The notes: generated from the sequence alone by a model not told the origin. A DNA stretch of 64,000 bases from an uncultured bacterium (GCA_964434115.1 CAYSSX010000006.1:140106-204105), one strand, 5' to 3'. Shown: positions 1 through 64,000, counted from the stretch's first letter. A program made the numbers and translations.

Positions 1-84
1 TTCATAATCCAGTTCTTTTTCTTCCAAAACAGCGAGTACTTTACGTCCGTAAATCGAAGGGGCTGCATAATAAAGTTGAATCAT
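1..84 (-). CDS. N-terminal fragment of a glutathione S-transferase-like (thioredoxin-fold) protein; the gene continues beyond the window edge
   Basis: The reverse complement of 1..84 translates to MIQLYYAAPSIYGRKVLAVLEEKELDYE, a typical GST N-terminus. A GGAGA Shine-Dalgarno sits 7 nt upstream on the minus strand. Only 28 codons lie inside the window. Confidence 0.45.
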   Translation of the reverse strand, partial: MIQLYYAAPSIYGRKVLAVLEEKELDYE

Positions 85-322
85 ACCGTAATCTCCTTCA
101 AAACTTGAATACCGCAAAAAAAAACCGGCAGGCCGAGGCCATTCGGGTCCGGATAAGGAAGATACTCCCTGGCCGTTTTTTGCCGTAAAGATGTGTTAAA
201 ATTTCTACAAAGAACGTCATACTGCTAAACGCCTTAAGCAACATATTATAGGGGAAGGCTTGCTGAATGAAAAGAAACTTCCTTGAATATTTTAAGGGAC
301 CAGTTCTTGATCTGAAAAGGCT

Positions 323-1312
323 ATGAAAAAATATCCCAAACATTCCAAAGTTTTTAAAATTAAAGGCGGTATCCGGGAGACGCTGGAATCTTTGATGGTG
401 CAGCACGTCGTTTCGCTGGACCCTTCCGCGACATTGGCTGAGGCGGCGGCGAAGCTGAGCGAGCACAAAATCGGTGCTTTGGTAATTCTTGATAAGGGCC
501 GTTTGGCGGGAATTCTGAGCGAACGGGATTTTGTAACGCGTGTGGCGGCCGGAGGGCTTAATCTCCAAAAGACACGGGTCTCGCAAGTGATGACACGAAG
601 GGTTTTTACTGTGACGCCCCGGCACACGGTACAAGGGGTTTTGCGGTTGATGCAGCGCTACCATATCCGCCATATCCCGGTGATGAGCCGGACTGAACAG
701 GTTATCGGGATTGTTTCCATGCGCGATCTTCTAATGCATTTGCAGAACCGTCTTGAAAGCCTTGTTTCGGAACAGCGCGAAGATCTTTCTCTGGATGCCT
801 TGACGGGACTCTATAGTCCTAGATTTTTTCAGAGCTATTTGGATGCGGAAATTGCAAGAAGCCTTCGGCGAGGTTACCGTTTTTGCCTGCTTTTCATCGA
901 TTTGGATCATTTTAAAGTTTTTAATGACGCAGGAGGCCATGGCCGGGGGGATCAAATCTTGCGTGATTTTTCAGGATTGCTTCACCCTCAGAACGGGAAA
1001 GAAAAGCCTGAATTTTCAATCCGTCGTTCTGACATTGCCTTTCGTCTTGGCGGGGATGAATTTGTGCTGATCCTTCCCGAAACCCACCGGGCGGGAGCAA
1101 AAGTCTGTGCTGAAAGGCTCAGGAAGAGCGTTCAGAAAAAATTCGCATCGGTGGACGGCCGGAAGAAGCTGCCGCCAATGACGGTGAGCATTGGAATTGC
1201 AGAGTTTCCTTCAGACTCCACCCGGAAAGACGATCTTGTACATAAGGCGGATCAGGCCCTTTATAACGCGAAACGAGCTGGCCGAAACCGAGTGATGATT
1301 TGTTCCTCATGA
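323..1312 (+). CDS. CBS-pair domain protein fused to a GGDEF diguanylate cyclase
   Basis: The N-terminus has two CBS-like modules (VVSLDP...IGALVILD; VFTVTP...HIRHIPVM). The C-terminus carries the GGDEF signature RLGGDEFVLIL and an RYG..F.LLFIDLDHFK.FND start typical of GGDEF domains. Confidence 0.85.
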   Translation: MKKYPKHSKVFKIKGGIRETLESLMVQHVVSLDPSATLAEAAAKLSEHKIGALVILDKGRLAGILSERDFVTRVAAGGLNLQKTRVSQVMTRRVFTVTPRHTVQGVLRLMQRYHIRHIPVMSRTEQVIGIVSMRDLLMHLQNRLESLVSEQREDLSLDALTGLYSPRFFQSYLDAEIARSLRRGYRFCLLFIDLDHFKVFNDAGGHGRGDQILRDFSGLLHPQNGKEKPEFSIRRSDIAFRLGGDEFVLILPETHRAGAKVCAERLRKSVQKKFASVDGRKKLPPMTVSIGIAEFPSDSTRKDDLVHKADQALYNAKRAGRNRVMICSS

Positions 1313-1322
1313 AAGGGGCGTT

Positions 1323-1709
1323 ATGCCAAAAGTTTTTTTTGGAATCAGCGTTATTTTAATTGTGATTCTGGCGGTTGTTTCGGGGATTAAAGAACAGCGC
1401 TTGAACGCCGAAATTCTCAAAGCGCGAAACGAAAACCTGGCCCTTAAAAAAGAAATTACTGAGCTGGAACAGAAAGCGGGTGATGCCAAGAGCCTTCGGG
1501 CTGAAGTTTCCCTGCTGAAGACCGAAAGCGCCAGAAAAGATCAATCCTACGAAGCGTTGAAGAAAATCTCCGCGGAACAGGCCGATGAAATTGCCGCCTT
1601 AAGCCGCGAAAATGAAGGCTATGCGGAACGTCTCCGTCAGGTCTCACAGGGCTTGGCTCCCGGCAGTCCTGAAAAAGAAACTTCCGCCGAAGCCCCCAAA
1701 GCGCCTTGA
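1323..1709 (+). CDS. small membrane-anchored coiled-coil protein (FtsB/DivIC-like septum-initiator architecture, identity uncertain)
   Basis: An N-terminal hydrophobic helix (FGISVILIVILAVVSGI) is followed by heptad-rich ILKARNENLALKKEITELEQK and a Pro/Ala tail. The gene lies immediately after the GGDEF gene. Confidence 0.45.
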   Translation: MPKVFFGISVILIVILAVVSGIKEQRLNAEILKARNENLALKKEITELEQKAGDAKSLRAEVSLLKTESARKDQSYEALKKISAEQADEIAALSRENEGYAERLRQVSQGLAPGSPEKETSAEAPKAP

Positions 1710-2281
1710 GTTATTTGATGAAAGCGAATGACCCGCCTTTTCGTGACCCCTGTAAGATGGAACTCAGGAAAACCTTTCACAGCAATGGAACGCTTGAGCA
1801 GGAGACTGCCTTGAAAGGCGGGAAACGCGATGGCATGACCCGCATTTATGACGAGCGGGGAATTCTTAAGGAAGCCTTTTTCTACCGGGATGGGATGCAG
1901 CATGGCCTTTCTCAGTGGTTTTACCCAAACGGTACGCGCATGAGGGAGGTCCGTTATGCGCGCGGCGTGATGCAAGGGGTCTTGCGCACGTGGTATGAAA
2001 GCGGAGTTTTAAAAGACAAATGGCCCTTTGAAAACGGAAAGCTGAACGGTGCGGCTCAGACCTATTATCCCGATGGAACCTTAAAGGAAGAGATTCATTT
2101 TAAGAAGGATCTTCATGAAGGTGTCCATATTAAATATCATCCGAATGGAAAAATGCGGGAAGAATCTTTTTATGTGAATGATTTTCTGCATGGCAAGTGC
2201 CGTATTTTTGACGAGGACGGAAAAGTGCTCAACACGATTTACTATGATTATGGAAAGATCCTTGAAAACAAACCGAACTGA
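1706..2281 (+). CDS. MORN-repeat-variant (YwqK-like) protein
   Basis: About 23-aa repeats of the YwqK/MORN-variant type recur (G.R.G....fY.nG.l..e..y..G...G....wYenG), e.g. YPNGTRMREVRYARGVMQGVLRTWYESG and YYPDGTLKEEIHFKKDLHEGVHIKYHPNGK. Confidence 0.7.
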   Translation: MSYLMKANDPPFRDPCKMELRKTFHSNGTLEQETALKGGKRDGMTRIYDERGILKEAFFYRDGMQHGLSQWFYPNGTRMREVRYARGVMQGVLRTWYESGVLKDKWPFENGKLNGAAQTYYPDGTLKEEIHFKKDLHEGVHIKYHPNGKMREESFYVNDFLHGKCRIFDEDGKVLNTIYYDYGKILENKPN

Positions 2282-2549
2282 GCAAGGGATTGTTTTTTAC
2301 AAAGGACGCGTGCAGGGAGTGGGCTTTCGCGCCGGCTGCAGGAGCCTGTCGAAAAACTTCGCGGTCTGCGGACATGTCAAAAATTTGCCTGATGGCCGGG
2401 TGGAACTTTTAGCGGAAGGCGAGCGCAAAGAAATTCAGGCCTTTTTAGCGGCGATCCGTAATTCCCAGCTTGGAGAATACATCCGTGACGAGCAGTTTGT
2501 TTGGGCCCCTGCGGATGGGCGTTATCACAGTTTTGACATTGCGTTTTAG
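2244..2549 (+). CDS. acylphosphatase
   Basis: The signature GRVQGVGFR and the NLPDGRVELLAEG motif are present. The start is ambiguous (Met at 2244 or 2250), and the gene overlaps the 3' end of the upstream gene by about 35 nt. Confidence 0.7.
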   Translation: MIMERSLKTNRTEQGIVFYKGRVQGVGFRAGCRSLSKNFAVCGHVKNLPDGRVELLAEGERKEIQAFLAAIRNSQLGEYIRDEQFVWAPADGRYHSFDIAF

Positions 2550-2594
2550 GTGTTTCCCGCTGGATTTTCATTTCGAAACTTTCTTAAAATTTGA

Positions 2595-4691
<2,097 letters not shown>

Positions 4692-4737
4692 ATTCTCTCC
4701 GTAAAGGCATCCCTCGAAAAAGCCGATAGCCATAGGG

Positions 4738-5652
4738 ATGAATGACTCCGATCAGACCGCCTTTTCAGGCGACCCGTACTTAACAGATTTTCTCGGTTAT
4801 CTGTCCGTGGAACGCGGTTTGGCTGCCAATACCTTAACGGCCTATCGCCAAGACCTTATCTTTTATGTTTCTTTCATCAAAGAAACGCTTAAAATTTCAA
4901 GCTGGGAAAAAGTCAAACGCGACCATATTCTGAATTTTCTGATCAAGGAAAAGAACCGCGGTCTTGATTCCGCGAGCTTGGCAAGACGCCTTGTGGCTGT
5001 GAAACTTTTTCACCGCTTTTTAGTCAAAGAGCGTCATCTTGCAGAAGATGTGACCAGCGTTCTTGATTCCCCCCGGCTTTGGAAAAAACTGCCGCATTTT
5101 TTGACAGCTTCAGAAGTGGAAGCCATTCTTAAGGCGCCAGATCGAAGACAGCCCTCCGGGATGCGTGACTTTGCAATGCTGGAGTGCCTTTACTCCACCG
5201 GCCTGCGCGTGTCAGAGCTTGCCGGGATCAAAGTCGGGGACTTCAATTTAGAGAGCGGTTTTTTGCGCTGTAAAGGAAAAGGAAGCAAGGAGCGGCTGGT
5301 TCCCGTGGGGCGTCTTGCCGCCCAGTCGGTCGCCATTTACCTTGAAAAGATCCGGCCTTTACAGAAGCCCAAGACCGAACATCTTTTCCTCGCCCGCGGA
5401 GGACATGGGCTGACCCGTCAAATGATTTGGTTTCTCATAAAGAAATATGCGCGTACGGCCGGGATCCAAAAAGATATTACACCCCACACTTTCCGCCATT
5501 CGTTTGCGACCCACCTCCTTGAACACGGGGCTGACCTTCGCGTGGTCCAGGAGCTGTTAGGGCATGCGGACATCGCGACCACTCAGATTTACACGCACGT
5601 TTCCCGCGATCGCCTTAAGACGGTCCACTCTCAGTTTCATCCTCGGGGCTAG
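4738..5652 (+). CDS. xerD: tyrosine site-specific recombinase, XerD type
   Basis: The motifs LECLYSTGLRVSEL, KGSKERLVPVG and HGADLRVVQELLGHADIATTQIYTHV, with the catalytic Tyr and an HPRG C-terminus, closely follow the E. coli XerD pattern. Confidence 0.8.
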   Translation: MNDSDQTAFSGDPYLTDFLGYLSVERGLAANTLTAYRQDLIFYVSFIKETLKISSWEKVKRDHILNFLIKEKNRGLDSASLARRLVAVKLFHRFLVKERHLAEDVTSVLDSPRLWKKLPHFLTASEVEAILKAPDRRQPSGMRDFAMLECLYSTGLRVSELAGIKVGDFNLESGFLRCKGKGSKERLVPVGRLAAQSVAIYLEKIRPLQKPKTEHLFLARGGHGLTRQMIWFLIKKYARTAGIQKDITPHTFRHSFATHLLEHGADLRVVQELLGHADIATTQIYTHVSRDRLKTVHSQFHPRG

Positions 5653-5683
5653 ACAGATGCTTTTGCGAACGCTTTCTGATAGA

Positions 5684-6127
5684 ATGAAAAAAAATACGGA
5701 GGTTCCCTTGAAAGCCATCTTCCTTTTTCTTTCCCTGACTTTTTTGATCCTGACTGGAACGGCACAGGCTGATGAGGGAACCATTTCCGATCCGTCTGCC
5801 CCTGAAGCTTCTGATTTCAATCAATGGGAAAACGAGTTCAAGTCTTCGCTGGACGATTTGAGTAAACCGGGTTCGACGCCTCCTGCGTCCTCAGGGACTG
5901 CTGTTGCCAATGTCCCCGCGGCTTCTATTTTGAAGAAAGCGCCTAAACCGCAAGCCCCGCTTCCGGAGCAGCCCCTGCCTTCTCCGGATGTTGAAACTGT
6001 GGATGGGAATACTCGCGTAGACCGGGTTGAAAGCCGGGTCGCCCAGCTTGAGCGGAGCCTCCGGTTGATGGAGGAACGTCTTCGAATGCTCGACAGGGAA
6101 GTGGATGATTTGAAACGCCGCCGTTAA
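5684..6127 (+). CDS. hypothetical secreted protein with a C-terminal coiled coil
   Basis: An internal Met in ORF 5564..6127 precedes a signal peptide (MKKNTEVPLKAIFLFLSLTFLILTGTAQA). A Ser/Pro-rich middle is followed by RVESRVAQLERSLRLMEERLRMLDREVDDLKRRR. The upstream part of the listed ORF overlaps xerD out of frame. Confidence 0.45.
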   Translation: MKKNTEVPLKAIFLFLSLTFLILTGTAQADEGTISDPSAPEASDFNQWENEFKSSLDDLSKPGSTPPASSGTAVANVPAASILKKAPKPQAPLPEQPLPSPDVETVDGNTRVDRVESRVAQLERSLRLMEERLRMLDREVDDLKRRR

Positions 6128-6141
6128 GTCCACGGCATCAA

Positions 6142-6170
6142 TTGACATAACCCGTCACCTTCGCTATACT
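6142..6170 (+). promoter_or_regulatory. consensus sigma70-type promoter (TTGACA-17-TATACT)
   Basis: TTGACA at 6142-6147, an exact 17-nt spacer, and TATACT at 6165-6170. It sits about 80 nt upstream of the tRNA-like gene and about 200 nt upstream of purB. Confidence 0.5.
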
Positions 6171-6249
6171 CCGCTCGTCTTTGCCGCATCTGCGGTTCTA
6201 AACTTTTCCGCTTCCAACTCAACCATTCGTGGGACTCGATACGCATCAT

Positions 6250-6324
6250 GGCGCTATCGTCTAGCCCGATCTAGGACGTTGCCCTCTCAAGGCAAAAACA
6301 CGGGTTTAAATCCCGTTAGCGCTA
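6250..6324 (+). tRNA. tRNA-Glu(CUC)-like gene with an atypical T-loop (TTTAAAT) and no encoded CCA
   Basis: A manual cloverleaf fits: acceptor GGCGCTA/TAGCGCT (7 bp, G1-U72 wobble), U8, D-stem GTCT/GGAC, anticodon stem TTGCC/GGCAA with loop CTCTCAA (anticodon CTC), and T-stem ACGGG/CCCGT. T56 replaces the conserved C56. Confidence 0.5.
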
Positions 6325-6367
6325 TGCGATAGACTGCGGCGTGGTTGAACCCAGAATCAGGATTGGT

Positions 6368-7711
6368 ATGATTTCGCGGTATACACGGCCCGAAATGGGC
6401 GCATTGTGGACTGAACACACCAAGGTCGCCAAGTGGCTCGAGGTTGAACTCGCTGCTTTGGACGCACTTGCAAAGTATCGCTATATCCCCAGAGATATCC
6501 CTGCCAAGGTCCGTAAAAAGGCCAACTTCAACCTGGAACGCATCCAGGAAATCGAAAAAGTCGTTAACCACGATGTGATTGCTTTTCTTACCAACCTTGC
6601 GGAGTACGTTGGTCCGGCAGGCCGGTACGTGCATTTTGGGCTTACTTCTTCGGATATCCTCGATACAGGCCTTGCACTTCAAATAAAAGAAGCCTCAAAG
6701 CTGATCCGAAAAGAAATTGTGACGCTGATTGATATCCTCCGCGAAAAAGCCGATGAGCACCGCCATACAGTGATGGCCGGACGAAGCCATGGGGTCCATG
6801 CAGAACCAACGACCTTTGGCCTTAAAATGGCGCTCTTTTATCAGGAGTTTCAGCGGAATCTCCGCCGTTTTGATGCGGCTTCGGAAAATGTGGAATACGG
6901 TAAAATTTCAGGAGCCGTGGGAACCTTTGCCAATGTGGACCCTAAGGTAGAAGAAGATGTTTGCCGCCGCCTGGGACTTAAACCAGCGCCGATTTCTACC
7001 CAGATTGTCCAGCGTGACCGCCATGCGGAGTATCTCAATACGATTGCCTTGCTAGGCTGCTCGCTTGAAAAATTGGCCACGGAAATACGGGGACTTCAGA
7101 AAACAGAAACCCTTGAAGTTCAGGAGCATTTCGGAAAAGGACAAAAAGGTTCTTCCGCGATGCCGCACAAGCGGAATCCGATCACGTGTGAGCGTATTGC
7201 CGGCCTTTCCCGCATCCTTCGCGGAAATGCGCTTGCCGGGATGGAAAACGTGGCGCTTTGGCATGAACGCGATATTACCCATTCCTCCGTGGAACGCGTG
7301 ATTTTTCCGGACAGCACGATTCTTGTTCATTATATGCTGACGCTTATGCAGGGAGTGATCCGCGACCTCTTGGTGCTTAAAGACAATATGCTGAACAATT
7401 TGGAAAAGAGCCGCGGGGTTGTTTTTTCCCAAGGACTTCTCCTCAAACTTGTTGAAAAAGGGCTGACGCGCGAAGCCGCTTATGCCTTGGTTCAAGAAGC
7501 CGCCAAGAGAGTGTGGGACGAAGGTGTTGTGTCCCTCCGTGAAGCGGTTGTCAATGACCGCGACATTTTAAAGCATCTGAGCCGCAAGGAAGCCGAAAGT
7601 GTTTTTGATTACGCCTACCACCTTAAAAACGTGAATAAGATTTTTGATCGTGTTGGGATTCCGGCCAAAAAACAGCAGGTCAAAAAGAAAAAAACAATGG
7701 CCAAGGCGTAA
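6368..7711 (+). CDS. purB: adenylosuccinate lyase PurB
   Basis: The N-terminus MISRYTRPEM (internal Met of the listed ORF), the fumarate-lyase signature GSSAMPHKRNP and a C-terminal PurB domain are present. The protein ends with a short Lys-rich tail. Confidence 0.95.
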   Translation: MISRYTRPEMGALWTEHTKVAKWLEVELAALDALAKYRYIPRDIPAKVRKKANFNLERIQEIEKVVNHDVIAFLTNLAEYVGPAGRYVHFGLTSSDILDTGLALQIKEASKLIRKEIVTLIDILREKADEHRHTVMAGRSHGVHAEPTTFGLKMALFYQEFQRNLRRFDAASENVEYGKISGAVGTFANVDPKVEEDVCRRLGLKPAPISTQIVQRDRHAEYLNTIALLGCSLEKLATEIRGLQKTETLEVQEHFGKGQKGSSAMPHKRNPITCERIAGLSRILRGNALAGMENVALWHERDITHSSVERVIFPDSTILVHYMLTLMQGVIRDLLVLKDNMLNNLEKSRGVVFSQGLLLKLVEKGLTREAAYALVQEAAKRVWDEGVVSLREAVVNDRDILKHLSRKEAESVFDYAYHLKNVNKIFDRVGIPAKKQQVKKKKTMAKA

Positions 7712-7737
7712 GCCGGCCTTTACCGGAGACAGAAGCT

Positions 7738-8652
7738 ATGGGAGTTTCCATGACAACACCGGATGCGATTCTTGAAACCAAACTTCCACTGCCTCTTTTG
7801 GGCCGCGGAAAAGTCCGAGATATTTATGACATGCCAGGCGACCGGCTTTTGATTGTTTCCACGGACCGCCTGAGTGCTTTTGATGTGGTCCTTCCGAATC
7901 CCATTCCATTTAAGGGACGCGTGCTGACCCAGCTTTCCGTGTTCTGGCTGAAAAAATTTGAAAGCTGGATGCCGCATCATTTGATTACGGCGGATATCCG
8001 TGAGATGGGGCTTCCGGAGAATGTGCTCCGCGAGCATGGCGCTGTTCTGGAAGGCCGCAGCATGCTGGTCAAGAAGGCCAAGCCGCTTCCCATTGAATGC
8101 GTGGTTCGCGGTTATGTGACGGGTTCCGGCTGGAAAGATTATTTAAAGACAGGCGCGATCTGCGGCCACAAACTTCCTGAAGGGCTTAAACAATGCGAAA
8201 AGCTGAAAACGCCCATTTTTACTCCGGCTACAAAGGAATCCACGGGACATGACATCAACATCAGCGTTGAACAGGCAACGCAGCTGATCGGTTCTGATCT
8301 CGCAAAAAAAGCCGAACAGATGACCATTGAGCTTTATGAGAAAGGCCGTGATTTTGCCGATACCTGCGGCATTTTGATTGCGGATACCAAATTTGAATTC
8401 GGAGTTTATAAAGGGGAATTGATTCTGATCGATGAAGTGCTGACGCCGGACAGCTCACGTTTCTGGCCCAAAGACAATTATGAGGCCGGTCATGATCAGC
8501 CCAGTTATGACAAGCAGATTGTGCGCAACTATCTTTTGGACATCCGCTGGAACCAGAATCCCCCGGGACCGGAACTGCCGCCGGATGTTGTCCAGAAAAC
8601 TTCACAGGCCTACCGCGACGTCTATAAGCGTTTGTCGGGCCGGGAACTTTAA
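7738..8652 (+). CDS. purC: phosphoribosylaminoimidazole-succinocarboxamide synthase PurC
   Basis: SAICAR synthetase motifs GKVRDIY, LLIVSTDRLSAFD and ILIADTKFEFG are present. Confidence 0.95.
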   Translation: MGVSMTTPDAILETKLPLPLLGRGKVRDIYDMPGDRLLIVSTDRLSAFDVVLPNPIPFKGRVLTQLSVFWLKKFESWMPHHLITADIREMGLPENVLREHGAVLEGRSMLVKKAKPLPIECVVRGYVTGSGWKDYLKTGAICGHKLPEGLKQCEKLKTPIFTPATKESTGHDINISVEQATQLIGSDLAKKAEQMTIELYEKGRDFADTCGILIADTKFEFGVYKGELILIDEVLTPDSSRFWPKDNYEAGHDQPSYDKQIVRNYLLDIRWNQNPPGPELPPDVVQKTSQAYRDVYKRLSGREL

Positions 8653-8663
8653 AAGGGGACGCA

Positions 8664-8924
8664 ATGTATAAAGCCACGATTAATGTGACGCTTAAGAAGT
8701 CAGTGCTTGATCCTCAGGGGCAGACCGTTCTCCATGCGCTTTCGACACTCGGCTTTAAAGAAGCCCGGGATCTTCGCGTCGGCAAATTCTTTGAGTTGAC
8801 CGTAGACGAAGCGGACAAAACCCGTGCGGAAGCCAGGATCCGGGAAATGTGCGACAAGCTTTTAATTAACCCCGTCATCGAAGAATACTCCCTGACGCTC
8901 CGGGAAGAAAAAGCGGCCCGCTAA
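8664..8924 (+). CDS. purS: FGAM synthase PurS subunit
   Basis: An 86-aa protein beginning [22 protein letters not shown], typical PurS, lying immediately before purQ. Confidence 0.9.
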
Positions 8925-9616
8925 TGAGCAGCATGAAAGCCGCAGTGATTGTTTTTCCGGGATCAAACTGCGATACGGATTGCTTCAATGTCCTCAAAGA
9001 TGTCATGCGTATGGATGTTTCTTATGTATGGCACAAAGAAAAGACCCTTCCCAAAGTTGACCTTGTGATTCTGCCCGGCGGATTCAGTTACGGGGACTAC
9101 CTTCGAACAGGGGCGGTGGCCCGGTTTTCTCCGGCCATGGACGCGGTGATTAAGCACGCCAATGAAGGACGTCTCGTGCTCGGTATTTGCAACGGCTTTC
9201 AGATTCTCCTCGAATCAGGACTGCTTCCCGGCGCGATGCTTCGGAATGCCTCCATGAGTTTTGTCTGTGAACATGTGTGGCTTCGAGTCGAAGACAACAG
9301 CAGTGTTTTTACCCGAAGCCTGAAAAAAGGGGAAACGATCTGCGTTCCGATCGCCCATGGGGAAGGGAATTATTTTTGCGATGATGATACTTTGAAAAAG
9401 CTTCAGGATCAGTCGCAGGTTGCCTTCCGCTATTCTTCGAAAGAGGGCAAGACGACGCCGGAGTTTAACCCCAATGGATCAAGAGACAACATCGCAGGCA
9501 TTTTTAATGCAAAGCGCAATGTTCTTGGGATGATGCCTCACCCGGAGCGCGCCAGTGAACCGGTGCTTGGCTTTGAACAGGGCCGGAAGATTTTTGAAAG
9601 CCTTGTGGGAGCTTAG
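8924..9616 (+). CDS. purQ: FGAM synthase glutamine amidotransferase subunit PurQ
   Basis: A class-I GATase with LGICNGFQ (catalytic Cys) and a C-terminal HPER. TAATG overlap with purS. Confidence 0.95.
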
Positions 9617-9622
9617 GCCGCT

Positions 9623-11860
9623 ATGACTACGGAGACTCAAATTAAAATTACACCGGAAATGATTGCCGCGCATGGAATCACCGAGGCCGAGTACCAGCGT
9701 ATTGTGAAAATCCTGGGCCGTGATCCCAACTTCACAGAACTCGGTATTTTCAGCGTCATGTGGAGCGAACACTGCTCTTATAAAAACTCCAAACCGATTT
9801 TAAAAACTTTCCCGACCGAAGGACCGAATCTTCTGGTTCGAGCGGGCGAAGAAAACGCCGGCATTGTGGATATCGGAGACGGCCTCGCCATCTGTTTCAA
9901 AATTGAAAGTCATAATCATCCCTCAGCCATTGAGCCTTTTCAGGGGGCGGCGACAGGGGTTGGCGGCATTCTCCGGGATATTTTTACCATGGGGTCGCGT
10001 CCGATTCTGCTGATGAACTCTCTGCGGTTTGGGAATCTCGATGCCCCTGTGACCAAGCGCCTCTTCCGAGGCGTTGTAGCCGGAATCGCCCATTATGGTA
10101 ACTGTATTGGTGTTCCGACGATTGGCGGAGAAGTCTATTTTGACGAATGTTATGAAGGCAATCCGCTTGTGAACGCCATGGCGCTTGGCATTATGAAAAC
10201 CAATGAAATTGTGAAGGGCAAGGCCTCCGGTGTGGGGAATCCTGTTTATTACGTAGGTGCCTCTACAGGCCGTGACGGATTAGGCGGAGCCGCTTTTGCG
10301 TCTAAGGAATTGACCGAGGAAAGCCATGAAGACCGCCCGGCTGTTCAAGTCGGAGATCCGTTCATGGAAAAACTTCTGATGGAAGCCTGCCTTGAACTCA
10401 TGAAGACCGATGCCTTGATCGGGATGCAGGACATGGGCGCCGCAGGGCTGACCTGCTCGACCTGCGAAACCGCGGCCCGCGGTTCCACGGGAATTGAAAT
10501 TGACCTTCAAAAAGTTCCGCTTCGTGAAAGCGGCATGATTCCTTATGAAATCATGCTGTCTGAATCCCAGGAACGTATGCTGATCATCGCTCAGAAAGGC
10601 AAAGAACGTAAGGTCGAAGAAATTTTTGAGAAATGGGATCTTCATGCCGTGAAAATCGGCGAAGTCAAAGACGGCCACTTGATGCGCGTGAAAAGCGGCA
10701 ATGAAGTGGTCGCTGAAATTCCGGCCAAGGCCCTTGCCGATGAAGGCCCTATTTATATCCGCGAGGAAAAACGTCCTGCTTACTTGGATGAAGCGCAGTC
10801 TTTTGACAGCAAGAGCGTCAAGATCCCCGCAGATTTTAATGCGGTTTTGAAAAAGCTTTTGGATCATCCGTCTCTCGCCTCCAAGGCCTGGGTTTGGAAA
10901 CAGTACGATCACATGGTGCGGACAGACACGGTTTTTTATCCAGGGCATGATGCGGCGTTGATTCGTATCAAAGGAACCAAAAAGGGCATCGCCGTTTCAA
11001 CCGACTGCAACAGCCTCTACTGTTATCTGGATCCTTTTGAAGGGGGCAAAATTGCGGTGGCGGAATCTTCCCGTAATGTCGTCTGCTCCGGCGCGCGTCC
11101 GCTTGCGATTACAAATTGTCTTAATTTCGGCAATCCCATGAAACCTGAAATTTTCTGGCAATTCCATCAGGCAGTCAACGGCATGATCGCCGCCTGTAAA
11201 GCGCTTGGAACACCTGTGACCGGCGGAAATGTCAGTCTCTATAATGAAAGCCCGACGGCAGCGATTTATCCGACCCCGACCGTAGGAATGGTGGGTCTTA
11301 TGGAAGATATTGAGAAGCGCGTTCCTTCTTTCTTTCAAAGTGAAGGAGATCTGGTGTTTCTTGCAGGGGATACTCTTGAAGAAATCGGCGGCACCTATTA
11401 TCTGATGATTGAGCATGGTTTGAAGAAGGGACTGCCTCCTCGTCTGGATCTTGAAAAGGAAACACGTCTTCAAAAATTTATTATTGGAATGGCGGAAACC
11501 GGACGTCTGGCGTCCTGCCACGATTTGTCCGAGGGCGGTCTTGCTCTTGCCGCCGCGGAAGCCTGTTTTGATCCTAACAGCCCCAAGGGTGTTGTGATTG
11601 ATCAGCTTGACCTGTCTGTCCGGGGGAAGATACGGGAAGACGCGCTTTATTTTGGAGAAACACAGTCGCGCGCACTCATGACTGTAAAGCCGGAGTATAA
11701 AGAAGATATTTTGAAGAGGGCCGTTGAAGCGAATGTTCCTCTTTACCAAATCGGCTGTGTCAGCGGACAGGAAATTGTGATTGGTGATAGAATAAAGCTC
11801 CCAGTCGTGGAAGCTTCCAAGATTTTTCAATCGGCTATTCCCAAAAGAATGGCCAGATAG
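9623..11860 (+). CDS. purL: FGAM synthase II large subunit PurL
   Basis: A 745-aa AIRS-fold tandem domain protein ([20 protein letters not shown]) in the pur-operon position. Confidence 0.95.
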
Positions 11861-11866
11861 GGGATT

Positions 11867-13276
11867 ATGGGCGGAGAAAACGTTAAAGACCATTGCGGTG
11901 TATTCGGGATTTTTAATCATCCCGAAGCTGCCCGTATGACGTACCTTGGTCTTTTTGCCCTTCAGCATCGCGGCGAGGAAGCGGCCGGTATTTGTTCAAG
12001 CGATGGCGCAACCCTGCACCTGGAAAAAGGTATGGGGTTGGTTGGCGAAGTTTTTGATGAGCCCCGTATCTCCCGGCTTGTCGGCAGCAACGCCATCGGA
12101 CACACGCGTTATTCGACAACGGGTTCTTCCAGCCTTGTGAATGCCCAGCCCTACAAAGTGGATTATTCCCGGGGCCAGGTGGCCATTGCACACAACGGAA
12201 ATCTTGTCAATGCGCAGGTGCTGCGCGCGGAGCTTGAAGCCTACGGTTCTATCTTCGGCAGCACCACGGATTCTGAAATTTTTATTCACCTCATGGCAAA
12301 ACCCACTTACCGCTCCACTGAAGAGTCTGTCGTGGATTCGATCAAAAGAGTGGAAGGCGCCTTCAGTGTGGTGATGCTGAATGAGCATCAGCTTTTTGCC
12401 GTGCGCGATCCGCATGGTTTTCGTCCTTTATGCCTCGGAAAACTCGGGGCAGGTTATGTCGTGGCTTCAGAAACCTGTGCTTTTGATTTGACGGGTGCTG
12501 ATTTTGTCCGGGAAGTTAACCCGGGTGAAGTCCTGGTGATCGATGCCAAAGGGTTGAGAAGCTACTACCCTTTTGAGGATCAGAATAAGCCCAAGGCCCA
12601 TTGTATTTTTGAACACGTTTATTTTGCCCGGCCTGACTCCATGGTCTTCGGGGATAACGTGGCGGTAACGCGCGAACGCATGGGGAGAAATCTTGCCAAG
12701 GAACACCCGGCCGATGCGGATCTTGTGATCCCGGTTCCGGACTCCGGAAATTTTGCCGCGGCTGGATACGCGCGTGAGTCGGGTATTCCGCTCGGCCACG
12801 GTTTTACGCGTAACCACTATATTGGAAGAACTTTTATCAGCCCGACCGAGTCTGCACGGGCCATTAAAGTCAAAATTAAGCTCAATCCGATCCGCGAGAT
12901 GATTGAAGGAAAGCGGGTCGTGGTGGTGGACGATTCCATTGTGCGCGGCAATACGGCCCGCTCGCGTGTCGCCCTTTTGAGAAGGGCCGGTGCGAAAGAA
13001 GTGCATATGCGTATCAGCTGCCCTCCGCATATTTCCCCATGTTATTACGGGATTGATTTTCCTTCCAAAGCCGAGCTTTTGGCCTGTAATATGAATATGG
13101 AAGAAATCAAAAAATATCTGGATGTGGACAGTCTTGGTTATTTGAGTGTGGAAGGCATGCTGGCTTCCGCGAGCCGCGAGAAATCGGATTATTGTGCGGC
13201 CTGTTTTACCGGTAAATACCCGACGACGATTTTCGATGAAGTCGATAAGCTGAAACTCGAAAAGAAACGCTGCTAA
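11867..13276 (+). CDS. purF: amidophosphoribosyltransferase PurF with an N-terminal propeptide
   Basis: An Ntn-type CGVFGIF follows a 10-residue propeptide (MGGENVKDHC). The PRTase motif VVVVDDSIVRGNT is present, and a C-terminal Cys cluster (CPPHISPCYYG...CAAC) suggests an Fe-S-type PurF. Confidence 0.95.
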   Translation: MGGENVKDHCGVFGIFNHPEAARMTYLGLFALQHRGEEAAGICSSDGATLHLEKGMGLVGEVFDEPRISRLVGSNAIGHTRYSTTGSSSLVNAQPYKVDYSRGQVAIAHNGNLVNAQVLRAELEAYGSIFGSTTDSEIFIHLMAKPTYRSTEESVVDSIKRVEGAFSVVMLNEHQLFAVRDPHGFRPLCLGKLGAGYVVASETCAFDLTGADFVREVNPGEVLVIDAKGLRSYYPFEDQNKPKAHCIFEHVYFARPDSMVFGDNVAVTRERMGRNLAKEHPADADLVIPVPDSGNFAAAGYARESGIPLGHGFTRNHYIGRTFISPTESARAIKVKIKLNPIREMIEGKRVVVVDDSIVRGNTARSRVALLRRAGAKEVHMRISCPPHISPCYYGIDFPSKAELLACNMNMEEIKKYLDVDSLGYLSVEGMLASASREKSDYCAACFTGKYPTTIFDEVDKLKLEKKRC

Positions 13277-13305
13277 ACCCTCCCCCCAGAGACTTAGAAG
13301 GTTGA

Positions 13306-14355
13306 ATGATGACAGCCTTGACGTATGAAAAGGCAGGGGTTCCCCATTTAAAAGGGGATCCCGGCTATAACCGCAAAATTGCTTCTCTCATCCGCTCGAC
13401 ACGTGTTCCTGGAGTGATGGGCAGTGCCCTTGGTTTCGCGGCCCTCTTTGACCCCAAAATGACAGGCATCCGGGATCCTCTTCTGGTGGCCTCAACGGAC
13501 GGTGTTGGCACCAAGCTTGAAGTTGCCGGACTCCAGGATAAGCATGACACTATTGGACTCGATCTGGTCGCGATGTGCGTCAATGATCTCATTACCTGCG
13601 GCGGGCAGCCCGTGTTTTTCCTCGATTATTTTGCGACAGGCCGTTTCGAACCTAAGGTCACGGAACAGGTTTTAAAAGGGATCGTCCTCGGCTGCCGAGA
13701 AGCGGGCTGTGCGTTGATTGGCGGCGAAACCGCGATCATGCCGGGATTTTACGCGGTGCATGAACAGGGTGCTTCTCAGTATGATGTTGCGGGGTTCAGC
13801 GTCGGTGTCGTGGACCGCAAAAAAATGGTGACAGGGGAATCCATTCGAGCCGGGGATGTTCTTTTGGGGCTGGCCTCAACGGGTTTTCACTCTAACGGGT
13901 ACTCGCTTCTCCGGAAAGTTTTTTCTCAGGACCAATTGAGAGGCACTATCGGAAAAGAGCTTTTGATTCCAACACGCATTTATGTGAAGCCGGTTCTGAG
14001 TGTGCTGAAAGCTGTCAAGCTGCGGGGCATTGTCAATATTACCGGAGGCGGTTTCCCGGACAATTTACCCCGCGTGATCCCGGAAGGCCTTGGCGCTGTC
14101 ATTGATGCCGGCAGCTGGCCCAGGGCAAAGCTGTTTCAAACTGTGCAGGATTCTGGTAACATACCCCCTCTTGAAATGTTCCGCACGTTTAACATGGGTA
14201 TCGGAATGGTGCTCGTGATGCGGAAGCAGGACGTTGGAGCAAGTCAGACTATTCTGAAAAAATTCAAAATCCCGTCCTGGATCATCGGAGAGATTGCAAA
14301 AACCGGTAAGCGGGAATCCCGCGTCCGGATTTTCTCCGGCGGCCGGCCGGTTTGA
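13306..14355 (+). CDS. purM: phosphoribosylformylglycinamidine cyclo-ligase PurM
   Basis: AIR synthetase motifs LLVASTDGVGTK and ITGGGFPDNLPR are present. Confidence 0.95.
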   Translation: MMTALTYEKAGVPHLKGDPGYNRKIASLIRSTRVPGVMGSALGFAALFDPKMTGIRDPLLVASTDGVGTKLEVAGLQDKHDTIGLDLVAMCVNDLITCGGQPVFFLDYFATGRFEPKVTEQVLKGIVLGCREAGCALIGGETAIMPGFYAVHEQGASQYDVAGFSVGVVDRKKMVTGESIRAGDVLLGLASTGFHSNGYSLLRKVFSQDQLRGTIGKELLIPTRIYVKPVLSVLKAVKLRGIVNITGGGFPDNLPRVIPEGLGAVIDAGSWPRAKLFQTVQDSGNIPPLEMFRTFNMGIGMVLVMRKQDVGASQTILKKFKIPSWIIGEIAKTGKRESRVRIFSGGRPV

Positions 14356-14381
14356 CGAATCGTTTTTCCGGAGGTTGTTCC

Positions 14382-15662
14382 ATGAAAGTATTGTTGTTAG
14401 GCTCAGGCGGAAGAGAACATGTTCTTGCCTGGAAAATCTCCCAAAGCCCTCTTTTAAAAAAACTCTACGTGGCTCCCGGCAATGCTGGAATTTGTGACAT
14501 TGCCGAGTGTGTTCCTATCCCCGCGACAGATCTTGATGCCCTTGTCGCTTTTGCCAAAAAAGAATCGATCGATTTGACCATCGCAGGTCCTGAAGCCCCG
14601 CTTGTGGAGGGGATCTGGGACCGTTTTAACGCGGAAGGTCTTAAACTCTTTGGGCCCTCTCGCGAGGCCGCTCAGCTTGAAGGCAGCAAGGCTTTTTCCA
14701 AAGATATGATGCATAAGTTCGGCATCCCGACCGCTCATTACGAAGTTTTCTCAAATGTGAACGAAGCCAAACATTATGCGGTCGAAGCAGATATGCCGGT
14801 GGTGATCAAGGCAGACGGCTTGGCTGCAGGGAAAGGCGTGGTCATCTGTAAATCATCCCAGGAAGCCGTTGAAACTTTGACCCACATGATGAGTGACGGG
14901 GCTTTTGGGGATGCCGGTAAAAAAGTCATCATCGAAGAACTGCTGGAAGGGGAAGAACTTTCCATCCTGGCTTTAACCGATGGAGAATCCGTTATTCCTC
15001 TGGCAAGCTCTCAAGACCATAAGCGTGTTTATGACCACGACCGAGGACCTAATACCGGCGGCATGGGGGCTTACTCACCTTGTCCGCAGATCAGCAAAGA
15101 AAAATTTCTCGAGATTGTGGACATTAGTGTGACCCCTATGGTTCGTGGCATGGCGGCGGAAGGGAAACCTTATCGCGGGCTTCTTTATGCCGGAATCATG
15201 ATGACGGAGAAAGGACCTTATGTCCTTGAATATAACTGCCGCTTTGGCGACCCGGAAGCCCAGGCCGTTATTCCGCGTCTCAAATCTGACCTTCTTGCCG
15301 TGATGCTTGAGATTGCCGAAGGCAAACTTAAAACAAAATGTCTCGAGTGGACTGACAAGGCTTCACTTGCCGTGGTCATTTCTTCAGGAGGGTATCCAGG
15401 AGCGTTTGAAAAAGGCCATGTTGTGACAGGCCTGGAATCCTGCAAGGATACTCCTGATGTGAATGTCTTTCACGCGGGAACAGAAAAAAACACTCAGGGA
15501 CAAATTGTTAATTCCGGGGGGCGTGTTTTTACCGTCGTAGCTCTTGGTGAAACGCTCCGGGACGCGCATGACAAAGCGTATCACACGGTTGGAAAAATTC
15601 ATTTCGATGGACGGCATTTCCGCCGAGATATCGGTAAGCGTGCTTTGGAGGTGTTGAGATGA
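14382..15662 (+). CDS. purD: phosphoribosylamine-glycine ligase PurD
   Basis: An internal Met (MKVLLLGSGGREH) with a GGAGG Shine-Dalgarno 8 nt upstream. ATP-grasp GARS domain. Confidence 0.95.
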   Translation: MKVLLLGSGGREHVLAWKISQSPLLKKLYVAPGNAGICDIAECVPIPATDLDALVAFAKKESIDLTIAGPEAPLVEGIWDRFNAEGLKLFGPSREAAQLEGSKAFSKDMMHKFGIPTAHYEVFSNVNEAKHYAVEADMPVVIKADGLAAGKGVVICKSSQEAVETLTHMMSDGAFGDAGKKVIIEELLEGEELSILALTDGESVIPLASSQDHKRVYDHDRGPNTGGMGAYSPCPQISKEKFLEIVDISVTPMVRGMAAEGKPYRGLLYAGIMMTEKGPYVLEYNCRFGDPEAQAVIPRLKSDLLAVMLEIAEGKLKTKCLEWTDKASLAVVISSGGYPGAFEKGHVVTGLESCKDTPDVNVFHAGTEKNTQGQIVNSGGRVFTVVALGETLRDAHDKAYHTVGKIHFDGRHFRRDIGKRALEVLR

Positions 15663-16168
15663 GTTTGCCAAGAGTAGCCATTCTCATGGGAAGCGATTCG
15701 GATTTTGAAGTGATGACAGAGACTGTCGATGCGCTGAAAGAATTTTCCATCCCCTGCGAAGTTCATGCCCTGTCCGCGCACCGCACGCCTCATGAAGTTG
15801 CGGAATTTTCTTCGAAAGCAGAATCGCGGGGCATTGAGGTTTTTGTTTGTGGCGCAGGAGGCGCGGCCCATTTAGCTGGTGTTGTGGCCGCCCATACGAC
15901 GCTTCCTGTGATCGGTGTCCCCATCAATGCGACCTCGCTGGGCGGGTTTGACGCGCTCCTGTCCACGGTTCAAATGCCTCCGGGGATTCCTGTGGCAACG
16001 GTCGCTGTCGGGAAATTTGGAGCCCGGAATGCAGGCATTCTGGCTGTGCAAATATTAGCCCGGGGGGATGCCTCGCTTCGCCCCAAACTTGCCCAGTTCA
16101 AAAAGACGATGGCTGAAAAGGTTAAGGAAAAAGACCGCAAACTGCAGGAAAAGCTCAGCGGAAAATGA
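15659..16168 (+). CDS. purE: N5-carboxyaminoimidazole ribonucleotide mutase PurE
   Basis: PurE motifs VAILMGSDSD, GAGGAAHL and PVIGVP are present. ATGA overlap with purD. Confidence 0.9.
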   Translation: MSLPRVAILMGSDSDFEVMTETVDALKEFSIPCEVHALSAHRTPHEVAEFSSKAESRGIEVFVCGAGGAAHLAGVVAAHTTLPVIGVPINATSLGGFDALLSTVQMPPGIPVATVAVGKFGARNAGILAVQILARGDASLRPKLAQFKKTMAEKVKEKDRKLQEKLSGK

Positions 16169-17226
16169 ATTCCATGATGATTGTGAAGATGAATCCCCGC
16201 GATCCTGACTTGGCGCGTTTGCGTGAAATTGCCAAGGCGAGCCGGGAGGGGAAGATTGTTGGGTTTCCCACAGAAACTGTTTATGGAATGGGCGCGCCGA
16301 TGAGTCAGCGGGGCCTTTCTGAAAAGCTTGCAGAGATTAAGAAACGAAAGGACGGAAAACCGTTCTCTTATCATATTGGGGCATGGGAAATGCTTGAACA
16401 TCTGCAGATAAACCCGAGCCCCATTTTTCGTTTCTTGACCCGGAAGTTCTGGCCAGGGCCATTAACCCTGGTGACAGTCAATCGAAGCGGTCAGCAATTA
16501 GGCATCCGATACCCGAAAAACCTGCTCGCGTCAGCGCTTATTAACTCTGTTGGAGAGCCTTTTATCGCAACGAGTGCAAATCTTAGCGGAACACAATCAC
16601 CGAAATCTGCTCAGGAAATTCCCGCTGAGGTTCAGGGACAGATTGATTACCTTATTGACGCGGGAGTTTGCGAGTTTGGGCAAGACTCCACTATTGTTGA
16701 TTTGACGGACGAAAAAGCCCCTGCCGTCGTGCGTGCGGGGGCCCTAGCCGAGGAAGTTAAAGCGGCCGTTGAAAAAGTGCGGGCAGGAAAATTCCCGCGC
16801 CGGAAAATTCTGATCGTCTGCACGGGCAATTCCTGCCGTTCTCCGATGGCGGAAGGCTGGCTTAAAGACGAACTGGACCGCCGTGGTCTTTCGGATGAAA
16901 TTGAAGTGTCTTCATGCGGCGTCGGAACCCGTGATGGCATGCCCGCGACACCGGAAGCGGTTTATGTGATGAAGAATCGTGAAATTGATATTTCAGAACA
17001 CCGCTCGCAGCAGTGCACGCGGGAAGACATTCTGAGTGCGGATTTGATTCTGGCCATGAGCCAGCAGCATTATATGTTCATTACAAGCATGATGCCGGGT
17101 GCCCGGGAAAAAATAAAAGTATTGAATGTCATCGATCCTATCGGTATGAGTATGTCTGTATATGAAGATGTGATGAATGTTATCGAAAAGAAAATGCAGT
17201 CCTTGTGGTTTGATATCGTAGGCTGA
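16165..17226 (+). CDS. fusion protein: L-threonylcarbamoyladenylate synthase (Sua5/YrdC/YwlC family) plus low-molecular-weight protein phosphatase (YwlE/LMW-PTP family)
   Basis: The N-terminal ~200 aa form a YrdC fold (FPTETVYGMG...FWPGPLTLV...TSANLSG...STIVD). The C-terminal ~150 aa are an LMW-PTP with the P-loop CTGNSCRSPMAEG and a DP loop. Confidence 0.85.
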   Translation: MNSMMIVKMNPRDPDLARLREIAKASREGKIVGFPTETVYGMGAPMSQRGLSEKLAEIKKRKDGKPFSYHIGAWEMLEHLQINPSPIFRFLTRKFWPGPLTLVTVNRSGQQLGIRYPKNLLASALINSVGEPFIATSANLSGTQSPKSAQEIPAEVQGQIDYLIDAGVCEFGQDSTIVDLTDEKAPAVVRAGALAEEVKAAVEKVRAGKFPRRKILIVCTGNSCRSPMAEGWLKDELDRRGLSDEIEVSSCGVGTRDGMPATPEAVYVMKNREIDISEHRSQQCTREDILSADLILAMSQQHYMFITSMMPGAREKIKVLNVIDPIGMSMSVYEDVMNVIEKKMQSLWFDIVG

Positions 17227-17239
17227 GAAAGAGGATAAA

Positions 17240-17689
17240 ATGGCGTTAAAAGTTGCTTTGGCAGGGGATCATCGCGGCGTTGAGATGAAATCCCGCCTTA
17301 TTCGCTTTCTTGAAGCGAAGGGGTATGAGACCGTTGATTGTGGTCCGAACTCTCTGGAATCCTGCGATTATCCGGATTACATGTTTCCTGCAGCAGAAAA
17401 GGTTGCGCAGGGGGATTGCTTTCGCGCCATCGGAATATGCCACAGCGGTATAGGGAGTTCTATTGCGGCCAATAAGGTCAAAGGGGTGCGGGCGGCTCTT
17501 TGCAAGAGCATTGAAGAGGCAAAACTTTCCCGGGCTCATAATGATGCCAATATGCTGATCTTGGGAGCCGGCTTTCTGGATGAGAAAATTTTAGAAACGC
17601 TTGTCGAAACCTGGTTAAACACCCCCTTCGAGGGGGGGAGGCATGAGAACCGTGTTAACAAAATCAAAGCCTATGAAGGAAGCCACTGA
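17240..17689 (+). CDS. rpiB: ribose-5-phosphate isomerase B
   Basis: RpiB/LacAB-family motifs ([15 protein letters not shown]; catalytic Cys-His region) in a 149-aa protein. Confidence 0.9.
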
Positions 17690-17690
17690 A

Positions 17691-18950
17691 ATGCGTTCCT
17701 ATCTTCAAGATCGGGATCCGGAAATTTATGACGCGGTACGCCACGAGGTGATCCGTCAAAATGAAAATATCGAGCTCATTGCGAGTGAAAACTTCACATC
17801 GCTTGCCGTCATGGAAGCTGCGGGAACTCTGCTGACAAATAAGTATGCGGAAGGTTATCCCGCCAAACGCTGGTACGGCGGCTGCGAAAATGTGGATGTG
17901 GTGGAAACTCTGGCGATCGAACGTGCCAAGGCACTGTTCGGCGCGGATCACGCGAATGTTCAGCCGCACTCCGGAACATCGGCCAACATTGCTGTTTTTA
18001 TGGCGCTCCTTCAGCATGGCGACAAGATTCTCGCCATGGATCTTTCACACGGCGGGCATCTCTCCCATGGTCACAAGATGAATTTTTCTGGGAAGTATTT
18101 TGAAATTATTTCCTATGGCGTGAGTCAAAAAGATGAGCGTATTGATTATGATCAGCTGGAAAAGCTGGCGCTTGAACATAAACCCAAAATGATTCTTCTT
18201 GGGGCTTCTGCGTACCCCCGGATTATTGATTTTAAAAGAGGGCGCGAGATCGCGGATAAAATCGGCGCCCTTTTGATGGCGGATATCGCGCATTTTGCCG
18301 GATTGGTTGTTTCGGGGCATCACCCGAGTCCGATACCTTATTGTGATGTCGTAACCACGACTACGCACAAAACCCTTCGCGGCCCCCGTTCGGGTCTCAT
18401 TATGTGTAAAGAAGCTTATGCCAAGGCCATTGACTCCGCGGTTTTCCCGGGGACTCAGGGCGGTCCTCTGATGCATATTATTGCGGCCAAGGCCGTCGCT
18501 TTTAAAGAGGCACTGCAGCCGGATTTCAAAGCTTATGGCGAGCAGATTGTTAAGAATGCAAAAGCTCTCGCGGAGGCTGTTGTGGGGCGGGGGTACCGTC
18601 TGGTTTCCGGCGGGACCGATAACCATCTGATGCTTGTGGATGTGACGGTAAAGGGGATGAACGGTAAGGATACCCAGGATCTTCTGGATCGCGTCAAAAT
18701 TACCGTGAACAAGAACATGATTCCTTTTGATACGGCATCACCCTTTAAAGGGTCGGGCATTCGTCTTGGAACACCGGCTGTTACGACACGCGGAATGAAA
18801 GAAAATGAGATGCGCGAGATTGCCTGTCTTATTGACGATGCGATTGTCTCCCGCGCCGACGAATCGAAATTGGCCTCGGTCCGCAGCCGTGTCGAAGCGC
18901 TGACCAAAAAATTCCCGCTTTATCCGGAGCTTTTGGAGAAGTATCGTTAA
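17691..18950 (+). CDS. glyA: serine hydroxymethyltransferase GlyA
   Basis: Begins at the internal Met [16 protein letters not shown] directly after the rpiB stop. SHMT motifs [10 protein letters not shown] and the PLP-lysine region [12 protein letters not shown] are present. Confidence 0.95.
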
Positions 18951-18953
18951 TTT

Positions 18954-19406
18954 ATGCGCTGCCCATTCTGCAAAGCTGAAAACGATAAAGTCATTGATTC
19001 ACGAACGGCGAACGAAGGGACCGTGATCCGCCGCCGCCGTGAGTGCGAGGACTGCACGCGCCGCTATACGACTTATGAAAGGATTGAAGAAATCCCGCTG
19101 CATGTGGTTAAAAAGGACGGCCGCCGTGAACCTTATGACAGGGCCAAGGCCTTAGACGGAATTTACAAGGCCTGCGGAAAAAGGCCCATTGCTTTGGCCG
19201 ACCAGGATCTGATCGTGGATGAGCTTGAGAAGTTTCTCCGCGACAAGTACGACAAAGAGGTCCCCTCCTCGATTCTTGGGGAATTTATCATGAAACGCCT
19301 GGGCAAGCTTGATCAGGTTGCTTATGTCCGTTTTGCCAGCGTTTACCGGGAATTTCAGGATGTCAGCCACTTCATGAAAGAGCTGAAATCCCTTCTCGTT
19401 AAATAA
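18954..19406 (+). CDS. nrdR: transcriptional repressor NrdR
   Basis: MRCPFCKAENDKVIDSR...CEDCTRRYTTYE zinc ribbon plus an ATP-cone. Confidence 0.95.
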   Translation: MRCPFCKAENDKVIDSRTANEGTVIRRRRECEDCTRRYTTYERIEEIPLHVVKKDGRREPYDRAKALDGIYKACGKRPIALADQDLIVDELEKFLRDKYDKEVPSSILGEFIMKRLGKLDQVAYVRFASVYREFQDVSHFMKELKSLLVK

Positions 19407-19528
19407 GATACGGCGTTCTCAGAAAAAAAGGTTGTAGAATCGTAAGGAAAAAGGCAGACTAACCCACCAGTTTGATCACCCGCTTCATTTTTGATGAAGT
19501 GTTAACTTGAAAAAGGAGAGAATAGAAC

Positions 19529-19780
19529 ATGGCAAAAGGCTCAGCACTTTCCAAGCCCCTGAAACTCAGCTCCGAGATTGAAGCGGTTGTCGGCAAAGGT
19601 CCGATGGCCCGCAGTGAAGTTGTCAAAAAGCTCTGGGATTACATCAAGAAGAACAAACTTCAGGATGCGAAGAATCGGCGCAATATCAATGCTGATGACA
19701 AGCTTAAGACCGTGTTTGGCGGCAAAGGCGTAGTCAACATGTTTGAAATGACGAAATTGGTGTCAAAGCACCTTTCGTAA
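19529..19780 (+). CDS. SWIB/MDM2-domain protein
   Basis: An 83-aa protein with a SWIB-like core (PLKLSSEIEAVVGKGPMARSEVVKKLWDYIKKNKLQD...KLKTVFGG). A GGAGAG Shine-Dalgarno precedes it. Confidence 0.75.
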   Translation: MAKGSALSKPLKLSSEIEAVVGKGPMARSEVVKKLWDYIKKNKLQDAKNRRNINADDKLKTVFGGKGVVNMFEMTKLVSKHLS

Positions 19781-19789
19781 GAAGTCTGG

Positions 19790-20824
19790 ATGATACGTCT
19801 GAAGGATTTCCAGTTGCCATCGGTGGTTGTCCAATCACCGATGGCAAACTGTACCGACCTTCCTTTCCGGCTCATAGCCCGCCAAAAAGGAATGAAGTTT
19901 GCCTACCTTGAAATGGTTTCGGCGCATGCCCTTGTGCATGAGAACCGCAAAACCTTTGAACTCATGAAAACCCTTCCTGAAGACCGTCCTGTGGGAGCGC
20001 AGCTTGTGGGCTGTGATCCTGAGTTTATGGGGAAAGCTGCTGCCATGATTGAAGCCATGGGCTGCTATGACCTTATTGATATTAACTTTGGATGCCCTGT
20101 TCCTAAAATTACGGGGAATGGGGGAGGTTCCTCTTTGCTGAGAGAGCCTGAAAAAGCGCGCTCCATTTTTAAAGCCATTGTCAGCCATGTAAAACGTCTT
20201 CCCGTAACGGTGAAAATGCGCCTTGGCTACAGTGATGCAAGCGGCCATGAAGCCAGTGTCATCGCCAAAATTGCGGAAGAAGAAGGCCTGGATGCCATCG
20301 CGGTTCATGGGCGTACCCGTGAGCAGAAGTATCAAGGTAAAGCGGATTATGAAGCGATCAAAAGAGTGAAAGGGAGCGTCAAAATTCCTGTTTTTGGTAA
20401 TGGGGATGTTTTGGATGGGGCAAGCGCGCTGCGCCTCAAAGAAGTTGCGGGGGTTGACGGAGTCATGATTGGGCGGGGCGCCCTTGGCAACCCTTGGATT
20501 TACCGTGAGGTAGAAGCTGCCCTGCAGGGAGAAGCAGCTCCGCCCGCGCCGACCTTTCAGGACAAAAAGCAAACCCTGCTTGATCATCTCGAACTCGAAA
20601 TTCAGCATAACCCGCGGAACGCGCACCTCCAGATGCGCCGTGTAGCCTGCTGGTATTTCAAAGACATGCCGAATGCGGCCCGGTTCCGTGAGCGGGTTAA
20701 TACCGCACTTTCTGGGACTGAACTACGCCAGGCGATTGTCGAGTTTGACCCTTCCCGCCTGGACGGAGGAGATTTGCCCGAGTCTTCCGCTGGGCCGGTC
20801 ACCCCGCCTGATTCAGAGCATTAA
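19790..20824 (+). CDS. tRNA-dihydrouridine synthase (DusB-like)
   Basis: TIM-barrel Dus motifs are present (LAPMANCTDLPFR-like N-terminus, DINFGCPVPK, and Lys-rich FMN-binding regions). Confidence 0.9.
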   Translation: MIRLKDFQLPSVVVQSPMANCTDLPFRLIARQKGMKFAYLEMVSAHALVHENRKTFELMKTLPEDRPVGAQLVGCDPEFMGKAAAMIEAMGCYDLIDINFGCPVPKITGNGGGSSLLREPEKARSIFKAIVSHVKRLPVTVKMRLGYSDASGHEASVIAKIAEEEGLDAIAVHGRTREQKYQGKADYEAIKRVKGSVKIPVFGNGDVLDGASALRLKEVAGVDGVMIGRGALGNPWIYREVEAALQGEAAPPAPTFQDKKQTLLDHLELEIQHNPRNAHLQMRRVACWYFKDMPNAARFRERVNTALSGTELRQAIVEFDPSRLDGGDLPESSAGPVTPPDSEH

Positions 20825-20899
20825 ACAGGCTCTAAGGCGTTGCAAAGCCCTGGGCCTTGTGTTAACATACGGCCCATTCCACACACCTAAGGAGCTTTC

Positions 20900-21793
20900 A
20901 TGTCCTCCATTTATGAGTCTCTTTCCAAAGCCAGCAGCCTGAAGCCTGAGCAGGAAAATGTTCATCTCAATATCCCTCGTCATCCGCAGATTATCAAGCC
21001 GCCTCATGAAGGAGAGTCTTCAGGAAATTCACGGGCCGCCCATGTGCTTCTTTTTCTTCTGACCATTGCCGCTTTGGGTGCAGCGGCTTATTGTTTTTTG
21101 GCGCTGACAGCAGGACAGCAGAAACAGCAATCCCTTGAGACCAAGTATCAGCAGCTGATGGGATTTTCACAGAGCCTTGAAGCCCGCACGGCTGAGTACC
21201 GGAATGAAATTGATCAAGTGCGCAATCAGCTGGATACGATGTCCGTGGAAAAGGCCGATCTGCAAAAAGAAGTGAGCCGCAGCCGTATTGAAATTTCAAA
21301 TCTCGAAAAAACAGTCCTCGACATTCAAGAGAGAAACCGCAAGCTTGATCAAGAAGCGGCCCGCCTCAAGCAAGCCGCTGCGAGTGTTTTAGGGGAAGGG
21401 GTTTCCGTGGGTGAAAGTTTTCAAGCGACACCCGTTTCTTTTCAGCCTGTGATCCAGCAGACAGCGTCTCCGTCTCCCGTGAATCCCGCAGCGGTTCCGG
21501 CATTAGCTCCTGTGACAGAAAAAAAGAGTCCTGAGTCCATCGCTGCTCAAGGTACCCCGGTGATTACCACCCCTCAAGTCATGACGGTAAACCGGAAATT
21601 TAATTTTGTAGTTATTAACATTGGCATGAAAGATAAATTGAAAATGGGCGACCGGCTTCGTGTCGAACGTGACGGCAAAAACGTTGGAAACGTGGAGATC
21701 GAAAAGCTCTACGATAGTTTTTCTGCCGCGACCATTATCGAGGAAAAGAAGAATCAGCCTATTCAGGAGGGCGATTCCGTTGAAAAGGCCTGA
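20900..21793 (+). CDS. hypothetical bitopic membrane protein: cytoplasmic N-terminus, one TM helix, a long coiled coil, a Pro-rich linker and a C-terminal beta-rich domain
   Basis: TM helix AHVLLFLLTIAALGAAAYCFLAL, heptad-repeat region 21100-21360, and a C-terminal FNFVVINIGMKDKLKMGDRLRVERDGKNVGNVEIEKL...GDSV barrel-like motif. Confidence 0.55.
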   Translation: MSSIYESLSKASSLKPEQENVHLNIPRHPQIIKPPHEGESSGNSRAAHVLLFLLTIAALGAAAYCFLALTAGQQKQQSLETKYQQLMGFSQSLEARTAEYRNEIDQVRNQLDTMSVEKADLQKEVSRSRIEISNLEKTVLDIQERNRKLDQEAARLKQAAASVLGEGVSVGESFQATPVSFQPVIQQTASPSPVNPAAVPALAPVTEKKSPESIAAQGTPVITTPQVMTVNRKFNFVVINIGMKDKLKMGDRLRVERDGKNVGNVEIEKLYDSFSAATIIEEKKNQPIQEGDSVEKA

Positions 21794-22022
21794 TTTTTTT
21801 TTCTGGCTTGTCACGGGCGTTCTTTTTTTCTCTGCGGCTCCCGTGTTTTCGGCAGAGACACCTCCCGCGGCGGCTTCCCAAACATCGCCTTTACTAGGTA
21901 AGATTCGTGATTTGGATGCTAGGCTGGAAAAGATCGAAAAAGACCAGGCTGAGATTTTAGAAAACCAGAAAGAAATCCTCAAGCAAGTCTTAAGCCTGAA
22001 GACGATCGTCCGGCGAAGCTAA
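21780..22022 (+). CDS. small secreted coiled-coil protein (putative TTG start)
   Basis: TTG at 21780 has a GGAGGG Shine-Dalgarno 9-16 nt upstream. A signal peptide (FFFWLVTGVLFFSAAPVFSA) is followed by a coiled coil (ARLEKIEKDQAEILENQKEILKQV). The gene overlaps the upstream stop by 14 nt. Confidence 0.4.
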   Translation: MKRPDFFFWLVTGVLFFSAAPVFSAETPPAAASQTSPLLGKIRDLDARLEKIEKDQAEILENQKEILKQVLSLKTIVRRS

Positions 22023-22029
22023 GAGTTCG

Positions 22030-23325
22030 ATGCCCGCCTCCGTAGTTTTGTCCCAACATCCCCGTGCTTTGAAAGGTCATTACCGCCCTCCCGGCGACAA
22101 ATCCATTTCTCACCGGGCTGTCATGTTCGGCGCGCTTGCTTCCGGCCGAAGTGTCTATACCCATTTCCTTCAAGCGGAAGACTGCCTTCACACGCTTCAA
22201 GCCTTTCAAGCCATGGGCGTTTCCGCCAATCTCGACCGTTCCACGGGAACTCTGACCGTGGATGGCGTGGGCGTCCGCGGTCTTAAGGCACCTGCCGGAG
22301 AACTTTATCTTGGTAATTCCGGAACCTCGATGCGCCTGATGCTGGGCATTCTAGCGGGGCAAAGGTTTGAAACTGTTCTGACTGGAGATCCCTCTTTATC
22401 TTCACGCCCGATGAAGCGGGTGACGGTTCCGCTTAAATCCATGGGAGCCCAAATCAAAGGTAAGGATAGCGGAAACTTTGCGCCGCTTACGATCCGCGGC
22501 GGAAAGTTAAAAGCGATTGAGTTTGAAAACCATCTTCGCAGTGCCCAAGTGAAGTCCGCGATTTTGTTTGCCGGGATGTACGCTGATGGCGTCACCCGTA
22601 TCCACGAGCCCGTACTCTCACGCGATCACTCAGAGCGTTTCCTCGCAGCTTCAGGGGCCGTTTTTCAGAAAAAAGGGGAGTGGCTAGAAATTTCAGAAAC
22701 AGTTTCCCTCAAACCTCTGTCGGCCGCCATTCCAGGGGACATGTCTTCCGCTGCTTTTTTTCTTGTGGGTGCAGCTATGACCCCGGGTTCCGATGTTACG
22801 GTGGAAGGGGTTTGTCTTAACCCCACAAGAACCGGTGTTTTGAAAGTTTTGGAGAGGATGGGAGCCAAGGTGGAAGTGCACGAAACACAGCGTGAGCCTG
22901 AGCCTCTTGGCACGGTTCATGTGACAGGAACCCGTCTAAAAGGTGTGCGCATCACGGCCGAGGAAGTTCCAAGTCTTATTGATGAACTTCCTATCCTCAT
23001 GACGGCCATGGCTTTGGCTGAGGGGGAGAGCCTGGTTTCCGGAGCCGAAGAACTCCGGGTGAAGGAAACAGACCGTATTCTCTCGATGGCTAAGAACTTA
23101 AATGCTGTCGGTGCCCGTGTGGAAGAGCTTCCCGACGGCTGCCTGATCCGGGGCGTTGAAGGCTTCCACGGCGCCCGTGTGGAGAGCTTTGGTGATCACC
23201 GCACGGCGATGAGTCTTGCGCTTGCCACGCTGGCCATGCGGGGGGAACTGGAAATTGAGGATACGGCTTGCGTTGCGACCTCTTTTCCCTCTTTTTTTGA
23301 AGATTTCAACCGTTTGAAAGCCTGA
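22030..23325 (+). CDS. aroA: 3-phosphoshikimate 1-carboxyvinyltransferase (EPSP synthase) AroA
   Basis: PGDKSISHRA and LGNSGTSMRL motifs in a 431-aa protein. Confidence 0.95.
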   Translation: MPASVVLSQHPRALKGHYRPPGDKSISHRAVMFGALASGRSVYTHFLQAEDCLHTLQAFQAMGVSANLDRSTGTLTVDGVGVRGLKAPAGELYLGNSGTSMRLMLGILAGQRFETVLTGDPSLSSRPMKRVTVPLKSMGAQIKGKDSGNFAPLTIRGGKLKAIEFENHLRSAQVKSAILFAGMYADGVTRIHEPVLSRDHSERFLAASGAVFQKKGEWLEISETVSLKPLSAAIPGDMSSAAFFLVGAAMTPGSDVTVEGVCLNPTRTGVLKVLERMGAKVEVHETQREPEPLGTVHVTGTRLKGVRITAEEVPSLIDELPILMTAMALAEGESLVSGAEELRVKETDRILSMAKNLNAVGARVEELPDGCLIRGVEGFHGARVESFGDHRTAMSLALATLAMRGELEIEDTACVATSFPSFFEDFNRLKA

Positions 23326-23365
23326 TTTCCCGGGTTTTAGAGACTGTTTTTGCCAGGGGAAAGTG

Positions 23366-23394
23366 TTGACACAAATGGTTGGCTTCGATATACT
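23366..23394 (+). promoter_or_regulatory. consensus sigma70-type promoter upstream of mreB (TTGACA-17-TATACT)
   Basis: TTGACA at 23366-23371, a 17-nt spacer, and TATACT at 23389-23394. It lies about 80 nt upstream of mreB. Confidence 0.5.
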
Positions 23395-23464
23395 TTGCGA
23401 ACTTCGGTCGACTCCAAAGTCCCTAAAATTTTTAGTGCGGAAAACTTCCCTGAACGAAGGATAA

Positions 23465-24529
<1,065 letters not shown>

Positions 24530-24662
24530 GCCGTTCCTGCCAGGCTCCGGTTGACGGTGTGATCCTTCCAGCCCCGGACAAAGACTTTCCTGAAAAACAG
24601 CGGCCAGTGGATTAGCCGGATTAAAACCGCCGGCGAAAAACAGGAAACAATTAAGTTTTCCA

Positions 24663-25463
24663 ATGAACATAAAGCGGAAGTATTACTTTCTTGCCCTTTT
24701 TATACTCCCCGTATTGTTTATTCTCCGGGCCCCCGGAGTGACTCCCAAGACCAACATGGTCGCGCAATCGCTTTTCAAACCGTTTCTTTCCGCCGGCAGC
24801 AGTTTCTCTGATTCCTTTTCCCATTTTTTTGATTACTTCGCGCTCTTTTGGAAAACCTTTGAAGAGCAGCAGCAAAACCGCACCCGCATCACTGAATTGG
24901 AATCCAAATTGGAGCTTTATCAGGAAGCGGTTCATGAAAACCAACGCCTGAAAAAACTGCTCGACTTTAAAGGGACGGTCCAAGGCAACTCGGTGGCCTC
25001 CCGGGTCATTGGCTGGGATTTGACACCTTGGCGCAAAATGATCATTCTCGACAAGGGCCGCAAGCAGGGCATCAAACAGGACATGGCGGTTGTTGTTCCT
25101 GAAGGGCTTATTGGGCGGGTTCTGGAAGTCGGGTCGTCGACTTGCCGGGTGATTCTCTTGATTGATCCAGAAGCCAGGGTCAGCGGAATTGCTTCGGACA
25201 GCCGCGGAAACGGCCTGATTGCCGGAAACGGGACGGGTGTTCTCGAATTCCGCTTTCTAGACATGGATGCCGGCATTGCCGTAGAGGAAACAGTCTTGAC
25301 CTCAGGTCTCACCCAGTTGTTTCCCAAGGGCATCCGGATTGGGAAAATAAAATCCCTGAGCAAGGACAAAGACGGTCTTCACCTGACTGCCCAGATCATG
25401 CCTTTTGCGTCCTTTTCAAAACTCGAAGAAGTCTTATGCATCGCATCCTCTCAATCCCGGTAA
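24663..25463 (+). CDS. mreC: rod shape-determining protein MreC
   Basis: N-terminal TM helix, a coiled coil (ELESKLELYQEAVHENQRLKKLL) and a beta domain (GLIGRVLEV...SGL..LFPKGI.IG). It sits in the mreB-mreC-mreD position. Confidence 0.85.
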   Translation: MNIKRKYYFLALFILPVLFILRAPGVTPKTNMVAQSLFKPFLSAGSSFSDSFSHFFDYFALFWKTFEEQQQNRTRITELESKLELYQEAVHENQRLKKLLDFKGTVQGNSVASRVIGWDLTPWRKMIILDKGRKQGIKQDMAVVVPEGLIGRVLEVGSSTCRVILLIDPEARVSGIASDSRGNGLIAGNGTGVLEFRFLDMDAGIAVEETVLTSGLTQLFPKGIRIGKIKSLSKDKDGLHLTAQIMPFASFSKLEEVLCIASSQSR

Positions 25464-25954
25464 TTTCTTTTTTCATCCTCCTCCATGTTTTTGACCTGAC
25501 GTTTGCGCCTGCTTTGCCCTTTTCAAGCGCCCGGATTGTTTTTCTTTATCTTTTTGTCCTTTACGGAGCGTTTGCCTGGGAAGGGAACCGCGCGATTCCA
25601 CTGGCTGTGATTGCGGGGCTTTTGCGTGATTTTACAAGTTCAGAGTACCTGGGGCTGGAAACGCTGAGCCTGGCGGCAGGGGCTATTCTTCTGGATTGGG
25701 CTGTTCATAAGGTGGACCGGCGGTCCTCTTTTATCCGCGGTTTTTACACATTCTTATTTTTTCTTGGAGTTCAGGGAATTCAGATTTTTTTTGTGAGTCT
25801 CTTGTCAGCTCAAGGAAAGATTAACGGGGCCACGCTGAGCATGATTTTTAAAACCTCGCTCTGGAATGCCCTGGTGACGCCGGCTTTTTTCTATTTCTCC
25901 GCTTTTTGGTTTCATGACCGGAAGCCTCTTCGACAGTACGAACTTTTCAGGTAA
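25436..25954 (+). CDS. mreD: rod shape-determining protein MreD
   Basis: A roughly 170-aa polytopic membrane protein between mreC and the PBP2 gene. Overlaps mreC. Confidence 0.7.
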   Translation: MHRILSIPVISFFILLHVFDLTFAPALPFSSARIVFLYLFVLYGAFAWEGNRAIPLAVIAGLLRDFTSSEYLGLETLSLAAGAILLDWAVHKVDRRSSFIRGFYTFLFFLGVQGIQIFFVSLLSAQGKINGATLSMIFKTSLWNALVTPAFFYFSAFWFHDRKPLRQYELFR

Positions 25955-25957
25955 ACC

Positions 25958-27679
25958 ATGCGATTTATTATTTTCAGAATCGGGATTTATATCGGGCTTA
26001 CTATTTTGCTCGCTGGCCTTTTTTATACTCAGGTCATTCAGGGAAGTTATTATCATGCCCTCGGGGATAAGAACCGTATTCGTCTCATCCCTCTGGAAGC
26101 CCCGCGCGGCCGTGTTTTTGACCGCAGCGGAAAGCTTCTCGCTACAAACCGTCCGGCCTATGATCTGGTGGCAACGCCTGAGGATATGGAGCCGGAAACC
26201 GTGCCGCTTCTCGCGAAGCTTCTTGACCTATCGGAAAAAGAGGTGAAGGACCGCCTCAAAGCTCCCCGTGAATACCCTTTTGCTCCGGCCATGATCCAGG
26301 AAGACATCTCCCGCGAACTTGCTTTTAAGGTTGAGGAGTACCGTCCCGAACTTTCTGGCGTCGATATTGTTGTTTCCGGATTGAGGAATTACCCTAATCA
26401 TGGAACGGCGGCGCATGTGATTGGTTTCATAGGAAAAATCAACAGGGAAGAGTATCTGGCAAGCCGTGAAAACCAGGAACAATTCGGGCTTAATTCGGCT
26501 GTCGGCAGGGCTGGCCTTGAAAAAATCTATGATTCCGAACTGCGCGGCTGGCGGGGCGGTAAACAGATTGAAGTGAACGCCCGCGGAAAAATGATTAAGG
26601 TTCTCTCGGAGCGCGACCCGGAGCCAGGGCGGGATTTGACGGTCACGCTGGATCTTGAACTGCAGAATAAGGTCGTGGAGGCCATGGGGGATAAAACGGC
26701 GGCTGTTTTGCTGCTGGATCTGGCCAGCGACGAACTGCTGGTCATGGCCAGCACACCGGCTTTTGACCCCAATGCTTTTGTGTCGCCTTCCGCAGCCAAA
26801 GAACGTCAGGCCTATTTGAATGATAAAACAGCGCCTCTTTTAGACAGAAGCGTCAGCTCCGCTTATCCACCCGGATCCATTTTTAAACTGATCACCGCAA
26901 TCACAGCGCTCTCGACGGGAAAGATCAACACGAACACGCACTTTTTCTGCTCGGGTCAGTACCGCTTAACCCCCAACACATCTCCCCGGAAATGCTGGTT
27001 TGCCCGCGGGCATGGCAGCCTGAGCATTTATCAAGCCCTTGAACGCTCCTGCAATGTCTTCTTTTACAACGTGGGTTCCAAACTGACAGCCGATCAAATT
27101 TCTGATTATTCGCATCGGTTTGGTCTGGGGGAAATTGTTCCCGTTGAAGCGACGAACATTTCTCCCGGCCTTGTGCCAAATTCAGCCTGGAAGAAAAAGC
27201 AGTTTAAAGACAAATGGTATCAGGGGGAAACCTTGAGTTTTGCGATTGGGCAAAGCTATCTTCTGACAACACCCATGCAGATCCTCCGCATGACCGCAAC
27301 CATTGCTAAGGATGGAGTTATTTCGGAACCGCATTTGGTACGGGATAAGAACAGGAAATCAGAAGAGCGCCGGGTCGATGTGAAAAAAGAGAATTTTGAT
27401 ATTGTGAAAAAAGGGATGCTTCAAGTGGTTCAGTCTGATTATGGGACCGGGCAGCTGGCGCGTGTCGATTTCGGTGAAATGGCCGCTAAAACCGGGACAG
27501 CTCAAGCTCCGCCCAAGGATGCTCACGGCTGGATGACCGGTTATTTTCCTTATGATGATCCGAAGGTGGCTTTTACGGTATTCGTCGAACATGGAGGCTC
27601 GGGAGGTATCGCAGGTGCCAAGATTGTGAAAAGCATGATTCTTGCGTGGAGGGATCTTTATGCTCAAAAAGTGGCTTAG
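25958..27679 (+). CDS. mrdA: penicillin-binding protein 2 (elongasome transpeptidase)
   Basis: N-terminal TM helix, a PBP dimerisation domain, and the transpeptidase motifs SIFK (SxxK), SCN (SxN) and KTGT. Confidence 0.9.
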   Translation: MRFIIFRIGIYIGLTILLAGLFYTQVIQGSYYHALGDKNRIRLIPLEAPRGRVFDRSGKLLATNRPAYDLVATPEDMEPETVPLLAKLLDLSEKEVKDRLKAPREYPFAPAMIQEDISRELAFKVEEYRPELSGVDIVVSGLRNYPNHGTAAHVIGFIGKINREEYLASRENQEQFGLNSAVGRAGLEKIYDSELRGWRGGKQIEVNARGKMIKVLSERDPEPGRDLTVTLDLELQNKVVEAMGDKTAAVLLLDLASDELLVMASTPAFDPNAFVSPSAAKERQAYLNDKTAPLLDRSVSSAYPPGSIFKLITAITALSTGKINTNTHFFCSGQYRLTPNTSPRKCWFARGHGSLSIYQALERSCNVFFYNVGSKLTADQISDYSHRFGLGEIVPVEATNISPGLVPNSAWKKKQFKDKWYQGETLSFAIGQSYLLTTPMQILRMTATIAKDGVISEPHLVRDKNRKSEERRVDVKKENFDIVKKGMLQVVQSDYGTGQLARVDFGEMAAKTGTAQAPPKDAHGWMTGYFPYDDPKVAFTVFVEHGGSGGIAGAKIVKSMILAWRDLYAQKVA

Positions 27680-28742
27680 GGATATACACTGGCCTCTTGT
27701 CTTGGCCATGCTTGGGCTGGCGGCTCTAGGAATCGTGTTTATTTACAGCTCTTCCTACCGGGATCCGGGAGAGTTCCATCTCAAGCAGCTTTTCTGGGCC
27801 TCTGTCGGTTTTGTGATTTTTTTTATCATGCCCTTTATAGGCTACCGCACTTTTCTAAGTTCATCTTATCTCCTGTATGTCATTTCGCTTTTGCTTTTGG
27901 TGTGGGTGGATATTGCCGGCCATACGCGTCTCGGCGCGCAGAGATGGATCATTATCGGACCCATTGTGATTCAGCCGTCAGAGTTTGCAAAATTGACGAC
28001 AGTTCTCGCGCTTTCCAATTTTCTCGGTTCCCATCACTCCTGGGAAAAAGAGAATGGAATTATTCTAGCAGCCATTGGCATGACGCTGGTCCCGATGTTC
28101 CTTATCATGAAACAGCCTGATTTGGGATCCTCACTGCTTTTTGTTCCCATGCTCGTGGTGCTGCTTTTGTTGTGGGGGATCCGCTACCGGTATTTGATTG
28201 CTGCGGTTGTTATGGGAGCCGCATCGGCCCCTTTTCTTTGGCTGTTCCTCAAAGAGTATCAGAAAAAGCGCATTCTCGTTTTTTTGAATCCCCAGCTGGA
28301 CCCGCTGGGCTCCGGATACACCGCGCTTCAGTCCCGAATCGCCGTGGGGTCCGGAGGTTTTTGGGGCAAAGGTTTTCTCCATGGGACTCAAAGCCAGCTG
28401 AACTTTGTTCCTGAGCATCATACAGACTTTATCTTTTGTGTTCTTGGCGAGGAGTGGGGATTTTTGGGGTCTATTCTTCTGCTTTTTCTTTACGGGTACC
28501 TTTTTAATGCCCTCTTTCAAGTCATCACGCATACGACGGATTTTAAAGCAAAGCTTCTTTGTTCAGGGGTTCTGACTGTCCTGTTCGCGCAAGTGTTTAT
28601 CAATGTGGGTATGAGCATCGGCCTTATGCCAGTGACCGGGCTGACCCTTCCGCTTATCAGTTATGGGGGATCTTCATTTGTGGCAACCGCCATTGCCTTG
28701 GGACTGGCTCTGAGTATTCATAAGGAACGATCCATCTTCTAG
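27660..28742 (+). CDS. rodA: peptidoglycan glycosyltransferase RodA (SEDS family)
   Basis: A 10-TM FtsW/RodA/SpoVE protein. The probable start is the internal Met MLKKWLRD. It directly follows PBP2. Confidence 0.9.
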   Translation: MLKKWLRDIHWPLVLAMLGLAALGIVFIYSSSYRDPGEFHLKQLFWASVGFVIFFIMPFIGYRTFLSSSYLLYVISLLLLVWVDIAGHTRLGAQRWIIIGPIVIQPSEFAKLTTVLALSNFLGSHHSWEKENGIILAAIGMTLVPMFLIMKQPDLGSSLLFVPMLVVLLLLWGIRYRYLIAAVVMGAASAPFLWLFLKEYQKKRILVFLNPQLDPLGSGYTALQSRIAVGSGGFWGKGFLHGTQSQLNFVPEHHTDFIFCVLGEEWGFLGSILLLFLYGYLFNALFQVITHTTDFKAKLLCSGVLTVLFAQVFINVGMSIGLMPVTGLTLPLISYGGSSFVATAIALGLALSIHKERSIF

Positions 28743-28801
28743 CGGCTGTAAATTCAGTACCCCGGCTTTTTGTTTTATGATAGATTTTGGAGTCCCTTTG
28801 A

Positions 28802-28879
28802 CGGGGCGTGGCTCAGTCTGGCTAGAGCGCCTGCTTTGGGAGCAGGATGTCGCAGGTTCAAATCCTGCCGCCCCGACCA
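28802..28879 (+). tRNA. tRNA-Pro(TGG)
   Basis: Cloverleaf: acceptor CGGGGCG/CGCCCCG, D-arm GCTC...GAGC, anticodon stem CCTGC/GCAGG with loop TTTGGGA, T-arm GCAGG-TTCAAAT-CCTGC, and encoded ACCA. Confidence 0.9.
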
Positions 28880-28987
28880 AGTTCTCGGCACCGCAGAGCG
28901 GTTTTTGATGAAAAGTCCGGGCTTTGAGTTTCGCCCGAGAGGCCCTTTAAGAAAGGGTGATGAAATTATCGAAAGAGAGGAGTTTTT

Positions 28988-29167
28988 ATGAGTATGCCAG
29001 GCCCGCTTGAAATTATTGTGATCCTCGTTGTTGTGCTTCTGCTTTTTGGGGCAAAACGTTTGCCGGAAATCGGCCGTGCTCTCGGAGAGGGAATCCGGGA
29101 GTTCAAAAAATCAATCAAAGATATTGATGGCAACAACGGTCCCGACAAAAAAAATCCCGGCGCTTAA
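28988..29167 (+). CDS. tatA: twin-arginine translocase subunit TatA/E (59 aa; below the ORF-track length cutoff)
   Basis: [45 protein letters not shown] fits the TatA TM helix plus amphipathic helix. An AGGAG Shine-Dalgarno lies upstream. Confidence 0.75.
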
Positions 29168-29657
29168 AACAGCCCGGGATTGGATTCAGCAGCTCGCTCT
29201 GAAGCCGCATCCTGAAGGCGGCTTTTTCCGCGAGACCTACCGCAGCTTTGGCCAAGTGTCCGGCGCTGCTTTAACACCTTCACGCAAGGGACCCCGCGCT
29301 TTCTCCACCGCCATTTATTTTCTTTTAAAGAAAAGACAAGTGTCACGGTTTCACAGGATACTGTCCGATGAAATCTGGCACTTCTATTACGGGGATCCGC
29401 TCCGCATTCATTTTCTTTTTCCTGATGGGAATTATGCCTTTCAAGATTTAGGGGTTAGCTCGCGGCAATCGTCCTTTCAGGTGATTGTGCCTGCGGGGGT
29501 ATGGTTTGGGGCGTCCCTGCACTCTGGAAGCCGCTATGCGCTTTTAGGGTGCACCGTGGCGCCAGGATTTGATTTTTCTGACTTTGAAATGGCGAAGCGA
29601 AAGAAACTCTTGCGTGAGTATCCTGATAATGCGGAGATTGTCCGCGCACTGACTTGA
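29127..29657 (+). CDS. cupin-fold protein of the DUF985 family
   Basis: [18 protein letters not shown] and IWHFYYGDP motifs are present. The start is uncertain, and the listed ORF overlaps tatA in another frame. Confidence 0.6.
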
Positions 29658-29670
29658 AACGAGGTGGATA

Positions 29671-31158
29671 GTGAAAGTCATTCTTGGAATGGACCTTGGC
29701 ACTACGGGCAACCGAGTGGCTGCTTTTGCCAGGGATGGCCGTTTGACCGCTTCCGCATATTACGAATTCCCCCAGATTTTTCCCCAGCCGGGATGGGTTG
29801 AACATGACCCTTTTCAGATCCTGGAAACCGCGATGCGTGCCCTGAGAGAAGTCACAGGAAAGGTGGGGGTCGAGAACATCCAGGGTCTAGGCATAACGAA
29901 TCAACGCGAAACCACCATCCTTTGGGACAAGAAGACGGGAATACCGGTTTATAACGCGATTGTTTGGCAGTGCCGGAGAACCACCTCGCTTTGCGATTCT
30001 TTGCGCAGCTCAGCGCCGGAAGTCAAGGCACGCACGGGCCTGTCTCTCGACCCTTATTTTTCAGCAACCAAAATCTCTTGGCTTCTCGACCAAGTACCAG
30101 GGCTTCGTGAAAAAGTTTCACGGGGAGAAATCCTTTTTGGAACCGTCGACACCTGGCTGCTTTGGAACCTTACAAAAGGGCGTGTTCATGCCACGGAGGC
30201 CAGCAATGCATCGCGCACGCTGTGTCTAAATCTTAAAACCTTGGCGTATGATCCTGAAATGCTGAAGCTTTTTGGAGTTCCTGAAAATATTCTTCCAGAA
30301 GTCCGCGATAGCGGCGGAAAATTTGGGGTCCTCGATAAGAGTCTCCTAGGCCGGGAAATTCCTATTCTTGGAATCCTGGGAGATCAGCAGGCGGCTTTTT
30401 TTGCCCAAGGAGGATGGCAGGAGGGCGTGGTCAAGAACACTTACGGCACCGGACTTTTTCTGATGGCCGCTACGGGCAAAACGATTCCGGAGTCCGGCCC
30501 GCTGATTAACACCGTTGCCTGGAAACTTCGGGGAGATGTTCTTTATGCTCTCGAGGGAAGTGTTTTTATCGGGGGCGCAGCCATCCAGTGGCTGAGGGAC
30601 GGCCTTGGGCTGATTACCTCTGCCGAAGAAACTGAGGCCATGGCGAAAAGCCTTAAATCCAATGATGGGGTTTATTTTGTTCCGGCCTTAACCGGATTGG
30701 GTGCACCCTACTGGGATCCTTCTGCCCGGGGACTTTTGATTGGTTTGACTCGCGGAACCACTCCCGCACATTTTGCAAGAGCAGCCTTAGAATCATTGGC
30801 CTATCAGACGCGTGATGTCATTGATGAAATGAAACACCTGACCTCATCGCATTCGTTCACCAGTCTTCGGGTGGATGGGGGTGCTGTGAAAAATAATTTT
30901 CTTATGCAGTTTCAATCGGACATTCTTGGCTTTAACGTGGAAAGGCCTGAACAAACGGAAACCACTGTCCTGGGGGCCGCGGCGTTGGCAGGAATCGAAG
31001 CCGGTTTTTGGACTCAAGAGGAGTTTCTTTCTGCCCGCTGTGTGGACAAAGTGTTTCAGCCCCAGATGCTGGAAAGCGAAAGGCAAGAGCTTTACCGTTT
31101 GTGGCGCGCGGCAGCTGCCAAGTCCTTAGGGTGGGCTAAAGCACCCGGCAGGGAATAA
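29671..31158 (+). CDS. glpK: glycerol kinase
   Basis: FGGY-family motifs (ILGMDLGTTGNR; GTVDTWLLWNLT; C-terminal GGAVKNNFLMQFQSDILG). GTG start with a GAGGTGG Shine-Dalgarno. Confidence 0.95.
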   Translation: MKVILGMDLGTTGNRVAAFARDGRLTASAYYEFPQIFPQPGWVEHDPFQILETAMRALREVTGKVGVENIQGLGITNQRETTILWDKKTGIPVYNAIVWQCRRTTSLCDSLRSSAPEVKARTGLSLDPYFSATKISWLLDQVPGLREKVSRGEILFGTVDTWLLWNLTKGRVHATEASNASRTLCLNLKTLAYDPEMLKLFGVPENILPEVRDSGGKFGVLDKSLLGREIPILGILGDQQAAFFAQGGWQEGVVKNTYGTGLFLMAATGKTIPESGPLINTVAWKLRGDVLYALEGSVFIGGAAIQWLRDGLGLITSAEETEAMAKSLKSNDGVYFVPALTGLGAPYWDPSARGLLIGLTRGTTPAHFARAALESLAYQTRDVIDEMKHLTSSHSFTSLRVDGGAVKNNFLMQFQSDILGFNVERPEQTETTVLGAAALAGIEAGFWTQEEFLSARCVDKVFQPQMLESERQELYRLWRAAAAKSLGWAKAPGRE

Positions 31159-31160
31159 GC

Positions 31161-32099
31161 ATGAACCGGATTGTGACACTCACCATGAACCCCTGCATTG
31201 ATAAAAGCACCTCGGTGAACCGGGTTGAGACAGAAAATAAACTTCGCTGCGAGCGTCCGCATTTTGACCCGGGCGGGGGCGGCATCAATGTGTCCCGTGC
31301 GCTCCGCAAACTCGGAGGCCATTCCTTGGCCCTTTATCCCATGGGCGGGCCGCCGGGAGTGATGCTTAAACAATTTCTTGAAAAGGAAGGTGTTTCTCAA
31401 AGCCCTTTTTTGATTCAGGACTGGACGCGGGAAAATTTTATTGTTTTTGAGAAGTCTTCAGAACTCCAGTACCGGTTTGGACTGCCGGGGCCGGGTTTGT
31501 ATGAAGCCGAATGGCTCACCATTCTCCGTGATCTTGAAAATCTCTTCCCTCACCCCGAGTACCTTGTTTTAAGCGGAAGCCTTCCTCAGCGCGTCCCGGC
31601 CAACTTTTACGCGCGGGCGGTTCAGATTGCGAAAAGGCAAGGTTCCCGTGTTGTGTTGGATGCGGCCAAAGAGCCGCTCAAGGAGGCATTCCGGGAAGGT
31701 GTTTTTTTGCTCAAGCCGAACCTTGTCGAACTGGAAGAAATTGCGGGCACGGCCTTGACGGATCTCGTCAGTCAAAAAAGAGCTGCCTTGGAGCTTATTG
31801 AAGAAGGCGTTGCGGAACATATAGTTGTTTCTCTGGGAGGGCAAGGGGCTTTAGGGGCTGTTCGCGGGGCTTGTTATCTGGTGCAAGCACCCCAAGTAAA
31901 AATTCAGAGCAAGGTCGGAGCGGGGGACAGCATGGTCGGCGGTCTTGTTTATGGATTTTCAAGCGGCTGGGATTTTAAAGATTCGCTTCGTTATGGCGTT
32001 GCATGCGGTACAGCGGCCGTCATGAATAGAGGGACGGAATTATGCAGGCTTGAGGACGTTGAAGCGTTATTTCCCAGGGTTACTGCTTTCCGGCTCTGA
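31161..32099 (+). CDS. PfkB-family carbohydrate kinase (1-phosphofructokinase/tagatose-6-P kinase-like)
   Basis: A ribokinase-like fold with DPGGGGINVSRA and a C-terminal GAGDSMVGGLVYG motif. Confidence 0.85.
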   Translation: MNRIVTLTMNPCIDKSTSVNRVETENKLRCERPHFDPGGGGINVSRALRKLGGHSLALYPMGGPPGVMLKQFLEKEGVSQSPFLIQDWTRENFIVFEKSSELQYRFGLPGPGLYEAEWLTILRDLENLFPHPEYLVLSGSLPQRVPANFYARAVQIAKRQGSRVVLDAAKEPLKEAFREGVFLLKPNLVELEEIAGTALTDLVSQKRAALELIEEGVAEHIVVSLGGQGALGAVRGACYLVQAPQVKIQSKVGAGDSMVGGLVYGFSSGWDFKDSLRYGVACGTAAVMNRGTELCRLEDVEALFPRVTAFRL

Positions 32100-32630
32100 T
32101 TTTTTTTCATTTGCAGCGATGGTGATGATCCCGCACCCCACCCGGCCGCCCGCATTTCCTAAGGGCTGGCTGAAATCATCCTCTTTTTCATGAACGATAA
32201 CGCTCCGGCCGGCAACAGCAAAAGGATTCCCGGCAACTGAAAGGCCCGTGATTGTCAGATCAATCGCAGCTGTTCCATTTTCGGAGACTTCAAGATTTCC
32301 AAGATCCCCCGCATGAGCTGATTTTAATTTCTGTTCAGGAAGATACCCGTGGGGTGCCCCTTGAGGGTTAAAGTGAGACCCGGCGGCCTTTCCTTCCTCG
32401 GCGCAGCTTCCAAATTCGTGGATATGAAAGCCGTGTTTCCCGGGCGTCAGTCCCTGAGCTTGTCCGTTGATGCGGATTCCCCCGGAAACATCCTCAAAAA
32501 GAATAGTACCTGTAACGCCAGCCCCTTCCCGGGTGCTGGAGATTTGGGCTTTTGCGGTTTCGGAAAAAGCGTCCGGAACCAGGGTGTTAAAAGCGATTGA
32601 AAAAATAGCGATGCATAGGACTGTTCGCAT
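32067..32630 (-). CDS. sodC: periplasmic Cu/Zn superoxide dismutase
   Basis: Signal peptide, then GFHIHEFGSC, HFNPQGAPHG and HAGDLGNL metal-ligand motifs. Its 3' end overlaps the pfkB-family gene convergently by 33 nt. Confidence 0.9.
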   Translation of the reverse strand: MRTVLCIAIFSIAFNTLVPDAFSETAKAQISSTREGAGVTGTILFEDVSGGIRINGQAQGLTPGKHGFHIHEFGSCAEEGKAAGSHFNPQGAPHGYLPEQKLKSAHAGDLGNLEVSENGTAAIDLTITGLSVAGNPFAVAGRSVIVHEKEDDFSQPLGNAGGRVGCGIITIAANEKKSEPESSNPGK

Positions 32631-32870
32631 GGGGCACCTCTTGCAATTAGGGGATATCAGGCAATGACGAAAAGAAAATAAGCAAGAATAAGCAGAAAAA
32701 AGCCTGTGATATGCAAAATCCAGTTTTCCAGATCCAAAAAAACCTCCCGGTTATCGTGACTTTTATTATCGGCAGAGACTGCCAGAAATAAACCCTTTTA
32801 AAAGCATGGGTTTATTCGCCCTGACAAGAAGCCGATATATGAGGAACACTTTTTAACCCAAACCGACCCT

Positions 32871-33377
32871 ATGGAAAATGGAAAAAAAAACAATTCCTTT
32901 CTGAGAGCCGCAAGATTGGCTTGCGGAATCGGACTCCTTTTTTTAATGATGTTTTTGAAAGGGGAAGGCGCAAGGGCGGCGCTCAGTTTCTATGATGCGT
33001 GTTTCCAGGAAGCCTGTTTTGGAGTTGAAACAGCCGTGACCCCGGAGGAACGCAAAACCGGACTTATGTTCAGAGAAAAGCTTGGAGATAAAGCGGGGAT
33101 GCTTTTTATTTTTGAAGCACTGAAAGCTTACCCTATCTGGATGAAAAACATGAAAATCCCCTTGGATATTATTTGGCTTGATCACAGCCGGAAGATTGTC
33201 GCTGTCCGGGAAAATGTTCCCCCTTGTGAGCAAGCCGCCTGTCCGATTTATGAACCGGAGGCTGCGGCCGGCTATGTCCTGGAAATCAACGCGGGTGAGA
33301 TAAGAAAATTAGGCCTTAAGACGGGTGATCTTATGACCCTCCGTCCAGCTCCTGCCCCCAGAGCTCCGGCGGCCTGA
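32871..33377 (+). CDS. DUF192-domain protein (secreted)
   Basis: Signal/TM region plus the DUF192 core (MLFIFE...PIWMKNMKIPLDIIWLD....V). Confidence 0.7.
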   Translation: MENGKKNNSFLRAARLACGIGLLFLMMFLKGEGARAALSFYDACFQEACFGVETAVTPEERKTGLMFREKLGDKAGMLFIFEALKAYPIWMKNMKIPLDIIWLDHSRKIVAVRENVPPCEQAACPIYEPEAAAGYVLEINAGEIRKLGLKTGDLMTLRPAPAPRAPAA

Positions 33378-33439
33378 AATTTTTCGGGTTTCCTTTAAAT
33401 CCGCATGTTATGCTTTAAGAAACTAACCCCTGGGATGGA

Positions 33440-34393
33440 ATGAACCAGCGTTATCTTTCAGTTCATAATCTTAAACTTTTGTCGGGCTGCCGAAGGGGTG
33501 CCTTTTGGTCTGCATCTGCCCTCTTGCTTTTTGCGGTCCCGCTGCCCTTAACTTTTGCCGATGCGGCGTTGGAGACTGAAAGTTATTCCTATCAATTTTC
33601 ACACTCGTCGGGCCCTTCGGACGGCGAGGGGCTGCCGGGGTTGGCTGAAGCGGGTCCGAAGCCTGAAGGGGAAGGCGAAGAGCTTACTCGAACAGAGGTG
33701 ACACCTGCTTTGGCCCCGGAAGAGCAGACTCTCCGGGATAATATACGGAATGTGCTTCGCCTTGTGGATGGGGACACGGTTGCCGTCGGCAAGGATGTTC
33801 AGGTGCGGCTTATTGGAGTGACCTTTCCGGAGTTTGAAGACGGTAAAAGAAACCGTGCTTATGAACAGTTTGCGGAACGCTCCAAAAAGTGGATTGAAGA
33901 TTTTATTCATGACCCTGAAAAGGCGCTTGAAAATTATGAAGGGATGAATTCCCGCGTCAATTATAAGGATAAAGATGGTTTAGGCTTTGTTTTCTATTAC
34001 CTGTATTTTCCTGACACGGTCCTCGAAGACATCCGGAAAAATGAACTAAAGCGGTATGACCATTTGATGGGCAAAAAAGTTGCTACCCGGGTGGAAACGG
34101 ATAAGGACCGTTCCGACGCGGCCCAGGCCCAGCTCAAAGCGCAGCAGCCCAAACTCCCCGAACGTCCCGGCTCCTTCAATGTGGAAAAACCAGAAGCCGT
34201 CAACCAATACGTCATCAGCGAAGCCAAGTACTACTATGATGATGGAAGGATTAAGCGCGAAGAAATTTTCCGTGATGGGAAGCTTATGATCAAAAGACAC
34301 TTTGACCGCAAAGGGGATTTGATTGAAGAAACCTTTCATGACACCAAGGCCCACCTTTACGAAGATGCCACAGGCAAGGCCCCAAGCAAGTAA
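33440..34393 (+). CDS. secreted protein with a staphylococcal-nuclease-like (thermonuclease) domain and C-terminal MORN-variant repeats
   Basis: Signal peptide, then an SNase-like motif (VLRLVDGDTVAVGKDVQVRLIGVTFPE...R...A) and a C-terminus YYDDGRIKREEIFRDGKLMIKRHFDRKGDLIEETFHD (YwqK/MORN-variant repeat). Confidence 0.65.
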   Translation: MNQRYLSVHNLKLLSGCRRGAFWSASALLLFAVPLPLTFADAALETESYSYQFSHSSGPSDGEGLPGLAEAGPKPEGEGEELTRTEVTPALAPEEQTLRDNIRNVLRLVDGDTVAVGKDVQVRLIGVTFPEFEDGKRNRAYEQFAERSKKWIEDFIHDPEKALENYEGMNSRVNYKDKDGLGFVFYYLYFPDTVLEDIRKNELKRYDHLMGKKVATRVETDKDRSDAAQAQLKAQQPKLPERPGSFNVEKPEAVNQYVISEAKYYYDDGRIKREEIFRDGKLMIKRHFDRKGDLIEETFHDTKAHLYEDATGKAPSK

Positions 34394-34560
34394 CGTATCT
34401 ATATATATAATAATAAGTTACTTAAAATAGACCCACTTCTCTCCCAAAGGCTTTCTTGAGTAAAAGACCCGGCTTATTTGACGGCCCCTGACACCTGTGG
34501 CATGGTTTAAGTAAGGCGGTTCTAACCAGGTGTTTTCTGTCAACTGCAGTTAGGCGTGAT

Positions 34561-35364
34561 ATGTCAAAAAAAAGAATCATGGTTGTTGAGGATGAGAAAG
34601 ACATTTCGGATATCCTTTGCACGGTTTTAAACGGTGAAGGGTATGAGGTTGTCTCTGCCCGTAACGGTGAAGAAGCCCTGAAACGCCTCCCCGATCTTGA
34701 CCCCCATTTAATTCTTCTGGATATGAACATGCCAAAAATGGGCGGCGTGAGCTTTTACCACCGGATTTATGACGCGGAAAAGGAAAGCTCCCGGTATCCT
34801 GTTTTGTTTTTGACGGGACGAAGCGAAATGGAAAAACTTTTTCGCGATCTCCATGTGGATGGTTTTTTGAGTAAACCTTTTCAGATTGATGAACTGCTCC
34901 ATGAGGTCAAACGCATTCTCGAAAAGCGTTTTGGACAAGAGTCCCCCTCGGAGTTAAAGGCCGCTGTGACAGGTCCTCCGCAGGTGTTGATCGTCGATGG
35001 AGACCCGGAATCTTTCGAGAGAATCACACTGTCGTTTCTTACGGCGGGTTATACCGTCAATGCCGCATCCACAGCCGCAAAGGCCCTGGAAAAAGCGACT
35101 TCTTCCGAGCCTCCCGATCTTGTTCTCATTCGCCTTAATTTACCCGACATGCCGGGGGATATGCTTGCCTACCGCCTTAAGCTTGCGAGCGCGACGCATT
35201 TGCCCATGATCCTTTATACCTCGGCACTCAATCCCTTCGATCGCCAGTTGACACAAGAGATTTGTCAAAGGGCCGGTATTCACGAGCCCCTGGAAACTCT
35301 CGACCCTGAAACTCTTCTCAAGGAATCCGCGGCTCTTCTGCGCTCCCGCCGCGCCGCGGCCTGA
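34561..35364 (+). CDS. stand-alone response regulator with two receiver domains (the second is degenerate) and no output domain
   Basis: REC1 has MVVEDE...D...LILLDMNMPKMGG...K. REC2 (QVLIVDGDPE...LVLIRLNLPDMPG) has Arg where the phospho-acceptor Asp is expected. Confidence 0.8.
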   Translation: MSKKRIMVVEDEKDISDILCTVLNGEGYEVVSARNGEEALKRLPDLDPHLILLDMNMPKMGGVSFYHRIYDAEKESSRYPVLFLTGRSEMEKLFRDLHVDGFLSKPFQIDELLHEVKRILEKRFGQESPSELKAAVTGPPQVLIVDGDPESFERITLSFLTAGYTVNAASTAAKALEKATSSEPPDLVLIRLNLPDMPGDMLAYRLKLASATHLPMILYTSALNPFDRQLTQEICQRAGIHEPLETLDPETLLKESAALLRSRRAAA

Positions 35365-35384
35365 AAACTTTCCCTTCAAAAACC

Positions 35385-35413
35385 TTGACGCCGCCTTAGT
35401 CCCAAAATAGTAT
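35385..35413 (+). promoter_or_regulatory. sigma70-like promoter upstream of fur (TTGACG-17-TAGTAT)
   Basis: TTGACG at 35385-35390, a 17-nt spacer, and TAGTAT at 35408-35413, about 30 nt before the fur ATG. Confidence 0.35.
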
Positions 35414-35440
35414 GAATTAGTTTTTCAAAGAAAGGTTTTT

Positions 35441-35878
35441 ATGCCGTTGACTGCTGAAAAAACTCAAGACTTTCGAAAGCTGCTTGATGCCAAAGGCCTC
35501 AAGTATACCTACGAGCGGAAGACGATCTGTGAGGAAGTCCTTCGCCTTAAGGAGCATTTTGATGCGGACAGCCTTTATGAGCGCTTTAAAAAAAGGGGGC
35601 TCCGCATTTCCCGGGATACGGTTTACCGCACGATTCCCTTACTGCTTGAGAGTGGCGCTATTCAGAAATCTGTGGGGAGCGGCAAACGTGAGTTTTTTGA
35701 AAGGCATGGAGACAAAGGGCATCATGACCACATGATTTGTATCGCCTGCGGCAAGATTGTCGAGTTCCAGTGCAAGGAAATAGAAGATCTTCAAGACGGG
35801 ATTGCTAAGAAATACGGATTTACACTCACCTTCCACGATCACCGGCTGTTCGGTTACTGCGAAAATTGCAAACCCTAA
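35441..35878 (+). CDS. fur: Fur-family metal-responsive transcriptional regulator
   Basis: A winged helix followed by the HHDHMICIACGKIVEF and HDHRLFGYCENCK metal-site motifs. Confidence 0.9.
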   Translation: MPLTAEKTQDFRKLLDAKGLKYTYERKTICEEVLRLKEHFDADSLYERFKKRGLRISRDTVYRTIPLLLESGAIQKSVGSGKREFFERHGDKGHHDHMICIACGKIVEFQCKEIEDLQDGIAKKYGFTLTFHDHRLFGYCENCKP

Positions 35879-35895
35879 GCCGCCCGCGTTTTCAA

Positions 35896-37563
35896 TTAGT
35901 TCTTCAAACGAGGTTCTTCTAAGGGAAGGTCGACGATCATCGGGTGATGATCGGACACAGGCCGAAAAAGGCTTGTGTTGAGGGCTTCCAAAACTTCTCC
36001 GAAATGAGGGGCAAAGCGGTAAGTATCATTCACAGGCTCCGGATGTTTCAGATATGTTGACTTCACAAAAAACCAATCGAGTTTATATTTGCCAATGATG
36101 CCGCCGATCGGACGCCTGAGTTGAAAGGTGGTCACAAAACCTTTGAAATCCCTCTGATTTGAATTCGACAGGGGATCTGTTTTAGAACCTGTTGAACGTA
36201 ACGCGTCACCTCTGAAATCAAAGGCAGACCCATCGGAAAAGCGGAAATCGCGGATGCCTTCAAACATGGAGCGGACAGGATTGGGAGCGATGATTTTGAT
36301 GCTTTTCGCCGTCGGATCCTGAAGGTTTTTTGTCAGATTTGAAACTGCGCGCGAGGAGTTAATGATAAGAGCGTGCGGTGCAATTAAACTGATGCCGGCA
36401 GAAAACCAGGTGGTCGGATTCTTGGCCGTTCTGGTGACCACGCGTGTTACCGAGGTCGGGCTGATGTCTGTCGGGGCGGAATTGAAATCGCCCGCAAGGA
36501 TAACGGGGTTTTTAATATCCTTGATATAAGACAAAATTTCGCGCATTTGCTCTTCCCGGCCCTTTGGTTCGCATTTGATTTCAAGATGCACATTGATAAG
36601 GGTGAGCGTGCCGCCCGGAAGTTCAGGCACTGCGAGATCCACCCGGAAGAAGATTCTTCCCCCAACTTTCACTTCTCTTGTAATTTCGTTGAGGAAAAGC
36701 ATTTGTGTTCCCTGCCGCCGCGCGTGTTCAAGATAGGTGGGTTTTACGCGCTCCTTGCTATACCAGTCATAAGGCTGTGTTTTAAGCTGAAAAACTTCTG
36801 CGGAACGGATGGGGTACCTGCTTAGGACGCCGACGCCGAAGGCTCCCTTGTAACGCGCGGGGTCAACGGCGTAGTAATCAGTTGCTTCAGTGTCAGAGCC
36901 GCCTTCTTCGTAGCTGATTTTTTCAAGACCCAAAAGGACAGGATCGATTTCAAGCTGCTCCGCGGCAAACACATAGTTCATATCAAGCGCTTCTGCAAGC
37001 ATCCGTGTTGCATCAACATATCCGGACCTCTTGACGCCATAATCCATTTCCTGAAGGAATACAATATCCGCTTTTTCGAGTTTGTTTCGCTGGGCAAGAA
37101 CCCGTCCCACTGTAAAACGTTTTGGGATCTTCACGGGATCGATAAGCCCCTCTGTTTTTTCTGCGGATGTAAAAAGTTTTATAGCGTCCTCGATATTGTA
37201 GGACTTTTCGATGTTCCAGGTGGCTGCGCGGATGTAAGGTCCGAGAAGAGGTGTTTTGAGGTTTCGAGGCCGAGCGCCCCGGTAATACGCTTCATTGCTG
37301 ATGACCGGGCTGCGCCAGAACTTCTCTAACTTTTCCTTCAAAGCTTCGGAGGGTGAAGGATTCTTTTCCAACTCGCAAAGCTCTTCGAAACTGAGGAATT
37401 CAGGTTCCTTGAGGCGAATGAAGGGATCGGCCTTTTTGTTTTCTTCAGAATCACCAAAAGATGAAGGGACTGCCCCGAGCCCCCAAAAAAGAAGAAAAAT
37501 AGAGAAAAACAGGGGATAAAAGGGCCGGGGACGGCAATGATAGGACTGAAAAGAGCTTGCCAT
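35896..37563 (-). CDS. secreted endonuclease/exonuclease/phosphatase (EEP) family protein
   Basis: Signal peptide, then EEP hallmarks (ATWNIEK; IVFLQEMD; INVHLE; ILAGDFNS; SDHHPMIVDL). Confidence 0.8.
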   Translation of the reverse strand: MASSFQSYHCRPRPFYPLFFSIFLLFWGLGAVPSSFGDSEENKKADPFIRLKEPEFLSFEELCELEKNPSPSEALKEKLEKFWRSPVISNEAYYRGARPRNLKTPLLGPYIRAATWNIEKSYNIEDAIKLFTSAEKTEGLIDPVKIPKRFTVGRVLAQRNKLEKADIVFLQEMDYGVKRSGYVDATRMLAEALDMNYVFAAEQLEIDPVLLGLEKISYEEGGSDTEATDYYAVDPARYKGAFGVGVLSRYPIRSAEVFQLKTQPYDWYSKERVKPTYLEHARRQGTQMLFLNEITREVKVGGRIFFRVDLAVPELPGGTLTLINVHLEIKCEPKGREEQMREILSYIKDIKNPVILAGDFNSAPTDISPTSVTRVVTRTAKNPTTWFSAGISLIAPHALIINSSRAVSNLTKNLQDPTAKSIKIIAPNPVRSMFEGIRDFRFSDGSAFDFRGDALRSTGSKTDPLSNSNQRDFKGFVTTFQLRRPIGGIIGKYKLDWFFVKSTYLKHPEPVNDTYRFAPHFGEVLEALNTSLFRPVSDHHPMIVDLPLEEPRLKN

Positions 37564-37659
37564 AGAAGATCAACTCCACAGATTTTTCAAAAAAAGGTTT
37601 TTTTCAGGTCAAAGATTAGCATAAAATACTTTCCCTAAGCGAGAAAGATGTCGTAACCT

Positions 37660-38100
37660 GTGCTCATGAGGTGGCTAATGACCCGCAATTTTAATAAATT
37701 TGACCGCAAGATTTGTCTTCTTATTGTCACAGTGGTTCTCGTCCCCGGTGTGGCCCGTGCGGTAAACGGAGAAAACGGTGATCAGGCTCAGGCGCGGCCG
37801 CAGCTTCAGTCGGCCGAAGGAATCAAAGCCAATGAACGGATTGCGGTTTCAACACCGCATGTTTACAAAAGGCCGCAGCTTCCTGCCCATGTGCATCCTG
37901 CCGAGAGACCTGTTGCGATGCCGCGGAATGAAAAGATTCGTATTGTTCCTTTGGACACTCTTCAGCTTCCTGCGGCCGTTGTGCTGGCCCAGCCCCTTCA
38001 GCCCTCTCTTTTTAAGACCACTCCTACAGTCCAGCCCGCAGCCGCTCCGGTGCAGGCCCTCGCGGTAAAGCCTGCGGTGGAACAGACGAAGAAATCCTGA
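37660..38100 (+). CDS. hypothetical secreted Pro/Gln-rich protein
   Basis: Signal-like ICLLIVTVVLVPGVARA followed by low-complexity P/Q/A-rich sequence. There is no domain match, so the coding assignment is tentative. Confidence 0.4.
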   Translation: MLMRWLMTRNFNKFDRKICLLIVTVVLVPGVARAVNGENGDQAQARPQLQSAEGIKANERIAVSTPHVYKRPQLPAHVHPAERPVAMPRNEKIRIVPLDTLQLPAAVVLAQPLQPSLFKTTPTVQPAAAPVQALAVKPAVEQTKKS

Positions 38101-38104
38101 GTTC

Positions 38105-38851
38105 ATGACCGGTGAGAAAGCGCCCAAGGCTGTAGTGATTGGAGCCAGTTCCGGGATTGGACGCTCCTTGGTCAAAGAGCTTGCTTCCCGCGGTTATGAT
38201 GTTGGTTTTACCGCCCGCCGGACAGAACTTCTGGAATCCCTCCAAAAGGAAATACCTTCCCGGACTTTTTTTAAAGCCATGGATATTGCGCGTCCTGAAG
38301 AAGCGTTTAGAATTCTTGAATCGCTGATCAAGGATTTGGGAGGCATGGATTTAATTGTGATCAATGCAGGCATTAACCGTCCGAACCCAGAGCTGGAATG
38401 GGAGCTGGAACGTGAAACTATTGATATCAATGTCCGCGGCTTTGCGGCACTTGCTGATTTCGCGGCCCGTTATTTTCTTGGCAGGGGGAAGGGGCATCTT
38501 GCAGCTGTCTCTTCAATCGCGGGTCAGTATGGAAGCCCCCGAGTCCCGGCTTACTGCGCTTCCAAGGCCTTTATGTCTATCTACCTTCAAGGGCTCTTTC
38601 TCCGGCTTTCCTCCAAGGGCATTGCCGTTACGGATATTCGTCCAGGATTTGTGGATACACCCATGATTGCAGGCAGGAAATCCAAGTTTTGGGTTGCGTC
38701 TTCTGACCTTGCCGCCATGCAAATAGCGGATGCCTTGAAGGCCCGCCGGGCCGTGGTCTATGTGACCCGCCGCTGGGCTTTAGTGGCTTTTCTTTTGACG
38801 TTTGTTCCCGTCCGTATCCTCGGCATGCTTTACGCGCGTTTCAAGAATTGA
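38105..38851 (+). CDS. short-chain dehydrogenase/reductase (SDR)
   Basis: IGASSGIGRS (TGxxxGIG), NAG, the catalytic YCASKAF, and a C-terminal membrane-like tail. Confidence 0.85.
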   Translation: MTGEKAPKAVVIGASSGIGRSLVKELASRGYDVGFTARRTELLESLQKEIPSRTFFKAMDIARPEEAFRILESLIKDLGGMDLIVINAGINRPNPELEWELERETIDINVRGFAALADFAARYFLGRGKGHLAAVSSIAGQYGSPRVPAYCASKAFMSIYLQGLFLRLSSKGIAVTDIRPGFVDTPMIAGRKSKFWVASSDLAAMQIADALKARRAVVYVTRRWALVAFLLTFVPVRILGMLYARFKN

Positions 38852-39537
38852 GACTGTTAGTGGAAATACCTTCCCCGAAAATCATTTTCGAAGACACACA
38901 CCTCGCTGTTTTGGATAAACCTGCCGGGCTCCTGAGCCAGGGGGACATTTCCGGGGAGGCTAGTCTTGTAGATTGGCTGCGCGGGCATTTTGGGAGAAAT
39001 TATGTCGGACTTGTCCATCGGCTTGACCGCAATACTTCCGGAATTATGGTGGTCGCGAAACGCAGCAAATCCGCGGATCGTTTGACCCGTGCTTTGCAGG
39101 AAGGGCATCTTCAACGTATCTACCGGGCGTGGCTGATCGGTTCTTTCCCTGCGCAAAAGGTGACTTGGCGCCATTTTCTTTTTAAGGACGAAAAGAAAAA
39201 CGAGTCCCGTGTTGTTTCCCGGTGGACTCCTGGCGCGAAAGAGGCAGTTCTTCACATTGAGGTGATGAAGAAAAGCCTGTGGAAGGGAAAAGCCGTGACG
39301 CTTGCGGAGATTTCTCTGGAAACCGGACGCTCTCATCAGATCCGCGTTCAGTCGGCGGCATCGGGATACCCTCTCTTGGGGGATATTAAATACGGGAACT
39401 TTGTGGCCGAATCCTGGAATTCTGCTTTTGGGCGTCCTGCCCTTCATTCCTTTACGATCGCGTTTCCACACCCTATGTCAGGGGAAGCGATGAAATTTGA
39501 AGCCCCGCTGCCAGAGGATATGAAACTTTCAGGTTGA
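38848..39537 (+). CDS. RluA-family RNA pseudouridine synthase
   Basis: HRLDRNTSG (catalytic Asp) and GRSHQIRVQ motifs. Confidence 0.9.
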   Translation: MRLLVEIPSPKIIFEDTHLAVLDKPAGLLSQGDISGEASLVDWLRGHFGRNYVGLVHRLDRNTSGIMVVAKRSKSADRLTRALQEGHLQRIYRAWLIGSFPAQKVTWRHFLFKDEKKNESRVVSRWTPGAKEAVLHIEVMKKSLWKGKAVTLAEISLETGRSHQIRVQSAASGYPLLGDIKYGNFVAESWNSAFGRPALHSFTIAFPHPMSGEAMKFEAPLPEDMKLSG

Positions 39538-39557
39538 AACCTCCTCAAAACAGATGT

Positions 39558-39586
39558 TTGAAGTTTTCCCAAGCCTCGTTTATACT
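39558..39586 (+). promoter_or_regulatory. sigma70-type promoter upstream of the rfb cluster (TTGAAG-17-TATACT)
   Basis: TTGAAG at 39558-39563, a 17-nt spacer, and TATACT at 39581-39586, about 55 nt before rfbB. Confidence 0.5.
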
Positions 39587-39641
39587 TCCAAAAGCACCTT
39601 AACTTCTTTTCATTAAAGGCTTTCCCAACATTGCAGGCCGC

Positions 39642-40751
39642 ATGAATCACGAAACATTGATTGTTACAGGCGGTGCCGGTTTTATCGGCTCTAACCTTGT
39701 CCGTTATCTCCTAAAAAATACGCAGGCGCGGGTGGTGGTCATTGATAAATTGACCTATGCGGGAAATCCCGCCAGCCTTGAAGCCGTAGCGGAGGATCCC
39801 CGTTATATTTTTATTCAGGCCGACATTGCGGACATGCCGCAGATGCAGTCGGTATTCCGCGAGTATCAGCCCGCAGGTGTTTTAAACCTTGCTGCAGAAA
39901 GCCATGTGGATCGTTCGATTGAAAGCCCGGGGGATTTTGTTCACACGAATATTGTGGGAACTTATGTACTCCTGCACACCTCTTTGGGTTACAGCGCATC
40001 GCTGGATGCCGGGCGGCGTTCCGCTTTCCGGTTTCTTCACGTCTCGACCGATGAAGTTTACGGATCACTTCCCGCAACGGGACTCTTTAAAGAAACGACT
40101 CCCTATGCGCCGAACTCACCTTACTCCGCTTCCAAGGCCTCCGCGGATCATCTTGTGAGAGCTTATTTTGAAACCTACAAACTGCCGGCCTTGATTACCA
40201 ACTGCTCAAACAATTACGGGCCCTTCCAGTATCCCGAAAAGCTTATTCCTCTGGTGCTTTTGAACGCCCTCGAGGGAAAAAATATTCCCATCTATGGTGA
40301 TGGCAGCAACGTGCGTGACTGGCTTTACGTGGAAGATCATTGCGCGGGACTATACCTGGCTTTCCGCAAAGGGAAACTGGGCGAAAAATACAATATCGGG
40401 GGACGCAATGAGAGAACGAATCTGCAAATCGTGGACACTTTGTGTGACACGCTTGAAAAATTCCGTCCGGCTTCTGAAAATTCAGCTTTGAAAGTCCGGG
40501 GGTTTACGAATTACAAGCAATTAAAAACCTTTGTGACAGACAGACCTGGGCATGATCACCGTTATGCGATTGATGCGGACAAAATTACAAAGGAACTCGG
40601 GTGGAAAGCGGCTCATAATTTCGAAACCGGAATTGTCGAGACCGTGAAGTGGTACCTCGAAAACAGCCGCTGGTGCAAGGTTGTTCAGGAAGGTAAATAC
40701 GGCCGCGAACGCCTCGGAATCACCGCGGCAAAGGGAGGGAAGACGTTATGA
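39642..40751 (+). CDS. rfbB: dTDP-glucose 4,6-dehydratase
   Basis: [10 protein letters not shown] Rossmann motif, catalytic YSASKAS..L, and RmlB-length C-terminal domain. Confidence 0.95.
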
Positions 40752-41617
40752 AAGGAATTGTTTTGGCCGGAGGATCCGGTACGCGTCTTTATCCCGTGAC
40801 CCGCGCAGTCAGTAAACAGCTGATCCCTGTTTATGACAAACCCATGATCTATTACCCTCTTTCCGTTTTGATGCTGGCGGGCATTCGTGAGATTTTGATC
40901 ATTACCACGCCGCATGAACAGGAAAGCTTTGTGCGCCTTTTGGGCGACGGGCGTGATTTTGGCCTGCGGCTTTCTTATGCGGTTCAGCCGCAGCCAGGCG
41001 GGCTTGCCCAGGCCTTTATCATCGGCCGGAACTTTGTGGGGTCCGATGCCGCGGCTCTGGTTCTCGGGGACAATATTTTTTATGGCCATGGTCTTACGGA
41101 TCAACTGCGTTCTGCCGTGCAGCGCAAAAAAGGGGCCACGGTTTTCGGCTATCAGGTGCGTGACCCTGAGCGTTATGGAGTCGTTGAATTTGATGCCTCA
41201 GGGCATCCCATTAGTCTTGAAGAAAAACCCAAGCAGCCTCGTTCCAACTGGGCTGTGACGGGGCTTTATTTTTACGATAACCGTGTTCTTGATATCGCTG
41301 CGAACCTTAAGCCGTCAGCGCGCGGAGAGCTTGAAATTACGGATGTGAATCGCGCCTATTTGAGCCTTGGTGATTTGCATGCGGTTAAACTCGGGCGCGG
41401 AACCGCTTGGCTTGACACGGGAACGCATGAGTCCCTTCTGCAAGCCGGACAGTTCATTCAAGTCATCGAAGAGCGTCAAGGGCTCAAAGTGGCTTGCCTG
41501 GAAGAAATCGCTTATAAAATGGGCTATCTAACGGCGGAAGACATACAGCGTATTGCCGAACCTTTGAAAAAAAACGAATATGGCAAGCATCTTCTGCGCC
41601 TTATTGAGCAGGGGTAA
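40748..41617 (+). CDS. rfbA: glucose-1-phosphate thymidylyltransferase
   Basis: [18 protein letters not shown], the RmlA sugar-binding region (LGDNIFYG) and an EITD motif. Confidence 0.95.
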
Positions 41618-41620
41618 GCT

Positions 41621-42469
41621 TTGAGATTTCTTGTCACGGGCGCTCAAGGACAATTGGGGCAAGCCCTTCAAAAAGTTCTATCGGATCACGAAGTCATTCC
41701 CGCCGCACACCAAGATCTTGATATCACATGTTTAGAGGATGTCAGAAATTTCCTCATGGCTCATCCCACCGACTGGGTCCTTAATGCCGCGGCTTATAAC
41801 CAAGTCGATAAGGCGGAAACGGATTCGGATGCTGCTTATCAGGGGAATGCTGTGGGTCCCCGGAACCTTGCTATTGCCGCACAGGAAAAAAACCTTCCTA
41901 TCCTTCATGTTTCTTCGGATTATGTTTTTGATGGGTATGCCGGCCGTCCTTATACGGAAAAAGATGTGCCGAACCCGCTTTCTATTTACGGGAAATCAAA
42001 ATGGATGGGGGAAAAGGAGGTTGCCGCGCATAATTCCCGGCACCTCATTGTGCGTACAGCCTGGGTTTATAGCGTGACGGGAAAAAATTTTCCGAAAACC
42101 ATTTTGCGTCTGGGGCTTAAGGGAGATGTTCGGGTTGTTAACGATCAGCATGGTTCACCAACCTACGCGCCTCATCTTGCCCAAGGTATCCGGAAACTTA
42201 TTGAAAGCAATGCCCGGGGTCTTTATCATCTCGCGGGCAGCGGAGGAACAACCTGGCATGGCCTGACTGTTTTTTTGTTTGAGCAGTTAAAAATTCAAAG
42301 CCGTGTTGAGGCGATCTCCTCGAGTGAATATGTCCGCGCCGCAGAACGCCCCGGGTTTGCAGTCCTTGAAACGGAAAGAATCCCCGGCGTGGTTCTTCCC
42401 CCTTGGCAAGAGGGGGTTAAAGCCTTTGCAGATGAAATTAAACCTATTTTGGAGGAACTAAAGTTATGA
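41621..42469 (+). CDS. rfbD: dTDP-4-dehydrorhamnose reductase
   Basis: RmlD fold (LVTGAQGQLG; HVSSDYVFDG; YG.SK.GE). Confidence 0.9.
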   Translation: MRFLVTGAQGQLGQALQKVLSDHEVIPAAHQDLDITCLEDVRNFLMAHPTDWVLNAAAYNQVDKAETDSDAAYQGNAVGPRNLAIAAQEKNLPILHVSSDYVFDGYAGRPYTEKDVPNPLSIYGKSKWMGEKEVAAHNSRHLIVRTAWVYSVTGKNFPKTILRLGLKGDVRVVNDQHGSPTYAPHLAQGIRKLIESNARGLYHLAGSGGTTWHGLTVFLFEQLKIQSRVEAISSSEYVRAAERPGFAVLETERIPGVVLPPWQEGVKAFADEIKPILEELKL

Positions 42470-43446
42470 AAGTCCTTGTGACCGGAGGCGCGGGATATAT
42501 TGGCGCCCATATTGTCCGTCATCTTGAAGCCAGCCGGCACACCCCGATTATTCTGGACGATCTGCGCCGCTCAAGCGAGTACCGTGTGAAAGGGCATGCT
42601 TGGGAAAACGTGGCTTTAGAAGATACTGCAGGCGTGCTGCGCGTGTTTGAAAAACATCGTCCGGACGCAGTGATCCATCTTGCCGGCTATATCAGTGTCG
42701 GGGAATCGACGCGGGACCCAGACCTTTATTGGGGGAATAACCTTGGAGCGAGCATGAGTTTGATTTTGGCCTGCTCGCGCATGCCGGTAAAAGCGTTTCT
42801 TTTTTCCTCCACGGCCGCGGTTTATGGATACGCGCCCAAGATGCCGATTGGAGAAGACACGCCTTATGCCCCTACTTGTGCTTACGGCTCTTCCAAGCTC
42901 GCGTATGAGCAGGTGCTTCACTCAAGCGGAAAGGCCCTTGGCCTGCGGACCTTTGCGCTCCGCTACTTTAATGCCTGCGGGAATGTGGTGAAATGGGGCG
43001 TCGGGGAAGATCATGAACCGGAAGAGCATTTGATTCCGCGGGTGATCCGGGCGATTAAATCCGGGAAAAAAGTGCAGGTTTATGGACGCGATTATCCGAC
43101 GCCGGATGGAACTTGCGTGCGTGATTACATTCATGTGCTTGATCTTGCGTCGGCCCATGTTCGGGTTATTGAAGAGGAAATCCTGCCGGGAGGACAGAGT
43201 TTTAATGTCGGGACTGGAAAAGGATTTTCGGTTCTGGAAGTGATTCAAATGATTGGGCGATGCCTGAAAATAACCCCCGACATTGAATTCCTGGACCGCC
43301 GTGCCGGCGACCCGCCAAGCCTGATCGCAGACCCGTCAAAATTGCTAGGAGCCCTTAAGTGGGAAGCTGCACACTCTTCGCTTGAGGCGATCGTGACTTC
43401 TGCTATTGAGTGGGAAAATATCCGCGAAAAAACAAGACACGCTTGA
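42466..43446 (+). CDS. galE: UDP-glucose 4-epimerase
   Basis: VLVTGGAGYIG, catalytic YGSSKLAYE and LRYFNACG motifs. Confidence 0.9.
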   Translation: MKVLVTGGAGYIGAHIVRHLEASRHTPIILDDLRRSSEYRVKGHAWENVALEDTAGVLRVFEKHRPDAVIHLAGYISVGESTRDPDLYWGNNLGASMSLILACSRMPVKAFLFSSTAAVYGYAPKMPIGEDTPYAPTCAYGSSKLAYEQVLHSSGKALGLRTFALRYFNACGNVVKWGVGEDHEPEEHLIPRVIRAIKSGKKVQVYGRDYPTPDGTCVRDYIHVLDLASAHVRVIEEEILPGGQSFNVGTGKGFSVLEVIQMIGRCLKITPDIEFLDRRAGDPPSLIADPSKLLGALKWEAAHSSLEAIVTSAIEWENIREKTRHA

Positions 43447-43453
43447 AAGAATC

Positions 43454-43488
43454 AGAGCCCTTTCCCCCGCGGAGAGGGCTCTTTTTTT
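43454..43488 (+). terminator. Rho-independent terminator after galE
   Basis: AGAGCCCTTTCC-loop-GAGAGGGCTCT stem followed by T7, 8 nt after the galE stop. Confidence 0.7.
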
Positions 43489-43631
43489 GTCCGCCGTAAG
43501 GCCCCGCATCAAAAATACGCCCCTTAAAAGAGACAAAACTTCCCAGCCTTTTTTGTGGAGAATTTTTTCCGGATCCCCGAACGACCCGGGCACGACGTTT
43601 GAGTCGTGCCCGGGTATCCGAAAGACGAAAA

Positions 43632-43709
43632 TGGTGCGCCTGACTGGAATTGAACCAGTGACCCCCTGCTTAGAAGGCAGATGCTCTATCCAACTGAGCT
43701 ACAGGCGCA
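43632..43709 (-). tRNA. tRNA-Arg(TCT)
   Basis: The reverse complement reads TGCGCCTGTAGCTCAGTTGGATAGAGCATCTGCCTTCTAAGCAGGGGGTCACTGGTTCAATTCCAGTCAGGCGCACCA. Acceptor TGCGCCT/AGGCGCA, anticodon loop CTTCTAA, T-loop TTCAATT, encoded CCA. Confidence 0.9.
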
Positions 43710-43789
43710 AGAAGGGACAAATGGAGAAATGCGAGAGGCGGTAGTATAGGTGTAAAAAAAGAAGATGGCAAGGCGGGATAGCCGTGCTT

Positions 43790-44965
43790 CTAAAATCCGA
43801 AAATAGTGCGCCAGCCGGATTTTTCAGAACTGGGTTTGCCGTGAAAGAAGTCTTTAAGCTGCTGGTTCTGATCTTTGGCATCTTCATAGCCGCGGTGGAT
43901 CAAATCCCGGATGAATTTGTCATGAAACATAAAGCGTGTGGAGCGGCGCTTGACCTTTTCTCCGCGGCCGTAATCAGCGTCTGTTGAAATGGGTTGGATG
44001 CGTTTGCTGGGGTGAATGACATAAACTTGAGCCGGCCGGTAGTGATAGGGGTGCGCTTCGTGATGGAAAAGGGGCAGGGGGCCTTCGCCTTTTCCAAGCT
44101 TCAAGGTTTTCTTGGACAGAGCTTCGTAAAACTCGTTAAAGACGTGAATTTCTTTGGCCTCATCCGTTGCTGAGTTGTAGCTCAAACGGTTGAGCAGCAT
44201 GCGGATGACGTTGCTGATCCGAGGCCGGAAATGAGGGGAATACGTCGGCAAATCATCCGGAAACGGCTTCTCCGTTGAAATGCTGAGGACCCGTGTCGCC
44301 CCCATAGCAATCGCGGCGCTTAAAGGGCGGCTAAGGCTCACAGACCCATCTAGAAAGAAACGGTCACCGACCTTTACCGGCGGTAAAAAAACCGGAACGC
44401 TGCAGCTTGCGGAGATATGCGGAACCGTGATTCTGTCAATTTTTCCGATGGAATGAAAGAGGTTCCAGGAAAGCGCGGAAGGCCCTTCGAGAAACCAGGT
44501 GCAGCGTCCCGAGACAAGCTCGGTGGCAACGACCCCGATTCCTTTGGTGCTGCCTTCATTCATGGAGCGGTCAAGGTGCTCCCTGAGAAAGCCTTTTTGT
44601 ATGACGGCTTGCATGGGGGCCGGGTCAAGCAGCGACCATGTGGGGTGGCGGTGCGCTTTGGGCTTCCGCCATTGCTTAAAAAAAAGCTTTGCGGCATTGT
44701 GGAGCATATTGCCGTGATAGCTTGGAATATGAAAGCCCATCCACAGGTCTTCCAGCCAGACCCGGCTTTTGCGGGCGTCAAAGGACTGAGCTGCATAAAA
44801 GCTTGTGTTTAGCGAGCCGCAGGAGGAGCCTGTAAAAACTTGAAAGGGGCTTCTTTCGCCGTGAGAAAAATGTTCGTGGATGTATTTGAGTACACCCACT
44901 TGGTAGGCGCCGTGAGCTCCGCCGCCCGTGCAGACTAGTCCGAAGGTTTCTTTTTGTTTTGTCAT
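43790..44965 (-). CDS. patatin-like phospholipase
   Basis: GGGAHGAY (oxyanion GGGxxG), GSSCG (GxSxG nucleophile) and DGS (catalytic Asp) motifs. Confidence 0.85.
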   Translation of the reverse strand: MTKQKETFGLVCTGGGAHGAYQVGVLKYIHEHFSHGERSPFQVFTGSSCGSLNTSFYAAQSFDARKSRVWLEDLWMGFHIPSYHGNMLHNAAKLFFKQWRKPKAHRHPTWSLLDPAPMQAVIQKGFLREHLDRSMNEGSTKGIGVVATELVSGRCTWFLEGPSALSWNLFHSIGKIDRITVPHISASCSVPVFLPPVKVGDRFFLDGSVSLSRPLSAAIAMGATRVLSISTEKPFPDDLPTYSPHFRPRISNVIRMLLNRLSYNSATDEAKEIHVFNEFYEALSKKTLKLGKGEGPLPLFHHEAHPYHYRPAQVYVIHPSKRIQPISTDADYGRGEKVKRRSTRFMFHDKFIRDLIHRGYEDAKDQNQQLKDFFHGKPSSEKSGWRTIFGF

Positions 44966-45501
44966 AAAATGGGTTTCTTTAATTTAATAACGAGTGAAAA
45001 ACGCTAAAACTTTATGCAGAGCTTGAATTTAGAGGGCACCTTTCAAAAAGCATAAGATTCCCTTTAAAGGGTGAGGCTTAGGTAAAACTGGTAAAAAGGC
45101 CTGATCGGCTAAGAAGTAAGCGGTCGGTGCGCCCCAACAAAAAAGAATTTTTTAAGCAACGCTTGCAAGAAAGATTTAATCCTAATACTATTTACAGAAG
45201 TTGTGTGCCAGGGCACCCCGGTTTCGGGAGGCTTTGGATGTTCTGTGACTGGATTTCAATAGGCATCAGGAATGAGAGCGGAAGGCCGGTTGGCCTGACC
45301 GCTCATGATAGAGTTCTGGAGGACTTGGTAAAAGCGCCCATTCTCACGGCGGATCTTAGCTCCGGCTGCACAGCCGGACAAGGCCCGGAAAGTCAAAGGC
45401 CTGACCTTCCGCTGATTCCGGCAAGAAGTGCGTAACCCCGGGTCAGCCTTCACTCGTCCGCCGGGACTCATCGATAACCCCAAGAGGGAATAAAGAGAAC
45501 T

Positions 45502-46104
45502 ATGAAAACCAAATTGTTCGTTGGAAATCTGAGTTTTGAAGCAACAAGCGAGGAACTGAAAAAACTGTTTGAACCGTATGGTCCAGTTCACGAAGCGACC
45601 GTGGTGGTGGATAAAAGAAGCGGGAAATCCAAAGGTTATGGTTTTGTCCAGATGGTTGAAAGCAAGGATGCCGCGATGGCCCTTGAGCTGAGCGGCCGTG
45701 ATTTCAAAGGGCGTGACTTGGTTGTGACAGAAGCTGATTCCCCGGGTGAAGGCCAGCGCCGGCGCAGCCGAAGCGGCGGAGGCAGACCCAATCGCACGAG
45801 TAATCGTCCTATCACGGAAGGATGGAAAGATAATAGCGTTGAAACCTTTATTCCTAAGAAAAAGCCGTCTCTGTGGAGCCGTCTTTTTGGATGGCTGAAA
45901 CCCAAAACAGAAAAGCCCGTAGTCGTTGAAACCCGCGAACGTGACCACTACCGCGGGTCATCCTCGGGTGGTGAGCGGAGCCATCGTCATTCGCGCCGCC
46001 GTCACCAGGGCGGAAGACAGCGGAATTGGAATAACAATCGCAGGCCCCGCCATCCCAGGGCGCACGAAGAAGCCCGCGACAGCAACCCGCCGCAGCAGAA
46101 TTAA
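45502..46104 (+). CDS. RNA-binding protein with an N-terminal RRM domain and an Arg/Ser/Gly-rich C-terminal tail
   Basis: RNP2 LFVGNL and RNP1 KGYGFVQM are present. The C-terminal half is RS/RG-rich and low-complexity. Confidence 0.85.
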   Translation: MKTKLFVGNLSFEATSEELKKLFEPYGPVHEATVVVDKRSGKSKGYGFVQMVESKDAAMALELSGRDFKGRDLVVTEADSPGEGQRRRSRSGGGRPNRTSNRPITEGWKDNSVETFIPKKKPSLWSRLFGWLKPKTEKPVVVETRERDHYRGSSSGGERSHRHSRRRHQGGRQRNWNNNRRPRHPRAHEEARDSNPPQQN

Positions 46105-46111
46105 TTTTCTT

Positions 46112-46196
46112 CCGGGCATGAGGCCGTCAAGTTTGGTTCCCAAATACCGAACTTTAAAGCAGCGTATTCACGGCCCCATGCCCGGAGGAATTTTTT
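46112..46196 (+). promoter_or_regulatory. long interrupted hairpin (9+6 bp stem, ~40-nt loop) whose 3' arm overlaps the Shine-Dalgarno of the downstream gene, followed by a T6 run
   Basis: CCGGGCATG-a-GGCCGT...ACGGCC-c-CATGCCCGG spans 46112-46185. GGAGG lies at 46184-46188, TTTTTT at 46191-46196 and the TTG start at 46195. Confidence 0.4.
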
Positions 46197-49100
46197 GAAA
46201 AAAAGCAGCTCTTCAGCACCCGCCATTAGTAAATCCCTCTTCCTTTTGTGTTTCTTTTTTTCCGGAGCCTGCGGTCTTGTGTATCAAGTGGCCTGGCTTA
46301 GGGTTCTCTCCCTGGTCTTTGGAAATACGACTTTTGCCACAAGCGCGATTCTTTCCAGCTATATGGCGGGTCTGGGTCTCGGCGCCCTCTATTTCGGACG
46401 AAAAATCGAGTCCGATACCCGTCATCCTGTCCGCGTGTATGCTCTTCTGGAAGGAGGCGTCGCGGTCTACGCCTTTTTGACGCCGTTGTTGTGGAAGGCG
46501 ATTGAATTTTTGCATATTGGTTTTTACCGCACGCTGCACCCCGATTATCTTGTGGTTGCACTTTTTAAATTTGCCCTCGCTTTCGCGGCCCTTTTTATCC
46601 CCACCTTTCTGATGGGCGGCACACTCCCCGTGGTTTCAAAGTTTTTTGTGAATCAAAGGACGGAGATGGCGCGTTACGTCGGGCTTCTGTATGCGCTGAA
46701 CACTTTGGGCGCCGTTGTGGGGGTGGTTTTCAGCGGGTTTTATGCCCTCTACCAATTCGGTGTCTGGCAAACGGTTTATCTTGCCGGAGCGGCCAATTTG
46801 GTCATTTATTTTTTACTGAGGGATTTTGGAAAAGAAACGGAGCCTTCCGCCGCCGGCAAGGTGGCCGCAAGGCAGAGTAGTGCCTCAGCCGATCCGTCCG
46901 TAAAAGAAGGCTCAGGGAAGATCGCTTCTCAGTCTATGACACTGATGCTTTTTCTCTTTGGGTGTTCAGGGGCTGTTTCCATGATGTATGAAATCGGATG
47001 GACCCGCGTTCTGGCCATTGTCCTGGGCAGTTCCACTTATGCTTTTTCAGTCATGCTCGCGACTTTTCTTCTCGGGATAGCTTTGGGCAGCTACCTTTTC
47101 AGCCTTGCTGCGAAGCGCTGGCATTTGGATTTCTTTGCTTTTTCCGTGATGCAGTGTTTGACCGCGGCTTCCGTTCTCTGGGGAATCAACCGTTTTGAAG
47201 ACATCCCTTACTGGTTTGTGCAAATTTATGTTTCTTCCCAGGGCGCTGCCGCATCCATGGATTTCGGACGTTTCGTGATCTGTTCTTACATCATGCTGGC
47301 ACCCACTCTTTTTATTGGCGCCATGTTCACTTGTTTTATTCATGCCTACAAAGGAAGCGGCCTTCTGGGAAAAGATGTTGGGGTCGCGTACTTTTCAAAT
47401 ACGGTGGGAACGATTTTGGGAGCGGCCTTAACCGGGTTCCTTATCGTTCCCGTGATCGGGATTCAAAGAACACTGGTCTTAGGGGCGGTTATTAACACTG
47501 CGATTGCCGTGCTGACCTTTTTTTCACAGCCTGAAAACCGCAGCCGGAGACGTCTTGCCGGCGGGGGAACGGCCCTTGCGCTGGTGCTCGCTGCCGGAGT
47601 TTTTGTTAAACCCTGGAATACAAGTCTCATTGCCAGCGATACCGCGGTCAATCCTTCCCGCATCGCCGGGGTGTCCAAAGAAAAGTTTCTAAGTTCTTTC
47701 CGTGACCGTGAACTGCTTTTTTATAAGGAGGGACTCAGCGCGACCGTCAGCGTGGCCAGGGTCAAAGACAATGTTTCTCTCGCAGTGAATGGAAAAGTGG
47801 ATGCCTCCAACAACGATGCTTTTACCCAGTATCTGCTTGGGCACCTTCCGCTCTTGATTCATGAAAACCCTAAAAAGGTTGCTGTGATCGGACTTGGGAG
47901 CGGCTCCACCCTTGCGGCTGTGGCGGCCCACCCGGTAGAAACGATTGATGGAGTCGAACTGGAAAAGGCGGTGGTTGAAGCGTCTTATTTTTTCCCGGAT
48001 CTCAACCGCGGGGTACTTCAGGACCCGCGTGTTCATATGTATGTGAATGACGGACGGAATTTTCTTCTGGTGCGTCCGGATCTGTATGACGTCATCATTT
48101 CAGAACCCTCCAATCCGTGGATGGCGGGCGTTGCCAATCTTTTCTCTCTGGAACATTTTAAAACAATGCGGAGCCGTTTGAACCCTGACGGTATTGCCTG
48201 TCAGTGGCTGCATGCCTACAGCATGTCTTCTTCCGACCTCGGCATGATTATCAAAACATTTACGCAGGCCTTTCCGTATGTCCAGCTTTGGACCTCGTAT
48301 TATCCCGACCTTATGCTGGTGGGCTACAACGCGCCTCATCCGGTAGATTTTGAGCTTGTGAAAAAGCGTTTTGAAGACAATCCCCTTGTTCGGGCGGATC
48401 TTGCGCCTCACGGCATCCGCAGCCCCGGAGCCCTCTTTTCCAGTTTTTGGCTTGATGACGGCGAACTGCGGCGAATTTCCCAGCGTTCAGAGCTTCACTC
48501 GGATAACATTCCGCGTCTGGAATTCTCAGCGCCGCGAAGCCTCTACACCAAAACGTTCGATAAGAACTACATGTTTCTCAACGCGCTTCGGAAGTATGAC
48601 TACAGTATTGTGAAAATGGATCCGCCTCCGGCGTCGAATGTTCGCTTTTATCAGGAAGTTGCGGAAGGTCTTCTCGCCAAACGGATGTACCATGATGTGG
48701 ACGAGGTTTTAAAAATTGCGCGGGGGATGGAGCCTGAAAATCCTCGAACTCTGGCGCTTATGGGGATATTGAAACTCCGCCTGGAGGCTTTTGAGGAAGC
48801 TGAAAAGAATCTCACTGAGGCATTGGCTGCGGACCCTGGGCTGGCTGAAGCCCATGCGGCGCTTTACCAGATTTATATGAGAAACAAGAATTACCCAGCA
48901 GCGCTTGAAGCCGCTTCCAAGGCCCTGGCCCTTGAGCCGGATTATGCGCCTTATCAGGAAATTGCCGCGGAAGCTTTTTATTCTAATGAGAAATGGAGCG
49001 AAGCCCTCCCGCTTTTTGAAAAAGTACTTATTTACAAGAAGAGTTCTTTTGACACCATGACCCGCATTGTGGACATCACGATGAAAACGGGGAATGAAGC

Positions 49101-49392
49101 GGACAAAATAGCAGTCCTTGAGCGCATGGCTGACATGTACCCCCGGTATCCGCTTATTTTTCTTCAGCTGGGGCAAATCTATGAACAGTTGAACCGGCTT
49201 CCTGAAGCCCTGGAAGAATTTGAGATTTTATCCCGGCTTGTTCCGGAAGACCCAAGTGTTTATTTGAATCTGGCAAGAGTTTATGACAAGCTTGGAATGC
49301 CGGCGCAAATGGTGGAAGCTGTAAAAAAAGCGGTAAAACAAAACCCAACACTTGCCAATCATCCCGAACTCAGAAAAATTTTAATGCGCTGA
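46195..49392 (+). CDS. large membrane protein: N-terminal polytopic domain, spermidine-synthase-like (aminopropyltransferase) domain and C-terminal TPR repeats
   Basis: A multi-TM N-terminus is followed by the SpeE-like core (VAVIGLGSGST...DVIISEPSNPW) and at least four TPR units (ALEEFEILSRL..., AHAALYQIY...). TTG start with a GGAGG Shine-Dalgarno. Confidence 0.85.
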   Translation: MKKSSSSAPAISKSLFLLCFFFSGACGLVYQVAWLRVLSLVFGNTTFATSAILSSYMAGLGLGALYFGRKIESDTRHPVRVYALLEGGVAVYAFLTPLLWKAIEFLHIGFYRTLHPDYLVVALFKFALAFAALFIPTFLMGGTLPVVSKFFVNQRTEMARYVGLLYALNTLGAVVGVVFSGFYALYQFGVWQTVYLAGAANLVIYFLLRDFGKETEPSAAGKVAARQSSASADPSVKEGSGKIASQSMTLMLFLFGCSGAVSMMYEIGWTRVLAIVLGSSTYAFSVMLATFLLGIALGSYLFSLAAKRWHLDFFAFSVMQCLTAASVLWGINRFEDIPYWFVQIYVSSQGAAASMDFGRFVICSYIMLAPTLFIGAMFTCFIHAYKGSGLLGKDVGVAYFSNTVGTILGAALTGFLIVPVIGIQRTLVLGAVINTAIAVLTFFSQPENRSRRRLAGGGTALALVLAAGVFVKPWNTSLIASDTAVNPSRIAGVSKEKFLSSFRDRELLFYKEGLSATVSVARVKDNVSLAVNGKVDASNNDAFTQYLLGHLPLLIHENPKKVAVIGLGSGSTLAAVAAHPVETIDGVELEKAVVEASYFFPDLNRGVLQDPRVHMYVNDGRNFLLVRPDLYDVIISEPSNPWMAGVANLFSLEHFKTMRSRLNPDGIACQWLHAYSMSSSDLGMIIKTFTQAFPYVQLWTSYYPDLMLVGYNAPHPVDFELVKKRFEDNPLVRADLAPHGIRSPGALFSSFWLDDGELRRISQRSELHSDNIPRLEFSAPRSLYTKTFDKNYMFLNALRKYDYSIVKMDPPPASNVRFYQEVAEGLLAKRMYHDVDEVLKIARGMEPENPRTLALMGILKLRLEAFEEAEKNLTEALAADPGLAEAHAALYQIYMRNKNYPAALEAASKALALEPDYAPYQEIAAEAFYSNEKWSEALPLFEKVLIYKKSSFDTMTRIVDITMKTGNEADKIAVLERMADMYPRYPLIFLQLGQIYEQLNRLPEALEEFEILSRLVPEDPSVYLNLARVYDKLGMPAQMVEAVKKAVKQNPTLANHPELRKILMR

Positions 49393-49488
49393 GTTTGCCG
49401 TTTGTTGGGAAACTCCTTGTCCCTTCCGATTTTTTTTCTATAATAACCCGTTCATTCTGTTTTCATTCATGATTAAAGGGGGTTTCAG

Positions 49489-50091
49489 GTGCACAATCTG
49501 CAGGATTTGATTCACTGGGGCGGTTATCTTGTTCTTTTTCTCATAGTTTTTGCTGAAACCGGCCTTCTTGTGGGTTTTTTTCTTCCGGGGGATTCTCTTC
49601 TTGTAACCGCCGGACTTGTTGCGGCCGTCGACCATCAGTTGAATGTTTGGATTCTTATCGGTCTTCTGTCTGCCGCGGCCATTATCGGCGACAGCGTGGG
49701 GTATGGCATCGGGTATAAATTCGGGCCCAAAATCTTTAATAAAGAAGACTCCCTTTTCTTTCATAAAGATCACCTTTTGCGCGCCCAGAAGTTTTATGAG
49801 AAGTATGGCAATAAGACCATTGTTCTCGCACGCTTTGTTCCGATTGTCCGTACCTTTGCGCCTACAGTGGCAGGGGTGGGACGCATGGATTACAAGCGTT
49901 TTCTTGTCTACAATGTCGCAGGCGGCATCCTTTGGGTTGCAAGCATGACGCTGACCGGGTATTTTCTGGCCCAGGCTATTCCGGATATTGAAAAGAAAAT
50001 CCACTGGGTTATTTTAATTGTCATTTTTCTCTCCTTCCTTCCGATCGTTCATGAATGGAACCAGTCGCGGAAGAACAAAAAGTCTTCCTGA
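49489..50091 (+). CDS. DedA-family membrane protein
   Basis: DedA/SNARE-associated motifs (VFAETGLLVGFFLPGDSLL; ARFVPIVRTFAPTVAGVGRM). Confidence 0.85.
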   Translation: MHNLQDLIHWGGYLVLFLIVFAETGLLVGFFLPGDSLLVTAGLVAAVDHQLNVWILIGLLSAAAIIGDSVGYGIGYKFGPKIFNKEDSLFFHKDHLLRAQKFYEKYGNKTIVLARFVPIVRTFAPTVAGVGRMDYKRFLVYNVAGGILWVASMTLTGYFLAQAIPDIEKKIHWVILIVIFLSFLPIVHEWNQSRKNKKSS

Positions 50092-50119
50092 AAAAACCCC
50101 AACGGCCGGAGATCTTTTG

Positions 50120-50539
50120 GTGCCTGGCAAGGTTTTACGCCGGACTTTTCTCATCTTGTGCCTGGGAGCCGTGATCGGTGCTTGGTGCTATGCCGATGAT
50201 CTGATGACCCGCTTTCCCAATCTGGATTACGCCCGCTTCCGGTGGGGCGTGGCTTCTTGGTACAGTCAGGCTGATGACAATATTCACGAATACACAGCGA
50301 GCGGAGAGCTTTTTGACGATTCCCAGATGACTTGCGCGTCGTGGGAGTACGATTTTCAGGAGCAGCTGCTTGTGATTAATCTTTTCAGCGGGCGCTGGGT
50401 GGTTTGCAGGGTGAATGACCGCGGTCCAGGCAAGCGTCTTCGCCGGGAAATTGATTTAACCAGGACAGCGTTTGCAGAAATCGCCGCTCTCAAGAAAGGT
50501 CTTCTTTACGCCGCAGTAATACCCCTAAGCAAAAAATAG
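50120..50539 (+). CDS. RlpA-like double-psi beta-barrel protein (septal ring lytic transglycosylase RlpA family)
   Basis: GVASWYS...TASGELFD...TCASWEYDF....VCRVNDRGP motif. The start is uncertain (TTG/GTG near 50117-50120, after a signal-like segment). The upstream part of the listed ORF overlaps dedA. Confidence 0.7.
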   Translation: MPGKVLRRTFLILCLGAVIGAWCYADDLMTRFPNLDYARFRWGVASWYSQADDNIHEYTASGELFDDSQMTCASWEYDFQEQLLVINLFSGRWVVCRVNDRGPGKRLRREIDLTRTAFAEIAALKKGLLYAAVIPLSKK

Positions 50540-50573
50540 GAACACAGGCTATACTTTTCCATAAGGAGAAAAC

Positions 50574-51311
50574 ATGTTCCAGTCCTTGGGCGTCAGGTGG
50601 AAGCCGCAGGTGCTTTGCAGCCTTTTTACAGGACTGCTTTTTTTAGGATGCCCGTTTGCGGTAATGGCGGATCCGGCCGATGACATTCAGCTTGATGGGG
50701 TGATGTACAGTGCTTCTGAACCGGAAAAATCGGTCGCCGTGATCAACGGGGATGCTGTGATGCCGGGAAGTCAAATCGGAAACTACAAAGTGAAAGAAAT
50801 ACGCCAGAGTTCAGTTGTTTTGACTGATGCCGCAGGGGCAGAAAAAATCCTCGGGCTAAAAGCCGTAAAATCCAAAGAGGCCATGCATCCTGCTTTGAGA
50901 GCTGCTTCAGAGGCGAAGAAAAAAGAAGTTTCCCAAGACGCCCAGACTACTGAAAACCCTCTTCAGGCGATTTTAAATCCGGGCAAGCTTTTGGAACAAT
51001 TCAAAAGTGCTCAGGTTCTGATGGATCTTAGAAATCTTCGGATGCAGATAGCGATGTATTATGGAGAGCATGGAAGTCTTCCGCCGATCGATGAACTTGT
51101 TGAAAAAGGCGAGGTGAACCCTGCTTTTAAGGGAGGCATCAAAGGCGGGTACCGTTTCCGTTTTTCAGAAGGTAAAAAAGGGCCCATGATTTTTGCCGAT
51201 CCAGTAGAAGAAACCTCAAACAGCGATCATTACATGATCGACGACTGGGGAAATCTGCGCAAAGAAAGCGGCAAGCCAGCCACCTACGACAGCCCTCTTT
51301 ATAATTCTTGA
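50574..51311 (+). CDS. hypothetical secreted protein; the N-terminal beta-domain resembles GspC/PilP-type modules and the C-terminus resembles a type II secretion pseudopilin core, without a prepilin leader
   Basis: Signal peptide, then LDGVMYSASEPEKSVAVINGDAVMPGSQIGNYKVKEIRQSSVVL, then LRNLRMQIAMYYGEHGSLPP...DDWGNL, which resembles the GspG-like globular domain. The domain calls were made by eye only. Confidence 0.5.
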   Translation: MFQSLGVRWKPQVLCSLFTGLLFLGCPFAVMADPADDIQLDGVMYSASEPEKSVAVINGDAVMPGSQIGNYKVKEIRQSSVVLTDAAGAEKILGLKAVKSKEAMHPALRAASEAKKKEVSQDAQTTENPLQAILNPGKLLEQFKSAQVLMDLRNLRMQIAMYYGEHGSLPPIDELVEKGEVNPAFKGGIKGGYRFRFSEGKKGPMIFADPVEETSNSDHYMIDDWGNLRKESGKPATYDSPLYNS

Positions 51312-51353
51312 GCTATTCTGGTTTTTCCGGAGAAAAATAAAAAGCCGGGTCTT

Positions 51354-53192
51354 TTAAGCGGCCTTTTCATCCGCCAGGGGACTGAGCCAGAACTCGATAT
51401 GAAATTGGTTCCGGTTTTTTCGGATAATGCGTGTCGCGGCCGTGAGCGGGAGAGGGGCGCCGTTCCGGCACAGCATTTTGATTGTGAAAGATGCGGGGTT
51501 TCTTCCCAGAATAAGATTGCTGATTTCGGCAACCGTCTCCTGCAGGCACTCTTCGCTGATGAGATTTGCTTTTGCGATATGCCTGCCTTTAACCTCTTCG
51601 TTGGAAAACCCCAGCAGCCTTTCTGCGGAACGGTTCAAAAAAACCACGCACCCCTGATGATCCAGCGTTAGAACCGGTTCAAGAAGGTTGAAAACAAGAT
51701 CCCGGTAATGCTTTTCGCTCACTTCAAGATTCTTTCTCGCGATTTCGAGTTCCCGGATGTCCTTTGAGATGCCCAGGATTTGATCCGGAAAACCGTTTTT
51801 TCCGGGGACAAAAGAGACTTTTAGTTCAACAGGCAGGGGCAGGCCGTTTTTGCAGCGGTATTCCAGCTCGACCACTTTAGTCTCAAAAGCCTGCCCAATG
51901 GTTTTGGCTGCAAGCAGTTCACTGAAAAGTTTGAAGGCGGCAGCGTGTGAAGCCACTGTGAAAGTTTCGTCAAGCGACTGCTTAAGGGCTTCTTCCGGGG
52001 TAAAGCCGCGAAGATTTTCGACAGAAGGACTCATGTAGATGAATTGGAAATCCCGGTTCATGGTCCAGACAAGATCCGTGACGTTTTCCGCCAGCAGGCG
52101 GTAATGCATCTCGCTTTCCCGGGTTATTTTTTCTGATGCCTTTCGTGCCGTGACGTCCTTAAGGATGCAGACTACGGCAACATTATCTCCTGTTTTATTC
52201 TGGAGTACCGAAGTGGCTATTTCAACAAAGGTTTCAGCTCCGGATGCCGAGCGGAATGAAATCTCATAAGATTCCACGGACGCTACTTCGAGAAAACGTT
52301 TGACGTTTGATTCCTGAAAGAAAGGGATTCCGGTAGCACCGATAAGGGTTCCTTCCAAAGATGCGCCGTTTCTGGAAAAGAGTTCCTCCGCTTTTCTATT
52401 CGCGACTTTTACAACGTTTTCCCTGTCGATGACAAGCAGTCCGTCCGCCATGGTTTTGATGATTTGTTCAGCGGCATACGACGGTGTGATGTCAGTCAAG
52501 CGGTAACGCATGATGCCATAAGCCAGCAGCGATAAGCCGATGAAAAAAGGGAAGTAGCCGAACGGGTAGATTGAAAAGCCGTACATGGGGAGATAGTCGA
52601 CGGAAGCACAGTAGGCGATAAGAAATGCGCTTAGAAAAATCCGCATACGCTTACGCATCAAAGGGGAAGAAGTTTTTTGAGTTTTTCTGTGGAAAAGAAA
52701 AAGGCTTGTAAGGAGAACGATGAAAAAATAACCCAGAAAGAAAAGACTGAATAATTTATAACGGGGAAAGTAACCCCAGAAATAATGTGCGGGTTCAGCC
52801 ACGAAAAGAAATGTCATCCAGATGGAAAACAGAAAGGCGCTAGAGAGTGCCGCTGAAAGAACAACCCAAAGAAACTTCCGCCGGAGCTTTCCCACGGCCG
52901 AAAGTGCGAAAACCAAAACCATGGGCGGAATAGCGACTACGAAAGTAGCGTGAAGTTTACTCCAGATCTGGGCCGTGGCTCCGTTGGCCGACAATGTGAT
53001 TCCGAGGTAACAAAAGAGCCAGCTTGCGGCTGTCAAAATAAGGAGAAAAAATGATACGGTGTTCCAGCTTCGTTTTTCACGGACAGAGATCGCAACCGCT
53101 ATGGAGAGGCTGAGTAGGCCTGCGAGCAGGTAAGGCAGGGCGTACCAGTTTCCCGCGTAATTCGCGGCACTGAATAAAACCGAGGTGTTCAT
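51354..53192 (-). CDS. 7TM-receptor-type membrane sensor with three cytoplasmic PAS domains and no recognisable output domain
   Basis: The N-terminal ~250 aa contain 7 predicted TM helices (7TMR-DISM-like). Three PAS-like modules follow (IIKTMADGLLVID...; LLAENVTDLVWTMN...; DLVFNLLEPVLTLD...). No HisKA/HATPase, GGDEF or EAL domain is present. The start is the internal Met MNTSV. Confidence 0.75.
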   Translation of the reverse strand: MNTSVLFSAANYAGNWYALPYLLAGLLSLSIAVAISVREKRSWNTVSFFLLILTAASWLFCYLGITLSANGATAQIWSKLHATFVVAIPPMVLVFALSAVGKLRRKFLWVVLSAALSSAFLFSIWMTFLFVAEPAHYFWGYFPRYKLFSLFFLGYFFIVLLTSLFLFHRKTQKTSSPLMRKRMRIFLSAFLIAYCASVDYLPMYGFSIYPFGYFPFFIGLSLLAYGIMRYRLTDITPSYAAEQIIKTMADGLLVIDRENVVKVANRKAEELFSRNGASLEGTLIGATGIPFFQESNVKRFLEVASVESYEISFRSASGAETFVEIATSVLQNKTGDNVAVVCILKDVTARKASEKITRESEMHYRLLAENVTDLVWTMNRDFQFIYMSPSVENLRGFTPEEALKQSLDETFTVASHAAAFKLFSELLAAKTIGQAFETKVVELEYRCKNGLPLPVELKVSFVPGKNGFPDQILGISKDIRELEIARKNLEVSEKHYRDLVFNLLEPVLTLDHQGCVVFLNRSAERLLGFSNEEVKGRHIAKANLISEECLQETVAEISNLILGRNPASFTIKMLCRNGAPLPLTAATRIIRKNRNQFHIEFWLSPLADEKAA

Positions 53193-53420
53193 CCCGTGTT
53201 CCTTACAGGGTGAGAGGCCTGTTCCAGGCCAAAAGACTTCTTTTGGTGTTTTTAAAAAGATACCCGGCGCCAGGCGCATTTACAATGGCTTTCAAGCTTG
53301 ATCTTGTCTCCATGGGGCATGTTCCCTATACTCTCGTAAGTCGTGCGCAAATTTGAGGTTAGGGTTTCAAAGTTATCAGGGGTTTCCGGCGTCCGCGCAG
53401 GGCAATCACGGGAAAGGTGT

Positions 53421-54263
53421 ATGAAAATTCTTGTCACAGGCCTTAATGGCATCATCGGCTGGAATATTTTTAAAACCGCGGCAGGGCTTTTTCCGTTTAC
53501 TTCAGGAACCTACCGTGAGGCGCACACCGGGCTTAAAGGTCTTAACGTCAGGCGTCTTGAAACAGACAGACAAGAGGATCTTGAGAACCTCTTTCATGAG
53601 ATAAAGCCGGAAGTTTTGATTCACTCCTGGGCCATGTGCGACCTCGATCTTTGTGAAGAAATTCCAGCCATGGCGGAGAGAATTAATGTTCAAGGGACAC
53701 GGATGATTTTGGCAGCGGCTGCGGGAATGCCAAGTTTAAAGCGCTTTGTTTATATTTCAACAGACCATGTTTTTGATGGTGAAGCGGGCGGATACACGGA
53801 AGAAGACATTCCTGTTCCCAAGCATGTTTACGGACGAACGAAACTGGCCGCTGAAAAGCTGGTTCAGGACTCCGGTCTTCCATGGCAGATTTTAAGACCG
53901 GGGCTTGTGATCGGGGACAGCCTTCAAGGCCGGAAAGGTCCAAGGGATTTTTTGCTGACAAGAATCCGGGCAGGCAAGCCCACGCATTACTTCACGGATG
54001 AGTGGCGGACACCGATACCTGCCCAGGAAATGGCTGCCCGTGTTTTAGCCATAGCCTGTTCCGGGCAAAGCGGTGTTTTTCATATTGCGGGGGGAGAGGT
54101 CATCAGCCGGTATGTACTCGCTCAGAGAATTGCTTTGGAAAACGGATTTTCAACGGAAAATGTTTTCCCCCGGCTTCGCAGCGAAGACCGCTGGGCGGCG
54201 ATTCGGCCCAAAGACTTAAGCTTGAAAACACTCAGACCCAGCTTGAATGAAGGGAGCGTATGA
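53421..54263 (+). CDS. NAD(P)-dependent sugar-nucleotide reductase/epimerase of the RmlD substrate-binding family
   Basis: MKILVTGLNGIIG Rossmann motif, YG.TK catalytic dyad and RmlD-like length. Internal Met start with a GGAAAGG Shine-Dalgarno. Confidence 0.8.
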   Translation: MKILVTGLNGIIGWNIFKTAAGLFPFTSGTYREAHTGLKGLNVRRLETDRQEDLENLFHEIKPEVLIHSWAMCDLDLCEEIPAMAERINVQGTRMILAAAAGMPSLKRFVYISTDHVFDGEAGGYTEEDIPVPKHVYGRTKLAAEKLVQDSGLPWQILRPGLVIGDSLQGRKGPRDFLLTRIRAGKPTHYFTDEWRTPIPAQEMAARVLAIACSGQSGVFHIAGGEVISRYVLAQRIALENGFSTENVFPRLRSEDRWAAIRPKDLSLKTLRPSLNEGSV

Positions 54264-56113
54264 AAACGGAGAAGGTATTTGATACCGGGGCGGACAGACC
54301 GGATTACAGCCAGTGGAAGACGCTTAAAGTGCTGGGCACTTATCTTTGGCCTGCCGGCCGGAGGGATTTGAAACTGCGTGTTGTTTTAGCTGTTTTTTTT
54401 ATGCTCGCGGCCAAAGTGCTGGGAGTCTATGTTCCCTTTTTGCTTAAAAATACCCTTGACCGGTTATCGGTTCTAAACGCTGTGCTGGTTCTTCCCGCAG
54501 GGTTGATCCTCGCTTACGGGCTGGCCCGCATTATTGCCGCTGTTTTCGGCGAACTCAGGGACTATGTTTTTGTGAACGTTGCTCAGAGCGCGCAGCGTTT
54601 GATTGCCCTGATTACCTTCAGGCACCTGCATGCCCTTTCGCTGGACTTTCATCTCTCCCGCCAAACCGGCGGATTATCCCGTGTGATTGAACGGGGCACT
54701 CGAGGCATTCAAACGGTTCTCCGGTTTATGACCTTCAATATTGTCCCGACACTTTTTGAAATTGTCCTCGTAACGGGTGTGATCTTTTGGCATTTTGGGC
54801 CTGCTTATGCGGCGGTTATTCTGGCCACGATTGTTTTGTATATTGCGGCGACCCTTTCTGTAACAAACTGGAGAACGCAGTTCCGGAAGGAGATGAACCG
54901 AGAGGAAAATGATGCCAATAACCGTGCCGTCGACAGCCTTTTAAATTTTGAGACCGTAAAGTATTTTGGCAACGAAGACTACGAGTATCAGCGTTTTGAC
55001 CGGGCGCAGGCGCGTTATGAAACCGCCGCCATTAAAACGCAGGCCGCTCTTTCGGTGTTGAATATGGCGCAGGCGCTGATTATCGGGATCGGACTCATGG
55101 CTGTGATGTGGATGGCTGCAGGGGGCGTTGTTTCAGGACGCCAGACCGTAGGGGATTTCGTTTTAGTGAATACTTTTCTCATTCAGCTGTACCTGCCCCT
55201 GAACTTTCTTGGGTTTGTGTACCGTGAAATCAAGGACGGCTTGATCGATATGGACAAAATGTTTGAACTTCTCGACGTCCAGAGCAGTATTGCCGATGCG
55301 CCCGAAGCGCCGGAATTAAAATTGGAAAAAGGCGTGGTGGAATTCAAGCATGTGCATTTCGGGTATTTAGAAAGCCGTCCTATTTTGAAGGATGTCAGTT
55401 TTACCGTTCATCCTGGAAAAACGCTGGCGGTAGTGGGTTCCAGCGGGGCCGGAAAATCAACGCTCTCGCGTCTTTTGTTCCGCTTCTATGATGTGACTTC
55501 GGGGGAGATCCTGATCGACGGGCAGGACATCCGCCGGGTGACGCAAAAGTCTCTGCGTTCTCATATAGGGATCGTTCCGCAAGACACTGTTTTATTTAAT
55601 GACTCCATCGGTTATAACATCCGTTACGGGAGCCCGGACAAAGGAGCTGAAGACGTCCGGCAGGCCGCGCGCCTTGCCAGCATTCATGATTTTATCGAGA
55701 AACTTCCGATGGGGTATGAAACGCCGGTCGGCGAAAGAGGGTTGAAGATTTCCGGCGGCGAAAAGCAGCGTGTGGCAATTGCCCGCGTAATTTTGAAGAG
55801 CCCCCAGATTTTACTTTTTGACGAGGCAACATCTTCTTTGGATTCTCATACGGAAAAAGAAATCCAGGCTTCCTTGAAGGAAGTTGCCAGGAACCATACG
55901 ACCTTGATGATTGCCCATCGTCTCTCAACGGTGGTGGATGCGGACGAAATTATTGTCCTCAAAGAAGGGGTGATTGTTGAGCGGGGAACCCATCACGAGC
56001 TTTTGGAGTTCAAGGGAGAATACGCTTCGCTGTGGTTTAAACAACAGAAGGCCAAACAGTACCAGGCCCGTCTGGAAGAAGTTCGCGAGAGCAATGGATC
56101 GGAAGAAAAATAA
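54260..56113 (+). CDS. ABC transporter, fused permease-ATPase of the Atm1/HMT type
   Basis: A six-TM exporter domain plus an NBD with Walker A GSSGAGKST, signature LSGGEKQRVAIAR and Walker B ILLFDEATS. Confidence 0.9.
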   Translation: MKTEKVFDTGADRPDYSQWKTLKVLGTYLWPAGRRDLKLRVVLAVFFMLAAKVLGVYVPFLLKNTLDRLSVLNAVLVLPAGLILAYGLARIIAAVFGELRDYVFVNVAQSAQRLIALITFRHLHALSLDFHLSRQTGGLSRVIERGTRGIQTVLRFMTFNIVPTLFEIVLVTGVIFWHFGPAYAAVILATIVLYIAATLSVTNWRTQFRKEMNREENDANNRAVDSLLNFETVKYFGNEDYEYQRFDRAQARYETAAIKTQAALSVLNMAQALIIGIGLMAVMWMAAGGVVSGRQTVGDFVLVNTFLIQLYLPLNFLGFVYREIKDGLIDMDKMFELLDVQSSIADAPEAPELKLEKGVVEFKHVHFGYLESRPILKDVSFTVHPGKTLAVVGSSGAGKSTLSRLLFRFYDVTSGEILIDGQDIRRVTQKSLRSHIGIVPQDTVLFNDSIGYNIRYGSPDKGAEDVRQAARLASIHDFIEKLPMGYETPVGERGLKISGGEKQRVAIARVILKSPQILLFDEATSSLDSHTEKEIQASLKEVARNHTTLMIAHRLSTVVDADEIIVLKEGVIVERGTHHELLEFKGEYASLWFKQQKAKQYQARLEEVRESNGSEEK

Positions 56114-56123
56114 GGAGGGTCTC

Positions 56124-56351
56124 ATGAGGGCTGCCTTTCCCGGCATCAACAAGATGGTTTGTTTTGCTTTGGGAGTTATTTTGATATCCGGCTGCGCACC
56201 CGGCCAAAAAGTCCGGGGGCGTGAGGAGCTTGAGACCTGGCAGAATGATTCCACGTTTGACCCCGTGACATTAAAACGTTATCACAATGGACCTCCCTCA
56301 ACCATGCATGAAGCCATTTCCCACGAACCTGTGGATGCAGCCGTGGACTGA
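56124..56351 (+). CDS. small lipoprotein (75 aa)
   Basis: ATG at 56124 with an AAGGAGGG Shine-Dalgarno. Lipobox LISGC in MRAAFPGINKMVCFALGVILISGCAP. It lies inside the larger listed ORF 55974..56351. Confidence 0.5.
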   Translation: MRAAFPGINKMVCFALGVILISGCAPGQKVRGREELETWQNDSTFDPVTLKRYHNGPPSTMHEAISHEPVDAAVD

Positions 56352-56382
56352 ACCGTTTTAGTAAAAGGTTTTAGGATTACTC

Positions 56383-57024
56383 ATGACAAAGAAGCAGAAA
56401 GACCCCTTGGATGACAGGAAAAGATGTTCTTGGGCGCGTGATGCGCTGATGATCCGTTATCATGATGAAGAATGGGGCGTGCCCGTTTTATCCGACCGGA
56501 AACAGTTTGAATTCTTGATTTTGGAGAGCGCTCAAGCGGGTCTGAGCTGGGCCTGTGTTTTGAGAAAGCGGAAGAACTACCGGAAGGCTTTTGCCGGGTT
56601 TGATCCCCAAAAAGTGGCACGCTTTGGCGTGAAAGATGTGGAAAAGCTTATGAAAAACGAAGGGATTATTCGTAACCGCCTAAAAATCGAAGCCGCCATC
56701 ACCAATGCCCGGAGGTTTTTGGAAATTCAAAAGGAGTTCGGGAGTTTTTCCCGGTACGCGGCTGGATTTATAAACAAGAAACGCAAAGAGAATCGCTGGA
56801 AAGCAATCCAGGAACTTCCGGCCCAAACTCCCGAATCTCTTGCCCTCAGCAAAGACATGAAGAAACGCGGGTTTAAATTTTTAGGAGCAACGGTTCTCTA
56901 CTCGCATTTGCAGGCTGTCGGCGTAGTCAACGATCATTTGGTGAGCTGTTTCAGGTACCGGGAAGTCAAAAGTCTCAGCAGGAAAAAAGAAACGCCGCGG
57001 GAACCCCGCCGCAAGGGCCGTTAA
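56383..57024 (+). CDS. tag: DNA-3-methyladenine glycosylase I
   Basis: The Tag motif RCSWARDALMIRYHDEEWGVP is present, along with an HhH-GPD-like core and a Lys/Arg-rich tail. Confidence 0.9.
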   Translation: MTKKQKDPLDDRKRCSWARDALMIRYHDEEWGVPVLSDRKQFEFLILESAQAGLSWACVLRKRKNYRKAFAGFDPQKVARFGVKDVEKLMKNEGIIRNRLKIEAAITNARRFLEIQKEFGSFSRYAAGFINKKRKENRWKAIQELPAQTPESLALSKDMKKRGFKFLGATVLYSHLQAVGVVNDHLVSCFRYREVKSLSRKKETPREPRRKGR

Positions 57025-57063
57025 AATGATCTATCTGAACCCATAAACCTTTGAGGAGTTTCA

Positions 57064-57570
57064 ATGCCTGCCGAAGATCCGGAAAAACTGTATCAATTCA
57101 AGGTGAAAAAAATCAACGGAGAAGAAGTGCCTCTTGCCGATTTCAAAGGGAAGACCCTCTTGATTGTGAATACGGCATCAAAATGCGGCTTCACCCCGCA
57201 GTATGGTGATCTCGAGAGTCTTTATAAAACCTACAAAGAGAAGGGGCTCGTTGTCCTCGGATTTCCCGCCAACAATTTTGGGTGGCAGGAGCCGGGCTCC
57301 AACGAGGAGATTAAACAATTCTGTGATTTGCGTTTTAAAATTTCATTTCCGTTGTTCGAGAAAATTGACGTGAAAGGCAAAAACATTCACCCTCTTTACA
57401 AGTACTTGACGGAAGAGTCGCCTTTTAAAGGCGGCATTCAATGGAACTTCTGCAAATTTCTTGTCAATGGACGAGGCGAGGTGGTGGCTCGGTTTGGTTC
57501 CACGGTGAAACCCTCGGACAAGGCCTTCACCGATAAAGTTGAGGCGGCCCTTTCCGGAGCCGCGGCATAA
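57064..57570 (+). CDS. glutathione peroxidase (Cys type)
   Basis: NTASKCGFTPQY, LGFPANNFGWQEPG and WNFCKFLV motifs. Confidence 0.9.
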   Translation: MPAEDPEKLYQFKVKKINGEEVPLADFKGKTLLIVNTASKCGFTPQYGDLESLYKTYKEKGLVVLGFPANNFGWQEPGSNEEIKQFCDLRFKISFPLFEKIDVKGKNIHPLYKYLTEESPFKGGIQWNFCKFLVNGRGEVVARFGSTVKPSDKAFTDKVEAALSGAAA

Positions 57571-57640
57571 AAATCTGAATCCTTTCCCCGCCGTGGACAT
57601 CTAAACATTTGAGTCGGAAATTTTAATCCAGGGGACACTG

Positions 57641-59350
57641 ATGCTCATCCTTGTTGTTTTTGCTTTTGCTGCCGGTTTTGTCACGATCCTGTCGCCTTGT
57701 GTTTTGCCTGTTCTGCCGATCCTTCTTTCCGGATCCGTAGGGCCGGGGCGTGCAAGGCCTCTTGGGATCGTCGCCGGATTCATTGCGAGTTTCACTTTTT
57801 TTACCTTGGCTTTGTCAGCCTTGGTCCGTCTGACGGGTCTTTCGGCGGACGCTTTGCGGCTTTTTTCGATTCTGATGCTTGCCCTTCTCGGTCTTTTTCT
57901 TGTGGTGCCCGCGCTTCAACTGGGTTTTGAAGTTTTTACGGCGAAGCTTCTCCCTAACCGGAGAGGCGCTTCTGTAGGAAGCGGTTTTTTTCCCGGCCTC
58001 TTGACAGGTTTTAGCCTGGGACTTATCTGGACTCCTTGTGTAGGGCCGATTATGGCTGCTGTGATTGCCTTGGCGGCGTCAAGTGCGGTGACGCTTACCG
58101 CGGTATTCATTACAGGGGCTTACTCCTTGGGAACTGCGGTCCCGATGCTTCTTGTGATGTTTGGCGGACGCGGGTTACTCCATAAAACTCCTTGGCTGAA
58201 AACCCATACCGTAATCATTCAGAAAATCTTTGGCATCGTGATGATTGTCTTGGCCTTTTCCATTTATCAAGGTTATGACAGGACTTTTCAGACCTGGGTT
58301 TTATCACGGTTCCCTGAATACGGTGCCGGCCTCACTGCCATTGAGAAGAATGAACACGTTGACAAGGCGCTCGATTCCGTCGTGAGCCGGCCTGCGGCTG
58401 CTGAACCAGTCAAGGAGGAGGCATTAACGCAGGGTCCAGAAGCTCCTGAAATCATCCCCGGCGGGCAATGGTTTAATACGGCTCCGCTGAAAATGCAGGA
58501 TTTGCGCGGCAAGGTAGTCCTTATCGATTTTTGGACTTACACCTGTATCAACTGCATCCGCACGCTTCCTTACCTGAATGCCTGGCATGAAAGGTATTCC
58601 GGCAAAGGTCTTGTTATTATTGGCGTTCACACCCCGGAATTCGAATTTGAAAAGAATCCGGCCAATGTCGCAAAGGCCCTGGCTTCCCTTGGCGTGAAGT
58701 ACCCGGTGGTGCAGGATAATGATTACGCGACCTGGAATGCTTACAGTAACCGGTACTGGCCTGCTAAATATTTTATTGATAAGGAAGGCCGCGTTCGGGG
58801 TTCTCATTTCGGGGAAGGTGATTATGACGAGTCTGAGGCGATGATCCGGCAGCTTCTCGAAGAAACCGGAAGTTCCTTGGGAACCTATGAGAAATTGCCT
58901 GGCTATGCCTTGGAGGCGCAGTCGCCGGAAACCTACCTGGGTCTCAATCGGACGGCGGGCTTTGCTTCTCCCGAGCCGCTTCTTCCCGGGACGAGTCACT
59001 ACACCTTTCCCCAGACCCTTCCCTTGAATCACTATGCTTATCAAGGTTCCTGGACAGCAGCACAGGAGTTTTCCGCTCCCGGGCTAAAGGCTGAAATAAG
59101 TTTTCATTTTGCGGCCAAAGATGTGTTCCTTGTGATGCGTTCTCCAGGGGGTGTTTCGCCTGTGGAAGTGTATTTGGATGGACAGCCTGTTTTGCCGGCT
59201 CTCCAAGGGAAAGATGTTCAAAAGGGGATTGCTCTTGTTTCCGAAGACCGGCTTTACCATCTGGTTTCTTTGAAAGCCGTCAGTGACCATACGCTTACCT
59301 TGAAATTTCCACAGGGCGGCGCCTTGCTCTTTGCTTTTACCTTCGGTTAA
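57641..59350 (+). CDS. DipZ-like protein: CcdA/DsbD-type transmembrane thiol-disulfide transporter fused to a thioredoxin-like domain and a C-terminal extension
   Basis: N-terminal CcdA motifs (LSPCVLPVLP; TPCVGP), then a thioredoxin-like domain (DFWTYTCINCIR) and about 170 C-terminal residues, as in mycobacterial DipZ. Confidence 0.85.
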   Translation: MLILVVFAFAAGFVTILSPCVLPVLPILLSGSVGPGRARPLGIVAGFIASFTFFTLALSALVRLTGLSADALRLFSILMLALLGLFLVVPALQLGFEVFTAKLLPNRRGASVGSGFFPGLLTGFSLGLIWTPCVGPIMAAVIALAASSAVTLTAVFITGAYSLGTAVPMLLVMFGGRGLLHKTPWLKTHTVIIQKIFGIVMIVLAFSIYQGYDRTFQTWVLSRFPEYGAGLTAIEKNEHVDKALDSVVSRPAAAEPVKEEALTQGPEAPEIIPGGQWFNTAPLKMQDLRGKVVLIDFWTYTCINCIRTLPYLNAWHERYSGKGLVIIGVHTPEFEFEKNPANVAKALASLGVKYPVVQDNDYATWNAYSNRYWPAKYFIDKEGRVRGSHFGEGDYDESEAMIRQLLEETGSSLGTYEKLPGYALEAQSPETYLGLNRTAGFASPEPLLPGTSHYTFPQTLPLNHYAYQGSWTAAQEFSAPGLKAEISFHFAAKDVFLVMRSPGGVSPVEVYLDGQPVLPALQGKDVQKGIALVSEDRLYHLVSLKAVSDHTLTLKFPQGGALLFAFTFG

Positions 59351-59531
59351 AGAGCGGACTTTCGCTGGGATTGTTCTTTTCTTCCCGGAGGACTACAATG
59401 GAAGTCCTTCAAAGGCCCTTTCTGAAAAAAGTCTGGGGAGAAGAACCCGGTCAGTTCTGTTGGGCCTTCTTGGGGCAGGGCTGTGACTTCTTTTTTTCGA
59501 AGACCCTCTAAATTTTATTAAGGAAAACAGG

Positions 59532-60491
59532 ATGCTCTCAGAAATTGTTTTAGAAAAACAGGAGCCGGTTACAGAACCTGAGATCAAGGCCATTCAGCGC
59601 TTTCAGAGAGAAAATCCGGATCTTTTTAAAAAAGATGACGGGGAGCTTTTTAAACATCTGGGGCTTGTCGTGAGCCTGCTCGTTTTGTTTACAGGCATTT
59701 CCCTCACCAGCGAATTCCTTTGGCTCAAAGCTTTCTGTTCCGCAGCTCTTGGCGCTCTCTATTTTTCCCTCATCAACGTCACGATGCATCATCATCTGAC
59801 CCATCGCAACGCCGCGGCAGGCGCTTTTGCGAAACGTGTTCTTGACGTGATTTACAAAGCCGTGCTGCCTCAGTCCGGAAAACGAAAAGCTCGTTATGTG
59901 AAAGTTCATCTCAGCCACCATGCCGGTGTCTATGAACCCACGGATGTGGATCATCTTTATGGCGTTGAACGCTACCTGCGAATGAAAAAAAATATCTTCA
60001 CAAGGCTGATTTATTTTACTGAGCTTACCTTTGTGGGAGCTCACGTTCCGGGCTGGGAGGATGACCGGTATATGAATCAAACTTCCCGGGATCAATGGAA
60101 CATGAAAGACTACCGGGAAGTTAAAAAGAAAGAACGGGCGAAAGCCTGGCGCCTCAGCGCTTTGCAGTGGAGCGGGCTTGCCCTTGCCTTTTGGCTTGTT
60201 CCTTGGTTTGCCTGGGGGTGGGCTTTGCCGATGCTGCTCGTGAAAAATTGGGCTCATTTTCTTGGACAATTTCAACACTACGATGAAAGTCTGCTTGACC
60301 CTTCGGTTTCAGTCTGGAGAAGGACCAAGTCTTACGAAGTCCCTTCATGGGTGAATTACCTTCTGGCAGGGGAGATCCGGGGGCATTATCTCCACCATCT
60401 TTTTCCAACCTTGCCGTACTATCGGATGGAGGAGGCCTGCCGGCGGCTTCTCAAGGATCCTGAACTAACCCGTCTATTTGTCGTTCACTGA
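59532..60491 (+). CDS. membrane fatty-acid desaturase/hydroxylase family protein
   Basis: Three His boxes are present (HHHLTH; HLSHH; HYLHHLFP), interspersed with TM helices. Confidence 0.7.
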   Translation: MLSEIVLEKQEPVTEPEIKAIQRFQRENPDLFKKDDGELFKHLGLVVSLLVLFTGISLTSEFLWLKAFCSAALGALYFSLINVTMHHHLTHRNAAAGAFAKRVLDVIYKAVLPQSGKRKARYVKVHLSHHAGVYEPTDVDHLYGVERYLRMKKNIFTRLIYFTELTFVGAHVPGWEDDRYMNQTSRDQWNMKDYREVKKKERAKAWRLSALQWSGLALAFWLVPWFAWGWALPMLLVKNWAHFLGQFQHYDESLLDPSVSVWRRTKSYEVPSWVNYLLAGEIRGHYLHHLFPTLPYYRMEEACRRLLKDPELTRLFVVH

Positions 60492-60675
60492 ACCGTCAAC
60501 CTACAGGGAGGCTTTTATGTCTGGACAGTCGGATTGGATTACACTTAACCACACCCAGAAAGATATTCAAAAAGACCTGGTAAGACAACGGGGACTTCTT
60601 AACTGGATTCTTCTCATTGCGATTGCTGGATTGATCCTCACGATCATTAATTTCGTTATTCTTGCCAGTAAGTAG
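60478..60675 (+). CDS. hypothetical small protein with a C-terminal TM helix
   Basis: LLNWILLIAIAGLILTIINFVILASK hydrophobic tail. It overlaps the desaturase-family gene end. Coding status is uncertain. Confidence 0.3.
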   Translation: MSFTEPSTYREAFMSGQSDWITLNHTQKDIQKDLVRQRGLLNWILLIAIAGLILTIINFVILASK

Positions 60676-60697
60676 GATTCCCTAAAATTTAAAAAAC

Positions 60698-60751
60698 TTG
60701 ACGTGAATTCCTGGTGAAGGTACATTGCTCACAGTTAAGATTTAATCTTAA
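60698..60751 (+). promoter_or_regulatory. promoter (TTGACG-17-TACATT) followed by a perfect 8-1-8 palindrome TTAAGATT-T-AATCTTAA (candidate operator)
   Basis: TTGACG at 60698-60703, TACATT at 60721-60726, and the palindrome at 60735-60751. The GGGAGG Shine-Dalgarno and ATG at 60785 follow. Confidence 0.4.
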
Positions 60752-60784
60752 TAGGAAAATATCTTATTTGGGAGGTTTGGGTTT

Positions 60785-61243
60785 ATGGAGCGAGTGTTCA
60801 CAGGTCGTGCGACCCGGAAACGGATTTGGGAAGTGGATTGCGTGTCTCTCGACGGCGCGTTAGCGGCGTCTTTTGATTGGCGGGAGCTTATTAACATTCT
60901 ACAGGGGAACGGACACTCCTTTGATCTGATGAGAGAAGAAAGTCTGCTGGAATTTCAGGCGCAGTGCCTTATTCATGAATATTGTCATTCGGACAATGAA
61001 GTATCTCGCAAAATAGAAATCTTATTAAATGATTGGCACCAAAAAATGACCCGTCTTTTTGACCGCTGGACCGCTTCGGAAGCAGCCGAATATGTCCTTA
61101 CAGGAACCTGGACGAAAAAATCCCTCTATGCGGGGGTTTTTTGGGCTCTGGGAACTGAAGCCCGTTCCGGCTTCGACTGCATCCGCCGGCGTTTTCATCA
61201 GCGATTTCAGCTTTTATCGATCCGCAGAATCGAAAACAAGTAA
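60785..61243 (+). CDS. hypothetical protein (152 aa), no recognisable domain
   Basis: Good Shine-Dalgarno (GGGAGG) and a promoter/operator upstream. The sequence is Cys/His-containing (EYCHSDNE). Confidence 0.5.
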   Translation: MERVFTGRATRKRIWEVDCVSLDGALAASFDWRELINILQGNGHSFDLMREESLLEFQAQCLIHEYCHSDNEVSRKIEILLNDWHQKMTRLFDRWTASEAAEYVLTGTWTKKSLYAGVFWALGTEARSGFDCIRRRFHQRFQLLSIRRIENK

Positions 61244-61260
61244 TCCGGATCACTCTGTCC

Positions 61261-61290
61261 GGACAGCTGTCTTAAATCCGACAGCTGTCC
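61261..61290 (+). repeat. perfect 11-bp inverted repeat GGACAGCTGTC-N8-GACAGCTGTCC, nested with a second palindrome CTGTCCGGACAG
   Basis: Read directly from the sequence. It lies 18 nt after the stop of the 152-aa gene and is followed by a second hairpin CGGAAT-N6-ATTCCG at 61301-61318. There is no U-tract. Confidence 0.6.
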
Positions 61291-61431
61291 GAGTCTTAGG
61301 ACGGAATCGGCACATTCCGCGCTGAACAAAGCCCCGCGTAAACAAATTCCCTTTAAAAAGATATTGAAAAAATTGGCATGGATGTTGAAAAAGCATGCTT
61401 GGAATGAACGAATTCAAAAAAGGAGAACGTT

Positions 61432-61782
61432 ATGAACGCGAAACCACAACAGGCTTCTCAAAAAGGATTTCAACCGCCGGAGAAGAAAACGGGACCGGAA
61501 TACCGCTCCTCAGAAAAACAGACTGGGAAAGAGTACCAGCCGAATCAAGGCAGAACCGGTCAGGAATATAAGGCAAACCCGCAGCAAACGGGGCAGGAAT
61601 TCCAGAATCCGGCGAGAAAAACCGGGCAGGAGGTTAAACCCTCTTGCGAAAGCGGTGAGACCGGGACTTGTGATGCAGAGAAAAAAACTCCCGGCAGGCA
61701 AACCGTCCGCCCGGAAGGCGGTGACGAAGGGGACATGGCGCCCCCTGATGGCCGAGGAAATGCTGCGCGGGATGTCGCCTGA
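61432..61782 (+). CDS. small hydrophilic protein with five tandem 11-aa repeats ([KQR][KQR]TG[PKQ]E[YFV]xxxx)
   Basis: KKTGPEYRSSE / KQTGKEYQPNQ / GRTGQEYKANP / QQTGQEFQNPA / RKTGQEVKPSC are encoded by 33-nt tandem repeats. An AGGAGAA Shine-Dalgarno precedes the ATG. Confidence 0.5.
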   Translation: MNAKPQQASQKGFQPPEKKTGPEYRSSEKQTGKEYQPNQGRTGQEYKANPQQTGQEFQNPARKTGQEVKPSCESGETGTCDAEKKTPGRQTVRPEGGDEGDMAPPDGRGNAARDVA

Positions 61783-61891
61783 CTAAACGACCACTCTGCC
61801 CCGTGTGAGGGGCAGGGTTGGTTTCTTCCGAAGAAAGCCTTAAAAGACAATTCTTCACGTAAGCAGATTTTACTTTTGAGAGGAGAAAATC

Positions 61892-62125
61892 ATGGATCAC
61901 AAATCAAAGTTGCTTGGAATTTTTTTGATCTTGAGTGTGTGTTATTCCGGATGCCAGTTCTTGGGCGGGACAGCAACGGGTGCAGCCGCTGCTGGGACGG
62001 GCTATGAATTGCGTTCCCGTCAGCGTATGGAAAGAATCCAGCAGGACTTACGAGACGGTAAAATAGATCAGCGGGAATATGACATCCGCAAAGATGAAAT
62101 TCAGAAAGGGTCGCTTGCATATTAG
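61892..62125 (+). CDS. small putative lipoprotein (77 aa)
   Basis: MDHKSKLLGIFLILSVCYSGCQ signal with a lipobox. A GAGGAGAA Shine-Dalgarno lies upstream. Confidence 0.4.
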   Translation: MDHKSKLLGIFLILSVCYSGCQFLGGTATGAAAAGTGYELRSRQRMERIQQDLRDGKIDQREYDIRKDEIQKGSLAY

Positions 62126-62228
62126 TCAGGGGGTGGGCCGCCCCATAAAGTGAATCCGGTCTCTTAAAGGGCAGTCTTTTGGGGAAAGGGTTTGTCTTTA
62201 AGGGTGAAAAGCTTTAGATTAAAACAGT

Positions 62229-63173
62229 ATGGCTAAACACCGGACCCTTCATCAGCATTCTGAAAACGCGCGGCCTTTAAAAAAAACTTTGGGCAGCAAA
62301 AATTTCAAAGTGATGGCGGCTGTTTTTGGGCTAACAGCCGTTTTTATGCTGATCGAAGCGTGGGGCGGGTGGTATACGAACAGCCTTGCCCTGATTGCGG
62401 ATGCCGGGCATATGCTGACAGATACAGGATCCCTCGGGTTGGCTCTCTTAGCGATCTGGTTTTCTGAGCGCCCTGCCAATGCCCGGAAAACTTACGGCTA
62501 TCACCGTGTCGAAATTCTTGCCGCACTCGTCAATGCCGTGGTCCTTCTTTTGATCTCTTTTTTTATCCTCTATGAGGCATGGCAGCGTTTCCAGGCTCCC
62601 CACGAAATCAAAACCGGCCCCATGCTTGGGATCGCTGTCTTGGGGCTGGCGGTAAACTTGATCAGCATAAAACTGCTGGGCTCTCACCAGCATGAGAATC
62701 TTAATATCCGGGGGGCCTATCTGGAAGTAATGAGTGACATGCTCGCCTCCGCAGGAGTGATTGCTTCAAGCCTTTTAATCATGTTTACCGGCTGGCGGAT
62801 TGTGGATCCCGTGATGAGTGCAGCCATCGGGCTTTTCATTCTCCCGCGGACTTGGAATCTGCTCAACGAAGCCGTTCATATTCTTTTGGAAGGGACACCC
62901 GCGCACATTGACTTAGGCGCCGTGGATGAAGCGATCAAAAAAGTGGCCTTTGTCCAAGCTGTTCATGACCTTCATATTTGGACACTTGCGTCGGGTGTTG
63001 ACGCTATGAGTGCGCATATCACAATCACGGATTCCGGTGAAAGCAGCAAGGTTCTTGCCGAGTTGAAAAGAGTTCTGGAGAATCAGTTTGGCCTTTGTCA
63101 CACGACGATTCAGCTCGAAGCGGAGCGCTGTGAAGAGAAAAGCTGCGATTATCAAAAGCCGGATGAACCTTGA
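62229..63173 (+). CDS. cation diffusion facilitator (CzcD/ZitB-type Zn/Co/Cd efflux)
   Basis: Six TM helices with the HxxxD metal site in TM2/TM5 (ADAGHMLTD; LEVMSD) and a C-terminal cytoplasmic domain. Confidence 0.9.
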   Translation: MAKHRTLHQHSENARPLKKTLGSKNFKVMAAVFGLTAVFMLIEAWGGWYTNSLALIADAGHMLTDTGSLGLALLAIWFSERPANARKTYGYHRVEILAALVNAVVLLLISFFILYEAWQRFQAPHEIKTGPMLGIAVLGLAVNLISIKLLGSHQHENLNIRGAYLEVMSDMLASAGVIASSLLIMFTGWRIVDPVMSAAIGLFILPRTWNLLNEAVHILLEGTPAHIDLGAVDEAIKKVAFVQAVHDLHIWTLASGVDAMSAHITITDSGESSKVLAELKRVLENQFGLCHTTIQLEAERCEEKSCDYQKPDEP

Positions 63174-63210
63174 AAGCGGACTCTTGCTGCTTAGTGGAAT
63201 TTCGCAAAGG

Positions 63211-63861
63211 CTAAGTCCCGCGGATAGACCCGTTGTCTGAAAGGGATTTGTCCGCCCCGGATTCAGATTCAAAAGGAAACCCCGTGACATCAAGGCTTAT
63301 TTTCAGGGTTTCTCCCGTGATCATTGCAATAGGATTGAACCAGCTCCCGGTTCCCAAATCAAAATCCTTCCGGTGAATATACGTTTCCGTCCGGAAATGA
63401 AGAGTTTGTCCCTCGGTTATTTCCGCAGTGGGTGTTAAGAGTTCTGTCTCGAAGATCACCGGGACAGTCTTTCCGCGAATGGTGAGATCCCCATAAATTT
63501 TAAACTGTCCGTCCTGAATACTGCCAAAGGCCGTGCTCGTAAAAGTAATTTCCGGGAATTCCTCTGCCCAAAAAAAAGTTTTAGAACGTAAATCGTTGTC
63601 GCGTACTCCATTACCCGATTCGAGGCTCGTGGTTTGAATGACCAAGTTGACTTGAGAATCCTCGATATTTTGCAGGTCAAACTCGAAGCCGCCGGAAAAA
63701 TCCGAAAAGTGTCCTTCCACCGTTACAAGGCCTAAGTGTCTCAGCGTAAATGTGATCCTGCTTTGCTCATGACTGTAGTGATACTCGGCTGCCGGAAGGC
63801 GTGAGGCCAGGCATGTGGAAAAAATAAAGAAAACGGCGAGCCGGACAAAGTGTGTGCGCAT
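63211..63861 (-). CDS. YceI-like periplasmic protein
   Basis: Signal peptide plus the YceI beta-barrel signature (ITFTLRHLGLVTVEGHFSDFSGGFEFD). Confidence 0.8.
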   Translation of the reverse strand: MRTHFVRLAVFFIFSTCLASRLPAAEYHYSHEQSRITFTLRHLGLVTVEGHFSDFSGGFEFDLQNIEDSQVNLVIQTTSLESGNGVRDNDLRSKTFFWAEEFPEITFTSTAFGSIQDGQFKIYGDLTIRGKTVPVIFETELLTPTAEITEGQTLHFRTETYIHRKDFDLGTGSWFNPIAMITGETLKISLDVTGFPFESESGADKSLSDNGSIRGT

Positions 63862-64000
63862 GCTTTAAGTATAGCTGGCAAACAGGAATTGTCGTCATTC
63901 TTCGCGTCCCGGACACGCGGACACTTAGACCCCATGGCAAGTGTCTGAGGTGTCCGGAAAATGTCTGATTAGCCTGACACAAGTCCCGCGAGTTCATGCT

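Follow-up and report, generated by a model that had tools for sequence, protein, structure and literature searches.

A tRNA-Glu(CUC) gene with a non-standard elbow pair probably leads the purine operon of Candidatus Omnitrophota

Why does a tRNA-like gene stand directly in front of a purine biosynthesis operon? The question is raised by a 64,000-nucleotide stretch of DNA from an uncultured bacterium (hereafter, the window), in which a promoter of near-consensus sequence is followed by a cloverleaf with a CUC anticodon and then by purB (Table 1). The initial annotation of this locus offered two readings, an unusual tRNA that is co-transcribed with the purine genes or a tRNA-like regulatory element that takes the place of a riboswitch or PurR box. 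Our comparison of related sequences supports the first of these and argues against the second. We propose that the de novo purine operon is transcribed as part of a unit whose first gene encodes a working elongator tRNA-Glu(CUC), a reading to which we give a probability of roughly 70%.

Table 1. Coordinates of the promoter, tRNA gene and purine genes, counted from the first nucleotide of the window.
Feature	Position	Strand	Details
Sigma-70-type promoter	6142–6170	+	−35 TTGACA 6142–6147, 17-nt spacer, −10 TATACT 6165–6170
Pre-tRNA 5′ leader	6171–6249	+	79 nt after the −10 hexamer
Leader hairpin GCCGC-AUCU-GCGGU	6183–6196	+	
Pyrimidine-rich stretch TTTTCCGCTTCCAAC	6204–6218	+	In the leader
tRNA-Glu(CUC) gene	6250–6324	+	75 nt; ARAGORN and Rfam RF00005
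Anticodon CUC of tRNA-Glu	6286–6288	+	
T loop TTTAAAT of tRNA-Glu	6305–6311	+	U56 at 6307
tRNA–purB spacer	6325–6367	+	43 nt; Shine-Dalgarno AGGA 6359–6362
purB (adenylosuccinate lyase)	6368–7711	+	TIGR00928, E = 4e-164; first protein gene of the proposed unit
purC, purS, purQ, purL, purF, purM, purD, purE, tsaC, rpiB, glyA, nrdR	7738–19406	+	NCBIfam and Pfam

A scan for PurB, limited to one genome per species, retrieved 80 loci, of which the 50 closest belong to Candidatus Omnitrophota (PurB 62–98% identical). All 46 Omnitrophota loci with sufficient upstream DNA have, according to ARAGORN, a same-strand tRNA-Glu(CUC) just 5′ of purB; the four loci without a tRNA call have at most 106 nt of upstream DNA each. 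A tRNA-Glu upstream of purB was absent in the 10 loci from other phyla (L050–L059). Across the phylum the gene order is ligA, a XerC/D-type recombinase, a variable stretch, tRNA-Glu and purBCSQLF. The median gap from the tRNA to the purB ATG is 42 nt, which leaves no room for purB to have a promoter of its own; 31 of the 47 gaps do not exceed 50 nt, and the tightest measure only 13–18 nt. Fifteen gaps measure at least 60 nt, and 13 of these lack any promoter-like site that matches at least 9 of the 12 consensus positions. The exceptions are L039, with a promoter-like site 274 nt 5′ of the purB ATG in a gap of 411 nt, and L048, the only locus in which the tRNA lies 1.1 kb from purB.

The promoter in the window was found where the initial annotation had placed it, some 80 nt 5′ of the tRNA: it matches the consensus at 11 of 12 positions, the top match between 6000 and 22000, and the tRNA begins 79 nt after the end of the −10 hexamer. 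Shuffled sequence yields about 0.7 such promoter-like sites per 1.4 kb. Related loci carry TTGAC[AG]-17-TATACT/TAGAAT 5′ of the tRNA in 35 of the 45 cases with upstream DNA, at distances from the tRNA that range from 51 to more than 220 nt, and both hexamers together with the CTTCGC that precedes the −10 are identical in L001, L002, L159 and L085. The discriminator that follows the −10 hexamer, CCGCTCG, is G+C-rich, and the predicted transcription start lies near 6177. A G+C-rich discriminator is in keeping with a promoter for stable RNA that is controlled by growth rate or the stringent response, and such control therefore probably applies here. We dropped a boxA-like reading of GTCTTT after the −10, as the motif lies on the predicted start site itself. 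The promoter of another tRNA in the window, tRNA-Arg(UCU) at 43710–43770 on the minus strand, is TTGCCA-17-TATACT and shares its −10 with the tRNA-Glu promoter; the pyrimidine-rich leader of tRNA-Arg(UCU) contains CCTCTCGCA, a motif that also occurs in the tRNA-Glu leaders of relatives.

Downstream of the tRNA, the genes from purB to nrdR either overlap or are separated by gaps of 0–29 nt, and no terminator-like sites were found in the intergenic gaps of the pur operon. The alignment of the PurB N terminus, MISRYTRPEM, starts at residue 1 in all related loci. Plus-strand terminator-like sites were also absent from 6324–6368 in a simple pattern scan, by which weak signals could be missed; this agrees with the earlier remark that no terminator is visible in the 43 nt before purB. 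As there is no terminator after the tRNA and no room for a second promoter, the tRNA and the pur operon are likely to be co-transcribed, as judged from sequence. Synteny alone could also keep the tRNA beside purB without a shared transcript. As a side observation, the product of window 16165–17226 joins a tsaC/Sua5-type threonylcarbamoyl-AMP synthase (residues 12–200) to an LMW-PTP/ArsC-like domain (residues 213–346).

The most serious alternative is that the locus consists of two units, with a tRNA that is transcribed from the promoter at 6142–6170 and mostly terminated, and a purB whose own start signal lies within the tRNA gene or immediately 3′ of it. The E. coli metY operon, which has an internal promoter and terminators after its tRNA, is a precedent for this (PMC6511841). 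Some relatives may also fit it: a T run stands directly 3′ of the tRNA in L013 and L028, where it could end part of the transcription, and hairpin-rich inserts or a GIY-YIG gene separate the tRNA from purB in some others. In the window itself, a promoter-like site at 6345–6372 (TTGAAC-16-(TG)TATGAT) matches 9 of 12 positions. The −10 hexamer of this site covers the purB ATG, however, so that a transcript from it would lack the purB start codon, and L002 has not kept the site; we rejected it as a purB promoter on both grounds. A terminator or a credible purB promoter within 6324–6368 would have favoured two units, and simple consensus scans, which could overlook weak signals, found neither. The gaps of 13–50 nt in 31 loci leave a promoter no space, and among the 15 longer gaps only those of L039 and L048 hold a candidate. 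We therefore regard two separate units as unlikely.

The tRNA-like element itself has the features of a glutamate tRNA. ARAGORN called tRNA-Glu(CUC) at 6249–6325, and Rfam RF00005 matched 6250–6324 at 58.3 bits (gathering score 29), spanning model positions 1–71 of 71 with no non-standard pairs flagged. In the Rfam register, which we use for numbering, the acceptor is closed by G1-U72 and the discriminator is A73. The 7-nt anticodon loop, CUCUCAA, keeps U33 and A37, and the CUC anticodon is invariant in 28 of 28 aligned homologues. The D arm (UCGUCUAG...AGGAC) is of the Glu type, its U13-G22 pair is invariant in the alignment and the variable loop has 4 nt; we take U13-G22 in the D stem and a 4-nt variable loop to be marks of tRNA-Glu. 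The discriminator is followed by TGC, so the gene does not encode CCA, whereas those of the other two tRNAs of the window, tRNA-Pro and tRNA-Arg, both do. Among 47 tRNA-Glu homologues, 23 have an encoded CCA. The 75-nt cloverleaf, the CTC anticodon, the missing CCA and the TTTAAAT T loop with U56 were thus all present as the initial annotation had described them, and the tRNA search that it proposed returned a real tRNA rather than a pseudogene.

The T loop is not the only unusual part of this tRNA. The D loop, AGCCCGAUCUA, has G18-A19 where G18-G19 is standard, a change that was missed when the T loop alone was called atypical. A19 (6269) lies opposite U56 and the two replace G19-C56, while G18 and U55 are kept; as A19 matches U56, U56 is not a lone defect. 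Among the 25 distinct sequences of our alignment the 19–56 pair is AU in 13 and GC in 12, with no mismatches, so that the T-loop variant is shared by related genomes and always comes with A19. We also scanned metagenome contigs with a Glu-type D-arm pattern in which A19 was fixed and the T loop was left free. This gave 102 matches, 77 of which are tRNAs of the A19 type, and all 77 have U56 (TTTAAAT in 76 and TTTGAAT in 1). Three of the other matches are tRNA-like with the pattern in a different register, and the remainder have no T arm where one is expected. Other tRNAs in all the loci retrieved have C56 in 40 of 44 cases. These 19–56 counts are of sequences, not of independent events, and one ancestral double change may be the source of all A19-U56 sequences. 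By its sequence, the substituted pair is Watson–Crick and still purine–pyrimidine, so the L-shape of the tRNA should persist and the geometry of the elbow is probably kept. According to a review, all three domains of life conserve G19-C56 (PMC7912444), and the term A19-U56 did not occur in the literature that we searched.

We next consider conservation of the whole molecule, using 28 aligned homologues (25 distinct sequences) in which the cloverleaf pairs and the tertiary pair 19–56 were counted. Standard pairing was found in 99.8% of stem cells, compared with 31–53% of cells in slid controls, and 12 of 22 pairs showed double-sided, compensatory changes. The observed covariation score was reached by 0 of 500 shuffles. 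The tRNA is identical at 75 of 75 positions between the window and L002, the PurB proteins of which are 88% identical, whereas the flanks diverge. GAG makes up 30% of the Glu codons in the window (19.5 per 1000 codons), which means that a tRNA-Glu(CUC) has work to do. These data point to a genuine, structurally constrained glutamate tRNA gene, the product of which is unusual but, we predict, working: it should be charged and used by the ribosome. With respect to a standard bacterial tRNA-Glu, it shares the cloverleaf, the Glu-type D arm with U13-G22, the 4-nt variable loop, G18 and U55, and departs from the standard G19-C56 and the usual G1-C72. As a separate observation, the acceptor closure (window 6250/6323; alignment columns 1/74) is G1-U72 in 22 of the 25 distinct Omnitrophota tRNA-Glu(CUC) sequences and G1-C72 in 3.

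Could the element instead be a cis-acting regulator or processing signal of the pur operon, tRNA-like but uncharged, that replaces a riboswitch or PurR box? It occupies the position where pur leaders usually occur, it lacks the encoded CCA of the window's other tRNAs and it has a non-standard elbow pair and G1-U72. No known purine-sensing element was found at the locus. An Rfam search of 5900–6600 at E ≤ 10 returned no family besides tRNA, in keeping with the earlier statement that a guanine riboswitch is absent; a search of the window and 11 related loci at the gathering score also returned tRNA only, with no purine riboswitch, ZTP, PRPP or T-box, and no PurR-like element was found at the locus. 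Beyond its position 5′ of a pur operon, the element has no structure or sequence in common with purine riboswitch, PurR box or T-box leaders. Against a regulatory role, however, the cloverleaf stems, U33, A37, the Glu-type D arm and the short variable loop are all kept, the anticodon never varies, nearly half of the homologues do encode CCA, and the GAG codons require a reader. The compensated elbow pair is what would be expected if the L-shape matters. Non-translational tRNAs, such as those of the cell-wall tRNA-Gly type, have lost D-loop/T-loop interaction bases without compensation; we met no such uncompensated loss here, as a change at position 56 was always matched at position 19. Excision of a tRNA would process the mRNA in any case, and the position needs no extra function. 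Full elongator features and no sign of purine sensing make this part of the initial annotation very improbable.

A decaying pseudogene, or a chance cloverleaf beside a chance promoter match, could be argued from U56, the missing CCA and an Rfam score of 58 bits, compared with 69–72 for tRNA-Pro and tRNA-Arg of the window, but it is effectively refuted by the identity with L002 amid diverging flanks, by phylum-wide conservation with compensatory changes and by the similar scores (57–65 bits) of homologues with a standard G19-C56.

If a tRNA gene does head the purine transcription unit, its expression can be sketched from sequence, conservation and general tRNA maturation. RNA polymerase would start near 6177 at the conserved promoter and transcribe, in order, a 73-nt leader, the tRNA, the 43-nt spacer, purB and the later genes. 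RNase P would cut at G1 of tRNA-Glu. As CCA is not encoded, we propose that an RNase Z-type enzyme cuts after A73 and that the CCA-adding enzyme then completes the 3′ end. The 3′ endonuclease cut would release a purB mRNA with a 43-nt 5′ UTR that contains the Shine-Dalgarno sequence, so that the spacer would serve the pre-tRNA as its 3′ trailer and purB as its 5′ UTR. Purine synthesis would then track a stable-RNA type of promoter and not a purine-sensing leader. We rejected a leader–trailer processing stem as a general feature of these loci. The minimum-energy fold of 6170–6375 does pair CAACCA.. with ..UGGUUG, but its z-score of −1.3 is not significant, the mean z in a leader–trailer duplex test over 45 loci was +0.17 and no locus fell below −2, and the distal helix is absent from the close relative L159. 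A short CGCAU/AUGCG helix beside the tRNA is possible in the window's own clade.

Both the tRNA and the operon type are of known kinds; what is new is their fusion across a phylum and the natural A19-U56 elbow. Among known arrangements, the E. coli metY-rimP-nusA-infB operon comes closest: it is a protein operon led by a tRNA gene, and RNases excise the tRNA from a long transcript (PMC6511841). Like metY, the Omnitrophota tRNA-Glu is at the 5′ end of a polycistronic unit with the promoter upstream of the tRNA, and it lies on the same strand directly 5′ of protein genes. The two differ in several respects. In metY, an internal promoter, P2, and terminators follow the tRNA, whereas the 43-nt spacer here holds neither signal; the partners of metY are translation factors, whereas those of tRNA-Glu are enzymes of purine synthesis; and metY is dispensable and varies between strains, whereas the tRNA-Glu–pur arrangement is kept across the phylum. 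In the E. coli thrU-tyrU-glyT-thrT-tufB operon and in mitochondrial tRNA punctuation, tRNAs and mRNA also share one precursor, in which RNase P and a 3′ endonuclease define the mRNA ends by cutting where the tRNAs begin and end. In those systems the partners of the tRNAs are translation genes or an entire organelle genome, and here the partner is a purine operon. We know of no other tRNA-led purine operon. The same isoacceptor occurs in tRNA-Gln(CUG)–tRNA-Glu(CUC) operons: in bacteria, tRNA-Glu(CUC) is an auxiliary tRNA that is often gained or lost and is usually paired with tRNA-Gln(CUG) (PMC4041420). Unlike these auxiliary pairs, the Omnitrophota tRNA-Glu(CUC) is solitary, fixed at one locus throughout the phylum and joined to protein genes.

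The elbow change has a parallel in plastids. A point mutant in the T loop of Euglena gracilis chloroplast tRNA-Glu keeps its function in translation but is no longer recognized by glutamyl-tRNA reductase (PMC5654406). The Euglena variant is a laboratory mutant, whereas the A19-U56 variant is natural and found across a phylum. Stange-Thomann et al. (1994) reportedly found that the mutation uncouples protein synthesis from the C5 tetrapyrrole pathway; the change is said to be C56 to U, made in the laboratory with G19 left unchanged. Both cases involve tRNA-Glu, the T loop and, if the change is as reported, position 56, and in the Omnitrophota tRNA the partner base 19 has changed too. By analogy, one idea is that a tRNA-Glu with U56 would be a poor substrate for tetrapyrrole synthesis. 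Some Omnitrophota, but not all, have heme synthesis (PMC10066038). A bolder reading, which we consider quite unlikely, is that A19-U56 and G1-U72 shield the tRNA from a reader of standard shape, such as glutamyl-tRNA reductase, and that the fusion with the pur genes is a control device. If so, the cell would have a Glu-tRNA reserved for translation, as in the Euglena mutant, and the stable-RNA promoter together with the tRNA maturation cuts would set purine synthesis; in many relatives, a leader hairpin and U tract would act as an attenuator or small RNA as well.

The locus matters in three ways. An uncultured phylum appears, from sequence, to have a de novo purine operon without a leader of its own, which would rely on the promoter of a tRNA and on its excision; the phylum's purine supply would then be tied to stable-RNA synthesis and not to purine sensing. 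G19-C56 is among the most conserved tertiary pairs of tRNA, and its natural exchange for A19-U56 has been retained in many species. The elbow is a contact surface for RNase P, the ribosome and T-loop modifying enzymes, which makes A19-U56 tRNAs ready test substrates for these contacts. There is also a caution for annotation, in that U56 or an absent CCA is no ground for labelling such tRNAs as pseudogenes.

The leader between promoter and tRNA is partly conserved among close relatives. The stem of the hairpin at 6183–6196 is kept in L001, L002 and L159 while its loop varies, and a G-U pair becomes A-U in L002. A pyrimidine-rich motif of the leader is likewise retained in the window's own clade. 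GATACGCATCAT lies directly 5′ of tRNA-Glu, and TTTCCGCTT is common to the leaders of L001, L002 and L085.

In distant Omnitrophota, we observed that this leader contains a conserved element, about 80 nt long, which falls into two groups. The first comprises L016, L018, L020, L021, L035, L038, L046 and L047 (for example, L020:5807–5889). Its arms are C-rich on the 5′ side and G-rich on the 3′ side (CCCACC/GGUGGG, CCUUCC/GGAAGG and GCCCU/AGGGC) with some compensatory changes, and the C-rich/G-rich helix encloses an inner hairpin with a GUUA motif, with GUGUUU coming next; a U tract follows the helix. The second comprises L022, L024, L026, L027, L031, L032, L037 and L049 (for example, L032:5765–5846); its sequence is conserved, and RNAalifold gave no consensus structure for it. 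The element had no Rfam match, and in the 0.9 Mb searched no copy was found beyond the tRNA-Glu locus. In these relatives it might act as an attenuator, as a small RNA or as a processing signal. The window leader showed no significant similarity to these conserved leaders by nhmmer, and profiles of both groups matched tRNA-Glu leaders only, the window not among them; we therefore dropped the element as a feature of the window. In L030, L031, L044, L049 and L060, units of about 90 nt also recur in the stretch that separates the leader from the tRNA (for example, L049:2830–3109). These units have the form GGCGCCTGATTT...GGATACATCAG; they start with GGCGC, like the 5′ end of the tRNA, and finish with the ATCAG that precedes the tRNA. 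Duplication of GCCCTTGTCTTAATT in L030 suggests that a small mobile element may have inserted into the leader.

Insertions also occur on the other side of the tRNA. In L022 (979–1374), a small GIY-YIG nuclease gene (92 amino acids, Pfam E = 3e-20) is inserted exactly after A73 of the tRNA, and its stop codon overlaps the purB ATG. The insertion is also present in L018, L030, L033 and L039, and L025, L044 and L049 carry scars of it. Ahead of the gene lie about 110 nt that contain a GC hairpin and a long-range repeat, TGGTTCG...CGAACCA. None of the loci with the gene or a scar has an encoded CCA. In the window, the spacer sequence TGGTTGAACCC (6342–6352), which is kept in L001 and L002 and missing from L159, resembles joined ends of the insert and might, speculatively, be such a scar.

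Other tRNAs with A19 were also observed. At L132:3087–3161, a gene with a Glu-type D arm, A19 and the T loop TTTGAAT has the anticodon UUA (tRNA-Stop in ARAGORN) and adjoins a tRNA-Ile(UAU); judged by its anticodon, it is a possible UAA suppressor. A tRNA-Glu(UUC) with the A19-U56 elbow lies in dense arrays of 6–12 tRNA genes in L091, L168, L177 and L179 and is also found in L110 and L178; in the arrays it is accompanied by a second tRNA-Glu, a tRNA-Glu(CUC) of the ordinary type. A phage origin of these arrays was not supported, as the D-arm pattern gave 0 hits in a viral contig collection. A second lineage of A19-U56 tRNA-Glu(CUC), with the acceptor sequence GGCCYCA, occurs in A+T-rich DNA in L081 (3700–4010, minus strand), L102, L147 and others. 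Members of this lineage are not beside purB but 3′ of a murF-like gene, which we identified by eye from its C-terminal sequence, and the last 17 nt of the tRNA recur about 170 nt downstream, resembling an integration-site repeat.
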